Shown piece by piece: positions 1 to 42,262 of a DNA stretch of 42,262 nucleotides (position 1 is the first letter of the stretch; each line of letters begins with the position of its first letter). A program made the position numbers and the translations under genes. The notes beneath the pieces were generated by a model. The model made no database searches, was not told the origin of the DNA, and worked only from the letters and a program-made list of their open reading frames with translations. The stretch is from a virus. Lineage: Duplodnaviria; Caudoviricetes. Location: positions 1-42,262 of IMG/VR virus record IMGVR_UViG_3300035002_000029. The stretch is one strand, 5' to 3'.

Positions 1-179
1 GGCTCTCTTCGGATGATGTGGCGGGCCAGCACGACCTAGAGCGCGATAGTAAATAGCAATTTAACCATTTGTTTCAGTGATATGACACGATGGCCGATGC
101 ACGGCGCAGGTTACCGCAACCTCCTGTTCAGCCGCGGCGCGATATGCGAAGAAAACCGCCCGGGTCGAAAGGAAAAAAC

Positions 180-485
180 ATGCGCGCGATAGTCCTCGTT
201 TTGCTGGCGGTGCCTTTGCTCGGCGGCTGTGTGAGCGCGGTCAAGACGGTCGTCACCGCGCCGGTCAAGGCGGTGGGCAAGGTCGCCGACTGGTCGACCA
301 CCAGCCAGGACGAATCCGACCGCAACCGCGGGCGCCAGCTGCGCGAGCGCGAGGAGAAGCTCGGTAAGCTGTCGCGCCAGCGCGACAAGGCGGCGGAAAA
401 ATGCCGCGACGGCAATGAGGAACAATGCCAGCGCGCCGAAGTGCTGGAGCATGAGATCGAGGCGGAGATGGCAACGCCCTATTGA
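180..485 (+). CDS. Host lipoprotein, unknown function
   Basis: ATG at 180 gives MRAIVLVLLAVPLLGGC (signal peptide plus lipobox), followed by a charged helical region. Confidence 0.8.
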   Translation: MRAIVLVLLAVPLLGGCVSAVKTVVTAPVKAVGKVADWSTTSQDESDRNRGRQLREREEKLGKLSRQRDKAAEKCRDGNEEQCQRAEVLEHEIEAEMATPY

Positions 486-526
486 TCGATCCTCCCCATC
501 GCGAAGCGTTGCGGGAGGATTATAGG

Positions 527-1195
527 CTACCGCACCCGCCGCCCGGTCCATACCACGCGGCCCACCAGCTGCACCGCGCTCATCGGCAAATCGTCCCAGC
601 TGCGGTATTGCGCATTGTCGCTGATCACCGAGATCCGCCCCGGCCCCGGCGCGCGCGCGATGCGTTTCACCATCAGCGCGTCGTCCATGCGCAGCACATA
701 GATGCCGTCGCGCAGCCGCGTCGCGGCGTCGCCGCCGTCGACCAGGATGTCGTCGCCGTCGTTGAGCGTCGGCGCCATCGAATCGCCCTCGACGCGGATG
801 ATGCTGAGCGCGCGCGCATCGGCCCCCAACTCGCGCAGCCATTTGGGGTCGAAGGCGACCGCGCCCTCGACCGGCTCGCCGTCGACCGTCCGCCCCGCGC
901 CCGCCGAGGCGCCGATCGCGAGCTTGGGCACCAGCACCATCGCCGACCCGCCCGCCCGCGCGGGCGCGGCGACGCGCTGCACCGGCCCGCCCAGCATCGC
1001 CTCGGGCACCCCCAGATAGGCGGCGATGCGCGCGCGGTCTTCTTCGGCGAGCCGCCGCGGTGAGCCGCGCTTGATATATTGCTGGATGTAAGCAGGGTTG
1101 CGCCCGATGCGCGCCGATAGCTGCGCATAATCGACCCCCCGTTCGGTGAGCAGCCGGTCGAGCGCGGTGCGCGGATCGTCTCCAAAATCTGCCAC
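527..1195 (-). CDS. Host HTH/S24 peptidase (CI/LexA-like) repressor
   Basis: N-terminal HTH (YAQLSARIGRNPAYIQQYIKRG), GDSM catalytic Ser and VKR Lys; GTG at 1195 preceded by GGAAGG. Confidence 0.85.
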   Translation of the reverse strand: MADFGDDPRTALDRLLTERGVDYAQLSARIGRNPAYIQQYIKRGSPRRLAEEDRARIAAYLGVPEAMLGGPVQRVAAPARAGGSAMVLVPKLAIGASAGAGRTVDGEPVEGAVAFDPKWLRELGADARALSIIRVEGDSMAPTLNDGDDILVDGGDAATRLRDGIYVLRMDDALMVKRIARAPGPGRISVISDNAQYRSWDDLPMSAVQLVGRVVWTGRRVR

Positions 1196-1227
1196 GGGAT
1201 CGGTCCTTCCTATTTCGTATCTAGCAA

Positions 1228-1280
1228 TAGGATTTATCCTAGACAAGTAGGAAAATCATCCTCAAATAGGAAATATCCTA
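1228..1280. promoter_or_regulatory. Operator array, TAGGA-N4-TCCTA
   Basis: TAGGATTTATCCTA at 1228-1241, TAGGAAATATCCTA at 1267-1280 and an imperfect copy at 1248-1263, lying between divergent regulator genes. Confidence 0.7.
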
Positions 1281-1322
1281 TCGGGCGAGTCGCCCGGCGG
1301 CCGGAGCGATCAGGGAGGATTT

Positions 1323-1552
1323 ATGACACAGACGCTGTTGCAAAGGGTCGAGGCCTTCCTCGTCGAATCGGCGATCCCGCAGAGCGTCTTCGGGCGCGAC
1401 GCGGTGCGCGACCCGAAGCTCGTCGCCGACCTGCGCGAGGGTCGCATCGCGGGGCTTCGCATGGCCTGCCGAGTAGAACATTTCATGAACAAATGGCGCG
1501 CCGACTATCGCGCGGGCCGCGTCAGGCCGCGCGGCGACCGGCGCAAGCACAG
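1323..1552 (+). CDS. Host small Cro/XRE-like protein; 3' end interrupted by the prophage (reads through to 2147)
   Basis: GGGAGG RBS; LLQRVEAFL...FGRDAVRDPKLVADLREGR resembles small alphaproteobacterial HTH proteins; sequence turns low-complexity after 1553. Confidence 0.65.
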
Positions 1553-1594
1553 TGTAGCGCGCCAAAAATTCGCGCCAAAAATCCGCGCCAAAAA
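1553..1594 (+). repeat. Prophage left end: TG dinucleotide plus three putative transposase-binding repeats
   Basis: TGTAG at 1553, then CGCGCCAAAAA at 1558, 1571 and 1584 (13-bp period). Confidence 0.75.
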
Positions 1595-1666
1595 CTGGTC
1601 ATCTATTCGACGCCAAGGCGCCGTGTTATCCTCGGATTATAATAGCGAGTCGGAGAGGGATGGATC

Positions 1667-2098
1667 ATGTCGAAGGACGAAGAAGAAGGCTTGGCCACCG
1701 ACATTGTGGAGGGTGTCGCGGGCACCGCTCGATCGGGTTCAAAGGGCACGACGAACAAAAACGCTGCAAAAATTCTTGATGGTCTGGATGCTGAAGAAAA
1801 GGCCGCCAGCACCGGAAACACCGCAGGCGGATCGTCTACGCCGAAAGAGAGCACGACAACGACCACCACAAAGCAGCAGCCCAAAGAAGCTCCTGCTTCG
1901 ACAACGACCACCACACAGAAAGAAGCTCCTGCTTCGACAACGACCACCACGCAGAAAGAGCAGCCCAAAGAAGCTCCCACTCCAACAGCGACTACCACTG
2001 TGTCAGATCGCGGAACCGGGGGTGGCGGCGGAGCAGGCGGCAACGGTGGAGGGGGTGGTGGCCGTACTGGCGGCAAGGGCAACCCTGACGCCATTTAG
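1667..2098 (+). CDS. Low-complexity Thr/Gly-rich moron protein
   Basis: TATAAT at 1638-1643, GGAGAGG RBS, KEAPASTTTTTQ repeats (36-bp period), poly-Gly tail. Confidence 0.6.
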   Translation: MSKDEEEGLATDIVEGVAGTARSGSKGTTNKNAAKILDGLDAEEKAASTGNTAGGSSTPKESTTTTTTKQQPKEAPASTTTTTQKEAPASTTTTTQKEQPKEAPTPTATTTVSDRGTGGGGGAGGNGGGGGGRTGGKGNPDAI

Positions 2099-2111
2099 GA
2101 CGGGCGGATAT

Positions 2112-2423
2112 CTAGTAATTGGTTCTCGAGGAAGCCGAACACCTTAGTTCCTCTACTCCCTGCTCCTGAAACCACAGGCAAAGATCGTTCACCTTTGCCC
2201 AACCGCGCGCGCCCCACTCATCCTTGTCGCGCTGATGCTGACGATAGCCCTCCTCGCTGTTGTTGCGGAGGATGGCGATATCAGGGACCGGCTTGGCCTC
2301 CTGCTCGAACATCACTGCACTCGGGGAGGAGAGCCGTATCGGTCCCGGCGTCGCGCAACTCGCGACACAGATCGAGGCGCTGGCGATCAGAAAGGCCCTG
2401 ATCAGGGATGCCCGCAGTCGCAT
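2112..2423 (-). CDS. o-spanin (Rz1-like lipoprotein)
   Basis: MRLRASLIRAFLIASASICVASC lipobox; Pro-rich; starts inside the i-spanin gene in another frame. Confidence 0.7.
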   Translation of the reverse strand: MRLRASLIRAFLIASASICVASCATPGPIRLSSPSAVMFEQEAKPVPDIAILRNNSEEGYRQHQRDKDEWGARGWAKVNDLCLWFQEQGVEELRCSASSRTNY

Positions 2424-2688
2424 TGTCAAAGTCCTTCCTTGCGGTGTCCTCGGCCCGTCGTCGCGCCTGAACGCGCTGGGCAGCCGAGGTGTCGGCCTGA
2501 CGGCCCGTTCGCTCCAGTTTAGCCGACGTCTTCGCCTCGTGATTTTTGATGACCTCGGCATCGCGAGCCGTAAGCCAGAGGACGACCGCCAGACCGATTA
2601 GAAGCGCGAGCGCGCCCCAACACAGCAACGGCGCGACGCGCTCCGAAACGCCCTTCTTGACCAGCCAAGCGATGGCGGCGGCGATCAT
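2281..2688 (-). CDS. i-spanin (Rz-like)
   Basis: N-terminal TM helix, helical Ala/Arg-rich periplasmic part with two C-terminal Cys; located in the lysis cassette. Confidence 0.7.
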   Translation of the reverse strand: MIAAAIAWLVKKGVSERVAPLLCWGALALLIGLAVVLWLTARDAEVIKNHEAKTSAKLERTGRQADTSAAQRVQARRRAEDTARKDFDNATAGIPDQGLSDRQRLDLCRELRDAGTDTALLPECSDVRAGGQAGP

Positions 2689-3041
2689 ATGGACGCCTCG
2701 CCGTCATATGCCCGACGCGCGGCGCGATCGTCCTCGGCAGTAAGGCTGCGATTGCCCCAGCGCGCCTGCCAGCGGCCGACCGGGCCGCCGAGCGAGAACG
2801 ACCACGCGACGACGAGTTGGAAGCCGATCGCGCCAAAGGCGATGCCCGCGAGAGCTTTGAGACGCGCCGCCTCGGTTGCTTTGCTCCAGTCGCCGAGCCA
2901 AAGGATGCCGATCAGCGCGGCAAGAAAGACGGCGGCGGCGATGCTGGCGATCCACAGGCGCTCGATCATCCAATGGCGCATCGCCTCGGCGGGCGTGCGC
3001 GCCGAAAGGACGGCCTCGATTGAAGCATCGGCCGCGCTCAT
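2685..3041 (-). CDS. Putative holin, two TM helices
   Basis: ATGA-coupled to the endolysin; two hydrophobic segments and a charged C-terminus. Confidence 0.55.
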   Translation of the reverse strand: MSAADASIEAVLSARTPAEAMRHWMIERLWIASIAAAVFLAALIGILWLGDWSKATEAARLKALAGIAFGAIGFQLVVAWSFSLGGPVGRWQARWGNRSLTAEDDRAARRAYDGEASI

Positions 3042-3502
3042 CGGGGATCGATCCCGACCGATCGGCACCACGAGGCAACGTCGAAACAGGGGCACATCTT
3101 GAGCCACTCGTGCGGCTCGACGACGCCATCGCCATCGAGGTCAGGGGACATGTCGCGATGGCCGCGAATGATCGTGACGGGATAGCTGACACGCAGATCG
3201 CGCAAGAGCTGCGCCAGCGCCGCCTTCTGCGCGTCGGTTCGGGTGTCCTTTGCCTTGCCGTCGCGGCCAATGCCGCCGACGTAGCAGATCCCGATCGAAT
3301 TGGCATTGTGGCCCTTGATGTGCGAGCCGGGGCGTTGGACATTGCGGCCCTCGGCGACGGTGCCGTCAAGCTCGATCAGATAGTGGTAGCCGATCTCGCT
3401 CCAGCCCTGGCGACGGTGCATCGCGTCGATGTCCGCGCGCGTGAAGGGGCGCCCTTCGAGGGTGGCGGTGCAATGAATGGCGAGCAGGTTGATCTTGCGC
3501 AT
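3038..3502 (-). CDS. Endolysin, N-acetylmuramoyl-L-alanine amidase (T7 lysozyme-like)
   Basis: IHCTAT, GWSEIGYHY, NSIGICYVGG, GHRD and KMCPCFD motifs. Confidence 0.95.
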   Translation of the reverse strand: MRKINLLAIHCTATLEGRPFTRADIDAMHRRQGWSEIGYHYLIELDGTVAEGRNVQRPGSHIKGHNANSIGICYVGGIGRDGKAKDTRTDAQKAALAQLLRDLRVSYPVTIIRGHRDMSPDLDGDGVVEPHEWLKMCPCFDVASWCRSVGIDPR

Positions 3503-3507
3503 GCCGC

Positions 3508-3552
3508 TGTCTACCGCCAGCGCCAGCGCCAACCCCCGTCCGTTGGCGAACG
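3508..3552 (-). promoter_or_regulatory. Putative activator-dependent late promoter (lysis)
   Basis: CGTTCG-CCAA-CGGACG-GGGGT, 18 bp, TAGACA, 5 nt, then ATG; motif shared with 19439-19484 and 34505-34550. Confidence 0.7.
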
Positions 3553-4311
3553 TTATAGCCACTCGACCATGCTGAACGCCCACTTGGTGAAGGCGGGGTC
3601 TTCGCGCTCATACGCCTCGAAGCGGCGAAACAAGCCGTAGTTGAACGACGGCTCAGCGAGAGGCGTCGTATCGCCCTCGATCACGATGACCGGGCGGCTC
3701 TCGCCGCGGTCTTCGGCGATCGCCCACAATTTTGCAACCGTCGCCGCGTCGAGGTCGACGAAGCGCCAGTTGAGCAGCCCTTTCACTACGCCCCGGTCGA
3801 CTCCGAAGCCGCCATCCGGCAGCTCGACGACACGCGAGGTGTCGATCGGTGTGCGGCCGGAGCCGAAGGCGTAAGGGATCTCCACAGCCAAACCGATATC
3901 GAGACGGCCCGCGATCATCGCGGGAGCGGCGCCCTGATTGACCTGGACGCGGAAGTAACGGCCCGTGACCGGTGCCGCGTGGCGATAGAACGATGCATAG
4001 CGTTTCCGGATCGCGCCGGGCATGCGCATGGGAGCGTTGACAAGCAGCGAAGCCGTTACCGCGCCACCAAGCCCCGCGATCTGCCGGATCGACCACAGTG
4101 CGCCCGGCAGAGCGTTGGTCCCGACGAGGGCGAAGCTATCGACTGTGACGTCCATGCCGAAGTCGATCTCGATATTCTGGACGCCCGTCCCCGGCGCGAG
4201 CCACACCTCCCGTGGCGAAGGCGTCTGCAGGTTGGTGAGGCCCGACCCCGGCCCCGACAACGTCGCGGCACCGGCCTCAGCCATCGGCACGATGATCTGC
4301 ATTCCCGGCAT
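3553..4311 (-). CDS. Minor tail / tail-tip protein
   Basis: TAATG-coupled start MPGMQIIV; beta-rich, RYFRVQV discoidin-like motif; tail operon context. Confidence 0.65.
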   Translation of the reverse strand: MPGMQIIVPMAEAGAATLSGPGSGLTNLQTPSPREVWLAPGTGVQNIEIDFGMDVTVDSFALVGTNALPGALWSIRQIAGLGGAVTASLLVNAPMRMPGAIRKRYASFYRHAAPVTGRYFRVQVNQGAAPAMIAGRLDIGLAVEIPYAFGSGRTPIDTSRVVELPDGGFGVDRGVVKGLLNWRFVDLDAATVAKLWAIAEDRGESRPVIVIEGDTTPLAEPSFNYGLFRRFEAYEREDPAFTKWAFSMVEWL

Positions 4312-4676
4312 TAGAGCCTCCTCAAAACAAGCAGCTTGGTGAAGCCGGGGGTTTCGGCTTCGTCGGCCGAGAGGACGAAGACATCGACCCCAGCGCTGTA
4401 ACCGCCATTGGCGGCCGTGAGCGTCACGATCTTGCCGATCAGCTCGATCTGGTTTCCGGGCACGTGGAGGATATCCACACCGACCGGCCCGGCGCCGACG
4501 AAGGCGAGCTGGCGCGCCGCTTCGACATCGGCATCCGCCTTGAGCGCGATCGCACTGGTGATGCGCGTATCGAGCGCGACCGCCCCCCACTTGGCGGCGG
4601 CCGGCGCGCTTGATGCCACGGCGAGCAGCTCCTCGCTGCGCAGCCACGCTGCTTGCTGGGGATCGACGGCCGGCAT
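4311..4676 (-). CDS. Small tail-associated protein
   Basis: Closely coupled to both neighbours in the tail operon. Confidence 0.6.
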   Translation of the reverse strand: MPAVDPQQAAWLRSEELLAVASSAPAAAKWGAVALDTRITSAIALKADADVEAARQLAFVGAGPVGVDILHVPGNQIELIGKIVTLTAANGGYSAGVDVFVLSADEAETPGFTKLLVLRRL

Positions 4677-4679
4677 GAT

Positions 4680-5621
4680 TTACGACCCCGCGGCCTCCAG
4701 CAGCGCAATGCGTTGCTCTTGCGCCGCGATCAGGAAGAGCGCGAGCTGGTCGAGGCGGAGGCCAAACCGCGACACCTGCTCGCCTTCCTCACTTTCCCAC
4801 TCGTCCCAGCACAGAAATGCGTAGGGCGTCGATCCTGGGCGGCCATCCCCGTCGAGCGGATCAACAAGCCCTTCATCGGCCATGATCAACCACACTTCTT
4901 GGGCGCGCGCGCCGAAGTGAAGGCGGGCAGCAGCTTCGCCTTTCGCCTCGATCACCGCCAGCCATTTGTAGAAACCCAGCTCGGCCGCGATCCGCTTTGC
5001 AGCCGCCAGCTCGGCAGTGGTCATGTCACCGCGCCATTGCTTGTCACGCGCGTCCGAGGTGTTGATCGTACCGGTGCCGGCATAGACGATCGACCAGCGC
5101 TGGCTCGACCAACCGAGGGCTTGAGTATTGTCCGCGCCGGGAGTGAAGCGGCCGGTATTCTCGAAGACGAAGGACTGATCGAACTGCGTGCTGTTCGACA
5201 CGCTGATCCGCACCGACGTGGCGCCGCCATGCGAGATCGGCATGAAGGCGGCGAGCTGCGCGCGAACGACGGCGCCGACCACCGAACCGTCGGCCGTTCG
5301 GAAGTCGATCGCGCCGAACTTGGCATTGGTCGACCAATTCCCGACGCCGGTTTGCGCATCGTTGATCTCGATCGTAACCGGCGCGGAGCCGTCGATTGCC
5401 GAGGTGCCCTTCACAACGAGCTGTTGGTTCGGAGTTGTCTCGCCGATGCCGAGGCGGCCGCCGCAATAGTAATGGGTGTTGAGCTGCTGAAAGACCAGCC
5501 CGGCTAAGGGCACTGACCCACCAGTGGCGCCAGAGGCATCGACCGCCATATCGGCCACCGCTACCCTGTCAGTGCCCTTGTAATAGTTCCGCAGCGCGGC
5601 TCCGCCATAATTGACGCCCAT
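4680..5621 (-). CDS. Tail fibre/spike with C-terminal S74-type intramolecular chaperone
   Basis: TGTINTSDARDK autocleavage motif, HFGARAQEV, terminal coiled coil; GGAGG RBS. Confidence 0.88.
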   Translation of the reverse strand: MGVNYGGAALRNYYKGTDRVAVADMAVDASGATGGSVPLAGLVFQQLNTHYYCGGRLGIGETTPNQQLVVKGTSAIDGSAPVTIEINDAQTGVGNWSTNAKFGAIDFRTADGSVVGAVVRAQLAAFMPISHGGATSVRISVSNSTQFDQSFVFENTGRFTPGADNTQALGWSSQRWSIVYAGTGTINTSDARDKQWRGDMTTAELAAAKRIAAELGFYKWLAVIEAKGEAAARLHFGARAQEVWLIMADEGLVDPLDGDGRPGSTPYAFLCWDEWESEEGEQVSRFGLRLDQLALFLIAAQEQRIALLEAAGS

Positions 5622-5630
5622 ATCTTCCTC

Positions 5631-8618
5631 CTAAGCTCTTGAACTGGTTGCGCCGCCCGCGGCGGGCGTGAGCGTGCCGGTTGTGCTGGTTGCCTTTTTG
5701 CCGAGCAGGCGCACCGGATAGGTACCGGGCGAAAGCCCCGACACCGACCACGTGTACGACAGCTCACCGGGCTCCATGACCCATGTCTCTAGATCGGCAT
5801 CGAAGTAACGGAGCGCTGACGAACCGGTGATATCCGCTCCCATCGAAACCCATGCCGAACCATTGTAATATTCGGCCGTGCAGGTCATCGCGAGCGATCC
5901 TCCGCCACCTTTGTAATAGGAGAAATTGGCGGTCAGCTTGAGGATCTGGCCCGAGCCGATGATCACATCGAGAACCGGATCGTTCGTCTCGGTGTTGGTG
6001 ATGACGGCGTAGCTCGTCGATGACACCACATTGAGCGTGCTGTCGGTCCCACCCGAAGCGCCATTGTTGACCGGCGGATTGTCGTCAGTCGTGGTAACAG
6101 TCACGACAAAGGGTCCATAGGTGACCCCCGCGATCGTCACGGTGAAGCCGACCTGCCCACCGCTGGTGATCGTATTAGCGAAAGTCAGGGTGCCCTTTTC
6201 GGCCGAGCCGATCGTATTGTTGATCGAGACCTTGCCGCTCACGCCGCCAGTCTCGGCGACGATTGCATAGGTGGTGCCGTTGTCGCTGCGCTTGTCGACC
6301 CCGCCGCGTGTGACGTTCGGGCGGACGTCGACCGGCAATTGGTCAAGCTTCACCTGAGCATCCCACGTCCGATAGAGCGTGAAGCCCGCTGGAGGGACCA
6401 CGGCGACCTGCGCATTGGCGGTGACGTCGGCCCCATCCTCTGGCTTGCCAGTGCCGGAAACATTCCCCCAGACGGCGCGCTGCGCGGCGATGGCCGCGAT
6501 CTTGTCGAGTAGCGCCTGACGCGTGGTGTAGACGTCCGCGAACTTGGACCGAAAGGTGGCGCCGACGATGTCGGTGTTGCCCGCGAGGTTACTCCAAAGG
6601 AAGGGAAGCGTCAGCGTCGCGAGATAGGTAGTCAGAGCGGAGACCGCGTTGTCATAAGCGGTCTTTTCCGTGGTAATGCCGAGGGCCGTGGCGCCCGCGT
6701 CGATGCCCGCCTGCTCGGCGATGATGACGTCACGATCGCGGATGACCTGCGGCTTCTCGCCGGGCGTGAGCAGGCTATCGCTCGCGATCTCGGCGAGGAT
6801 GGCATTGGCGATGTTGGCTCCCGATTGCGCCGTTGTCGCGGCAGCCTGCGCCGCCGCCGCGTCCGCGACGCCCTGATCGGCGCGTGCCTTCGCAACCGCG
6901 GAAATCTTGTTGAGCAACGTCTGACGCGCCGCGTAGACATCGGCGAACTTGGAGCGGAAGGTCGCGCCGACGATGTCGGTGTTGCCGCCGAGATCGGTCC
7001 AAAGGACGGCCGTTGTCAGCGTCGCGAGATAGGCGACCAGCGCCGCGACGGCATTGTCATATGCCGTCTTTTCAATGGTGATCGCGAAGGCGGTCGCCTG
7101 CGCATCGATCCCCGCCTGCTCGGCGACGATCATATCGCGCTCCAAGATGACCTGCGGCTTCTCGCCCGGCGTGAGTAGGCTGTCGCTGGCGATCTCGGAG
7201 AGGCGGAGGTTGGCGGCGTCGGCGGCCATCTGCGCCAGGTCCGCCGCGGCTTGGGCCGAGGCGGCCGCCTGCGCGATCGTCACCACCGGCTGGTCGGGAA
7301 GCGGCGTCCACACCAACTCCAGCTCGTTGCCGCCGAGGAGCAGGCTGTCGCCGTTGAGCATCAGCGGCGTGTCGAGGCGCGTGTAAAAGGTTCCATCGGA
7401 AGCCTGCCACGTATCCCCCGGCGAACTCTGCGCCGCGGTCGGCGAGGTCGACTGGATGAACAGGCGGCCGAGCGCGGCCGAGATCTCGCTCGCCGAATGG
7501 GTACGGCGGTTTTTCTTGTAGCCGACCTTGCGCGACTTGATCGGTGGCAACTGCCTTTCACGGCCGATGAAGACCGCTTGAAACGACGCGACCGATGCGC
7601 CCCAGGCGAACTCGCCGATGCGGATCGTGCCCGCGGGCTGCAGGATCCAATAGAGCGAGGATCCGAGGAGAAGCTTATCGATCGTCTGCGCGACGGTCTC
7701 GGCCGCGCTGTCGATGTGAACGCCGCAGGCAGCGGGACGGAGAAGCTCGGCGGCCGCCTGATTGGCAATCGCCGGGCCGGCGATCGCGGCGAGCAGCTTG
7801 GCCGCGATCGCCGCCGCGTTCTCGACATAGCCGCCCGTGTTTTCGCCGAGCAGGTCGGCGGTGAGCGGCCCCGCGGGATCGGTCCACCATTTGGCGCACG
7901 CGATCGAGGGCGCGACGACGCCGCCGCCCTGCGGCGCGGCCGCCGCCTGCAGCGCAGCAAAGGTCGCGGCGATCGTGCCCTGCCACGCGACGGTGTTGAC
8001 AGCTCCGGCGCGCCCCTTGTCGCGCAGCTCGACGATCGACTGCAGAGGACGCGCCGGATCGCCGAACTCGAAAATGTTGTTCGCCTTATCGAGCAGGCGC
8101 CCTTCGACGTTGAAGACGCGGCCCCAACTCCGGCGCTTCACGCGTCCCGTCGCTTCGGTCGGCCCCTCGATCCCGCCCGTGCCGGCAAAGCCGGTGCCGA
8201 GGACAGTCTTGTCGACGAGCTTGCTGGGATCCTGCAGCGTCAGGGTCAGCGACCCATCGGCGCCTGCGACCCCGGCGACGATCCCGGTAAGACGGCGGAC
8301 GAGCGCCGCCGTTTCCTCGCCCGCGTCGATCGTGATGGCCGCATCGCGCCAATAGTGGGCGAGCAGCTCGGTGACCAGCGCGCTATCGCCGGGCGAGAAG
8401 GTGAGGCCGCCGCTGGTAGGCACCGTCGAGCCGGTCCATCCGCTATCGTCATAGCCGATGCCGCCCGTGAACCTCGGCATGGCGACGATGCCCGCACGAT
8501 AGTGCTGACCGCCCGACAGATATTCGGTGAAGGCGCCGCCGCCCGCCAAGCGGATCGTCGTCTCGGCGCCGGTCGCGACCAGCCGTGGCTTCGCCTCGAT
8601 CAGACAGATCTCGCTCAT
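5631..8618 (-). CDS. Tail tip / central fibre protein with an internal 135-aa duplication
   Basis: Directly after the tape measure gene; hub-like N-terminus, two EIASDSLLTPGEKPQVI repeats 405 bp apart, beta-rich C-terminus. Confidence 0.75.
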   Translation of the reverse strand: MSEICLIEAKPRLVATGAETTIRLAGGGAFTEYLSGGQHYRAGIVAMPRFTGGIGYDDSGWTGSTVPTSGGLTFSPGDSALVTELLAHYWRDAAITIDAGEETAALVRRLTGIVAGVAGADGSLTLTLQDPSKLVDKTVLGTGFAGTGGIEGPTEATGRVKRRSWGRVFNVEGRLLDKANNIFEFGDPARPLQSIVELRDKGRAGAVNTVAWQGTIAATFAALQAAAAPQGGGVVAPSIACAKWWTDPAGPLTADLLGENTGGYVENAAAIAAKLLAAIAGPAIANQAAAELLRPAACGVHIDSAAETVAQTIDKLLLGSSLYWILQPAGTIRIGEFAWGASVASFQAVFIGRERQLPPIKSRKVGYKKNRRTHSASEISAALGRLFIQSTSPTAAQSSPGDTWQASDGTFYTRLDTPLMLNGDSLLLGGNELELVWTPLPDQPVVTIAQAAASAQAAADLAQMAADAANLRLSEIASDSLLTPGEKPQVILERDMIVAEQAGIDAQATAFAITIEKTAYDNAVAALVAYLATLTTAVLWTDLGGNTDIVGATFRSKFADVYAARQTLLNKISAVAKARADQGVADAAAAQAAATTAQSGANIANAILAEIASDSLLTPGEKPQVIRDRDVIIAEQAGIDAGATALGITTEKTAYDNAVSALTTYLATLTLPFLWSNLAGNTDIVGATFRSKFADVYTTRQALLDKIAAIAAQRAVWGNVSGTGKPEDGADVTANAQVAVVPPAGFTLYRTWDAQVKLDQLPVDVRPNVTRGGVDKRSDNGTTYAIVAETGGVSGKVSINNTIGSAEKGTLTFANTITSGGQVGFTVTIAGVTYGPFVVTVTTTDDNPPVNNGASGGTDSTLNVVSSTSYAVITNTETNDPVLDVIIGSGQILKLTANFSYYKGGGGSLAMTCTAEYYNGSAWVSMGADITGSSALRYFDADLETWVMEPGELSYTWSVSGLSPGTYPVRLLGKKATSTTGTLTPAAGGATSSRA

Positions 8619-11600
8619 AGCGTGACGTTCCGCGCCGTGCCGAACATCGACTGCAGGAACACCGATCCCTCGCCCACGGAATTGGCGCGCATCATCGCGC
8701 GCATTTCGGCGAGGATGTCGTTGGTCTCATTGGTGAGCTGATTGTTGGTCGCGAGCGCCTTGCTCGTGTCAATCGTCGCCTGCTGGGCCGCGCGGATGCG
8801 CTCATTCTCGGCCGCGATGATCGCCTCGGCCGTGCTGATCGCGTTGGCGCGGTCGGCGCCATATTCGGGGCCAGCGGTGCCGAAGGCGTCGCGGCTGGTT
8901 TCGACCAGGCGCCGCGTCAGATCGGCGACGCGATCAGCCGCGCCGTCGACGCCTTTGTCTGCGTCCGCCTTGGCGAGCGCGATCTCGGCGAGCAGTTTGT
9001 CACGACGCTCGGTAGCGCTGCCCTCGAACAAGTCGCCGAATTTGAAGTCTTCGAGCAGATCCTGCAGCGAGCCGACGCGCTCGGCGAGGATCTTTTCGAC
9101 CAGCTTAGCTCGATCCTCAGCGTTGCGCGCCTCGATCTTGGTGACGTCGAAACCATATTGCGTCGCGATCCGGACGCGTTCCTTGGCCTGCGTCTCGAAC
9201 TCGCGGAATTGCCGCTCGATCGTGCCGCCGAGGCCACTGAGGATCTCTTCGACCTCCTGCACCTTGAGCGCTTCGCGCAGGGCCTTGTCGATATCCTTGC
9301 TGGAGCGCAGCGCACGCTGCACCGCCTCCGATACGCCGATGATGCCGCCGTCGCTGATCGCGTCGAGCGCTGCGGCAAGGGCCGCCGCGGTGCCATCCTC
9401 GCCGAAGTCGATCGCGCCCTTCTTGGTCTTCGTGTTGCCGCGGCCGGTCGGATCGACGCGGTACTTGCCGTCGCGCAGGCCGATCGACACCGAGAAGGAT
9501 CCGACCTCGCCGCCCAGCTCGTCGGCGATGCGCGAGAGCAGATCCTGCACCGACCCCGCGGCGCTGCTCGCGGCGTCGCGCATCTTGCTGCTGTTGCCGG
9601 TGATGGTCGGATCGCTGTCGACGCCCGTGATCGTCGCCGATCCGGTCTTCGCCTTCTTGAACATGCCGCCGATCACAGAGCCGATGATCGAGCCGATGAT
9701 CTCGCCGCCTGGAATGGGAAGGGCGCTGCCGATGGCCCCGCCGATCGCGCCGCCCGTCGAGCTGGTCTTGATGCCCAGCATCTTGCCGATGCCCGCGACC
9801 ATGACGCCCGTCTGCGCCCCTTCGAGCGCGGTGCCGAACGTCGCCTTGAGCTTGTCGGGCAGGCCGGGAAACTCTTTCAGCGCACCGAGGACGCCGCCGA
9901 CCGGACCCGCCGTCCAAAAGCCGCCGAGCGCCCCGCTAAACACCGGCTCCAGCTTCCTGAAGAAGTTGGCGCCCAGCATCTCGTCCAGCTTCTCGGTGAT
10001 GGGCACGGTGATGGCGCGCGCATATTCGGTCTGCGCGTCGATCGCCTGCTGGGCCGAGGTGCGCGCCGCGGGCTTACCGGTAACCACGATATCGTCGCCG
10101 AAGGTGCGGAACTGATCGGGACCATTGAGGATGTGCGCCGGCTGCGCGACCGATTGCTTTATCTGCGCCGTGACCTGGGCGACGGTATCGCCGAAGAGCT
10201 TGAGCGCCTTGCTCGACCGATCCGTCTCGCCTTCGAGACCGCCGACCTGTTTCGCCAACTCGTCGATCTCGCGATCGAGCGGCGTCTGACCGCGCACCTT
10301 CTTTTCGAGGGCGCGCAGGCTGTCGCCGAATAGGCTCTCCACCGTCAGCCGCGCCTGCATCTGTTTGAACAGACGCTCGGTCGATTTGAGGAAGTTGCCG
10401 CCGTCGCCGCTGAACAGATCCTCAAGGGCGCCACGAAGGTCGCCGATGCCCGCCATGTAGATCGAGATGATGTCTTGGCGCTTGGTGAGTAGGTCGTTGA
10501 GCCGTTCCTCGGCCGCCACCATGCCCTCGACCTCGCGGCGCTGGTCGGCCGTAAGCGGCCCCATCTGCTCGGTGAGCCGCTGGACGATCTCCAGCACGGC
10601 GGCCTCGCGCTCGCGCCCCTGCACGACGAGGAGCTGAACCTCACGCTGCTCGCGGCTGGCGCGCAGCATGTCCGTCAGCGGACCCTCGGCCGTGTCGGCA
10701 GCGACCTGTTTCAATTCCTGCGCGCGGGCGACCAGCTCTTCCCAATTGGGCGGCTTCCGCTCGGTGAGCACGGCGATCACGCCGTCCAGTTCCTCGATCG
10801 CCGCTTTCGCTTTGGCGATGCCCTCGGGCAGCGGGATCAGGCGCTGCTGGATATCGTCGATCGGATCGGCGATCCCTTCGAGCACGGCCGCGCGCGCCTC
10901 CTGCGCCTCCGCGATCAGCGCCTCGAACGACGGCGGCTTGCGCTTCCCCAGATCTTCGATCAGCCCGTCGAGCGTGCGCAGATCGGCGAACGCCTTGTCG
11001 AGACCGCGTGGCGCCGGATTATAGGCATCGGAGATGCGCTGGATCTTCTCGGCCGCGCTCTCGCCGAAGTCGCCGGAGCCGCTTCCGCCGCCCTCGCGGG
11101 ATCCGCGCGGCTTGCGCCCTTTCGGGCCTTCCTCGCGGAACATCGACGACAGGTTACCCGAGTCGAGCGACTTATCGATCTCGTTGGCGACCTCTTCCTT
11201 GACGCGGCCGACCACCTTGTCCCGCAGGGCGGCAAGGAACTCGTTCTTGTCGACGCCGGTATCGACGAAGTCCATGTCGCCTGCGATGCGCACGGCCTCG
11301 GCGGCATCGATCCCGCCTTGGTCGACGCCGATCGCGAGGTCGCGTATCGCGCGACGCTTCCCCTGCGATCGCGCGATGCCGGCCTCATAGTCGACGCCGT
11401 ATTTGAAGCCCTGATACATGCCCAAGACGCGGCGACCGGCGAGGCCGAAGCTGCCCAGCGGAGCGTCCTTGGCATTCTCGAAGCCCTCGGCGGAACTCTC
11501 GCGAGCGGCGGCGGCTTCGGCGCGCAGGTTGATCGCCTGTAGCCGAGCGTTGAGGATGAGCAGCTCGTTCTGGGTTTTCAGCTTGCCCGAAACGAGATCG

Positions 11601-12190
11601 AAGACCTCGCCGAGCGCCGACTGCGCGGCGGCGAGACCCGACGCGCCGGCCTCGGCCGCCGCGGATGCCTCGGCGCTGGCGAACAGCTCGTCAACGAACT
11701 CGGTTATCAGGCCGGTGACGAAGCCGATCGCCAGCCCAAGGCCGCCGCTGAGGATGCCAGCGAAAAGGCCGACCTTGCCTGCAGTGCCATCCGTCGATCC
11801 GCCAAGCGCCTCCATGACGCTCGACGCGTCGATCCCTTCGGTCGCAAATGAACCCAGCGCCTCGGCGCCCGCGCTGACCTGCTCGTTTACCGCCGACTGC
11901 TGACTGTTGAGGCTCTGGAGCGCGGCCTGCTTTTGGTTTGCGGCCGCGGTGCTCGCATTCATCGACGCGGCTTCGCCCGAAAGAGACGCTGCGGCGCGGC
12001 CGCTGGCGCGCGCGACGGTCTCCTGCGCCGCCGCAGCTTGCCCCGACGTGGACGAAAGCTGGGTCGCCGCCGTCGATGTATTGTTGAGGCTGCTTGTAAG
12101 CGAGTTGGCCCGCAGCTCGGCCGCGTTCAGCTGGCCGGCCAGCCCTTCGTCCTTCGCGCGCAGGCGGGCTTCTAGAACAAGATCGCTCAT
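8615..12190 (-). CDS. Tape measure protein
   Basis: 1191 aa, Ala/Gly-rich helical, glycine-zipper hydrophobic segments; follows the chaperone genes. Confidence 0.92.
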   Translation of the reverse strand: MSDLVLEARLRAKDEGLAGQLNAAELRANSLTSSLNNTSTAATQLSSTSGQAAAAQETVARASGRAAASLSGEAASMNASTAAANQKQAALQSLNSQQSAVNEQVSAGAEALGSFATEGIDASSVMEALGGSTDGTAGKVGLFAGILSGGLGLAIGFVTGLITEFVDELFASAEASAAAEAGASGLAAAQSALGEVFDLVSGKLKTQNELLILNARLQAINLRAEAAAARESSAEGFENAKDAPLGSFGLAGRRVLGMYQGFKYGVDYEAGIARSQGKRRAIRDLAIGVDQGGIDAAEAVRIAGDMDFVDTGVDKNEFLAALRDKVVGRVKEEVANEIDKSLDSGNLSSMFREEGPKGRKPRGSREGGGSGSGDFGESAAEKIQRISDAYNPAPRGLDKAFADLRTLDGLIEDLGKRKPPSFEALIAEAQEARAAVLEGIADPIDDIQQRLIPLPEGIAKAKAAIEELDGVIAVLTERKPPNWEELVARAQELKQVAADTAEGPLTDMLRASREQREVQLLVVQGREREAAVLEIVQRLTEQMGPLTADQRREVEGMVAAEERLNDLLTKRQDIISIYMAGIGDLRGALEDLFSGDGGNFLKSTERLFKQMQARLTVESLFGDSLRALEKKVRGQTPLDREIDELAKQVGGLEGETDRSSKALKLFGDTVAQVTAQIKQSVAQPAHILNGPDQFRTFGDDIVVTGKPAARTSAQQAIDAQTEYARAITVPITEKLDEMLGANFFRKLEPVFSGALGGFWTAGPVGGVLGALKEFPGLPDKLKATFGTALEGAQTGVMVAGIGKMLGIKTSSTGGAIGGAIGSALPIPGGEIIGSIIGSVIGGMFKKAKTGSATITGVDSDPTITGNSSKMRDAASSAAGSVQDLLSRIADELGGEVGSFSVSIGLRDGKYRVDPTGRGNTKTKKGAIDFGEDGTAAALAAALDAISDGGIIGVSEAVQRALRSSKDIDKALREALKVQEVEEILSGLGGTIERQFREFETQAKERVRIATQYGFDVTKIEARNAEDRAKLVEKILAERVGSLQDLLEDFKFGDLFEGSATERRDKLLAEIALAKADADKGVDGAADRVADLTRRLVETSRDAFGTAGPEYGADRANAISTAEAIIAAENERIRAAQQATIDTSKALATNNQLTNETNDILAEMRAMMRANSVGEGSVFLQSMFGTARNVTL

Positions 12191-12540
12191 TTCGACGCGG
12201 CCGCGAAGGTTTCGAGCGCGGCGCCCTCCATCGCCTGCAGCTTGGGCAGGATGCCGCGGGGCAGATCGATCTCTGCCAGCTCAGCCGTGGGCTTCACCGC
12301 TGCATAGTCGATGCCCATGCGTTGGCCGGTGAAGGGATGACGGAGCCACTGCGTGTTGAGCGCCATGAACAGCCCGACGACGGGCACGTCATCCGGATGG
12401 ATCTCGATATCGTCATCGGGCAGCGGGGCGGTGAGGAAGCGCTCGGGGATCTCGGTCATCTGCGTCACCACGTCGTCCGCCTTTTCCCTGCGGCCGCCGC
12501 GCCCCGAGGCCCAGGCGCGGGCGACCGCTTTCAGTTTCCC
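12187..12540 (-). CDS. Tail assembly chaperone extension (gpT-like, DUF1799-like), made by -1 frameshift
   Basis: The -1 frame opens as GKLKAVARAW; TQW...GIDY...LQAMEGAAL motif. Confidence 0.8.
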   Translation of the reverse strand, partial: GKLKAVARAWASGRGGRREKADDVVTQMTEIPERFLTAPLPDDDIEIHPDDVPVVGLFMALNTQWLRHPFTGQRMGIDYAAVKPTAELAEIDLPRGILPKLQAMEGAALETFAAASK

Positions 12541-12929
12541 GCGCGGCGCGCCGGCTCGCCCGAGCGCGCGGCGCGATAGGCGCGGGCGATCGCGGCAGTC
12601 ACGTTCGGCACGCGGAGCATGCGCTTGAGGTTTTCTTCGGTGTAGGGGAGCGACGCGCCGCCCTCGGTGCCGTCGTCTTCGGTGACGCCGCGCCAGTCCT
12701 CGGCCATGCGGAGCACGATCGGGCACATGACATCGCTGAGGGTGCGATCGTTGATGTCGTCCGCGTCGCGAACTTGGGTGATCTCGCGATCCAGTTGCGC
12801 GTTTTCGTCCTCGTCGAGGATCCGAAAGCGCATCTCGAAAACATTCTCGACAACTTCGCCGTCCTCGGTCGCGCCCTTGAAAGAGACGGGCCACCAAACC
12901 TTGGGCTGCGCTACGATCTTATATGCCAT
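12531..12929 (-). CDS. Tail assembly chaperone (gpG-like)
   Basis: AGGAGG RBS; DWRGV...LPYTEEN motif; ends at the slippery site. Confidence 0.85.
   Translation of the reverse strand: MAYKIVAQPKVWWPVSFKGATEDGEVVENVFEMRFRILDEDENAQLDREITQVRDADDINDRTLSDVMCPIVLRMAEDWRGVTEDDGTEGGASLPYTEENLKRMLRVPNVTAAIARAYRAARSGEPARRAGN
12534..12540 (-). other. Programmed -1 ribosomal frameshift site G GGA AAC
   Basis: X XXY YYZ heptamer immediately before the TGA, analogous to lambda G/T (GGGAAAG). Confidence 0.85.
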
Positions 12930-12949
12930 GATGGCCTCCTGTCAGATAT

Positions 12950-13065
12950 GGCGGGGATGTTCGGCTCCCCGCGCCGGACCCTGATCGCCGCCGATCGCTC
13001 GGCCTCGTCGCTCCGGCATGTGCATCGGCTAGGCCCCGCCGCCCCGAACGGCAGCCGCAGGCCAT
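12950..13065 (-). ncRNA. Candidate structured intergenic RNA element between tail tube and chaperone genes
   Basis: Stems 12951-57/12966-72, 12973-78/13012-17, 12983-87/12992-96 and 13032-43/13050-63 within a 150-bp gap. Confidence 0.4.
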
Positions 13066-13080
13066 CACAGCCCTCGGGTA

Positions 13081-14019
13081 TTACTTCGCCGTCAGGATCA
13101 GATCGTCCTGGCCCGCGTCGATGGTGAGCAGGAGATCGAGATCCCACATCTGGACGCCATCCTCCTCGGTCTCGTCGATCGCGAGGAGCTGGGCCTTGGG
13201 CGCGCTGATCTCGGTGATCGTGCCTGCGGCGACGCCGTGCGTGGCGAGAAGGGGCACGCGCGCGTTGGTACGCAGCGTCGTGATATAGTCCTTGGTCGCG
13301 ATCGACGGCGCCTCGATACGGAGCCGTGCCGACGCGGCATGGTTGCCGCGGCGAATATAGCGGGCGCCGACAAGGTTGCGCATGACGAGCGGGACATTCG
13401 CGTCGATCTGCAGGCTGCGCATGACGGCTGCGAAGCCGTCGAGCGTCAGCGCCGTGTTGACGTTGTTGACCTCCAGCGGATCCTTCCACCGCGTGAGCGT
13501 CGCCGCGCCCGGCGTGCTGACGGAGAAGGGCGTCGCCGCGGGGATCAGGCCGATGTAGTTCAGCGAGAAGCGCGGATACTGCCCGGCGGTCATGTTGAGC
13601 GAGAAGTTGCCGCGGTTGCCGACCGACTTGCGGAGCTGGTCGCCGATCCAGTGATGCTGGGTCAGGGAGCCGGGGGTCGCCGTGGGTAGCGCGAAACGCT
13701 GCTCGGCCTTCGTCGCCGCGGTGATGACGGCGGGCGCCATTCCGCAGGCTTCGAGCAGCTCCATCCACGCGGGCGCAGTGCCGGCAGCGCCGGACCCCGC
13801 CATCTCGACCTGAAAGCTGGTGGTCTGCCGCTCGTTGGTCACCAGCGCGGCGGTGGCGCCGTAGGTGCGGGCGTCGAGATTGCGATCGAGGCGATCACCC
13901 TCGATCGGCTTTGCCGAGAAGCCGCTGGTCAGGATCGCGTTGGCGGCGAGCGTGGGCGCAGAGTCGGTGGCGTAGGTCACCTCCTTCTTGGCCATCAGGA
14001 CTTTGACCGCATCAGTCAT
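13081..14019 (-). CDS. Major tail tube protein
   Basis: 312 aa, KKEVTYATD N-terminus, beta-rich; between terminator and chaperone genes; no sheath gene present. Confidence 0.85.
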   Translation of the reverse strand: MTDAVKVLMAKKEVTYATDSAPTLAANAILTSGFSAKPIEGDRLDRNLDARTYGATAALVTNERQTTSFQVEMAGSGAAGTAPAWMELLEACGMAPAVITAATKAEQRFALPTATPGSLTQHHWIGDQLRKSVGNRGNFSLNMTAGQYPRFSLNYIGLIPAATPFSVSTPGAATLTRWKDPLEVNNVNTALTLDGFAAVMRSLQIDANVPLVMRNLVGARYIRRGNHAASARLRIEAPSIATKDYITTLRTNARVPLLATHGVAAGTITEISAPKAQLLAIDETEEDGVQMWDLDLLLTIDAGQDDLILTAK

Positions 14020-14287
14020 CGGTGGTCTCCGTTTCGGTGGTCGGGTTCAGCGCCGGGTCGTCGATCCCCAGCTCGGCGAGCTTGGCCGCGCGAAAAACGC
14101 CGTTGGTGGGCAGGCCGAACTGGTCGAGTTCCATGCCGGTTTTCTCGCAGCGCGCGGGCGCCTGCGTCGGCTCCTCCTGCGTCACGACGGGCTTTGCCGG
14201 TTTCGCCGCCTTGGCGGGCTTGGCGATATCGACGGCGCCGCCGCCGCTTGACGTCTGTGCGGTGTTGGTGTCACCATCCGCCATCAC
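14012..14287 (-). CDS. Hypothetical small protein
   Basis: AGGA RBS, overlaps both neighbours. Confidence 0.65.
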   Translation of the reverse strand: MMADGDTNTAQTSSGGGAVDIAKPAKAAKPAKPVVTQEEPTQAPARCEKTGMELDQFGLPTNGVFRAAKLAELGIDDPALNPTTETETTDD

Positions 14288-14703
14288 TGAGTTCCTTTCC
14301 TAAGTCTCCACGCGGTCCTAAAGTCGATCGCCCAGGCGATCCCCCATCCGTCAGCGGACAGGAGCGCACCTCCGGCATAGTCGCAGGGCGTACAGGCATC
14401 GGGGTGCGACCAGCCCGTGAGCGCATCGATCACCTTGTCGACCTCGGTCTTGAGTTCCTCGGACGGTTTCCCGGCGACCAACGATTTGGGCTTGATCACG
14501 ACGACGACGCGCAACGTCTCGGCGACGCGCTGATCGTGCGCTCCGTTGAGCTTATTCGGCTCGGCCGCTGCCCGCATGGGCATGACGAACAGGGCCGGAC
14601 TATGCGCCGGGGCGGCCTTCAATCCGGCCCATTCGACGACGCCTGCAACCTTGCTGAAACCGGCTTGCTCCAGCCTTTTAACCGTGGGGGAAAGGGCGAT
14701 CAT
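14284..14703 (-). CDS. Tail terminator / completion protein (Mu gp37-like)
   Basis: PALFV...ALTGW motif, size and position. Confidence 0.75.
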   Translation of the reverse strand: MIALSPTVKRLEQAGFSKVAGVVEWAGLKAAPAHSPALFVMPMRAAAEPNKLNGAHDQRVAETLRVVVVIKPKSLVAGKPSEELKTEVDKVIDALTGWSHPDACTPCDYAGGALLSADGWGIAWAIDFRTAWRLRKGTQ

Positions 14704-15209
14704 GCCGACGCCTCCCCGCCAGCGGCGCGGCGCAGGTGCGCGACCAGGAGCTGATCGATCAGCTCTATCTCAAGATCCGAGAAGCCGAAGAAAGGACGCG
14801 ACGGAATGGTGACGCTCGCCCGGTAGCCGAACGGCGTCTTGAGCGCCTTGGCATTCTTCGGCGTGATCGTGGCGCCTTCCTGATGGGTTCGCGCATAGAT
14901 CGCCGGGCCACCGGTATCGTAGATGCCGACCGCGGCGAACTGCTCGCCGCTCACGCGATCGACCGCGTTGATCATGTCGCCGCTCTTCTGCAGCGTCTTG
15001 CGCTGCTCTTCGATCGCAGCGGCCGACTTCTCCCACGGCACGCCGTCCGGGCCGCTTTCGCTTTCGAAGCGGGCCATCGTGCCTTCGAGCATGACCTCGG
15101 AAGCCAGTGCCATCGGGACCGACAGGTCCGCAGCGGCTTCCCGAATGCGCCGAAAGGTCGGCGCCAACTGGCCGACCGTGTCGATCTCAAGGGTAAAGCC
15201 CCGCGTCAT
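14700..15209 (-). CDS. Virion morphogenesis protein (Mu gpG-like)
   Basis: RFESESGPDGVPW, YARTHQEG and IPSRPFFG motifs. Confidence 0.9.
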   Translation of the reverse strand: MTRGFTLEIDTVGQLAPTFRRIREAAADLSVPMALASEVMLEGTMARFESESGPDGVPWEKSAAAIEEQRKTLQKSGDMINAVDRVSGEQFAAVGIYDTGGPAIYARTHQEGATITPKNAKALKTPFGYRASVTIPSRPFFGFSDLEIELIDQLLVAHLRRAAGGEASA

Positions 15210-15211
15210 CG

Positions 15212-15931
15212 TCAGTAGTCCGACAAGCTGTCGGGATAGGCGCGACGCCCCGAGTAGAATGATATGCCGTCGCCGCTGTCGGCCGGGGCCGACGGCACAG
15301 CAATGCCGAGGTTGGTCTTGCCGTCCTCGATCCGTTCGAGCAGTCGCATCGCAGCCTTGACCTGCTCGGCGATCCCGTCGGGCGCACCGCCCGGATAGAG
15401 CCGCCCGCGTGCGATGTCGCCGATCATGGTCTTCACCACATGCGGCACGTCATAGAGCGGCAGGGCATAGCGGTTGGACAGCGCGGTTTCGACGAGCGCC
15501 TGGGCATCGCGCAGCGCCCCGACGAGCAGATCGCGACCGATGCGGCCGTCGCCGGCCTCGTCAGTCATGCGGACGGTTTCGTTGAGGCCGAAGCGCCCGA
15601 CGAACTCGGCGATCGAAAGCATCGGCGCGCCGCCGTCCGGCATCGCCCAGGCGAGATCGAGGACCGCGACTTCCACCTCCTGTTCGACCCGGCTTCCTTC
15701 GGCGTCGTCGACGGTGACGGTCACCAGATAGCGCTCGCCGTCGCTGCCCCCCGTTAGCTCGAGCGTCAGCGCCCCTGCGAAGAGTTGCCCCTCGGCCGCG
15801 AGCGCGATCGCGCCGGGGACGAGGCCGCGCGCCTCCGACGTGACGCCGACGAGATCGCTGATCGTCGCGATCCCGCCGAACTCCATCGGCAGGCGCGCCG
15901 TCTCGGCCGGCTGTTTGACCAGCAGCTTCAC
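15212..15931 (-). CDS. Head-tail connector (Mu gp36/DUF1320) with an extra N-terminal beta domain
   Basis: C-terminal half ALRDAQALVETALSNRYALPL...DIARGRLY; GTG start coupled to the upstream TGA. Confidence 0.8.
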   Translation of the reverse strand: MKLLVKQPAETARLPMEFGGIATISDLVGVTSEARGLVPGAIALAAEGQLFAGALTLELTGGSDGERYLVTVTVDDAEGSRVEQEVEVAVLDLAWAMPDGGAPMLSIAEFVGRFGLNETVRMTDEAGDGRIGRDLLVGALRDAQALVETALSNRYALPLYDVPHVVKTMIGDIARGRLYPGGAPDGIAEQVKAAMRLLERIEDGKTNLGIAVPSAPADSGDGISFYSGRRAYPDSLSDY

Positions 15932-16149
15932 GACGCGCGCGCCTTCCGGCCCAACCAGCGGGCGAGCGCCGCAAGCCCGCGGATGATCCTGCGGCAATAG
16001 GGATAGGGCCAGCCCGCGATCGCGAGCAGGCCGAAGCGCCACATTTCGACGCGGGCGCCGCGCGTCGCGGGGTCGAAGGTGGCGAGCACGAGAAGCAAAA
16101 TCCCGATGCCGCAGCCGATCGCGTAGATGATGAGCAGCGCCTTGAGCAT
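15928..16149 (-). CDS. Small membrane protein
   Basis: Hydrophobic helices, basic C-terminus, coupled within the operon. Confidence 0.6.
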   Translation of the reverse strand: MLKALLIIYAIGCGIGILLLVLATFDPATRGARVEMWRFGLLAIAGWPYPYCRRIIRGLAALARWLGRKARAS

Positions 16150-16150
16150 C

Positions 16151-16378
16151 CTAACCCCCGGCGAGCGGATAGTGGACGAGCGTCAGCACGCCCGCGGCGC
16201 CAATGATCCAGCCGATCGCGCCGACCAGCGCGACGAGAAGGCCGAGAAGGAAGATCGCGAGGCCAACCTCGAAGACAGGGGTATAGCCCCACGGCGCCAC
16301 CCGGATCACGGGCAGCGCCATAAGGATGACCCCGATCAGCATCAGCAGCGCGCCCGCGTCAGTGATCGACGGCATCAC
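16151..16378 (-). CDS. Small membrane protein
   Basis: Almost entirely hydrophobic, 2-3 TM segments; coupled start. Confidence 0.6.
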   Translation of the reverse strand: MMPSITDAGALLMLIGVILMALPVIRVAPWGYTPVFEVGLAIFLLGLLVALVGAIGWIIGAAGVLTLVHYPLAGG

Positions 16379-17031
16379 GCCGCCTTTGCGGTGCGCGCGG
16401 CGACGATCGCCTCCGCCATGACCTTCGCCGTGGCGTCCGCGGGAAGCTCGATCTTTTCGGCTTCGGCGATCTTGATCATTTTGACCTTCCCCATGCTGAC
16501 GAGCTGGCCGACCGTCTGCGACGGCTTGGTAGCGGGTGCGGCCGGAGCCGGTGCGGCCGGAGCCGGTGGGGCCGGAGCAGGAACTGGGGCTGGGTCGGTG
16601 TTATCGTCCGCGACCGGGGCAACGCCCAGCAGTTCATGCGGCCGACCATGCTCGATGTCATAATCGACATGCTCCTGCAGAGCGTCGATTGCTGCATTGC
16701 GATCGGGGAAGGGCATCCAGCCTTCGAAGGGGTCGCCATTTATCGCCACTTCGACGACAAGCGTCGGCTCTTTCATGATCGCGAGCGCTTCGGCCTCGTC
16801 GATCTCGCCTGCGGCAATGAAGCGGAACCGTGGCCCGAAAGTGATCCCGGCGATGGCGAAGGGCGGGGAGCCCGGCTCGGTGGCGACGCGGATACGCGTA
16901 TCGCCTCCCACGATGGTGCCCAAGCCGAGCAGACCCTCGGCCAGATCTTCATCCTCGATCGTGACGGGATCGCCGAAGCTATACTCATGGCCGTCGAAGT
17001 GCAGCCGGTCGGCAACAAGAAACTTGCCCAT
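16375..17031 (-). CDS. HI1506/FluMu-like protein with Pro/Ala linker and helical C-terminal domain
   Basis: AGGAGG RBS; IRV...F.IAGITF...IMKEPTLVVE motif typical of genes that follow Mu-like capsid genes. Confidence 0.6.
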   Translation of the reverse strand: MGKFLVADRLHFDGHEYSFGDPVTIEDEDLAEGLLGLGTIVGGDTRIRVATEPGSPPFAIAGITFGPRFRFIAAGEIDEAEALAIMKEPTLVVEVAINGDPFEGWMPFPDRNAAIDALQEHVDYDIEHGRPHELLGVAPVADDNTDPAPVPAPAPPAPAAPAPAAPATKPSQTVGQLVSMGKVKMIKIAEAEKIELPADATAKVMAEAIVAARTAKAA

Positions 17032-17054
17032 TAAACCCTCCTGAATTGTTGTTG

Positions 17055-17084
17055 AAAAGGGGCGCCGCCGATCGGCAGCGCCCC
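17055..17084 (-). terminator. Intrinsic terminator after the major capsid gene
   Basis: GGGGCGCTGCCG-AT-CGGCGGCGCCCC followed by TTTT on the minus strand. Confidence 0.7.
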
Positions 17085-17097
17085 ATCTTTCAGTCCG

Positions 17098-18024
17098 TCA
17101 GGCGAACGCGTTCTGGAAGAAATAGCCGGCCTGATTTGCGATGATGCGCTCGCGCACGCTCTCGCCCGTGCGGCAGGCCGTGCCACCGCGCAGGCCGAGG
17201 TTCTTGTCCTCCCACTGGCCGGCGATACGATCGCCCCACTGGAAGGTGCCGCCGAACGTGACCGCGCCCTTGGCGTCGGGGACCGGCGCCTTGTGGATCA
17301 GCGCGAGATGCTTGCCCCACAGCCGGGTCAGGGCGGGCGCCTGCCCGCGCTTGACCGAGTTCGCGCGGGCGGCGCCCACGATGACCTCGTTGACCTCGAA
17401 CAGCTCGGCGACAGCCTGTCGCGTAACGCTGCCCGCCTTCGCGCCGGTGCCCAGGCATGCCTCGACGATCTCGGGATGCGACCGGAATTTCGTCCACCCC
17501 TGCTGTCCGAAGACCATCTGGTTGGGGCGGATGAGCGGCAGATCGAGTGCGTCGTTGATGACCGAGATCGGCTTGCTGGTGATGTCACTGAACTGCGACG
17601 CGCCGGCCAAGGTCTGACGGAGCCCGGCATCATAGGTGCCGTTCGCGAAGATCAGGCCCGCAGCGCGCGCTTCGCGATCGAGCGCGATCAGCTCCTGAAT
17701 GAACATGACCTCGTTGCCGAGCGGGTCATAGCGCGCATCGGCATTCTCGACGTCCGAGTGGGGAACGCCGCCATCGAGGCCATAATCCTCGCACGAGTCG
17801 GTAATCTCCGACGCTTCGAGCGTGACCTCGTTGGGCTTCGAGCGGCGCCCGACCTTGGTATCGGGGATGTTGAAGAACTGGTCGGACGAATAGGACAGGA
17901 ACTTGAATTCCTGCTTGTCGACGCGGATGCGGGGCAGAACCACGTCGGCGATATAGGCCGGGTTCTTGTAGGCGATGGCGATCGCGGTGAGGGCCGGATC
18001 GATGGGATAGGCGGACTTCGACAT
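17098..18024 (-). CDS. Major capsid protein
   Basis: IDPALTAIAIAYKNPAYIAD..LP N-terminus and AGYFFQNA C-terminus, typical of this capsid family; AAGGA RBS. Confidence 0.9.
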   Translation of the reverse strand: MSKSAYPIDPALTAIAIAYKNPAYIADVVLPRIRVDKQEFKFLSYSSDQFFNIPDTKVGRRSKPNEVTLEASEITDSCEDYGLDGGVPHSDVENADARYDPLGNEVMFIQELIALDREARAAGLIFANGTYDAGLRQTLAGASQFSDITSKPISVINDALDLPLIRPNQMVFGQQGWTKFRSHPEIVEACLGTGAKAGSVTRQAVAELFEVNEVIVGAARANSVKRGQAPALTRLWGKHLALIHKAPVPDAKGAVTFGGTFQWGDRIAGQWEDKNLGLRGGTACRTGESVRERIIANQAGYFFQNAFA

Positions 18025-18082
18025 GGACTTTCCTTATGAACGAGGGTCGCGGTGGCCCGGCGCCGAAGCGCCGGGCCGGTGA

Positions 18083-18463
18083 TCAGCCCTGGATGCGGCT
18101 GGGTGCGATGGTGGTGACGCCGATGTCGCCCAGGACACCGGAGGCCATGGCCTGCCCGATGATGCCGGCGTTGACGCCAGCCCCCGGCGCGGCCGCGACG
18201 GCGCGGCCGACGCCATCGGAGGTGAGATAGTCCCCCCGCGTGACGTTGCCGCCGTATTCGACCTCGGCGAGGCCGACGAGCTGGACATCGCAGCGCTCGC
18301 CGAGCGCGGCATCGATCTCGGTCGAAACGCCGAAGACCTTGTCGGTCGACGCGGCGCCGACGACGACAAGATCATCGGCCGCGCCGAACTTGACGATGCG
18401 GCGGCGGGGCACGGCGGCCTCCGCCTTGAAGTTTTTGGACAGGATGGTGGACTGGCCAGCCAT
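18083..18463 (-). CDS. Capsid decoration/cement protein (DUF2190-like)
   Basis: 126 aa, Gly/Ala/Val-rich, GGNVTRGDYLTSDGVGRAV; lies between scaffold and capsid genes. Confidence 0.8.
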   Translation of the reverse strand: MAGQSTILSKNFKAEAAVPRRRIVKFGAADDLVVVGAASTDKVFGVSTEIDAALGERCDVQLVGLAEVEYGGNVTRGDYLTSDGVGRAVAAAPGAGVNAGIIGQAMASGVLGDIGVTTIAPSRIQG

Positions 18464-18466
18464 AGA

Positions 18467-18955
18467 TCAGGCTCCCTTCTTGTGTTTGTCGGTGACACGA
18501 CGGACGGCGAAGGCTGCGGAAATGGGCCGCCCCGCTTTGGCTTCGGCTTCGGCGAACGAGATCGCCTCCTCGGCGATCGCCGCGGGATCTAGCTCGCCCT
18601 CGATCGGCTTGCCGTCGTCGGCCGCGGCTTCGCCGAGGCTGACCAGCGGCTTCGCCTGGTCGAGCAGCTTGAGCATTGCGGCGTGCGGCGTCAGCTCGCC
18701 GGCCTCGCCGAAGCTGATCGCCTGCGGCTCGCCATCGCCGAGGGCGTCGAGCACGCCGACGAGAAGATCCTTGCCCGCGGGCGCGAGCGTCACCTTGGCG
18801 ATCATACCTTCGGCGAAGCTGACGTTGGCGGCGTGCAGATCGGCCTTGGCTTTGTCGGCCAGCGCCTTCTCGCGGTTGGTGGCGGCCTCCTCCCGCGCGG
18901 CGATCGCCTGCTCGCGCTCGGCGAAGCTCACCTCTTTGTTGTCACTGTCGGACAT
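18467..18955 (-). CDS. Nested in-frame scaffold protein (Mu gpZ-like)
   Basis: Internal AGGAG RBS before the ATG at 18955 (MSDSDNKE); acidic coiled coil. Confidence 0.65.
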   Translation of the reverse strand: MSDSDNKEVSFAEREQAIAAREEAATNREKALADKAKADLHAANVSFAEGMIAKVTLAPAGKDLLVGVLDALGDGEPQAISFGEAGELTPHAAMLKLLDQAKPLVSLGEAAADDGKPIEGELDPAAIAEEAISFAEAEAKAGRPISAAFAVRRVTDKHKKGA

Positions 18956-19432
18956 CACGGTCTCCTGTTCAATGTTGAGAAGTTCCCCGGCATCGTCGGC
19001 CGCGAAGCTCACCGTCCCGAGGCCTTTGACCCCAGGAGCGTGGGCGCCGAGAAAGCCGACGTGCTTGAGATGGTATCGGCCGGGCGTGGGATTGCCCGGA
19101 TGCGAGGGGGGATAGAGCTGCGAGGACACCTTGGCGTAGCGCCCGGCGCCAACGGCCTCGGCGAACGACGGCTCAACGCGATCGGGATAGGCCAGCAGCT
19201 CGTCGCCTTTGACGGCCAGTTTGCCGACCCAGCCATAGGCGGGCTCGTCGATCTTGGGATGGCCGATTACCAGCGGCGCCGGATCCTTCTCGGCGTCATA
19301 GCTGGCGACGATCGCCTGCAAGTCGGACGCGGTGAAGGGCACCTTACGGCCTTCGGCCGAGGTGAACTCGCCGACACGCAGTATGCGGATCGGTTTGACG
19401 GCTTGAGCGTTGGTGGCGGATGCGGTGTCCAT
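18467..19432 (-). CDS. Prohead protease/scaffold (Mu gpI-like)
   Basis: APLVIGHP, AYGWV, KVSSQLY and HVGFLGA..P.VKGL motifs. Confidence 0.9.
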   Translation of the reverse strand: MDTASATNAQAVKPIRILRVGEFTSAEGRKVPFTASDLQAIVASYDAEKDPAPLVIGHPKIDEPAYGWVGKLAVKGDELLAYPDRVEPSFAEAVGAGRYAKVSSQLYPPSHPGNPTPGRYHLKHVGFLGAHAPGVKGLGTVSFAADDAGELLNIEQETVMSDSDNKEVSFAEREQAIAAREEAATNREKALADKAKADLHAANVSFAEGMIAKVTLAPAGKDLLVGVLDALGDGEPQAISFGEAGELTPHAAMLKLLDQAKPLVSLGEAAADDGKPIEGELDPAAIAEEAISFAEAEAKAGRPISAAFAVRRVTDKHKKGA

Positions 19433-19438
19433 GACCCG

Positions 19439-19484
19439 CATCTAGGCGGAGGCAGAACTCCAAACCCCCGTCCGCTAACGGACG
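19439..19484 (-). promoter_or_regulatory. Putative late promoter of the head-tail operon
   Basis: Perfect dyad CGTCCG-N4-CGGACG (19469-84) plus GGGGT, 19 bp, TAGATG, 6 nt, then ATG. Confidence 0.75.
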
Positions 19485-19548
19485 AGGCGATGTCGCCTCT
19501 CTATTGGTTTAGACAAGCTTGCTCGCTAGTTGCAAGGCGTGAGGTAAT

Positions 19549-20586
19549 TTAGCCTACCCGAAACTGGATACCGCTGCGGCCGGTGCCGTCCGCCATCATC
19601 TCCCTTGCGAGAGTAAAATCGGATTTCTGGCAGATCACAAACTCACGCGCCTGACTTACCTGGAGCGAGTTGTGAAAATCCATGTTCTCGGACGTGGGCC
19701 GCGAGGGCAACCCTGCACGCCAAGCATCCAGCAGATCATCGAGCGGTCGCGCAACCGACGTTATTTCCTCGATAAAAGCTTTCATCTGGGCAGCCGATAT
19801 TTTCCCGTCCATTACGGCTTGGAGAGCAGCGGCTTGGGTCTTGCGGTCTTGCCCCGCGCGGGCCTCTGCGAAACCTCGCATCAACGACGGACACCAAGCG
19901 GCGAGCATCAAATCGGCCGCTAATGGCATGTATATTTCTATCCCTTTGACCCCTAGACCAATGTTCCCTCGAAAAGGTGGCGCGTCACTACTGTTGTGAA
20001 GCGTTACTGGATGATCTCCGAGATAGAAACTTCGACCGTGCGGCGCGCCTATCAGGACAAAGTCCTTCTCAGCGATTACCTTCGTTATGCTTCCGAGTTG
20101 TCTGCCGATAAAACGGATATGCTGCAGCTTTAGCCGATCCGGTGTCAGCTCCTCGTATCCTTTGACATCAGACAACGAATGCCCCCGCCTCCTGAGTGTG
20201 GCATCAAGCTGGACATCCATGCTCGCGAAATGATCGCGAAGTTGCCTCGTGCGCATAAACTGGAATGCCACCAGACACGCCAGGTTGGCGCGCTGCTCGT
20301 GCGATCCATCAAGCCGTCGATCCTGCAGGATTTGGGTATAGGTTGGAAGAACTGCGTCTTCGATCTGGCCGATGAACGGCTCGAAGCTGGCAATCCACTC
20401 ATCATCAATCAGGAACTCGTGGAAGCGATTCTCCGCCATTATGTTCGATATGCTGGTCGAAAAGCCCCGGCCAGTGCTCTTCTGAAATACCGAGACCTGC
20501 TCCTTCTTTGGATTGGACAGGAAGTTTCGCAGTATAAATTTAGGAACGTAGTGTTCGGTTTCCGGCTGCCCTTCACTATTGCTCAA
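19549..20586 (-). CDS. DUF4238-like protein (moron)
   Basis: HYVPKFILRNF N-terminus, QFMRT, F..GDHPV and IYMPL motifs; lower GC than flanking genes. Confidence 0.8.
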   Translation of the reverse strand: MSNSEGQPETEHYVPKFILRNFLSNPKKEQVSVFQKSTGRGFSTSISNIMAENRFHEFLIDDEWIASFEPFIGQIEDAVLPTYTQILQDRRLDGSHEQRANLACLVAFQFMRTRQLRDHFASMDVQLDATLRRRGHSLSDVKGYEELTPDRLKLQHIRFIGRQLGSITKVIAEKDFVLIGAPHGRSFYLGDHPVTLHNSSDAPPFRGNIGLGVKGIEIYMPLAADLMLAAWCPSLMRGFAEARAGQDRKTQAAALQAVMDGKISAAQMKAFIEEITSVARPLDDLLDAWRAGLPSRPTSENMDFHNSLQVSQAREFVICQKSDFTLAREMMADGTGRSGIQFRVG

Positions 20587-20888
20587 AGGATTTTCACCTC
20601 ACTTCCCGGCTCGCTGAACGATATCGCCAAGTCCGCAATAGTGACATACCATATGGCCGCGAGTGCGCAAAACTCACCGTCCGTGGGCAAGCCCCCGCGA
20701 GACAATTGATACAGGCGTTCAGAGGCAATTCCCGTCCGCTTCGTTATCGTGGCAAAGGGCGTACCCTGCTGTGCAACCCAAGCGTTGAACCACCCCGATC
20801 CGCGCCGGATCATCTGCCAGACGGGGTGATTAGCATCATAAGGGCGAACTGCCTTGACGATCGGACGCTCACCCTTTCGGCGGCTCAC
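20583..20888 (-). CDS. Small XRE-like HTH protein
   Basis: ITKRTGIASERLYQLSRGG.PT..E..ALA; GTGA coupling to the upstream gene. Confidence 0.6.
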   Translation of the reverse strand: MSRRKGERPIVKAVRPYDANHPVWQMIRRGSGWFNAWVAQQGTPFATITKRTGIASERLYQLSRGGLPTDGEFCALAAIWYVTIADLAISFSEPGSEVKIL

Positions 20889-21145
20889 TGCGCGAACTTG
20901 TGGAAGTCGGCTACATCGACGACGCGCAGAGTAACCGTGCGAGGCACCCGGCTCTCGCTCACGCGGATCTCTTTGGCAAACTGCACAGGAGAAAAGGGCG
21001 GGGCTTGGTCGCATCCATCTTCGGCCTCCGGCGCGATGAAGCGCGGCGGCGTGCCGCCGCCATGTCGGCGCACCTCAGCCGTAAGCTCGCGCGGACTTCG
21101 GACGAACAAGTCCGGTTGCGCGAGGCAGGAATGGTTATGAGACAT
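20885..21145 (-). CDS. Hypothetical protein, first gene of the LexA-box operon
   Basis: TAGGAG RBS; stop codon coupled to the next start. Confidence 0.55.
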   Translation of the reverse strand: MSHNHSCLAQPDLFVRSPRELTAEVRRHGGGTPPRFIAPEAEDGCDQAPPFSPVQFAKEIRVSESRVPRTVTLRVVDVADFHKFAQ

Positions 21146-21181
21146 TGCAACGCTCCTAAAACACCGACTCGGGCTCGCAAT

Positions 21182-21196
21182 GTTCCACCTTTGTTC
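21182..21196. promoter_or_regulatory. Alphaproteobacterial LexA (SOS) box
   Basis: GTTC-CACCTTT-GTTC. Confidence 0.75.
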
Positions 21197-21197
21197 T

Positions 21198-21938
21198 CTA
21201 TTGTCCAGAAGGCCCGGTTAAACGGGGAGGGGGCGTATAGTTTTCGATATTGGGCCGCGGGGTCAGAGGTACCGCGGCAATCTGCCATTTCTGGAAGGCG
21301 GCAGTTTCCAGTCGGCGAAACGCGTTTAGCGCCCAGTCGTGCGTCGAGACCGCACTTGCCAATTTGTCGTGCCGCTTCGCCTCGATACCGGGTCTAGCTA
21401 ACGCGGTGGCCTCGTCTTCGCGTCGGTATAGCTCGGTTATTCGCGCGTTCATGGCGTAGGCCCGGCTCCGGATTTTGACGAAGTCCTTGAGAAGCGCGAT
21501 GGGAATTTGGCCTGTATCGACCGACCGCATCGCTTCAATTATCTCGGTCGTTCTCAAGGCCCGCAGGCCAAATTCCTCTGTCGAATTACCAAGCGCCACG
21601 TTCAGGCGGTCGCCGACTGTTTCGAGGCTTTCATGGGCCATGCTGTAGGCAGCCTCGGCCGCCGCCTTCTCAGCCGCGAGCGCCGCCTGCAATGCAGCGG
21701 TATCAGCTTCCCTCTTCGCGTGGACTGCCCGGCTGTGCTGCCAAAGAGCAACCCACACGGCCAGACAGATAGATATCGTTGCCCCGATGGCTTGCACCCA
21801 TCCGGGGATGTCATCCTTATTGTCCGCAATAAGATAGGCCGATCCGATCGCGACCAGCACGACAGCTGCTGTCGTCACCAGTCCTACGCCGATCCAGTAC
21901 CGATTTGTCCACTCGTCCATCCGTAATATTTTGCGCAT
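21198..21938 (-). CDS. Membrane-anchored moron protein
   Basis: Two N-terminal TM helices (WVQAIGATISI) plus a helical soluble domain; GGAGGGG RBS. Confidence 0.75.
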   Translation of the reverse strand: MRKILRMDEWTNRYWIGVGLVTTAAVVLVAIGSAYLIADNKDDIPGWVQAIGATISICLAVWVALWQHSRAVHAKREADTAALQAALAAEKAAAEAAYSMAHESLETVGDRLNVALGNSTEEFGLRALRTTEIIEAMRSVDTGQIPIALLKDFVKIRSRAYAMNARITELYRREDEATALARPGIEAKRHDKLASAVSTHDWALNAFRRLETAAFQKWQIAAVPLTPRPNIENYTPPPRLTGPSGQ

Positions 21939-22066
21939 ATCCCCTCCAAGCCGCTAGAAATGCCCGCACAGAAGCCCTTGGGCAAGCCGCCCACGCCTAT
22001 CGGCAAGAAAAAACGGGTTCACCCCCCACTTTGCGCTGCGCGGCCCCCTGTGGGCAAAAAATCCGC

Positions 22067-22255
22067 CTATGAAATATCGCCGCCCGATCGCAGTTCGTGC
22101 AGCCGGGCGGCGATCGCCTGCCACATGGCCACGCCCGCCGCGTCGCCGGCCAGCGCAAGCGCGCCGATCCGCTCGGCGACGAACACCGGAGCGCGATCCC
22201 CATGCTGGCGTTCCACGGCCACGGCGCACGCCCAGACATGCTGCTCGGGCGTCAT
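22067..22255 (-). CDS. DUF6961-like small protein
   Basis: MTPEQHVWACAVAVERQHG.RAP.FVAERIGALALAGD..GVA.W pattern. Confidence 0.7.
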   Translation of the reverse strand: MTPEQHVWACAVAVERQHGDRAPVFVAERIGALALAGDAAGVAMWQAIAARLHELRSGGDIS

Positions 22256-22403
22256 AGCCACGACGCGACCCGCTGCCACAGGCCGAACAACGTCATCCCT
22301 ACAGAGACGGCGAGCAGGATCCAGAACTCGACTTGCGCCAAAACGGAACGGGCACCGCGTGCCCAACGTAGACAGCCGATCCGCAGCGCCGTAAAAATGC
22401 GCG

Positions 22404-22778
22404 ATGTTCTATCGCTCTCTATGGCCCGTCCTCGCCCTGACTTGCCTGTCGGCCTGCTCGAACAGCGAGCCGCTCGACAGCGGCACCGAAGCCGAGGTGA
22501 AAGCCTACTTCGCGAACGACAGGACGTCGAGCCATCTGAGGGTCGCCTCGTCCTGGCGGGCCGACGCGATCGCGACCTCGACCGTATGCGGCAAGATGGC
22601 GCCCGACGCCGATGGCGCCGAGCCGCGTTTCGTTTACGACCCGCAAGGCAAATACGGGCAGGTATCGCTGCCGTCCGGCACCATCGGTGAGAACGACGCG
22701 ACCGACACCTTGATAGCCAAGAACCGCGAAATCTTCGACGATTTGTGGCGCGAGCACTGCGAGGCTTTCGCCCCGTAG
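22404..22778 (+). CDS. Moron lipoprotein
   Basis: MFYRSLWPVLALTCLSAC lipobox; VCG and W...C Cys pair. Confidence 0.75.
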   Translation: MFYRSLWPVLALTCLSACSNSEPLDSGTEAEVKAYFANDRTSSHLRVASSWRADAIATSTVCGKMAPDADGAEPRFVYDPQGKYGQVSLPSGTIGENDATDTLIAKNREIFDDLWREHCEAFAP

Positions 22779-22805
22779 ACTTGGCGGTCCCGATCGGCGC
22801 CTGAA

Positions 22806-23555
22806 CTAGGCGACAGAGCGAACCGGTTGCGCCGGATCAGGGCCTGGCAACCCAGTGACAAGCTCGGCGAGCTTCGCGGCTACGACCGTCATGGAGTCCT
22901 CCGCAGTGTCCAAACCGGTCCGAGAGCCGAGCAATGGACTGACATCCCGCAGAGCTTCGTAAGTGGTTTCATGCACAATCGGGATAAGGCGGTCCCGCGC
23001 GAGAAGCGCCGAGAGCTCCTTGTCCGCGATCCCCTCATTCGGAAGCCGGCGAAGCAGGGCCGGTGTGACCAATACAATTCCCACTCGGGAATTCGCCAGA
23101 CCCTTGTCGATCGTGCGGAGCAGGGGAACACCAAGTCCCACATCCTTCTCGCTAAACCAAACTTTGACACCAGCCGCTTCGAGGAGATCGTGCAACTGCT
23201 TAGCGGCACCCTGCCGGTCATCCCATGCATGGCATAGAAATACGTCCCGGCGATCGGGTTGCACCGGCAAGTGCTCGATAGTTTCGCGTACCGGAGTGAG
23301 CGCCAACACTTGAGCTGAGGTGTAGACGAGTGACGAACCTGCACGCTGCCAGCGCGGCCTTGCGCCACCGCTCGACCCGCTGCGGCCACCCCCTGAAGAA
23401 CCGTAAGAGGGGGAAGAATAAGATGGCGAAGAATAAGAGGGCGACGAGTATGATCCGTAACCGCGGTAGCCACCGTAGCGCCCCCCGCACGCAGGACATT
23501 CCGCCGCAGCGGCCGAAGAGCGATGACCCCTTACAGGTGCAGTGCATCTAGCCAT
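22806..23555 (-). CDS. TIR-domain protein with N-terminal Cys/His cluster and Gly/Ser/Tyr linker
   Basis: DVFLCHAWDD, GVKVWFSE, IDKGLANSRVGIVLVTP, KEL (putative catalytic Glu) and LIPIVH motifs. Confidence 0.9.
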   Translation of the reverse strand: MARCTAPVRGHRSSAAAAECPACGGRYGGYRGYGSYSSPSYSSPSYSSPSYGSSGGGRSGSSGGARPRWQRAGSSLVYTSAQVLALTPVRETIEHLPVQPDRRDVFLCHAWDDRQGAAKQLHDLLEAAGVKVWFSEKDVGLGVPLLRTIDKGLANSRVGIVLVTPALLRRLPNEGIADKELSALLARDRLIPIVHETTYEALRDVSPLLGSRTGLDTAEDSMTVVAAKLAELVTGLPGPDPAQPVRSVA

Positions 23556-23561
23556 GCAGCT

Positions 23562-23590
23562 AATGTAGCGCGTTCCCCCATCGTTCTCAA
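23562..23590 (-). promoter_or_regulatory. Sigma70-type promoter of the TIR gene overlapped by a LexA box
   Basis: TTGAGA (23590-85), 17 bp, TACATT (23567-62); GTTC-CCCCATC-GTTC at 23572-86. Confidence 0.75.
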
Positions 23591-23604
23591 GGGCCGCACG
23601 AAGC

Positions 23605-24315
23605 CTAGGTTTTCTTGATCACCGCGACCACGCGGCCGATGATGTGGATCTCGCCGTCGGCCGCGACCTCGTCGGGCACGACCGGGTTATCACTTTTGAT
23701 GACGATCGTCCCGCCCGGCCTCGTGCCCAACCGCTTCACCATCCCCATCTCCCCGATCGCGCAGACCCAGATCAGGTCGGCGAAGGAGGGCGACGTGTCG
23801 TTCAGGTCGATCAGCATGATGTCGCCATCGTCGATCGTGGGCGACATGGAGTTGCCCTTGCCCGGCGCGAACCGCAGCGCCGAGGGCGGTGACATGGTGT
23901 ACCGCCGCACCCAATCCAGCGGGAAGTAACGCGCGGTTTCTGCCACCACCATGCCGTCGACGAAGGTAGCACCGAGCCCGTAGGCGAGATCGATCTCGCC
24001 GATCTGCGCAAAGCCCTCGACCGCGGGAAGGTCGCCGCCTTCTTGAGGCAGCGCATCGGAAGTCTCGGGGTCGATGAATTCGTCCATCGAGCAATTGAGC
24101 GCGGCTGCGATCGCGCGAAGCGTTCCGACCTTCGGCGTGGCCTCGGCATTCATAATCGCGTTCAGCGACTGCCGGGAAATGCCCGCCTTGGCGGCGACGC
24201 CCGAAGCCGTGCCGTGAGCGAAGACCGCCAACCTCACCGCTGCAGCGGACGCGGCTGTCCAACCGAGCACGCGCGACGTGTCATTTTCCGGTTGACTTGT
24301 CACTTTACTTGTCAT
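23605..24315 (-). CDS. Prophage CI-like repressor (XRE HTH + S24 peptidase); start uncertain
   Basis: VAAKAGISRQSLNAIMN HTH; GNSM Ser and VKR Lys; divergent from ner. Confidence 0.88.
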   Translation of the reverse strand: MTSKVTSQPENDTSRVLGWTAASAAAVRLAVFAHGTASGVAAKAGISRQSLNAIMNAEATPKVGTLRAIAAALNCSMDEFIDPETSDALPQEGGDLPAVEGFAQIGEIDLAYGLGATFVDGMVVAETARYFPLDWVRRYTMSPPSALRFAPGKGNSMSPTIDDGDIMLIDLNDTSPSFADLIWVCAIGEMGMVKRLGTRPGGTIVIKSDNPVVPDEVAADGEIHIIGRVVAVIKKT

Positions 24316-24356
24316 TATGCCTGTCAACATGACAAGTGTAAGCCAAACTGACAGGC
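24278..24356. promoter_or_regulatory. Lysis-lysogeny operator array (TGTCA/TGACA boxes)
   Basis: ACTTGTCA twice and GCCTGTCA at a 12-bp period, then inverted TGACAAGT and TGACAGGC. Confidence 0.65.
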
Positions 24357-24613
24357 CCGATTGGCATCCTGAGGATATCAAGGCCGAAATTCGCAAGCGC
24401 GGCGGCACCGTCGCGCAGCTTGCGCGCGACAGCGGCCTGTCCAAACAACTGCTCGGGCAGTGCATCGAACGCCGTGCGTCCGAGCATGGCGATGAGGTCA
24501 TCGCGAAGTTTCTTGGCTTCCAGCCCCACCAGATCTGGCCCTCTCGTTACACCGCCAAGGGCACGCGCATCCGTTTCCGCGCAACCCCGGCAGCCGCGCA
24601 GGTGGCGGCATGA
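24329..24613 (+). CDS. ner: Ner-like transcriptional regulator
   Basis: DWHPEDIKAEIRKRG...IAKFLG..PHQIWPSRY, the Ner/Nlp signature. Confidence 0.92.
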   Translation: MTSVSQTDRPDWHPEDIKAEIRKRGGTVAQLARDSGLSKQLLGQCIERRASEHGDEVIAKFLGFQPHQIWPSRYTAKGTRIRFRATPAAAQVAA

Positions 24614-26469
24614 CGGCGGCCTATCACAACGCGCCGCCCGCGCCAACGTCCTCCCATTGTTCTCTTTTGCGTCCGTCTCAAGACGACACATCGGCGCCGA
24701 TCGTGCCCGGCTATGTGTCGGCGAGCGAGCTGGCTGCAGCCCAGCTTCCCGGCCTTCCAAAGACCCATAGCGCGATCCTGCGCCGCGCCGCGGCGGAGGG
24801 CTGGCGCTACATTGATCGCGCCGGTCGCGGCGGCGGCCGACTATTCCATCTTATCGACCTGCCGAAGGAGGCGCGCGAAGCGCTCGCCGAGTCGCGGATC
24901 CGCAACATGCCTGCGGCGCCGGTCGGGCGGCCGAAGGGCAGCGACTATTTCACGCTCAACCCCGACGTCGCCGGGGCGGTCGAGGCGCTCATAGCGAGCC
25001 GTCGCCTTTCGGCGCCGCAAGTCATGAAGCTGATTGCCACGCAGTTCGTCAACCTGCCATCAAAGCGGTCGCTCCAGCGCTTCATGGCGAAGGTCGAGGA
25101 CGAGAAGCGCGCGTTGATCGCCTCGATCCGCGACCCCGACGCGTACAAGGGTCGCTACCGCGTCGCCCTCGGCCGCGCCGATGCCGACACGACGCGCGCC
25201 CACCAATGCTGGGAGCTGGACACCACCAAGGCCGACGTGATGACTGCGGGCGGCCGCAAGATGATCCTCGGCGTCATCGACCGCTGGTCGCGCCGCGCCA
25301 ACTTCATGGTGGTCCCCTCTGAAAGTGGGCAGGCCGTGCGCCGCTTCCTCGTCGACACGATCCGCAAATGGGGCGTTATGCCCGAGGCGGTGATGACCGA
25401 CAACGGCTCGGGCTTCATCAACCAGTCCATCCGCTCGGCGCTCGACACGCTCGGCATCGAGCATCGCATATGCCCGCCCGGATCCCCCGAAAAGAAGCCG
25501 CACGTCGAGCGTCTGTTCGGGACGTTCAACCGGGAGTGCGCCGAGCTGCTCTCGGGCTACATCGGGCACAGCGTCGCCGAAGCCCAAGCGCTTCGCGCCA
25601 AGGCGCGCAAGGAAACGGGCCGGGCGGTCATCGTCCCGACCATGACGCCCGAGGAGCTGCAGACCGTTCTCGATGGCTGGGTCGACGGCGTCTACCATGT
25701 CCGCGAGCATAGCTCGCTGCGCATGTCCCCGATGCGCAAATGGCAATCTTCCCCGGCGCGGCCCCGCGCCGCGGTCGGTGAGGATGTGCTGCGTCTCGCC
25801 CTCTCTGCGCTGGTCGGACAACGCAACGTCGGCAAGCGCGGCGTGCAATGGAAGGGCGGCCGCTACTGGTCGGCCGCGCTCGCGCCGTGGGTCGGCCGCG
25901 ACGTCATCGTCCGCCGCGACGAGGATGATCTCGGGCAGCTCTTCATCTTCGCACCCAGCGGCGAGTTCATCGACATCGCCGTCTCCGCGCTGCGCTCGGG
26001 CCTTTCCGAAGCTGAGTTCGCCATGGCCGCGCATCAAGATCAGGACAGTTTCATGCGGTCGGCAAAAGCCGATATGCGCCGCCGCTCAAAGGGTTTCACC
26101 TTCGAGAAGGCGCGCGATCGCATCCTGCGCGACAACGCCGAGGCGGTGGGCAAGCTCATCCACTTCGCTCCGCAAACCCAGCCGCATTCGACGCCGACGA
26201 TCGCCAGCCTGACCGACGCCGCGAACACCGCCGCGCCTGTTCCGGCGGCGGCCAAGCGCCCCGCAGCCGCCTCGATCATCCCGCTCCCGAAGTCGCCCGC
26301 TCAAAAGGTTCGCGAGGCCGACGAGATCATTGCCCGCGCCGACGCTGGCGAGCTGGTCGACGCCGACGAGCTGCGCCGCGCCCAGCTCTACGCGACCACC
26401 AGCGAATACCGCGCCCAGCGAATGGTCGCCGACGCATTCGCCGCCCCCGCTCAATCTACATCCGCCTAA
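24610..26469 (+). CDS. Transposase A (DDE)
   Basis: Mu-type N-terminal HTH (RAAAEGW..GRGGG), WELD, TDNGSGF, KPHVERLFGT, and a Mu-type C-terminal barrel. Confidence 0.95.
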   Translation: MTAAYHNAPPAPTSSHCSLLRPSQDDTSAPIVPGYVSASELAAAQLPGLPKTHSAILRRAAAEGWRYIDRAGRGGGRLFHLIDLPKEAREALAESRIRNMPAAPVGRPKGSDYFTLNPDVAGAVEALIASRRLSAPQVMKLIATQFVNLPSKRSLQRFMAKVEDEKRALIASIRDPDAYKGRYRVALGRADADTTRAHQCWELDTTKADVMTAGGRKMILGVIDRWSRRANFMVVPSESGQAVRRFLVDTIRKWGVMPEAVMTDNGSGFINQSIRSALDTLGIEHRICPPGSPEKKPHVERLFGTFNRECAELLSGYIGHSVAEAQALRAKARKETGRAVIVPTMTPEELQTVLDGWVDGVYHVREHSSLRMSPMRKWQSSPARPRAAVGEDVLRLALSALVGQRNVGKRGVQWKGGRYWSAALAPWVGRDVIVRRDEDDLGQLFIFAPSGEFIDIAVSALRSGLSEAEFAMAAHQDQDSFMRSAKADMRRRSKGFTFEKARDRILRDNAEAVGKLIHFAPQTQPHSTPTIASLTDAANTAAPVPAAAKRPAAASIIPLPKSPAQKVREADEIIARADAGELVDADELRRAQLYATTSEYRAQRMVADAFAAPAQSTSA

Positions 26470-26484
26470 CCGAAGGAGAATTTC

Positions 26485-27255
26485 ATGATCGACGCTTTGA
26501 CACGCCCTCCGGCAGCGGCATCGCCGCCCGCCAAGGGTTATGCGCCGCTCACCAACATGGCCCTGACCATGCGGACGCTCGTCGATTGCATGGAGGCCGG
26601 CGATCAGCTCCCGCGCCTCGGGCTCGTTTATGGCGACTCCGGCTTCGGAAAGACCGTGGCCGCCGCCTTCGCCGCGGCCCGTACGGGCGCGGGCTACATC
26701 TGCGCGCAGAGCATCTGGACGCAGCGCACCTTGCTCGAAGCGATCGCCGAGGAGCTTGGCATTGTGAAGCAAGAGCGCACGGCGCCGCGACTGCTCCGCC
26801 AGATCGTCGATGAGCTGAACCGCGCGCCTCGGCCGCTGATCGTAGACGAGATGGACTATCTCGTGAAGAAACAGTCGGTCGAGATCATCCGCGATATCCA
26901 CGACGCCACCAGCATCGCGATACTGATGGTCGGCGAAGAGGCGCTGCCCGCCAAGCTCAAGGAATGGGAGCGGTTCGACAACCGCATCCTCGTCGCCACC
27001 GCTGCCCAGCCTGCCTCGGCCGACGACGCGCTCCTCCTTCGCGACCACTACGGCTTGCGCAACGCGATCGAGGATGACCTCGCCGTCTACATCGCCGAGC
27101 GGTGCAAAGGCGTCACCCGCCGTATCGTCAACAACCTCCTGCACGCGCACCGCGTCGCCGCCACCGAGGGCGCCGAGAAGATCGACCGCGCTTGGTGGGG
27201 CCACCGCGCCCTCTCCGCAGGCGACCTTCCCACGCGCCGGAGCATGGGCGTATGA
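26485..27255 (+). CDS. Transposition protein B (AAA ATPase)
   Basis: Walker A GDSGFGKT, Walker B LIVDE, IRDIHD; AAGGAG RBS. Confidence 0.93.
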   Translation: MIDALTRPPAAASPPAKGYAPLTNMALTMRTLVDCMEAGDQLPRLGLVYGDSGFGKTVAAAFAAARTGAGYICAQSIWTQRTLLEAIAEELGIVKQERTAPRLLRQIVDELNRAPRPLIVDEMDYLVKKQSVEIIRDIHDATSIAILMVGEEALPAKLKEWERFDNRILVATAAQPASADDALLLRDHYGLRNAIEDDLAVYIAERCKGVTRRIVNNLLHAHRVAATEGAEKIDRAWWGHRALSAGDLPTRRSMGV

Positions 27256-27533
27256 GCGGCTTCGGACACGGCCCCACGCGTCGCGAGACGGCGATCCTCG
27301 ATCTCCACGACCAACGCATGGATCCTGACGATATCGCGCGCGAGCTTGACCTCGCTCCCCGCTACGTCCGGCAGGTCATTGCGTCGCTCGCCAACCCGCC
27401 CGTCGGGGATTGGCAGGCTGGAGCACGGATGGGCAGCGCGGCGCTCCTCCGCGCGCTCCGCCGCCATCATCCCGATCGCTGCCCGGCGCCGCCCTCCGGC
27501 TTCGGCCTGATCGACGAGGGGGCGTTCGTATGA
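27252..27533 (+). CDS. Small HTH protein
   Basis: ATGA-coupled; DDIARELDLAPRYVRQV. Confidence 0.65.
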   Translation: MSGFGHGPTRRETAILDLHDQRMDPDDIARELDLAPRYVRQVIASLANPPVGDWQAGARMGSAALLRALRRHHPDRCPAPPSGFGLIDEGAFV

Positions 27534-28186
27534 GCACGCTCGCGATCGCGGCGTCGCACTGGCGCCCCAACCCCGCGCTGCAGGATCCCGAGCAGGCGCT
27601 GTGGAGCGAGCTGCGCTTCGCCCCACAGCCTCTCGACATCTTCGAGCTGGTGATGGGCGCCGCCCGCTTCTTCGCCGACCCGCTGCAGATCGACGTGCGC
27701 CCGCTCCATCGTTGGATCGCGGCGGGCCTCGTCGCGGTCACCGGAAAACCCAAGCGCTACAGCCTCGAAAGGAGCGCCTCCGCAATGGCCTCGCCGCCGC
27801 CCCCGCCGCCGACCGTCCGCGCAACGGCTTTGCCGAAGCAGACCCAGCGCCAGCGCCTTTGGACCGCGATGCGCGTCCTCGGCACCTTCGATCTCCCCAC
27901 GCTGCTGATCGCGGCCGAGGCGCCGCGCAATGCCGCCCTCGACATTATCAGCATCCTCACCCGCGGCGGCTGGCTTCGCGCCACCGAGACAGGCTGGACG
28001 ACGCGCGGCGGTCGGGCGTGGGGGCCGGTGGCCCCGACATGGACCCGCTATGCGATCGGATGGAAGCCGATCATCCGCATCACCGACCACCGCGACGGCT
28101 CGATCGTCGAGGTCGCCGCGCGCACCCGCCGCGATCCCGCCCAGGACAGCTCCGCCGAAGCCGCTTCGGGCGGGGGGGTAGGTTAA
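27530..28186 (+). CDS. Conserved Mu-like early protein, tandem winged-helix-like
   Basis: Two related halves (QALWSELR / QRLWTAMRVLGTF); coupled start. Confidence 0.65.
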   Translation: MSTLAIAASHWRPNPALQDPEQALWSELRFAPQPLDIFELVMGAARFFADPLQIDVRPLHRWIAAGLVAVTGKPKRYSLERSASAMASPPPPPPTVRATALPKQTQRQRLWTAMRVLGTFDLPTLLIAAEAPRNAALDIISILTRGGWLRATETGWTTRGGRAWGPVAPTWTRYAIGWKPIIRITDHRDGSIVEVAARTRRDPAQDSSAEAASGGGVG

Positions 28187-28188
28187 CC

Positions 28189-28590
28189 ATGTCGGGTAAC
28201 CTTAACAAAGATCAGACGAACGTCGATCGCGCCCGCGCCGCGTGGCCCGATACGCCGCAGTGGGTCTTGCTCCTCGCGGCAGCCTGCGACCTGACCAATC
28301 AGCGCGCAGCGGGCGAGCGCATCGGCAAATCGAGTGGCTACGTCAGCCGCGTTCTTAGCAACACCTATGCTGGCAATATGGCCGAAGCCGAGAAGCTCGT
28401 GCGCGCAGCGTGGGGCGCGGAGACGGTGGCCTGCCCGCTTTGGGGTGACATCCCGTTGTCGAGCTGCATGGCGCACCGCCGCCGCTCGGCGCCGCCGCGG
28501 ACGCAGGTCCACCACCTCTACCGCAGCACATGCCCGGCCTGTCCGAACAACACCGATGTGGCCCTGCATCCCGAGGAGAGCTTCACATGA
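28189..28590 (+). CDS. XRE-like regulator with a C-terminal Cys cluster
   Basis: QRAAGERIGKSSGYVSRVL..TY.G; CP..G.I....C...C..CP. Confidence 0.75.
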   Translation: MSGNLNKDQTNVDRARAAWPDTPQWVLLLAAACDLTNQRAAGERIGKSSGYVSRVLSNTYAGNMAEAEKLVRAAWGAETVACPLWGDIPLSSCMAHRRRSAPPRTQVHHLYRSTCPACPNNTDVALHPEESFT

Positions 28591-28703
28591 CGACGAACCA
28601 AGCCCCGGCGCGCGCGAGCTGGCGCGTCGCCGCCTTCCACGTCGCGTGGATCTTCCCGAGCGGCTGGATCTTCGTCGGGGCCGCGATGGCGATCTTCCCA
28701 TGA
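28587..28703 (+). CDS. 38-aa hydrophobic peptide
   Basis: GAGGAG RBS, ATGA coupling at both ends; MTTNQAPARASWRVAAFHVAWIFPSGWIFVGAAMAIFP. Confidence 0.55.
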   Translation: MTTNQAPARASWRVAAFHVAWIFPSGWIFVGAAMAIFP

Positions 28704-28807
28704 CGGCCGCCCGCCAAACCGCCGCGACCCGCGCCGCGATGATCCTCTCCGCCGTCGCCGTTGGCGTGCTGCTCGCGGCCGCCGTCCTCGCCACCCCGCT
28801 CATCTGA
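28700..28807 (+). CDS. 35-aa single-TM peptide
   Basis: ATGA-coupled; MILSAVAVGVLLAAAVLATPLI. Confidence 0.55.
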   Translation: MTAARQTAATRAAMILSAVAVGVLLAAAVLATPLI

Positions 28808-28817
28808 AAGGAAAATC

Positions 28818-29420
28818 ATGGGACGCCGCAAATCCACGCCGCAAGCCGCACCGTCGACGCTGCCCGAGGCTATCGCCACGATCGAACGCTATCTGGGCAC
28901 GGTCGCCGCGATCGAGGAGGCGAAGGCTGACGCCGACGCCGCGATCGCCGCGATCCAGGCGGAGCGCGATCAGTTCGTTGCGCCGCTCAATATCGAGATC
29001 GAGGATCTGTTCCTGCAGCTCCGCGCTTGGTGGGCCGTCGCCGGTCCCGAAATGACGAAGGGCAAGACCAAGTCGATCGAGCTTGCGGGCGCCCTGCTCG
29101 GCGAGCGCACCACTACGCCTAGCCTCAAGCTGCCCAAGGGCATGAAGGTGCCTGAGGCAGTCATCTTCATCCAGTCGATCGTGAAGTCCTATCCCGGCAT
29201 GGCCGACCTCCTGCGGGTCAAGACCGAGCTGGAAAAGCCGGCGCTGATCAAGATCCTGCGGAACGCGACGACGGGCGGCCCCGCGATCGAACGGATCCGC
29301 GAGGAGGGCTTCAAGGTCGCCCAGCGCGAGGAGTTCTTCATCGATCGCGCGGCGCCGAAGGAAGCCGACCCCGCGGTAGTCGATGCCGCGCCTCCGCCGA
29401 TCGCCGAGGCGCGGCAGTGA
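28818..29420 (+). CDS. gam: Host-nuclease inhibitor Gam
   Basis: Coiled coil, then KTKSIEL..ALLGER.TTPSL, LRVKTELEK.AL and QREEFFI; early-region position. Confidence 0.85.
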   Translation: MGRRKSTPQAAPSTLPEAIATIERYLGTVAAIEEAKADADAAIAAIQAERDQFVAPLNIEIEDLFLQLRAWWAVAGPEMTKGKTKSIELAGALLGERTTTPSLKLPKGMKVPEAVIFIQSIVKSYPGMADLLRVKTELEKPALIKILRNATTGGPAIERIREEGFKVAQREEFFIDRAAPKEADPAVVDAAPPPIAEARQ

Positions 29421-29680
29421 TCCGCGCCAATCTCAACGCCGCGGGCGAGGCGCAGCTCGTTCTGCGTCTCGGCAACGGCTGGACGGCCGCGCTGATCCCG
29501 CACCCTGACGGGACCGCCACGCTCGCCGCCTGGGCGAGCCACGACGAAGAGCCGCGCCCCGGTCGGATGAACGTCTTGGGCGGCGGTCCCGCTCGCGCGG
29601 ACGAGGCCGTCGAGTTCCTCGTCACCATCGCAGCCGCGGCCGCCGTCGCCGCCCCCGAAACCGGAGTGAAAACCCAATGA
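29417..29680 (+). CDS. Hypothetical protein
   Basis: GTGA/ATGA coupling within the operon. Confidence 0.6.
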   Translation: MIRANLNAAGEAQLVLRLGNGWTAALIPHPDGTATLAAWASHDEEPRPGRMNVLGGGPARADEAVEFLVTIAAAAAVAAPETGVKTQ

Positions 29681-29967
29681 GCGACGCTAACACCTTCCTC
29701 TTCCTCCATGCCGGGACGTCCGTTCATCCTCAGCCGGAGGGCGTGGCGACGCATTTTCCCCACGGCGCGATCGGCGTCGCGATTGTTGACGGGGATCTAT
29801 GCATCTGCGTGGCGTCGCGCGACGGCGCCGCGGTCGCGGCCCGGCTCAACGGCAGCCTGCTCGACGACTTCTGCGGGTTGCTCGCCGACCAGCTTGACAA
29901 GATCCGTCCGCCCGAAACGATCGAGGCACCTTTGCCGGGAGAGGTGCCATGTCCGCGCCTCAACTGA
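29677..29967 (+). CDS. Hypothetical protein
   Basis: GGAG RBS, coupled start. Confidence 0.55.
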   Translation: MSDANTFLFLHAGTSVHPQPEGVATHFPHGAIGVAIVDGDLCICVASRDGAAVAARLNGSLLDDFCGLLADQLDKIRPPETIEAPLPGEVPCPRLN

Positions 29968-30338
29968 ACGACGTCATTGTCCTCCGGATCGACCGCTTCA
30001 AGCACTGGCTGCCGCAACTCGTCCGCGCCGTCGCGCAGATTGGCGATACCGCGCCGGAGAAGCTAGTTGGTCCATCCAAGGCGCCGTCGCTGGTCACCCT
30101 GCGCCACGCCTTCATGGTCGCGGCGCGCGAGGAAATGGCGAAGTCCTATCCGCTGATCGGTCGCGCGCTGGGCGGCCGCGACCATTCCACCGTTCAGTAC
30201 GGATATCGCACCGCGCGCAAGCGCTGTGAAAGCGATCCCGAGTTCCGCCAGCTCGTCGGCGTGGTGCGGAGCGTCGCCCGCGCGATCGCGCAGCGCGAGC
30301 TGACGGTCACCGAGATCGAGCCGGAGCTGGCGCTGTGA
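29949..30338 (+). CDS. DnaA C-terminal (domain IV) HTH-like protein
   Basis: RHAFM..ARE....SYPLIGRALGGRDHSTV. Confidence 0.85.
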   Translation: MSAPQLNDVIVLRIDRFKHWLPQLVRAVAQIGDTAPEKLVGPSKAPSLVTLRHAFMVAAREEMAKSYPLIGRALGGRDHSTVQYGYRTARKRCESDPEFRQLVGVVRSVARAIAQRELTVTEIEPELAL

Positions 30339-30532
30339 AGCCCAACCCCGGCCACTGCCCCGAGGAAGCGATCGGCAAGCGCGTGATCGTGAAGCTCGCC
30401 AAGGGCCATGTCGAGGGCACCGAGCCGGTCACCTCGACGTCGCCCCGCGGCTGGGCCGCAGACGGCCGCCACGGCTGCCGATGGACGCGGCTCGGCCACC
30501 CCCACGATATCGCAGAATATGAGGTGATCTGA
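30335..30532 (+). CDS. Hypothetical protein
   Basis: Coupled at both ends. Confidence 0.55.
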   Translation: MKPNPGHCPEEAIGKRVIVKLAKGHVEGTEPVTSTSPRGWAADGRHGCRWTRLGHPHDIAEYEVI

Positions 30533-30810
30533 TGACGCCGAAGGAACACAAGCTGCTCGACTATATCCGCGAGCAGATCGAAACGACCGGCATCTGCCCG
30601 ACCTATCGGGAGATGGCCGAGGCGATGAGTGTCAAAGGGCGCGCAAAAGTTTGGGAGATCGTCGAGCGCCTTGTGGCCGATGGGTATCTCGTGAAATTCG
30701 CGCGACACCGCAACCGCGGGCTCGGCCTGCCGACCCCTCACTTGGCAACGGTGCCAACGTCCGCGCTGCTCAACGAACTGCGACGCCGCGGGCAGGAGGT
30801 GGCGCAGTGA
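30532..30810 (+). CDS. LexA N-terminal DNA-binding-domain-only protein
   Basis: MTPKEHKLLDYI....TGICPTYREMAEAM...VERLVADGYL; no S24 domain. Confidence 0.8.
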   Translation: MTPKEHKLLDYIREQIETTGICPTYREMAEAMSVKGRAKVWEIVERLVADGYLVKFARHRNRGLGLPTPHLATVPTSALLNELRRRGQEVAQ

Positions 30811-31502
30811 CCGCCCGCCGCGCACCCCGCCCGGCGCCGTCGAAGGGCTCGCCGCTGATCCGCGCCGTGATGGCCGCTTGCCGCCGCCTCGGCATCGACG
30901 ATGAGACGCGCCACGCAATCCAGTTGGAGAAGATCGGCAAGGCCTCGCTCACCGACATGTCGGCGGCCGAGCTGACCGAGCTTCGCGACCATTTCAACCG
31001 CGGATGGACTGGCCCGAAAAACCAGCGCCCCGTTATCGGCAAGATCCGCGCGCTATGGTGGTCGCTTTACTGGATCGGCGCGATCGAGCGCGTCGATGAC
31101 GACGCCTTGAACGCCTTCATCAAGCGTCAGGCACACGTCCAGCACATCAACTTCCTCGACCACAAGCTGGCGCCCTCGGTGATCGAGGCGCTCAAGTCGT
31201 GGCTCGAGCGCGAGGGCGTGATGTGGTGGTCGGCCGAGCAGCTCGAAGTCGTCGTTTCGACCGTTGCGGTGCCCTTCACCCAGGCGCAGGCCGATCGACA
31301 CGCGGTCCTATGCGCGCTCGGCGACCGCCTCGATCGCGCGGGCCTGATCCACAAGTTCGGGATGTATGGCTGGATCGGTGCCCTCGTTGGCCGCCCTACG
31401 CAAAATCAGTGGTCGTTCACGAACCATGAACTCGATCGGGGTCTGCGCGCGCTCGGTAAGAAATATCGCCGCTGGCTCGCGCAGCAGGGGCAAACGCTAT
31501 GA
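30807..31502 (+). CDS. gemA: GemA/gp16-like regulatory protein (DUF1018)
   Basis: LGIDDETRH...GKASLTDMS..EL, KIRALW, ALNAFIKRQ and VIEALKSW motifs. Confidence 0.85.
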   Translation: MTARRAPRPAPSKGSPLIRAVMAACRRLGIDDETRHAIQLEKIGKASLTDMSAAELTELRDHFNRGWTGPKNQRPVIGKIRALWWSLYWIGAIERVDDDALNAFIKRQAHVQHINFLDHKLAPSVIEALKSWLEREGVMWWSAEQLEVVVSTVAVPFTQAQADRHAVLCALGDRLDRAGLIHKFGMYGWIGALVGRPTQNQWSFTNHELDRGLRALGKKYRRWLAQQGQTL

Positions 31503-31515
31503 CGGCCCGCAGGCA

Positions 31516-31767
31516 TCATGACGTGGAGATGATGGCGCCTCGCATCTGGTCGATCGTCTGGCCCGCCAATTTTTTCTGCGCTGCGTCAGTCGTGGATTGT
31601 TCCTCCACCGACCGCTGGATGTCATCCAACATCGCTAAAGCCTCCTGCTTTGTAATCACCCGTTTTAGGACGAGAGCTTGCAGAACCACCAAGGTCGCGT
31701 TGAGCCCAATTCGAACGCCAGATCCCCAATCGGACAAACGGCGATATGCCTCGTCGGCGTCTGCCAT
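31516..31767 (-). CDS. Antisense moron, hypothetical
   Basis: GGGAG RBS; lower GC; fills the gap between gemA and mor. Confidence 0.6.
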   Translation of the reverse strand: MADADEAYRRLSDWGSGVRIGLNATLVVLQALVLKRVITKQEALAMLDDIQRSVEEQSTTDAAQKKLAGQTIDQMRGAIISTS

Positions 31768-31830
31768 TCACATTCTCCCAAGAGTTATTGACCTCGGCAC
31801 TTTGCGGGCCTTTCGAGCAGGTGTAAACCA

Positions 31831-32331
31831 ATGAAGCTCGACCGTTTTTGCACGTTAGACGAATTGCCGATCCCTCAGGATGCGCCCATCACGCAGAAGT
31901 GGACCGGCCAGATGCAGGAAATGGCCGCCCATATTGGACCCTTTTTGACTTTGCTCGTAGTCGACCGGCTCGGCGGGCAGGAAGTCCAAGTGCCGAGTGA
32001 TCCCGAGCGCAACCGGCTCACCGAAGTCATCGGGCCGGACGGGGCCGCGATCATTTCGCGGATATATGGCGGCAACGTGCTGCGCGTGCCGGTCGGGCGC
32101 GCCGCGCTCGACGAGGCGCGCCGCGCAGGCATTATCGCTGCGATCCGCGCCAAGACGATGACGATTGCAGAAGCGGCCCCGATCCTTCGCACCTCGCGCA
32201 GCTATTTGAGCCACCTCGTCAACGCGACCCCCGAAGGCGAGGAGGCCGAGGCGATCAACGTCGGGCGCCTGCGGCGGCTGCGTCACGATCCCCGACAGCT
32301 GAACTTATTCAACTCAACGCCTGAGGAATAG
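31831..32331 (+). CDS. Mor/C-family transcription activator
   Basis: IG....L.VVDRLGGQEVQVP...YGGNVLRVP followed by a C-terminal HTH. Confidence 0.8.
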   Translation: MKLDRFCTLDELPIPQDAPITQKWTGQMQEMAAHIGPFLTLLVVDRLGGQEVQVPSDPERNRLTEVIGPDGAAIISRIYGGNVLRVPVGRAALDEARRAGIIAAIRAKTMTIAEAAPILRTSRSYLSHLVNATPEGEEAEAINVGRLRRLRHDPRQLNLFNSTPEE

Positions 32332-32440
32332 GCACGGTGGCGGTGAGAAAATCCAAAATCGGGGGAGACCGGTCTTCGTTACACCTAGCATCGAAGGTTT
32401 GAAGCTATGCGGCCGGAGATAGAACCGGTAGTCGTGAAAA

Positions 32441-33058
32441 ATGAAAATTTATCCGCCCGGACCTGGAGAATCTGACCAGCAATGGTTCGCCGAAATGGCC
32501 AATCCCCACGGTTGGTTGATTACGGCCGACAATCTTTTCGAGCAGTGCGTAAGACTCCATGCACAGAAAGGCCGTGGCTATCTGCAGTTCAGCGACAAGC
32601 ACGGTCGGCGTCTCCGGTGGGACGTTGTAGATCGCTCTATGTTCCTGCTGGGCGGCTTTGCGCTGGAAAATGCAATCAAGGCCTTCTTGGTTTATGAAAA
32701 TCCGAGATTTGTAGAAGGGGGGAGGCTAGCCAAGCAGCTGAAATCCCATAGACTCGTCGAATTGAAGCGACTGTCGTCAACGATCCCAATGCCCAAACGA
32801 AGCGAGTCTGTGATCGCCGTTTTCGAGGGAGGGATTGACACTTGGTCCCGATATCCTTGCGGCCTCACGGCTCACCAGACAGATCACCAGCGCTGGTTTA
32901 CGCCTGAGCTATGGCAATCGTATTGTGGTCTGATGCGGCGATACGGTCGGAAACTGCAGTCTCATCTCGAAAAAGGTTGGAGCGGTCCGCACGGAGCCGG
33001 AGGGAAGTGGGAGGCCAGCGATATGTCGTTCCTCGACGTTGATGCGGTGCGTCTGTAA
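32441..33058 (+). CDS. HEPN-like accessory protein
   Basis: GFALENAIKA...SHRLVEL...SRYP pattern; lower GC. Confidence 0.55.
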   Translation: MKIYPPGPGESDQQWFAEMANPHGWLITADNLFEQCVRLHAQKGRGYLQFSDKHGRRLRWDVVDRSMFLLGGFALENAIKAFLVYENPRFVEGGRLAKQLKSHRLVELKRLSSTIPMPKRSESVIAVFEGGIDTWSRYPCGLTAHQTDHQRWFTPELWQSYCGLMRRYGRKLQSHLEKGWSGPHGAGGKWEASDMSFLDVDAVRL

Positions 33059-33147
33059 TTGACACCATGCCCAGACGGCCTCGCCCTAATGGCAGCAAAC
33101 GACCGATTGCGGACGCCCAAACTTTACCTAACGATCAATTTGAGACG

Positions 33148-33664
33148 TCAATCCAAGTCGCTTTCCAAAAAAGTGATGTTGCGCTGCTGCTCTATCGAGG
33201 CGGCTCTTGCTTCGACGATCGTTCTTAGCCGATCAACGGTAACTTCGTAGAATACATCGGTTGCATTCCAGGTCTCGCCGCCCAAAACTTCGAACGCTCG
33301 CCATTGGCAGCCAAGGGCACCTAACTGCTCCAGCGCCGCTAACAAATCGCGAGGAAAGTCCGAGAAATCTCTGGCGAAGAGTTCTTGCTCCGCGACGGGC
33401 AGACCGTTTTCAAAGCTATGCACGATAGCCGAGAGGGGAAGAGCAAATGTGCGCGATATCAGCATTTTACATTTTGCTGCTTGAGGGCCAAAATCCTCAA
33501 TTGTGAGAGCAATTTTGGCCACAACCCACCTCAAACCTTAAGCGCAAACCAAGATAGCCACCGTTGACGGCGTCTCGAATTCCCGTCCCGGACAACATGC
33601 CATCGATTAGAAACTGGGTCGTCAACGCCTCACTCCATCCGTGCTGTAGCGAATGGAATAACAC
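33148..33664 (-). pseudogene. Cassette-1 gene, possibly frameshifted near 33535
   Basis: Two overlapping ORFs (part of 33497-33727, and 33148-33534) together fill the cassette. Confidence 0.4.
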
Positions 33665-33789
33665 GACTATGTTCGCTTCCCACCCCATTTCGGCCGATCG
33701 CCGCCGGGAATGGTCGAATGACGGCAAACGACCGATTGCGGACGTTCGCCCTCGGCACTAAGCCTATGAGGAAGCGATTAGAGGGAACG

Positions 33790-34206
33790 ATGCGAAGAGT
33801 GGACCTTTCTATACCGTCGGAACGCCTGATTGGTTTTACGATACCTCGCGAAAACAGCTTCCTGGTCTGCGATCACGATGAAGTTTGGCTGGTCAGCGTT
33901 GGCTTTTCGGCTGACGTTGAACCGACCGATCAGGCACCTTACGATATCGCTGCGAGACCGGACTTTGTAGGTTGGGGACGAGAAGATGCTGCTCCAATTA
34001 TGGAAGCGGGAAAAACGAAGATTTCATACGACTTCGACCCCCACGCGCAGATTCTACGTTTACGATATGCGACAGGCGAGACGGAGAGGGAAATCGATTT
34101 TCCACTATTGTCGGGTGACTGGTTCGCTGCGTCATTTTCACAAGAGGGCAATCTTCTTGTAATGGCCGAGCCCTACCATCTCCACCTTTACCAAACCGCC
34201 TTCTAG
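33790..34206 (+). CDS. Cassette-2 hypothetical protein, beta-rich
   Basis: GAGGG RBS before MRRVDLSIP; stop codon abuts a B site. Confidence 0.7.
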   Translation: MRRVDLSIPSERLIGFTIPRENSFLVCDHDEVWLVSVGFSADVEPTDQAPYDIAARPDFVGWGREDAAPIMEAGKTKISYDFDPHAQILRLRYATGETEREIDFPLLSGDWFAASFSQEGNLLVMAEPYHLHLYQTAF

Positions 34207-34297
34207 TATCCGCTTCCCACCCAATTTCAGTCATTCGCCGCGGATGCGGACGCGATGGCCGCTAACGGGCGTTTATGGACGAACCGCCCATTAAATC

Positions 34298-34377
34298 CCG
34301 TTCGTGTCGAGCGAAGTCGAGACACCGTGAAGGCAGGGGCTCCCGATGGGTGTCTCGACTTCGCTCGACACGAACGG
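34298..34377. repeat. REP/MITE-like 29-bp perfect inverted repeat
   Basis: CCGTTCGTGTCGAGCGAAGTCGAGACACC (34298-326) and its exact reverse complement (34349-377). Confidence 0.9.
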
Positions 34378-34504
34378 AAATAGAGGACGGTCTGCTAACC
34401 ACCCCATTTCAGACATTGGGATCGCCCACCGGGGGGGGGCTTATCTGATCGCGTGCAGCTTGCCGGATATCAGCAGGCCGACCCCTTAATCTCTGCATGA
34501 AGTT

Positions 34505-34550
34505 CGTTTGCTGACGGACGGGGGTCGCACACCCTCTGCACTGACACTGT
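34505..34550 (+). promoter_or_regulatory. Putative late promoter of the packaging operon
   Basis: CGTTTG-CTGA-CGGACG-GGGGT, followed by a 9-bp hairpin at 34559-79. Confidence 0.65.
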
Positions 34551-34603
34551 GACCCACGCGCGACGCCTTCGGCGTCGCGGATATGCAGTTGCATGGGGGT
34601 TTT

Positions 34604-34969
34604 ATGAGTTCCTTGCTGGCGAAAGCCACTATCGTCTGGCCGATCGCCGCAACGATCACGCCGATCCTGCTCGCGATCGGGCTGCTGTGGCTTCGCACCA
34701 AGTTCGCGGGGGTCGAGGCGCTCGCGACCGCGCAGGCGAAGATCGCGGCGCTCGAAACCGAGGTCGCGCTCCTGAAACTCAAGGTCGCCGAGATCGATGG
34801 CGACATCGATAGCGAGCCGACCCGCGCGCAGGTGATCGACAAGATCGGCAACGCGATCGAGCGGTTGAGCAGGCTCGAAGGCAGCATCGAAGGGATCGAG
34901 CGGCACATGGGCTCGCAGAGCCAGTGGCTGCAGGCGCTCGCGCTGCCGGCATCGGGAGGCGGCCGATGA
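34604..34969 (+). CDS. DUF2730-like membrane/coiled-coil protein
   Basis: N-terminal TM helix, coiled coil, EPTR motif; usual position upstream of Mu gp26/gp27. Confidence 0.7.
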   Translation: MSSLLAKATIVWPIAATITPILLAIGLLWLRTKFAGVEALATAQAKIAALETEVALLKLKVAEIDGDIDSEPTRAQVIDKIGNAIERLSRLEGSIEGIERHMGSQSQWLQALALPASGGGR

Positions 34970-35256
34970 TCCACGCCGCAATCCAGCCGATCATCCGGCG
35001 CGCCATTCTCGATCTCGTCGCCGACGTCGGCGGCGAAGTCAACGATGACACCGTTACCGTCCTGCTCAACGAGCTGGGGCACCGCGTCGGCGGTCCTGAC
35101 GTCGTGACCGAACTGCGCTGGCTTGCCGAGCGCGATCTGCTCAAACTGCAGGACTATCCCGCCCTCGTCGTCGTGTCGTCGACCAGCGCGGGGCGCGCCG
35201 CCGCCGCGGGCACCATGATTTTCGAGGGCGTCTATCGCCACAAGACGGGGGAGTGA
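34966..35256 (+). CDS. Mu gp26-like winged-helix protein
   Basis: RRAILDLV....G.VND...ELRWLAERDLL...T.AG..AAAG...EGV. Confidence 0.75.
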   Translation: MIHAAIQPIIRRAILDLVADVGGEVNDDTVTVLLNELGHRVGGPDVVTELRWLAERDLLKLQDYPALVVVSSTSAGRAAAAGTMIFEGVYRHKTGE

Positions 35257-35257
35257 T

Positions 35258-35782
35258 ATGGCTCCCCGCTCCAGCATCGAGAAAAACCCGGCCCTTCGCG
35301 CTGCCGTCGAGAAGCTGATCGTCGAGGGCGAGCACTCGATCGACGACATCCACGAGGCGGTCGCAGAATATGGGGTCTCGCGCTCCGCAGTCGGTCGCTA
35401 CGCCAATCGATATCGCCCTCTCGTCGAAACGATCATCCGCGATCGCGCCGTCCGCGAGGCGATGCGCAAGCACCTGCCCAGCGGCGTCGATACCGAGCTG
35501 GTCGACATCGCAATCCATCGCGCGCAGTCCGAAGTCCTGCGCGCGATGGACGCGATGGGCGACGACGACGAGGCCGCCAGCCCCGATCGCATCGCCAAAC
35601 TCGTCCGCGCCCTCAATGGCGTGATCAAGGCGATGCGCGACAAGCGCTCGTTCGAGGAGGATATCCGCACCAGCGAGCGCGCCAAGGCGGCCGACGTGGC
35701 CGCCGATGCGATGCGGGAGGCAGGAGTCGGCGGCGACCAGGCCGATTACATCCGCCGAAAGATCATGGGCTTGGTGAAGTGA
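35258..35782 (+). CDS. Putative small terminase (Mu gp27/DUF3486)
   Basis: PRSSIEK...VSRSAVGRY...IRRKIMG. Confidence 0.85.
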   Translation: MAPRSSIEKNPALRAAVEKLIVEGEHSIDDIHEAVAEYGVSRSAVGRYANRYRPLVETIIRDRAVREAMRKHLPSGVDTELVDIAIHRAQSEVLRAMDAMGDDDEAASPDRIAKLVRALNGVIKAMRDKRSFEEDIRTSERAKAADVAADAMREAGVGGDQADYIRRKIMGLVK

Positions 35783-36210
35783 CCGGCGCTGCCGATCCGC
35801 CCCAGCCGTTCAGCCGCTTCGTCGGGCGCCACGTCGGGAAAGCCCCGGCGCCCGCACCCGTTCAGCTCACGCTCGATCTGCGCAAATATGCAATCGGCGC
35901 GGGGTTCACGATCAGCAAGATCTCTCGCAGCCGCGTCCGCGCGTCCGGTAGCTTTCACTTCGAGATGACGGCCCCGAACGGCCGCGCCTGGAATATGCGC
36001 GTCTCCAATCACCTCCGGCCCCGACAGACCGGCCACGCCACGCCCCATGTTGATCTTGTCACCTTCGACGGGCTGTCCGGCCTCGAAGTGGGGCGCGCGC
36101 TGATCGACCAGATCGTGGCCGGCGACGTGCCTTGGTTCGATCCTGCACCGACAGTGCGCCGGCTGCAGCCCGCGAAAATGCGCAAGGGGAAGCGTCGATG
36201 CCGGACGTAA
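35779..36210 (+). CDS. Hypothetical protein between the terminase genes
   Basis: GTGA-coupled start; S.SFHF and MRVSNH motifs. Confidence 0.6.
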   Translation: MTGAADPPQPFSRFVGRHVGKAPAPAPVQLTLDLRKYAIGAGFTISKISRSRVRASGSFHFEMTAPNGRAWNMRVSNHLRPRQTGHATPHVDLVTFDGLSGLEVGRALIDQIVAGDVPWFDPAPTVRRLQPAKMRKGKRRCRT

Positions 36211-37871
36211 CCTCCGAGGTGCCGTCGATCCTGCTGTCCTATCAGCAGGAAACGATCGAGCTTTCCGAACAGCACGACTTCCTTGTGGTCGAAAAGTCGC
36301 GGCGTATCGGCCTGTCCTATGGCGTTTCGCCTCTGGCAGTCCTCGCCGCGTCGCTCGCGAACGGCGCTCAGAACGTCTATTACGTCGGCTACAACCTCGA
36401 CATGGCGCGCGAGTTCATCGGCTATTGCGCCGACTTCGCCACCGCCTTTGAAGAGGTCCGCGTCTCGCTCCCGAGCGAGGAGGTCGATCTCGTCGTTCGC
36501 CGCGAGGATGGCAGCTATCTCAACGCCGAGGGCAATGTCCTCGTCGACGCTCGCGATGGCGACTATCACGATGACGTCGTTGTCCGCGAGGCGCAGGGTG
36601 GCTTCCTGATCAAGGGCGAGGCCGGGAAGTCGGTCAAGGCGTTCCGGGTCGACTTTGCGTCAGGCAAGGCCGTGGTGGCGCTGCCCTCCAGCCCGCGATC
36701 GGTGCGCGGTAAGCAGGGCATCTTCATTATCGATGAAGCGGCATTTCACGATAATCTGGAGGAGCTGATCAAGGCGATCCTCGCCGCCCTCATGTGGGGC
36801 GGACGCGTGATCGTCATCTCGACCCATGACGGCACCGACAATTTCTTCAACACGCTGGTCGAAGAGATCCGCACGGGTAAACGCGGCGGACATGTCCAGC
36901 GCATCACCCTCAAAGATGCGCTCGCCGCGGGGCTCTATCAGCGCATCTGCCTTGTCCAGGGCAAGGAATGGTCGCCGGAGGCTGAAGCCAAATGGGAGGC
37001 TGATCTCCGCAGGAAATATGGCAGCGCCGCCGACGAGGAGCTGGACGTCATCCCCGCCCGAGGAACGGGCACCTATCTGGCACGCGCAACCATCCTCGAA
37101 GCGATGTCGAAGGAGCTGCCCGTCGTTCGCCTCGCGTGTCCCGATGGGTTCGAGCGCTGGGGGGAAAAGCCGCGCCGCTCATGGCTGACGGACTTTCTCG
37201 AAGACGAGGTCAAGCCTTGGCTCGATGCCTTCAATCCTACGCGCCGGACCTTCATGGGGCAGGACTTCGCGCGCAGCGGTGACGTCTCGCCGATCATGTT
37301 CGGCCAGCATGACGAGATGATGCGGCTGCACGCCCGCCTGACGCTGGAGATGCGCAATGTGCCCTTCTCCGATCAGGAGTTCGTCGTCGAGTGGCTGATC
37401 GATCGCGTCCCGCATTTCGCAGGCGGCAAGATGGACGGGCGCGGCAATGGCTCGGCGCTCGCTGAGAAAATGCAGCAGCTCTACGGCTTCGACGTGATCG
37501 AGGCCGTGATGGCCACCGACAAGACCTACCTCCAATATATGCCCCTGCTCAAATCGGGGATCGAGGACCGCACATTTATCATCCCCTACGACGAAGGCGT
37601 CCTCGACGACTTCCGCATGATCAAGCAGGTGCGCGGCATCCCCAAGATCCCAGAGCGTCCCGCCACCGCGCGAGAGGACGGCAAGATCGTGAAGCGCCAC
37701 GGCGACACCGCGATCGCCGGCATGCACCTCGTCGCTGCCGCCAACGAGGATCCGGGCGACATCGAGTTCGAAGGGACCGGCGCACGCGACAGCACATCCG
37801 GCGAGTTCGAGATCACCGACCGCGGCTTCGGCTCCGTCACTCGCCATTCATCGGAAGGATTTGAGCTATGA
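36198..37871 (+). CDS. Large terminase (Mu gp28-like)
   Basis: LLSYQ, EKSRRIGLS, RGKQG..IIDEAAFH, ISTHDG, GQDFARSGD and HGDTAIA motifs. Confidence 0.95.
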   Translation: MPDVTSEVPSILLSYQQETIELSEQHDFLVVEKSRRIGLSYGVSPLAVLAASLANGAQNVYYVGYNLDMAREFIGYCADFATAFEEVRVSLPSEEVDLVVRREDGSYLNAEGNVLVDARDGDYHDDVVVREAQGGFLIKGEAGKSVKAFRVDFASGKAVVALPSSPRSVRGKQGIFIIDEAAFHDNLEELIKAILAALMWGGRVIVISTHDGTDNFFNTLVEEIRTGKRGGHVQRITLKDALAAGLYQRICLVQGKEWSPEAEAKWEADLRRKYGSAADEELDVIPARGTGTYLARATILEAMSKELPVVRLACPDGFERWGEKPRRSWLTDFLEDEVKPWLDAFNPTRRTFMGQDFARSGDVSPIMFGQHDEMMRLHARLTLEMRNVPFSDQEFVVEWLIDRVPHFAGGKMDGRGNGSALAEKMQQLYGFDVIEAVMATDKTYLQYMPLLKSGIEDRTFIIPYDEGVLDDFRMIKQVRGIPKIPERPATAREDGKIVKRHGDTAIAGMHLVAAANEDPGDIEFEGTGARDSTSGEFEITDRGFGSVTRHSSEGFEL

Positions 37872-39919
37872 TCGCTCCCACCAGCAAGCGCAGCCGCGCT
37901 GCTGCTCCTCGCGCAACCAAGGCCGAACTCTTCGCCGAGATCGCATCGACGGCGGATGGCAAGGATATCACGCGCCCTTTCCTCACCGGCCTGCAGGAGC
38001 CCCGCGATCCCCGGCTGCGCGGCGCGGTCGATTGGGGTGTCTATGATCGCATCCTGCAGGACGATCAGGTCTACTCCACGCTCCAGCAGCGCTTCCTCGC
38101 CGTCATTTCGCGCAACTGGAGCGTGGTTCCCGGAGATGACAAGGATCCGCGATCGGTCGAGGCCTCCGATCGTTTCGCCGACACCGTCGCGCGGATTGGC
38201 TGGGATCGCATCACGCAAAAGATGCTCTATGCGATCCCCAACGGCATCGCGGTGGCAGAGGTTATGTGGGCCGAGCGCGATGGCCTGATCGATATCGACA
38301 GGATCAAGGTTCGCCACGCGCGCCGTTTCCGTTTCGATGCTGAGAACCGGCTCCGCCTCCTGACTTCGGTCGGTGGCCTCGGCACGATCATGCCCGACCG
38401 CAAGTTCTGGGTCTTCACAATGGGCGGCTCGGACGATGACGAGCGATACGGCCGCGGCCTCGCCGAATGGCTCTATTGGCCCACGCTCTTCAAGCGCAAC
38501 GGCATCCGCTTTTGGAATATCTTCCTCGACAAGTTCGGCGCCCCGACCGCTGTGGGCAAATATCGCCCCGGCACGCCCAAGAGCGAGCAGAAGAAGCTGT
38601 TGGCAGCGCTGCAGGCCATCACCACCGACAGCGGCATCATCCTTCCCGAGGGCATGGCAGTGACGCTGCTGGAAGCCGTGCGCTCGGGCGGCGGTGATCA
38701 CGACAAGATGGTCCGTTACATGGACGAGGCGATCGCCAAGATCGTGCTGTCCCAGACGATGACCACGCAGGACGGCGCGAGCCTCAGTCAGGCGCAGGTC
38801 CACCAAGGCGTCAAGATGGAGGTCGTTTCGTCCGACGCCGACCTGCAGTGCGACAGCTTCAATGAAACCGTCGCCCGTTGGTGGACCGACCTCAACTACG
38901 GCCATGACGTGGCCAGCCCGCGCGTCACGCGCGAGGTCGAGGAGGAAGAGGACACCCAGGCGCAGGCGGAGACCGATACCGAGCTTGAAAAGCAGGGCTG
39001 GGTTCGCACGCCCGAGAGCTTCCGGGACGTCTATGGCGATGGTTTCGTCCGCAAGGAAAAGGCGGCGGAGCCGGACGAAGGCGCCGATGGCGACCGCTCG
39101 GACGTCGCCGATCCCGACAAGGGCGACGAAGGCGCGAACGACAACGATCTGCAGGATCCGAACGTCAACGATCGCACCGCCAGTTTCGCGGCCGACGATC
39201 CGCGCCCGCTCTATGTCTGCCGTCCGCTCGTCAATGCCGACGAACTGATTGCCTGGGCTCGCGAGCAGGGCTTCAAATCGGTCATCCCCGCCGAGGAGAT
39301 GCACGTCACTGTCACCTATTCCAAGCGCCCGGTGAACTGGCTCAAGATGGGCGGCTTTTGGGGATGGGGGCCGGATACTTCCGACCATCTCGTCCCGATG
39401 GGCGGCCCGCGGATCGTCGAGGCGATCGGCGATCAGGGCGCCGTCGCGCTGCACTTCGCCTCTGGTCACCTTTACCAGCGCAATCGCGAGATGCGCGATG
39501 CCGGTGCGAGCTGGGATTACGCGGATTATATGCCGCACGTCACGCTCACCTACGACGCTGGCGACGTCGACCTGTCGAAGGTCACGCCGTATCGCGGCGA
39601 GTTGCGCTTCGGCCCCGAGATGTTCGAGCCGATCCAAACCGATTGGGAAAAGGACGTCGCCGAGGCCAGCTTCGCCGAGGGCGACATCCCCGACGCCCAG
39701 GAGGACAAGCTCGTCGACGATCTGATCGCTCGCGATGGCTACCGCGCCACGCGCGCCCTCACCGATCCGATGCTCGATGCCATCCGCAGCGCCAAAACCG
39801 CCGCCGAGCTGATAGCCGCACTCAACGCTGGCGTCGGCGACGAGGCGCCGATCGCCGCCGACCTCGAACGTGCCGGCCTCGCGGCAGCCCTAGACGCTGG
39901 AGAAGGCGACGATGGCTGA
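37868..39919 (+). CDS. Portal protein (Mu gp29/DUF935) with an inserted 2H phosphoesterase (Acb1-like) domain
   Basis: YGRGL..LYWP..FKR....FW..FLDKFG.P and IAKIVLSQTMTT motifs; HVT motifs at 39302 and 39536. Confidence 0.9.
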   Translation: MIAPTSKRSRAAAPRATKAELFAEIASTADGKDITRPFLTGLQEPRDPRLRGAVDWGVYDRILQDDQVYSTLQQRFLAVISRNWSVVPGDDKDPRSVEASDRFADTVARIGWDRITQKMLYAIPNGIAVAEVMWAERDGLIDIDRIKVRHARRFRFDAENRLRLLTSVGGLGTIMPDRKFWVFTMGGSDDDERYGRGLAEWLYWPTLFKRNGIRFWNIFLDKFGAPTAVGKYRPGTPKSEQKKLLAALQAITTDSGIILPEGMAVTLLEAVRSGGGDHDKMVRYMDEAIAKIVLSQTMTTQDGASLSQAQVHQGVKMEVVSSDADLQCDSFNETVARWWTDLNYGHDVASPRVTREVEEEEDTQAQAETDTELEKQGWVRTPESFRDVYGDGFVRKEKAAEPDEGADGDRSDVADPDKGDEGANDNDLQDPNVNDRTASFAADDPRPLYVCRPLVNADELIAWAREQGFKSVIPAEEMHVTVTYSKRPVNWLKMGGFWGWGPDTSDHLVPMGGPRIVEAIGDQGAVALHFASGHLYQRNREMRDAGASWDYADYMPHVTLTYDAGDVDLSKVTPYRGELRFGPEMFEPIQTDWEKDVAEASFAEGDIPDAQEDKLVDDLIARDGYRATRALTDPMLDAIRSAKTAAELIAALNAGVGDEAPIAADLERAGLAAALDAGEGDDG

Positions 39920-41120
39920 GCGGCCGCCTCTCCGCGACACAATCTACCTCGATTCGGGCGACATCATTGCCGCTTGGGCCGAGCGGTCGCAATATCGCCT
40001 CTCCGTCCATTGGACCGACACATATCAGGAGGAGCACGCCTCCTCATTCACGGTCGCGAAGATCGTCAAGCTCGATCTCCTGACGTCGATCAAAGTCTCG
40101 CTCGACGACGTCATCCGCAACGGCGGAACCTTTGAGCAATGGCAGGCGAGCATCATGCCCGAGCTGAAAAAACACGGCTGGTGGGGCGTAGTCCAGAATG
40201 AAGAACTGACGGGTACGCCCGATCCCGTTGTGGTGGACGAACGCCGCCTGCGCAACATCTACCGCACCAACGTCCGGATGAGCATCGCCGCTGGGCGCTG
40301 GCGCAAGTATCAGCGCGAAAAGGCGATCTTTCCCTACATCCGGTACATCTCGGACCATTATCGCAAGCACCCGCGGCTCGACCACAAGAGCTGGCATGGC
40401 ATCATCCTGCCGGTCGATGATCCGGCGTGGCAGTGGATGTTCCCGCCGAACGGTTGGGGCTGCAATTGCCGACCGGAGCAGGTTAGCCAAGCGCGGATGG
40501 ATCGCATGGGCTGGAAGGTCAGCGAGGCGCCCAACCCACCGCGTCGCGACTTTGTGACAGCGGCAGGCGAGATCGTATCGGTGCCTGATGGCGTGGCGCC
40601 CGGCTTCGCTTATAATCCGGGCACCGCTCACCTCCGCGTCGTCGCCGATCGCGCGACGGCCTCGCTTGCCAATGCGGTGGCCGCCGGTCTCGAAGATATC
40701 GCCCGCCAGACCCTGCGTGAGCTGGTTGCCGATCCGTCGTTCGATCAATTCCTGTCGATGCCCGATCCGCAGTTCCCGGTCATGATCCTCGACGACGTGA
40801 TGGCCGGCGCGATCGGCGCCAAGCAGCGCGTCGCCGTGCTGTCCGAGGCCACCCTCGAAAAGCAGGTCCGCAAGCGCGGCGATCTGCCAGTCGAAGTCTA
40901 TCGCAAGCTGCCCAGCCTCGGCGATCGCCCCGACATCGTCGCGCGCGACGGCGACAATGTTCTGATCATCACCCGCGAGGCCGATGGCGCGTGGGTCGTT
41001 GCGATCGTGAAACGCACCGCCAGCGGCGAAGGGCTGTTCGTCGTGAGCGTGCGTCAGCAAAACGAGGCATCGCTTCCGCGGCTCCTCCGCGACGCGGAGA
41101 TCATTCTTGATCGGCGGTAG
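39912..41120 (+). CDS. MuF/gp30 head morphogenesis protein with C-terminal PBECR2-like nuclease-fold extension
   Basis: RLRNIYRTN, H.SWHG.ILPVDDP.W...FPPNGWGCNC and GFAYNPG; then LSEATLEKQ...VAIVKRT.SGEGLFVVSVR. Confidence 0.85.
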   Translation: MAERPPLRDTIYLDSGDIIAAWAERSQYRLSVHWTDTYQEEHASSFTVAKIVKLDLLTSIKVSLDDVIRNGGTFEQWQASIMPELKKHGWWGVVQNEELTGTPDPVVVDERRLRNIYRTNVRMSIAAGRWRKYQREKAIFPYIRYISDHYRKHPRLDHKSWHGIILPVDDPAWQWMFPPNGWGCNCRPEQVSQARMDRMGWKVSEAPNPPRRDFVTAAGEIVSVPDGVAPGFAYNPGTAHLRVVADRATASLANAVAAGLEDIARQTLRELVADPSFDQFLSMPDPQFPVMILDDVMAGAIGAKQRVAVLSEATLEKQVRKRGDLPVEVYRKLPSLGDRPDIVARDGDNVLIITREADGAWVVAIVKRTASGEGLFVVSVRQQNEASLPRLLRDAEIILDRR

Positions 41121-41126
41121 GGAACG

Positions 41127-41224
41127 TGGACGCGCGGCGAGGACTTGCATCCCTCACATGGCGCTCCGTCAGCCCATCGGCTGGCGTGCTACGGCCGCAA
41201 GGTTCACCGTGTCACGCGCGTCCT
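41127..41224 (-). ncRNA. Candidate ~96-nt cloverleaf RNA with complementary loops
   Basis: 9-bp closing stem 41128-36/41215-23, three internal hairpins, CUUGC/GCAAG loop complementarity, dedicated promoter. Confidence 0.7.
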
Positions 41225-41230
41225 GTGCTT

Positions 41231-41259
41231 CATATAGCACCGCGCCGGCTAATTCTCAA
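41231..41259 (-). promoter_or_regulatory. Sigma70-type promoter for the ncRNA
   Basis: TTGAGA (41259-54), 17 bp, TATATG (41236-31) with extended TG; predicted +1 at about 41224. Confidence 0.7.
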
Positions 41260-41391
41260 TTCCCGCCGTCAGAGGCGGGGGTAGGGGCGTTGGAGCGCCC
41301 CAGAACCGATGGACAGCACCCATCATGGCCCAACCGATCCCGCTCTAGAAAACAGGTAGCTGGATCATCCCGCCCGTCCGACCGGACAGGC

Positions 41392-41406
41392 GAACGACTA
41401 GGGAAC
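41392..41406. promoter_or_regulatory. LexA (SOS) box upstream of the methylase
   Basis: GAAC-GACTAGG-GAAC. Confidence 0.6.
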
Positions 41407-41407
41407 A

Positions 41408-42262
41408 ATGATAACTGTGTCGAGTCCGTCTCACCCCGCGGCCGAGGGGCTGATGCCCGTCGCGCCCACCCGTCCCGTCGCCGGTTATATCGGCGGCAAG
41501 CGCAACCTTGCAAAGCGCGTCATCGAGCGCATCAACACAATACCCCATTCCGCCTATGCCGAGCCTTTCGTGGGCATGGGTGGCATCTTCCTCCGCCGCA
41601 ATCTCCGGCCGAAGGCGGAGGCGATCAACGACTGGTCGACCGACGTCGCGACCTTCTTCCGGATCCTGCAGCGGCACTATGTGCCGTTCATGGATATGCT
41701 CCGCTTCGAGCTGACGACGCGCACCCGCTTCGAGCAGCTCCTGCGCACCGATCCGACGACGCTCACCGACTTGGAGCGGGCAGCGCGCTTCCTCTACCTC
41801 CAGCGGGCGGCGTTCGGCGGCAAGGTATCGGGCCGCGTCTTTGGCGTCTCGCCGACGACGCCCGCGCGCTTCGACATCACCAAGCTCGGGCCGATGCTGG
41901 AGGCCGCCCATGAACGCCTCGCGCCTGTCACGATCGAGCGCTTGCCTTGGGCGGACTTCATCACCCGCTACGACCGGCCCGGCATGCTCTTCTATCTCGA
42001 TCCACCCTACTACGGATCCGAGAAAGACTATGTCGGCGACGATCGCCAGCCGCTTTTCGAGCGAGCGGAGTTCGAGGCGATGGCGGAGCAGCTCGGAGGC
42101 CTGCAGGGTCGCTTCCTGCTCAGCATCAACGATCATCCGGACGTCCGCGCGATGTTCGCCGCCTTTGATTTTGAGGCCGTCGAAACCACCTATCAGGTCG
42201 GCGGCATGGACAAGGCCAAGCGCGTCGGCGAACTCATCATTTCAGGAGGCGCTGGAGCATAG
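41408..42262 (+). CDS. DNA adenine methylase (Dam/D12 class); true start may be the later ATG of MPVAPT
   Basis: YIGGK, YAEPFVGMGG, EAIND and FYLDPPY motifs; occupies the terminal position held by mom in Mu. Confidence 0.93.
   Translation: MITVSSPSHPAAEGLMPVAPTRPVAGYIGGKRNLAKRVIERINTIPHSAYAEPFVGMGGIFLRRNLRPKAEAINDWSTDVATFFRILQRHYVPFMDMLRFELTTRTRFEQLLRTDPTTLTDLERAARFLYLQRAAFGGKVSGRVFGVSPTTPARFDITKLGPMLEAAHERLAPVTIERLPWADFITRYDRPGMLFYLDPPYYGSEKDYVGDDRQPLFERAEFEAMAEQLGGLQGRFLLSINDHPDVRAMFAAFDFEAVETTYQVGGMDKAKRVGELIISGGAGA

Follow-up and report, generated by a model that had tools for sequence, protein, structure and literature searches.

Engineered recombinase-mediated cassette exchange uses heterospecific lox or FRT sites, the Cre and Flp sites having a 13-8-13 layout; two sites that do not cross-react flank the cargo, and a double crossover swaps it. 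Among natural elements, inverted repeats flanking the Z/fun hotspot of phage P2 were reportedly described by Nilsson, Karlsson and Haggard-Ljungquist in 2004. The mechanism at P2/P4 hotspots is left open in the part of PMC9122126 that was available, and the available part of PMC13586616 holds no passage with the term 'inverted repeat'. The dif modules of Acinetobacter plasmids are bounded by pdif sites and depend on XerC/XerD (PMC13141974, PMC9455709), at least in the accessible text of these sources. For 243 alphaproteobacterial genomes, PMC4889954 reports neither integrons nor In0 elements nor CALINs, and calls this absence puzzling.

The window, by which we mean the whole 42,262-nucleotide stretch of phage DNA analysed here, contains six sites of two types, A and B, which frame three cargos in the order A-cargo-B, with a 20-bp linker between successive units (Table 1). 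The six sites, their order and both linkers lie where an earlier note, made from the sequence by itself, had placed them, A3 being a degenerate variant. When scored with strict profiles from whose build the window's own six sites had been left out, A1 and A2 reached 41.0 and 43.7 and B1, B2 and B3 reached 33.9, 27.4 and 28.7, the best score over 100 whole-window shuffles being 20.3 for the A profile and 18.6 for the B profile; elsewhere in the 42 kb nothing rose above 3 except A1 and A2 read in reverse. A3 scores 2.8 on the strict profile and about 15 on a looser one, which is within chance if it is taken alone, and we accept it because its position fits and because three chromosomal homologues of unit 3 have the same variant centre. 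The inner arms of A and B are reverse complements of each other, and variants with an 8-bp core occur. The arm-core-arm organisation read by the earlier note stands, while its division into 10-8-10 and 10-9-10 gives way to 11-6-11 for A and 11-7-11 for B, as the sharing between copies begins at the second base of the 8-bp core. A search of Rfam matched no family.

Table 1. Features of the array and of the variable locus that holds it, in window coordinates.
Feature	Position	Strand	GC	Remarks
Late transcriptional activator gene (phrog_836)	31831..32331	+		Left anchor of variable locus
Orphan ORF, 205 aa	32441..33058	+		Within variable locus; no site on its left
Site A1	33089..33116	+		Outer arm, centre CGACCG (33100-33105), inner arm towards cargo; profile match
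Cargo 1	33117..33668		0.51	Minus-strand ORF of 124-128 aa (33148-33534); no family
Site B1	33669..33697	+		Inner arm, centre CCACCCC, outer arm; profile match
Linker 1, 20 bp	33698..33717	+		Between B1 and A2
Site A2	33718..33745	+		Profile match
Cargo 2	33746..34205	+	0.52	ORF 33790-34206, 138 aa, no family
Site B2	34206..34234	+		Cargo 2 stop codon ends on first base of B2
Linker 2, 20 bp	34235..34254	+		Between B2 and A3
Site A3	34255..34282	+		Variant centre CGGGCG, degenerate
Cargo 3	34283..34387	.		REP-like hairpin doublet, arms 34298-34326 and 34349-34377
Site B3	34388..34416	+		Profile match
First conserved late-region gene	34583..34969	+		Right anchor of variable locus

The cargos are unrelated to one another (a minus-strand ORF, a plus-strand ORF and a REP-like palindrome) and one stop codon does meet its site, at B2, both as first read. 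Cargos 1 and 2 gave no match in Pfam, PHROG, NCBIfam or PADLOC and fall only into unnamed Atlas clusters, and nothing supports an anti-phage role for either. The cargo 2 ORF has 25 database matches, itself counted, and the DNA of cargo 1 was found in 0 of 136 genomes of the genus Sphingopyxis. The first 45 bp or so past A2 (33746-33790) match the start of another, chromosomal unit (L224), and units can therefore be internal mosaics. Cargo 3 is a perfect 29-bp inverted repeat (34298-34377) with a fold z of -10; it is REP-like but has been placed in no family.

The record to which the window belongs is the provirus of a Mu-like phage, about 84% complete, and the 30 ORFs scanned include MuA, a MuB-like ATPase, GemA, gp27 and the Mu portal and F proteins. 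It encodes a MuA-type DDE transposase; searches of this roughly 84%-complete record for a recombinase of the tyrosine or serine resolvase type came back empty, as did one for PF00589, which agrees with the earlier statement that the window has no recombinase. Seven distinct relatives cover the array locus. Four of them (L041 with its near-duplicates L042 and L051, L052, L053 and L054) have one conserved small ORF there and no sites, L055 has nothing, L001 has an unrelated insert without sites, and L002 has an array of three A-cargo-B units that points the other way, carries different cargos and has linkers of 19 and 20 bp. As one sister carries another array and the remaining six have no sites at the locus, the array was acquired late, at a spot that varies between relatives and has received at least two forms of it, and the description of the spot as a phage hotspot is upheld. 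A further sequence, L050, is 100% identical to the window and provides no independent support. Directly against A1, positions 33067-33087 read MPRRPRP, resembling the start of the ancestral ORF in L041; as a remnant of an ancestral phage ORF (RRPRP) this stretch was set aside, its E value of 1.2 being too weak for use. Elsewhere in the window, positions 37868-39919 (plus strand) encode a fusion of a Mu-type portal protein (PF06074) with an anti-CBASS Acb1 domain (PF23474, E 2e-38), a ThsB-like TIR gene (22806-23555, minus strand; PADLOC E 9e-124) lies beside the repressor, and a second low-GC accessory patch at about 19.5-21.5 kb, with a DUF4238 gene, has no A or B site.

The A and B sites belong to a repeat family that is common in sphingomonads. 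The exact 20-base A motif was found in 36 stretches of a species-genome collection, mostly from Sphingomonadaceae, and a degenerate A pattern in 93 of the 136 Sphingopyxis-genus genomes, the reversed control giving 0 in all. All over the chromosome of genome G039, A and B sites share an orientation and are separated by a few hundred bases, some as lone pairs and some in arrays. Among non-redundant neighbouring pairs, A then B in the same orientation was the commonest class (58), followed by two successive A sites without a B between them (43). In 18 pairs a B preceded an A by no more than 60 bp, 11 pairs consisted of successive B sites (with 1 more at short distance), 5 were back-to-back A sites and 14 fell into other classes, counts that come from loci gathered by site patterns, repeated units included, and that describe the collection and not the genomes. 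The 20-bp spacing, the conservation of which the earlier note had asked about, recurs exactly in 14 of the 18 short B-to-A joints. By a rough mechanical classification, 44 of the 58 A-to-B units have one ORF (30 forward, 14 reverse), 12 have hairpins and 2 have neither, with most units measuring 95 to 650 bp. The strict B-20-A doublet pattern gave 0 stretches in the genome contig collection and was present in 1/136 genus genomes, and single sites therefore far outnumber intact doublets; when plasmids and cultured phages were searched with the joint by BLAST, only chance-level matches came up. Over 72 bp the window's B1-linker-A2 joint has 97% identity with a joint on a chromosome, in L059, the cargos there being unrelated, and one linker sequence was found in two arrays of G039. 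REP-like hairpin families stand alone between A and B at nine chromosomal loci (L072, L076, L087, L221, L222, L223, L228, L174 and L061), and the A centre CGGGCG recurs with hairpin cargo. Nor is the system specific to phage: the majority of sites are chromosomal, and many of these belong to lone A-cargo-B units.

Aligned copies place the borders of the mobile unit at the centre of A and the centre of B, the outer arms and the 20-bp linker staying with the locus. In G039 one 377-bp unit is present at two places with 100% identity, which extends from the last base of the A outer arm to the end of the B centre; the outer arms and flanks of the two copies differ, though both are consensus-like. 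Unit 1 of phage L002 and a chromosomal unit in G068 (L206) are 99% identical over 405 bp, ending inside the B centre, and a second homologue of that unit (L207, 92%) has kept A and lost B. Among nine more diverged homologues of two G039 units, similarity extends in 7 from A as far as B or into it, and in 2 (L215, L217) it is confined to the gene. Unit 3 of the window (A-hairpin-B) has three chromosomal homologues (L174, L061, L223), aligned from A centre to B centre. The picture is not a simple one throughout, as two homologues of cargo 2 (L056 in G108, flagged as unpublished, and L057; 70-73% identity) lie at a locus without scoring sites. Unit 1 of the window was recovered in other contexts from 5/6 public sequencing runs, with 0 to 6 differences, the sixth run holding the whole stretch and perhaps being its source. 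Where contigs reach that far these matches start at A1 (one at 33100, the second core base) and their left flanks differ, A1 being the left border of the segment in common; in all five runs the match stops at 33556. In four of the five, an identical 26-bp end comes next and leads into the beginning of a B-like arm; the window has 33557-33668 in place of that end, and its copy therefore has a rearranged right end of 112 bp. Sharing between the near-identical units begins in the A core and stops in the B core, which bears out both the proposal that the sites are cassette borders and the expectation that cargo boundaries in relatives coincide with them. At the level of sequence, these alignments establish that units are common to phage and chromosome. 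Logan contigs, which drop rare forms, gave no circle junction or excised array form that could be separated from repeats elsewhere.

Frames also persist in the chromosome and change cargo, as is seen where same-spot frames hold different cargos. At the L123 spot, B is at the same position in 4/4 compared relatives with four different cargos, A being intact in place in one relative and decayed in two. At the L115 spot B is kept by score in 4/5 relatives, and at the L114 spot units are present in 0/5 relatives, three of which are flush-empty without any site. The empty orthologous loci without any site include L229, L230 and L233, as well as L065 and L067; at the L118 locus the search for an empty site found the flank in 0/5 genomes. 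Downstream of rplQ, sites are present in 9/30 genomes, all in one orientation, and the empty loci are without any site; L063 and L074 (unpublished genomes G109 and G108, respectively), both among the 30, have no scoring site, and hairpin units are common at this locus. Lone sites downstream of rplQ (L077, L085) look, by eye, like an A outer arm followed by an A centre and a B outer arm; it is possible that they are empty or deleted frames.

The best candidate for the enzyme, and a well-supported one, is a putative tyrosine recombinase of 210 aa that would be encoded outside the phage; it was not found in the record, in line with the earlier suggestion of an enzyme supplied in trans. The protein aligns to the catalytic domain of XerD only (E 4e-7), keeps the R, K, HxxR, H and Y motifs, and is present in 37/136 genomes of the genus and 70/301 of the family. 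Within 150 bp past its stop codon a B site is found by profile at 15/36 loci (shuffle rate 0.00025) and the B core word past the stop at 22/36 (background 2.2%), and a third centre, CGGCCM, is found upstream of the gene at 19/34 loci (background 1.4%), the 36 loci including close kin and not being independent. The gene is linked to B and to the CGGCCM centre, not to A. These B-site counts are for the L149 subfamily, in which the B site past the stop is reversed and usually lies 66-70 bp from it. As B lies on the 3' side of the gene, the gene occupies the place of the linker, on the outer side of B. At L124-L144 and L176-L205 a CGGCCM-type site and an extra upstream arm border the recombinase gene, and homology between recombinase loci breaks right after the CGGCCM centre. 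On an Escherichia coli plasmid, a homologue of 52% identity has sites on its two sides whose arms and centres are those found next to P2 fun(Z).

Co-occurrence of the candidate with the sites is weak, A sites being present in 30/37 genomes with the recombinase and in 63/99 without it (Fisher p = 0.06). At E <= 1e-40 the recombinase was not found in 63 of the 93 A-bearing genomes, and G003 has 14 A sites and no recombinase match. In Sphingopyxis the most frequent subfamily, represented by 21 loci that are 92-100% identical to the L098 copy, lacks A and B sites in its neighbourhood, which holds only related arms with another centre. The copy at L098:1374-2004 in G039 is frameshifted near its start, and a second copy, L100, is present in the same genome. 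A 168-aa part of the L098 copy scores 21 bits against TIGR02249, used as the IntI model, the cut-off of which is 265 bits. When the first 38 site loci were scanned for tyrosine recombinase motifs, nothing credible emerged, and among 20 PF00589 loci in G039 and G003 a strong A site lies near L096 only; L096 was rejected as a site-linked enzyme and is read as a cargo hotspot beside a prophage integrase. The host dif-like site ATAATATATATTATGTTAA occurs once per genome in G039 and G003, as does a control pattern, and shares nothing with the GC-rich A/B arms. Host XerC/D, raised in the earlier note as an enzyme to be tried, is unlikely because the sites do not resemble host dif.

We propose a model in which A and B frame exchangeable units and the cargo would be swapped by A x A plus B x B crossovers, probably via the 210-residue tyrosine recombinase acting in trans, and we put its probability at about 0.57. 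Points against it are the A-bearing genomes in which the recombinase was not found, the linkage of its gene to B and not to A, the site-free empty loci, the cargo 2 homologues at a locus without scoring sites and the A-to-A pairs with no B between them. A and B have different centres and thereby would not recombine with each other. Exchange would proceed via a cointegrate, formed when two DNA molecules join, with resolution at the second site. This two-step cointegrate route is the one described for the exchange of single dif modules in the accessible text of PMC13141974. Between units, the linker and the recombinase gene may share an 'outer-arm' position, and the candidate recombinase would either act in trans or pass through on mobile DNA. 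We consider the sequence evidence for site-precise exchange strong, and the data suggest that hairpins too may spread as cassettes. A wider view, which we hold tentatively and rate a little below even odds, is that Alphaproteobacteria, in which integrons are reported to be lacking, have in their place a distributed cassette system of many chromosomal and prophage slots. Each slot would be framed by two sites that do not cross-react, and a mobile mini tyrosine recombinase would trade single genes between phage and chromosome and carry REP hairpins as well; the same natural, proteobacteria-wide system would load the anti-phage hotspot of P2 in enterobacteria.

The foremost alternative is that A and B are the attL and attR of single-unit circles inserted, in the manner of lambda, into a one-site target with tolerance of the centre mismatch. 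A centre-to-centre mobile unit and outer arms owned by the locus fit this equally, the centres of A and B differ at only one or two positions, and the lone hybrid-looking sites at the rplQ locus, which were recognised by eye and carry no statistics, are what it would leave; however, centres are fixed by type in the collected sites (partly a product of pattern selection), no target site is present in the empty orthologous loci, and cargos replace each other within one frame, and we regard it as unlikely. The sites might instead be conserved boundaries for exchange by RecA or by phage single-strand annealing, with the recombinase gene as a passenger. The identity of about 18 bp between donor and recipient at each end, the majority of site-bearing genomes without a detectable recombinase copy and the rearrangement of the right end of window unit 1 away from any site are consistent with this, yet a palindromic arm-centre-arm geometry, a fixed 20-bp linker and a fixed distance of B from the recombinase stop would be unexpected, and breakpoints fall at the centres despite divergent outer arms, which makes such a process about as unlikely.

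The earlier note had compared the array with an integron. The ends of attC sites carry the motifs RYYYAAC and GTTRRRY, and these are absent inside all six sites on both strands; the B-20-A joints form no attC-like hairpin, with fold z values against shuffles of 0.29 to 0.78 on either strand. The A/B system is not an integron, and an integron-like mechanism is not supported, the linker moreover staying behind when cargo moves; the remark that the sites resemble neither attC nor dif agrees with these results and with the GC-rich arms, unlike host dif. The likeness to integrons and CALINs lies in the arrays of small, mostly single-ORF, low-GC units of unassigned function, in their being common to replicons and in the arrays that have no local enzyme; in contrast, here there are two site types per unit, ORFs in either direction, no IntI and a linker that stays. 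Very unlikely, as a general route, are circles of A-cargo-B-linker excised by A x A (or B x B) and re-inserted at another A. They would account for arrays in which all units point one way and the A centres are identical (window, L002, L058, L059) and for the linker found twice in G039, and may serve as an occasional route of gain or loss alongside exchange, but the linker and the B outer arm are not common to near-identical pairs, and many chromosomal units stand alone. REP-based mosaic repeats go by the names BIME and RIME. That A and B are non-recombining motifs of such a repeat, spread by REP-associated transposases, is highly improbable, as the hairpin-only units (about 12 of the 58 in the rough classification, and common at rplQ) that speak for it are set against about 44 of the 58 that have an ORF and no hairpin, ORF-only units that move with exact borders, the lack of an Rfam family and a REP survey that gives no description of these flanks in the part of PMC3733652 available.

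Judged from sequence, the A/B system works like the dif modules of Acinetobacter, and its sites are not dif. As far as the accessible parts of the sources describe those modules, the two have in common sites of about 28 bp built of arm, spacer and arm, in which one type of arm points towards the module from either end, and single modules that swap between matching spacers, to which the cointegrate model fits, with a host enzyme in trans; the 11-6-11 geometry is that of A, B being 11-7-11. Within the same accessible parts, dif modules have variable spacers and are joined by one shared site, whereas here there are few fixed centre types and units are joined by a doublet of B, 20 bp and A. Furthermore, the units described here lie in chromosomes and prophages, and the candidate enzyme is one 210-aa protein corresponding to the XerD catalytic domain only. 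Within the site family that was first described next to P2 Z/fun, the A/B sites probably form the branch found in Alphaproteobacteria. A similar arm motif and site length are seen by eye beside fun(Z) in the P2 record, and the same recombinase family lies between such sites on the E. coli plasmid; the centres differ (CTGTGCCA and CTCGCTCA versus ACGACCGA and CCCACCCCA), and the P2 right site, the only one scored in register, scores weakly on the sphingomonad arm profile (4.5 and -3.9). Unlike in P2, the sites here lie in a Mu-like phage of Alphaproteobacteria, in arrays whose units are joined by 20-bp linkers and include a REP cargo. The two non-cross-reacting sites and the double crossover that would swap the cargo are also those of engineered cassette exchange, from which the A/B system differs in being natural and in having an enzyme that is a candidate. 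In the literature searched, at the level of listings and abstracts and mostly open-access, no description of the A/B sites or of the recombinase's role came up.

For engineering, a compact recombinase that comes with heterospecific sites of its own would be of use. The substrates are short and the enzyme is small. The proposed exchange provides a testable mechanism for the turnover of accessory genes at exact borders in phage hotspots and a route by which REP hairpins may spread as cargo. Finally, it offers a testable answer to the question of what replaces integrons in Alphaproteobacteria.

Follow-up and report, generated by a model that had tools for sequence, protein, structure and literature searches.

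Genes for MuF toxins usually have a small immunity ORF behind them (available sections of PMC5576092), and the locus described here raises the question of what occupies that place when no such ORF is present. The window, by which we mean the whole stretch of 42,262 nucleotides analysed, is a Mu-like provirus record encoding transposase, Gam, GemA, Mor, terminase, portal, MuF and a D12-class methylase; its nearest MuF relatives belong to sphingomonads. No small immunity ORF lies directly downstream of its MuF gene. Instead, the 287 nt that separate the MuF stop (41120) from the plus-strand methylase frame at the right end of the window (beginning at 41408) contain an RNA element on the opposite strand, the 3' end of which is set apart from the MuF stop codon (41118-41120) by 7 nt (41121-41127) in a convergent, tail-to-tail arrangement. 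An earlier note, made from the letters alone, had proposed a promoter-driven, tRNA-like RNA at this place as the partner of a virion-borne nuclease; the letters and positions on which it relied are all present at their minus-strand places (Table 1).

Table 1. Features of the MuF gene and the facing RNA gene in the window.
Feature	Coordinates	Strand	Evidence
MuF minor head protein, 402 aa	39912..41120	+	Pfam PF04233 E 2e-13; phrog_220
BECR-fold (PBECR-type) C-terminal domain, residues 270-402	40719..41117	+	model pLDDT 85; structural matches
Class-1 tRNA-shaped noncoding RNA gene, four-way junction; predicted +1 at 41224 (A)	41128..41223	-	covariation; homologues
Closing stem P1, 5' strand, acceptor-stem-like, pairs with 41136-41128	41215..41223	-	two-sided changes in 8/9 pairs
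Arm P2, 4 bp, D-arm position; CUUGC in loop at 41201-41197	41191..41210	-	covariation alignment
Arm P3, anticodon-arm position; variable hairpin 41183-41170	41161..41189	-	covariation alignment
Arm P4, 6 bp, T-arm position, abuts P1; GCAAG in loop at 41148-41144	41137..41157	-	covariation alignment
Promoter-like site TTGAGA-17-TATATG; TTGAGA 41259-41254, TATATG 41236-41231	41231..41259	-	positional peaks across 155 copies

Several other features of the record were noted. The portal protein (37868-39919) has a C-terminal Acb1 domain (2H phosphoesterase, anti-CBASS; Pfam E 2e-38), and portal-2H fusions are recorded in the part of PMC5512222 available to us. Accessory genes at 19549-23555, between the repressor and the head protease, encode a TIR_2 protein (22806-23555) and a DUF4238 protein (19549-20586), which are possible defence cargo. 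Another folded element, at 41254-41400, lies between the RNA promoter and the methylase (plus-strand z -3.25, 0/200 shuffles) and is common to several relatives, including one (L174) that has lost the tRNA-like RNA; on the minus strand it gives a weak, sub-threshold Rfam match to the KDPG-aldolase motif (E 0.029, 25.5 against 54.6 bits), and it is possibly a translational control leader of the methylase.

Considered on its own, the window sequence gives a weak signal. Folding of the RNA in isolation is not significant (z -1.17 and -1.76, with -2.05 for the plus strand), and one minimum-energy fold does not contain P2; the base of P3 is probably lengthened by C-G pairs and, across an internal loop, by a GC/GC pair. 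The CUUGC of the P2 loop is complementary to the GCAAG of the P4 loop. A strict sigma-70 scan lists no promoter in the window; the -10 element of the promoter-like site does not have the final T that the scan demands, and alphaproteobacterial promoters often do without this base. The only terminator-like hairpin found by a terminator scan (41085-41099, plus strand) falls inside MuF. A single open frame of 52 aa covers the RNA, and family lengths are spread over all three frames (56/58/41); a protein-coding role for the region was rejected.

ARAGORN finds 0 tRNA genes in the window, and an Rfam scan returns nothing over the RNA at E values up to 10, as the earlier note had anticipated. Its statement that the element is not a tRNA also agrees with the data, which show no match to the tRNA model and no 7-nt anticodon loop on a 5-bp stem. 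Two smaller claims apply to this copy and fail for the family: the letters of a 3' CCA are present in the window, its two C residues being inside the stem, while a CCA after the stem is found in no more than 14 of 155 distinct copies; and TTC is missing here, while it opens the last loop in 51/155.

The homologues were collected in stages. A similar element was found beside four of five MuF relatives. A first scan with a pattern taken from the first arm gave 87 viral loci, divided into 35 family members and 52 chance hits; a looser pattern gave 120 loci from half of the collection, with 110 distinct copies; and a profile search gave 243 hits, of which 17 were unparsable and the remainder represent 155 distinct copies. 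The covariance model (R1) scores the window RNA at 87 bits, the window being one of its training sequences.

In a 30-sequence alignment that includes the loop-loop helix, 91.5% of the cells pair and 20 of the 34 pairs change on both sides, whereas none of 500 shuffles reaches any of these measures and slid partners pair at 36-44%. Chance is thus excluded as the source of the fold, because the homologues covary. RNAalifold, unaided, recovered P1, P2, P4 and part of P3. P4 is paired in 98.9% of cells with two-sided changes in 4/6 pairs, and the distal helix of P3 in 83%, again with 4/6; the basal helix of P3 is paired in 72% and its changes are one-sided G-U only. P2 is 100% paired, with an A-U to G-U change in 6/30 copies, a conservation that is partly built in because P2 belonged to the search pattern. 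The loop-loop helix is 91.6% paired, with 4/6 pairs two-sided. Across the wider set, 146 of 155 distinct copies have a perfect 5-bp loop-loop kiss, in 19 sequence types, and the pairing score is passed by 148/155 against a mean of 63 with shuffled partners, in a control that ignores relatedness. The covariation of stems and loops proposed in the earlier note as a check is therefore borne out.

The strand and the start of the RNA can also be read from the family. In the core columns of the 155 copies G-U outnumbers A-C by 21 to 7, which supports an RNA on the minus strand. Upstream of the P1 junction TTG peaks at 45 nt (49 copies) and TA at 22 nt (36 copies; n=155); these peaks are 23 nt apart, which fits a promoter with a 17-nt spacer. 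The class-1 unit is single, 78-134 nt long, with a closing stem mostly of 7-12 bp. Its arms follow the order of those of tRNA, with the last arm abutting the closing stem and the first and last loops in contact, while the middle arm is free in length and loop across the family. At the Rfam 15 gathering score there was no match over the RNAs in the window, at 20 loci of several classes or at six orphan or stand-alone loci, and the only Rfam hits at the tested loci were ordinary tRNAs nearby; BLAST of the window RNA against annotated phages, and of the RNA of a relative (L115) against E. coli genomes and phages, gave nothing relevant. The window RNA is a member of a real and widespread RNA family that is absent from Rfam 15.

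The family is tied to one type of protein domain. In the first scan 31 of the 35 RNA copies face a BECR-type gene (29 MuF, one edge-cut BECR end and one stand-alone gene), and none of the 52 chance pattern hits has MuF. In the second, 86 of the 110 distinct copies face the domain found in the window, 13 have flanks that are too short and 11 do not face it. The reverse approach started from 325 loci fetched by protein, 298 of which were usable, leaving 209 after 90% clustering. Class-1 RNA lies behind 56 of the 93 MuF genes that encode this domain, none of the 76 that encode other tails and two of the 40 short genes, as found with protein and RNA profiles that were trained on linked loci and share some contigs with this set, in which L263 encodes the exact window protein. 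A model-free detector of the promoter plus the top half of the RNA, with cut-offs fixed after inspection of the data, finds 68/93, 8/76 and 0/40, respectively. The eight positives are BECR-like tails of other clades, and both short MuF genes with class-1 RNA are frameshifted BECR genes, so that no intact short MuF has the RNA behind it; linkage to nuclease-bearing MuF and absence after short MuF, which the earlier note had set as checks, are both observed. In all linked loci listed the RNA is downstream and convergent, and in most its end is within a few bases of the MuF stop or overlaps it. Pairs without a capsid anchor also occur, as stand-alone BECR genes with the RNA in L049 and four genome loci. 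In L386 and L362 there are only weak RNA model hits, and L227, in which an intact-looking internal domain is followed by an ADP-ribosyltransferase domain, shows no RNA.

Consideration of the MuF C-terminal domain gives insight into what the RNA may act upon. Its model shows a helix plus a 4-5-strand BECR fold, and the best structural matches are CdiA-CT of NC101 (Z 6.0), BrnT (5.8) and colicin D (5.1), all of them weak and below 8; Foldseek with the model finds no match at E 0.001. The closest folds are mostly tRNases (PMC5737660; preprint 10.64898/2026.08.28.747851, section 10; each available in part), and the same preprint describes characterised colicin-like BECR proteins as targeting mostly tRNAs. 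Neighbours in the Atlas are MuF_C, PBECR2 and PBECR3 at 0.83-0.84, which we treat as a lead only. A PDB sequence search with the domain profile found no relevant match, nor did BLAST of the domain against annotated phages. The label PBECR2, given to the domain in the earlier note, proved wrong: Pfam PBECR2 (PF18810) matches neither the window protein nor any of 26 aligned domains, whereas other MuF tails match it at 80-120 bits; PBECR3 gives weak hits in 3/26 relatives, and the window domain has no PBECR hit. Relatives mostly show K-Q-x-x-x-H, Y and S/T; the window has K317, R322, Y330 and S379, with Arg322 in the position of the predicted catalytic His. Five PBECR families have His plus Ser/Thr, and a sixth has Arg (Iyer et al., PMC5512222, in part). 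Domains of this Arg form keep the RNA in all ten loci.

Comparison of the window with other loci shows that the RNA and the domain move together. L002 matches the window at 39401-40790 and 41185-42257 (83-89%) with no similarity between; the N-terminal halves of the two MuF proteins are 85% identical and the domains 27%, and the RNA of L002 is of a different subtype. In L344 and L266 the N-termini are distant (52-55%), the domains similar (61-69%) and the RNA is of the window's subtype. The RNA and domain are exchanged as one cassette, and RNA subtype follows the domain.

The two are also lost together. Where the domain has degenerated, as judged by eye from loss of the motif and labelled after inspection of the data, the RNA model finds a hit in none of nine loci with filters off, and six of the nine, those included in a quick tree, fall at separate places in it. 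In one such comparison similarity between L174 and the window ends at 41032 and returns only at 41258, meaning that the RNA and most of its promoter are gone. In the quick tree the L001/L174 branch lies beside the Arg group, the members of which keep the RNA; this order suggests that the Arg form either remains harmful or has retained binding.

Copies of the RNA that are unlinked to the domain are common. Of 15 viral records with unlinked RNA, eight of them at least 90% complete, none has this domain (control 5/5), as judged with a profile that misses other BECR clades such as the PBECR2-type MuF of L484. The RNA is present in 13 of 151 genomes of a sphingomonad family sample, centre genome counted, and in 7 of 151 of a rhizobial order sample. 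The 22 genome hits, at one or two copies per genome, comprise three that face MuF-BECR, four with stand-alone BECR genes and 15 orphans; nine of ten tested genomes do not have the domain, with the proviso that these genomes may be incomplete. These orphans, on alphaproteobacterial chromosomes, lie mostly beside unrelated genes, including housekeeping genes (hemH, glnD), restriction-modification genes and recombinase genes. Three orphans are on the same strand upstream of rpsL, rpsD and rpsB (L539, L546 and L549, respectively), two chromosomal orphans are beside methylase-Mrr genes (L542, L544), and a provirus orphan of class 1 (L036:1948-2120) is directly behind a tRNA gene with a CAU anticodon.

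Taken together, these observations lead us to propose, with a probability of roughly 0.6, that the conserved tRNA-shaped RNA is the antidote of the predicted RNase, which it would bind as an uncleavable tRNA mimic and so block a virion-borne tRNase. We see intact domains with the RNA, dead domains that lack it, the RNA by itself and, rarely, an intact domain that lacks the RNA; this is the pattern of a toxin and its antidote. A mimic that competes for binding is the simplest way to read a tRNA-shaped RNA beside a tRNase-like fold. The RNA would be transcribed from its own promoter, independently of the late operon, and so would be present in the lysogen and early in infection. P1 and P4 would stack like the acceptor and T arms of tRNA, with the 5-bp kiss in place of the D/T-loop elbow. 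The domain would be a tRNA-cutting toxin, or a tRNA-binding one in the Arg form, packaged in the head and injected, and the RNA would shield the producing cell as well as cells in which the prophage is already present. Orphan copies may then provide phages and hosts with immunity to the nucleases of other phages. The earlier note had left open whether the RNA neutralises the nuclease, acts as a decoy or is co-packaged with it; cassette exchange, joint loss and the stand-alone pairs favour the antitoxin over co-packaging. The PBECR2 label and the CCA end are not supported, and the note had noticed neither Arg322 nor the many orphans.

Several observations sit less easily with an antidote. The Arg form keeps its RNA, which a pure anti-cleavage role fits only if that form is harmful. 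Orphans are common, and if they are of value as immunity one would expect the RNA to persist in phages with dead domains, yet these have lost it. The domain of L227 looks intact and no RNA is seen there. Neighbouring DNA travels together regardless of function. The Arg form and the frequency of orphans leave room for the RNA as a decoy or effector in its own right. In such a case the RNA would be a weapon, a tRNA decoy or mimic directed at host anti-phage tRNA nucleases or at translation, and the MuF domain would bind, trim or carry it in the virion. The ten Arg-for-His domains with RNA are consistent with this, as are the phage orphans, which are structurally intact in records without this domain (0/15), and the inactive MuF-C of phage Mu has been proposed to bind RNA (PMC5512222, in part). 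We consider it unlikely, as an autonomous weapon should outlast decay of the domain and the RNA is absent in 9/9 such cases; moreover, stand-alone BECR genes without a capsid anchor have the RNA, host chromosomes keep it, and each nuclease clade has a separate RNA class.

The layout itself would suit silencing in cis, resembling a type I system, in which expression of the MuF toxin is reduced either by convergent transcription or through base pairing at the 3' end of the late mRNA, and the fold does no more than stabilize the RNA. The genes are tail-to-tail with no obvious terminator, and the RNA end is at or near the stop in most loci. This explanation is quite improbable when set against a tertiary loop-loop pairing preserved through 19 sequence types, copies that are 261 to 1443 nt distant with other DNA intervening, and orphans that have no target to silence. 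We give equally little weight to the view that the RNA is unconnected with the domain, being a small RNA of general purpose or a small mobile element carried along downstream of MuF. The chromosomal copies at unrelated sites (rpsL, rpsD, rpsB, hemH, glnD, restriction-modification) in the 13/151 and 7/151 genomes speak for it; however, the RNA is found behind none of the 76 other tails and no intact short MuF, it has been lost repeatedly alongside decay of the domain, it is limited to one or two copies per genome, and other PBECR clades have other RNA classes at the same place. The complementary loops and closed ends of phi29 pRNA, together with the position of our RNA in the head module after portal and MuF, bring to mind a packaging RNA that forms a ring at the portal by intermolecular loop pairing, which is very improbable for an RNA that is absent from many Mu-like phages with short MuF, occurs on chromosomes and with stand-alone nucleases, and tracks the tail domain and not the head genes.

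The antidote reading may extend beyond class 1, although the other RNA classes were read by eye. Members of the clade without class 1 mostly have a shorter tRNA-shaped RNA at the same place (class 2, 23 copies); loop-loop complementarity in these 23 is not above that of shuffled partners, 119 of 2000 being as high, which leaves class 1 as the only class with an established kiss. PBECR2 genes are often accompanied by an RNA of two hairpins, the loops of which are complementary in the listed helices, as read without a control: in five convergent examples (L108, L116, L185, L213, L226), which are not in Rfam, the complementary loops are of 6-8 bp and a U-run often follows, while three intact-looking PBECR2 genes (L105, L190, L207) have no adjacent RNA that we could see. 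A convergent RNA class with a conserved 12-nt core was noted behind PBECR3-like tails (L113, L137, L180, L182, L210, L216, L225, L277, L307). MuF_C-like genes have yet another class, some members of which have a canonical T-loop. Convergent RNAs with a canonical T-arm also occur downstream of MuF in L102, L107 and L124, those of L102 and L124 having no Rfam match at the gathering score, and they are possible intermediates between tRNA genes and the mimics. The same layout is present in two Helicobacter prophage records and not in phage B23.

Three RNA genes are stacked behind the PBECR2-type MuF of L484 (L484:1590-2001), one of the two-hairpin type, one of class 1 and one related; L272 and L539/L551 likewise have stacked or paired RNA genes, and at all of these loci each RNA gene has an upstream region to itself. 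We tentatively suggest, from these sequence comparisons, a superfamily of tRNA-derived RNAs in temperate phages, one class per PBECR clade, that would serve as the immunity genes of virion-delivered RNase toxins, with rival phages stacking foreign copies and bacteria capturing the RNA alone on their chromosomes as immunity to injected nucleases.

If correct, the antidote reading would explain how the head proteins of proteobacterial phages can bear predicted RNase domains when no immunity ORF is present. RNA antitoxins that bind proteins would then reach beyond repeat-type operons to polymorphic toxins, probably by way of tRNA mimicry. The reading also offers a direct way to test the PBECR and Ct_MAD domains, which are still uncharacterised, and the natural orthogonal pairs, which differ in kiss sequence and RNA class, make specificity testable. 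The chromosomal orphans suggest an overlooked layer of RNA-based anti-phage or anti-toxin immunity. In our literature search, which was largely of open-access papers, an RNA partner of MuF/PBECR was nowhere described. The accessible parts of PMC5576092 and PMC5512222 do not mention one for PBECR or Ct_MAD tails, and 'noncoding' has 0 occurrences in that of the latter; the core motifs are absent from the searchable supplements of a set of 10,006 candidate viral RNAs (PMC10690425), where the family may be listed unnamed.

The nearest functional parallel would be with type III toxin-antitoxin systems (ToxIN, CptIN, TenpIN; compared here from the available part of PMC5086642). As in these systems, a predicted endoribonuclease lies beside a pseudoknotted noncoding RNA, the type of RNA follows the toxin clade, and the phage copies of the RNA without a toxin recall the pseudo-ToxI mimicry of phage TE. 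The differences are considerable. Type III antitoxins are tandem repeats processed by the toxin, whereas the class-1 RNA has no tandem repeats, and its occasional pairs are separate genes; type III loci are arranged as RNA, terminator and toxin under one promoter, whereas here the RNA gene lies beyond the toxin gene on the other strand, behind a promoter-like site of its own; the H-type monomer is replaced by a four-way tRNA-like fold with a loop-loop kiss; and the predicted toxin has a BECR fold and is fused to a virion protein.

The system resembles MuF polymorphic toxins (PMC5576092, PMC5512222; available in part) in its MuF N-terminus, exchangeable C-terminal effector, cassette exchange and small partner behind the toxin gene; unlike their toxin-immunity pairs (PMC5576092), the partner in the immunity position is an opposite-strand RNA gene and not a small ORF. 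With the colicin-like BECR tRNases (CdiA-CT of E. coli NC101, colicin D, colicin E5) it shares the fold and, in most relatives, the Lys/His...Ser pattern, although the similarity is weak (Z 4-6, about 10% identity) and the window has Arg for His; those enzymes are neutralized by immunity proteins (PMC5737660; 10.64898/2026.08.28.747851; in part). Finally, the RNA is like tRNA (RF00005) in its cloverleaf order, 4-bp first arm, last arm stacked on the closing stem and contact between first and last loops, but unlike tRNA it has no anticodon loop and no conserved CCA, and a Watson-Crick kiss stands in place of the G18/G19 elbow. The bacterial Y RNAs, which are also tRNA-like, have a comparable shape.
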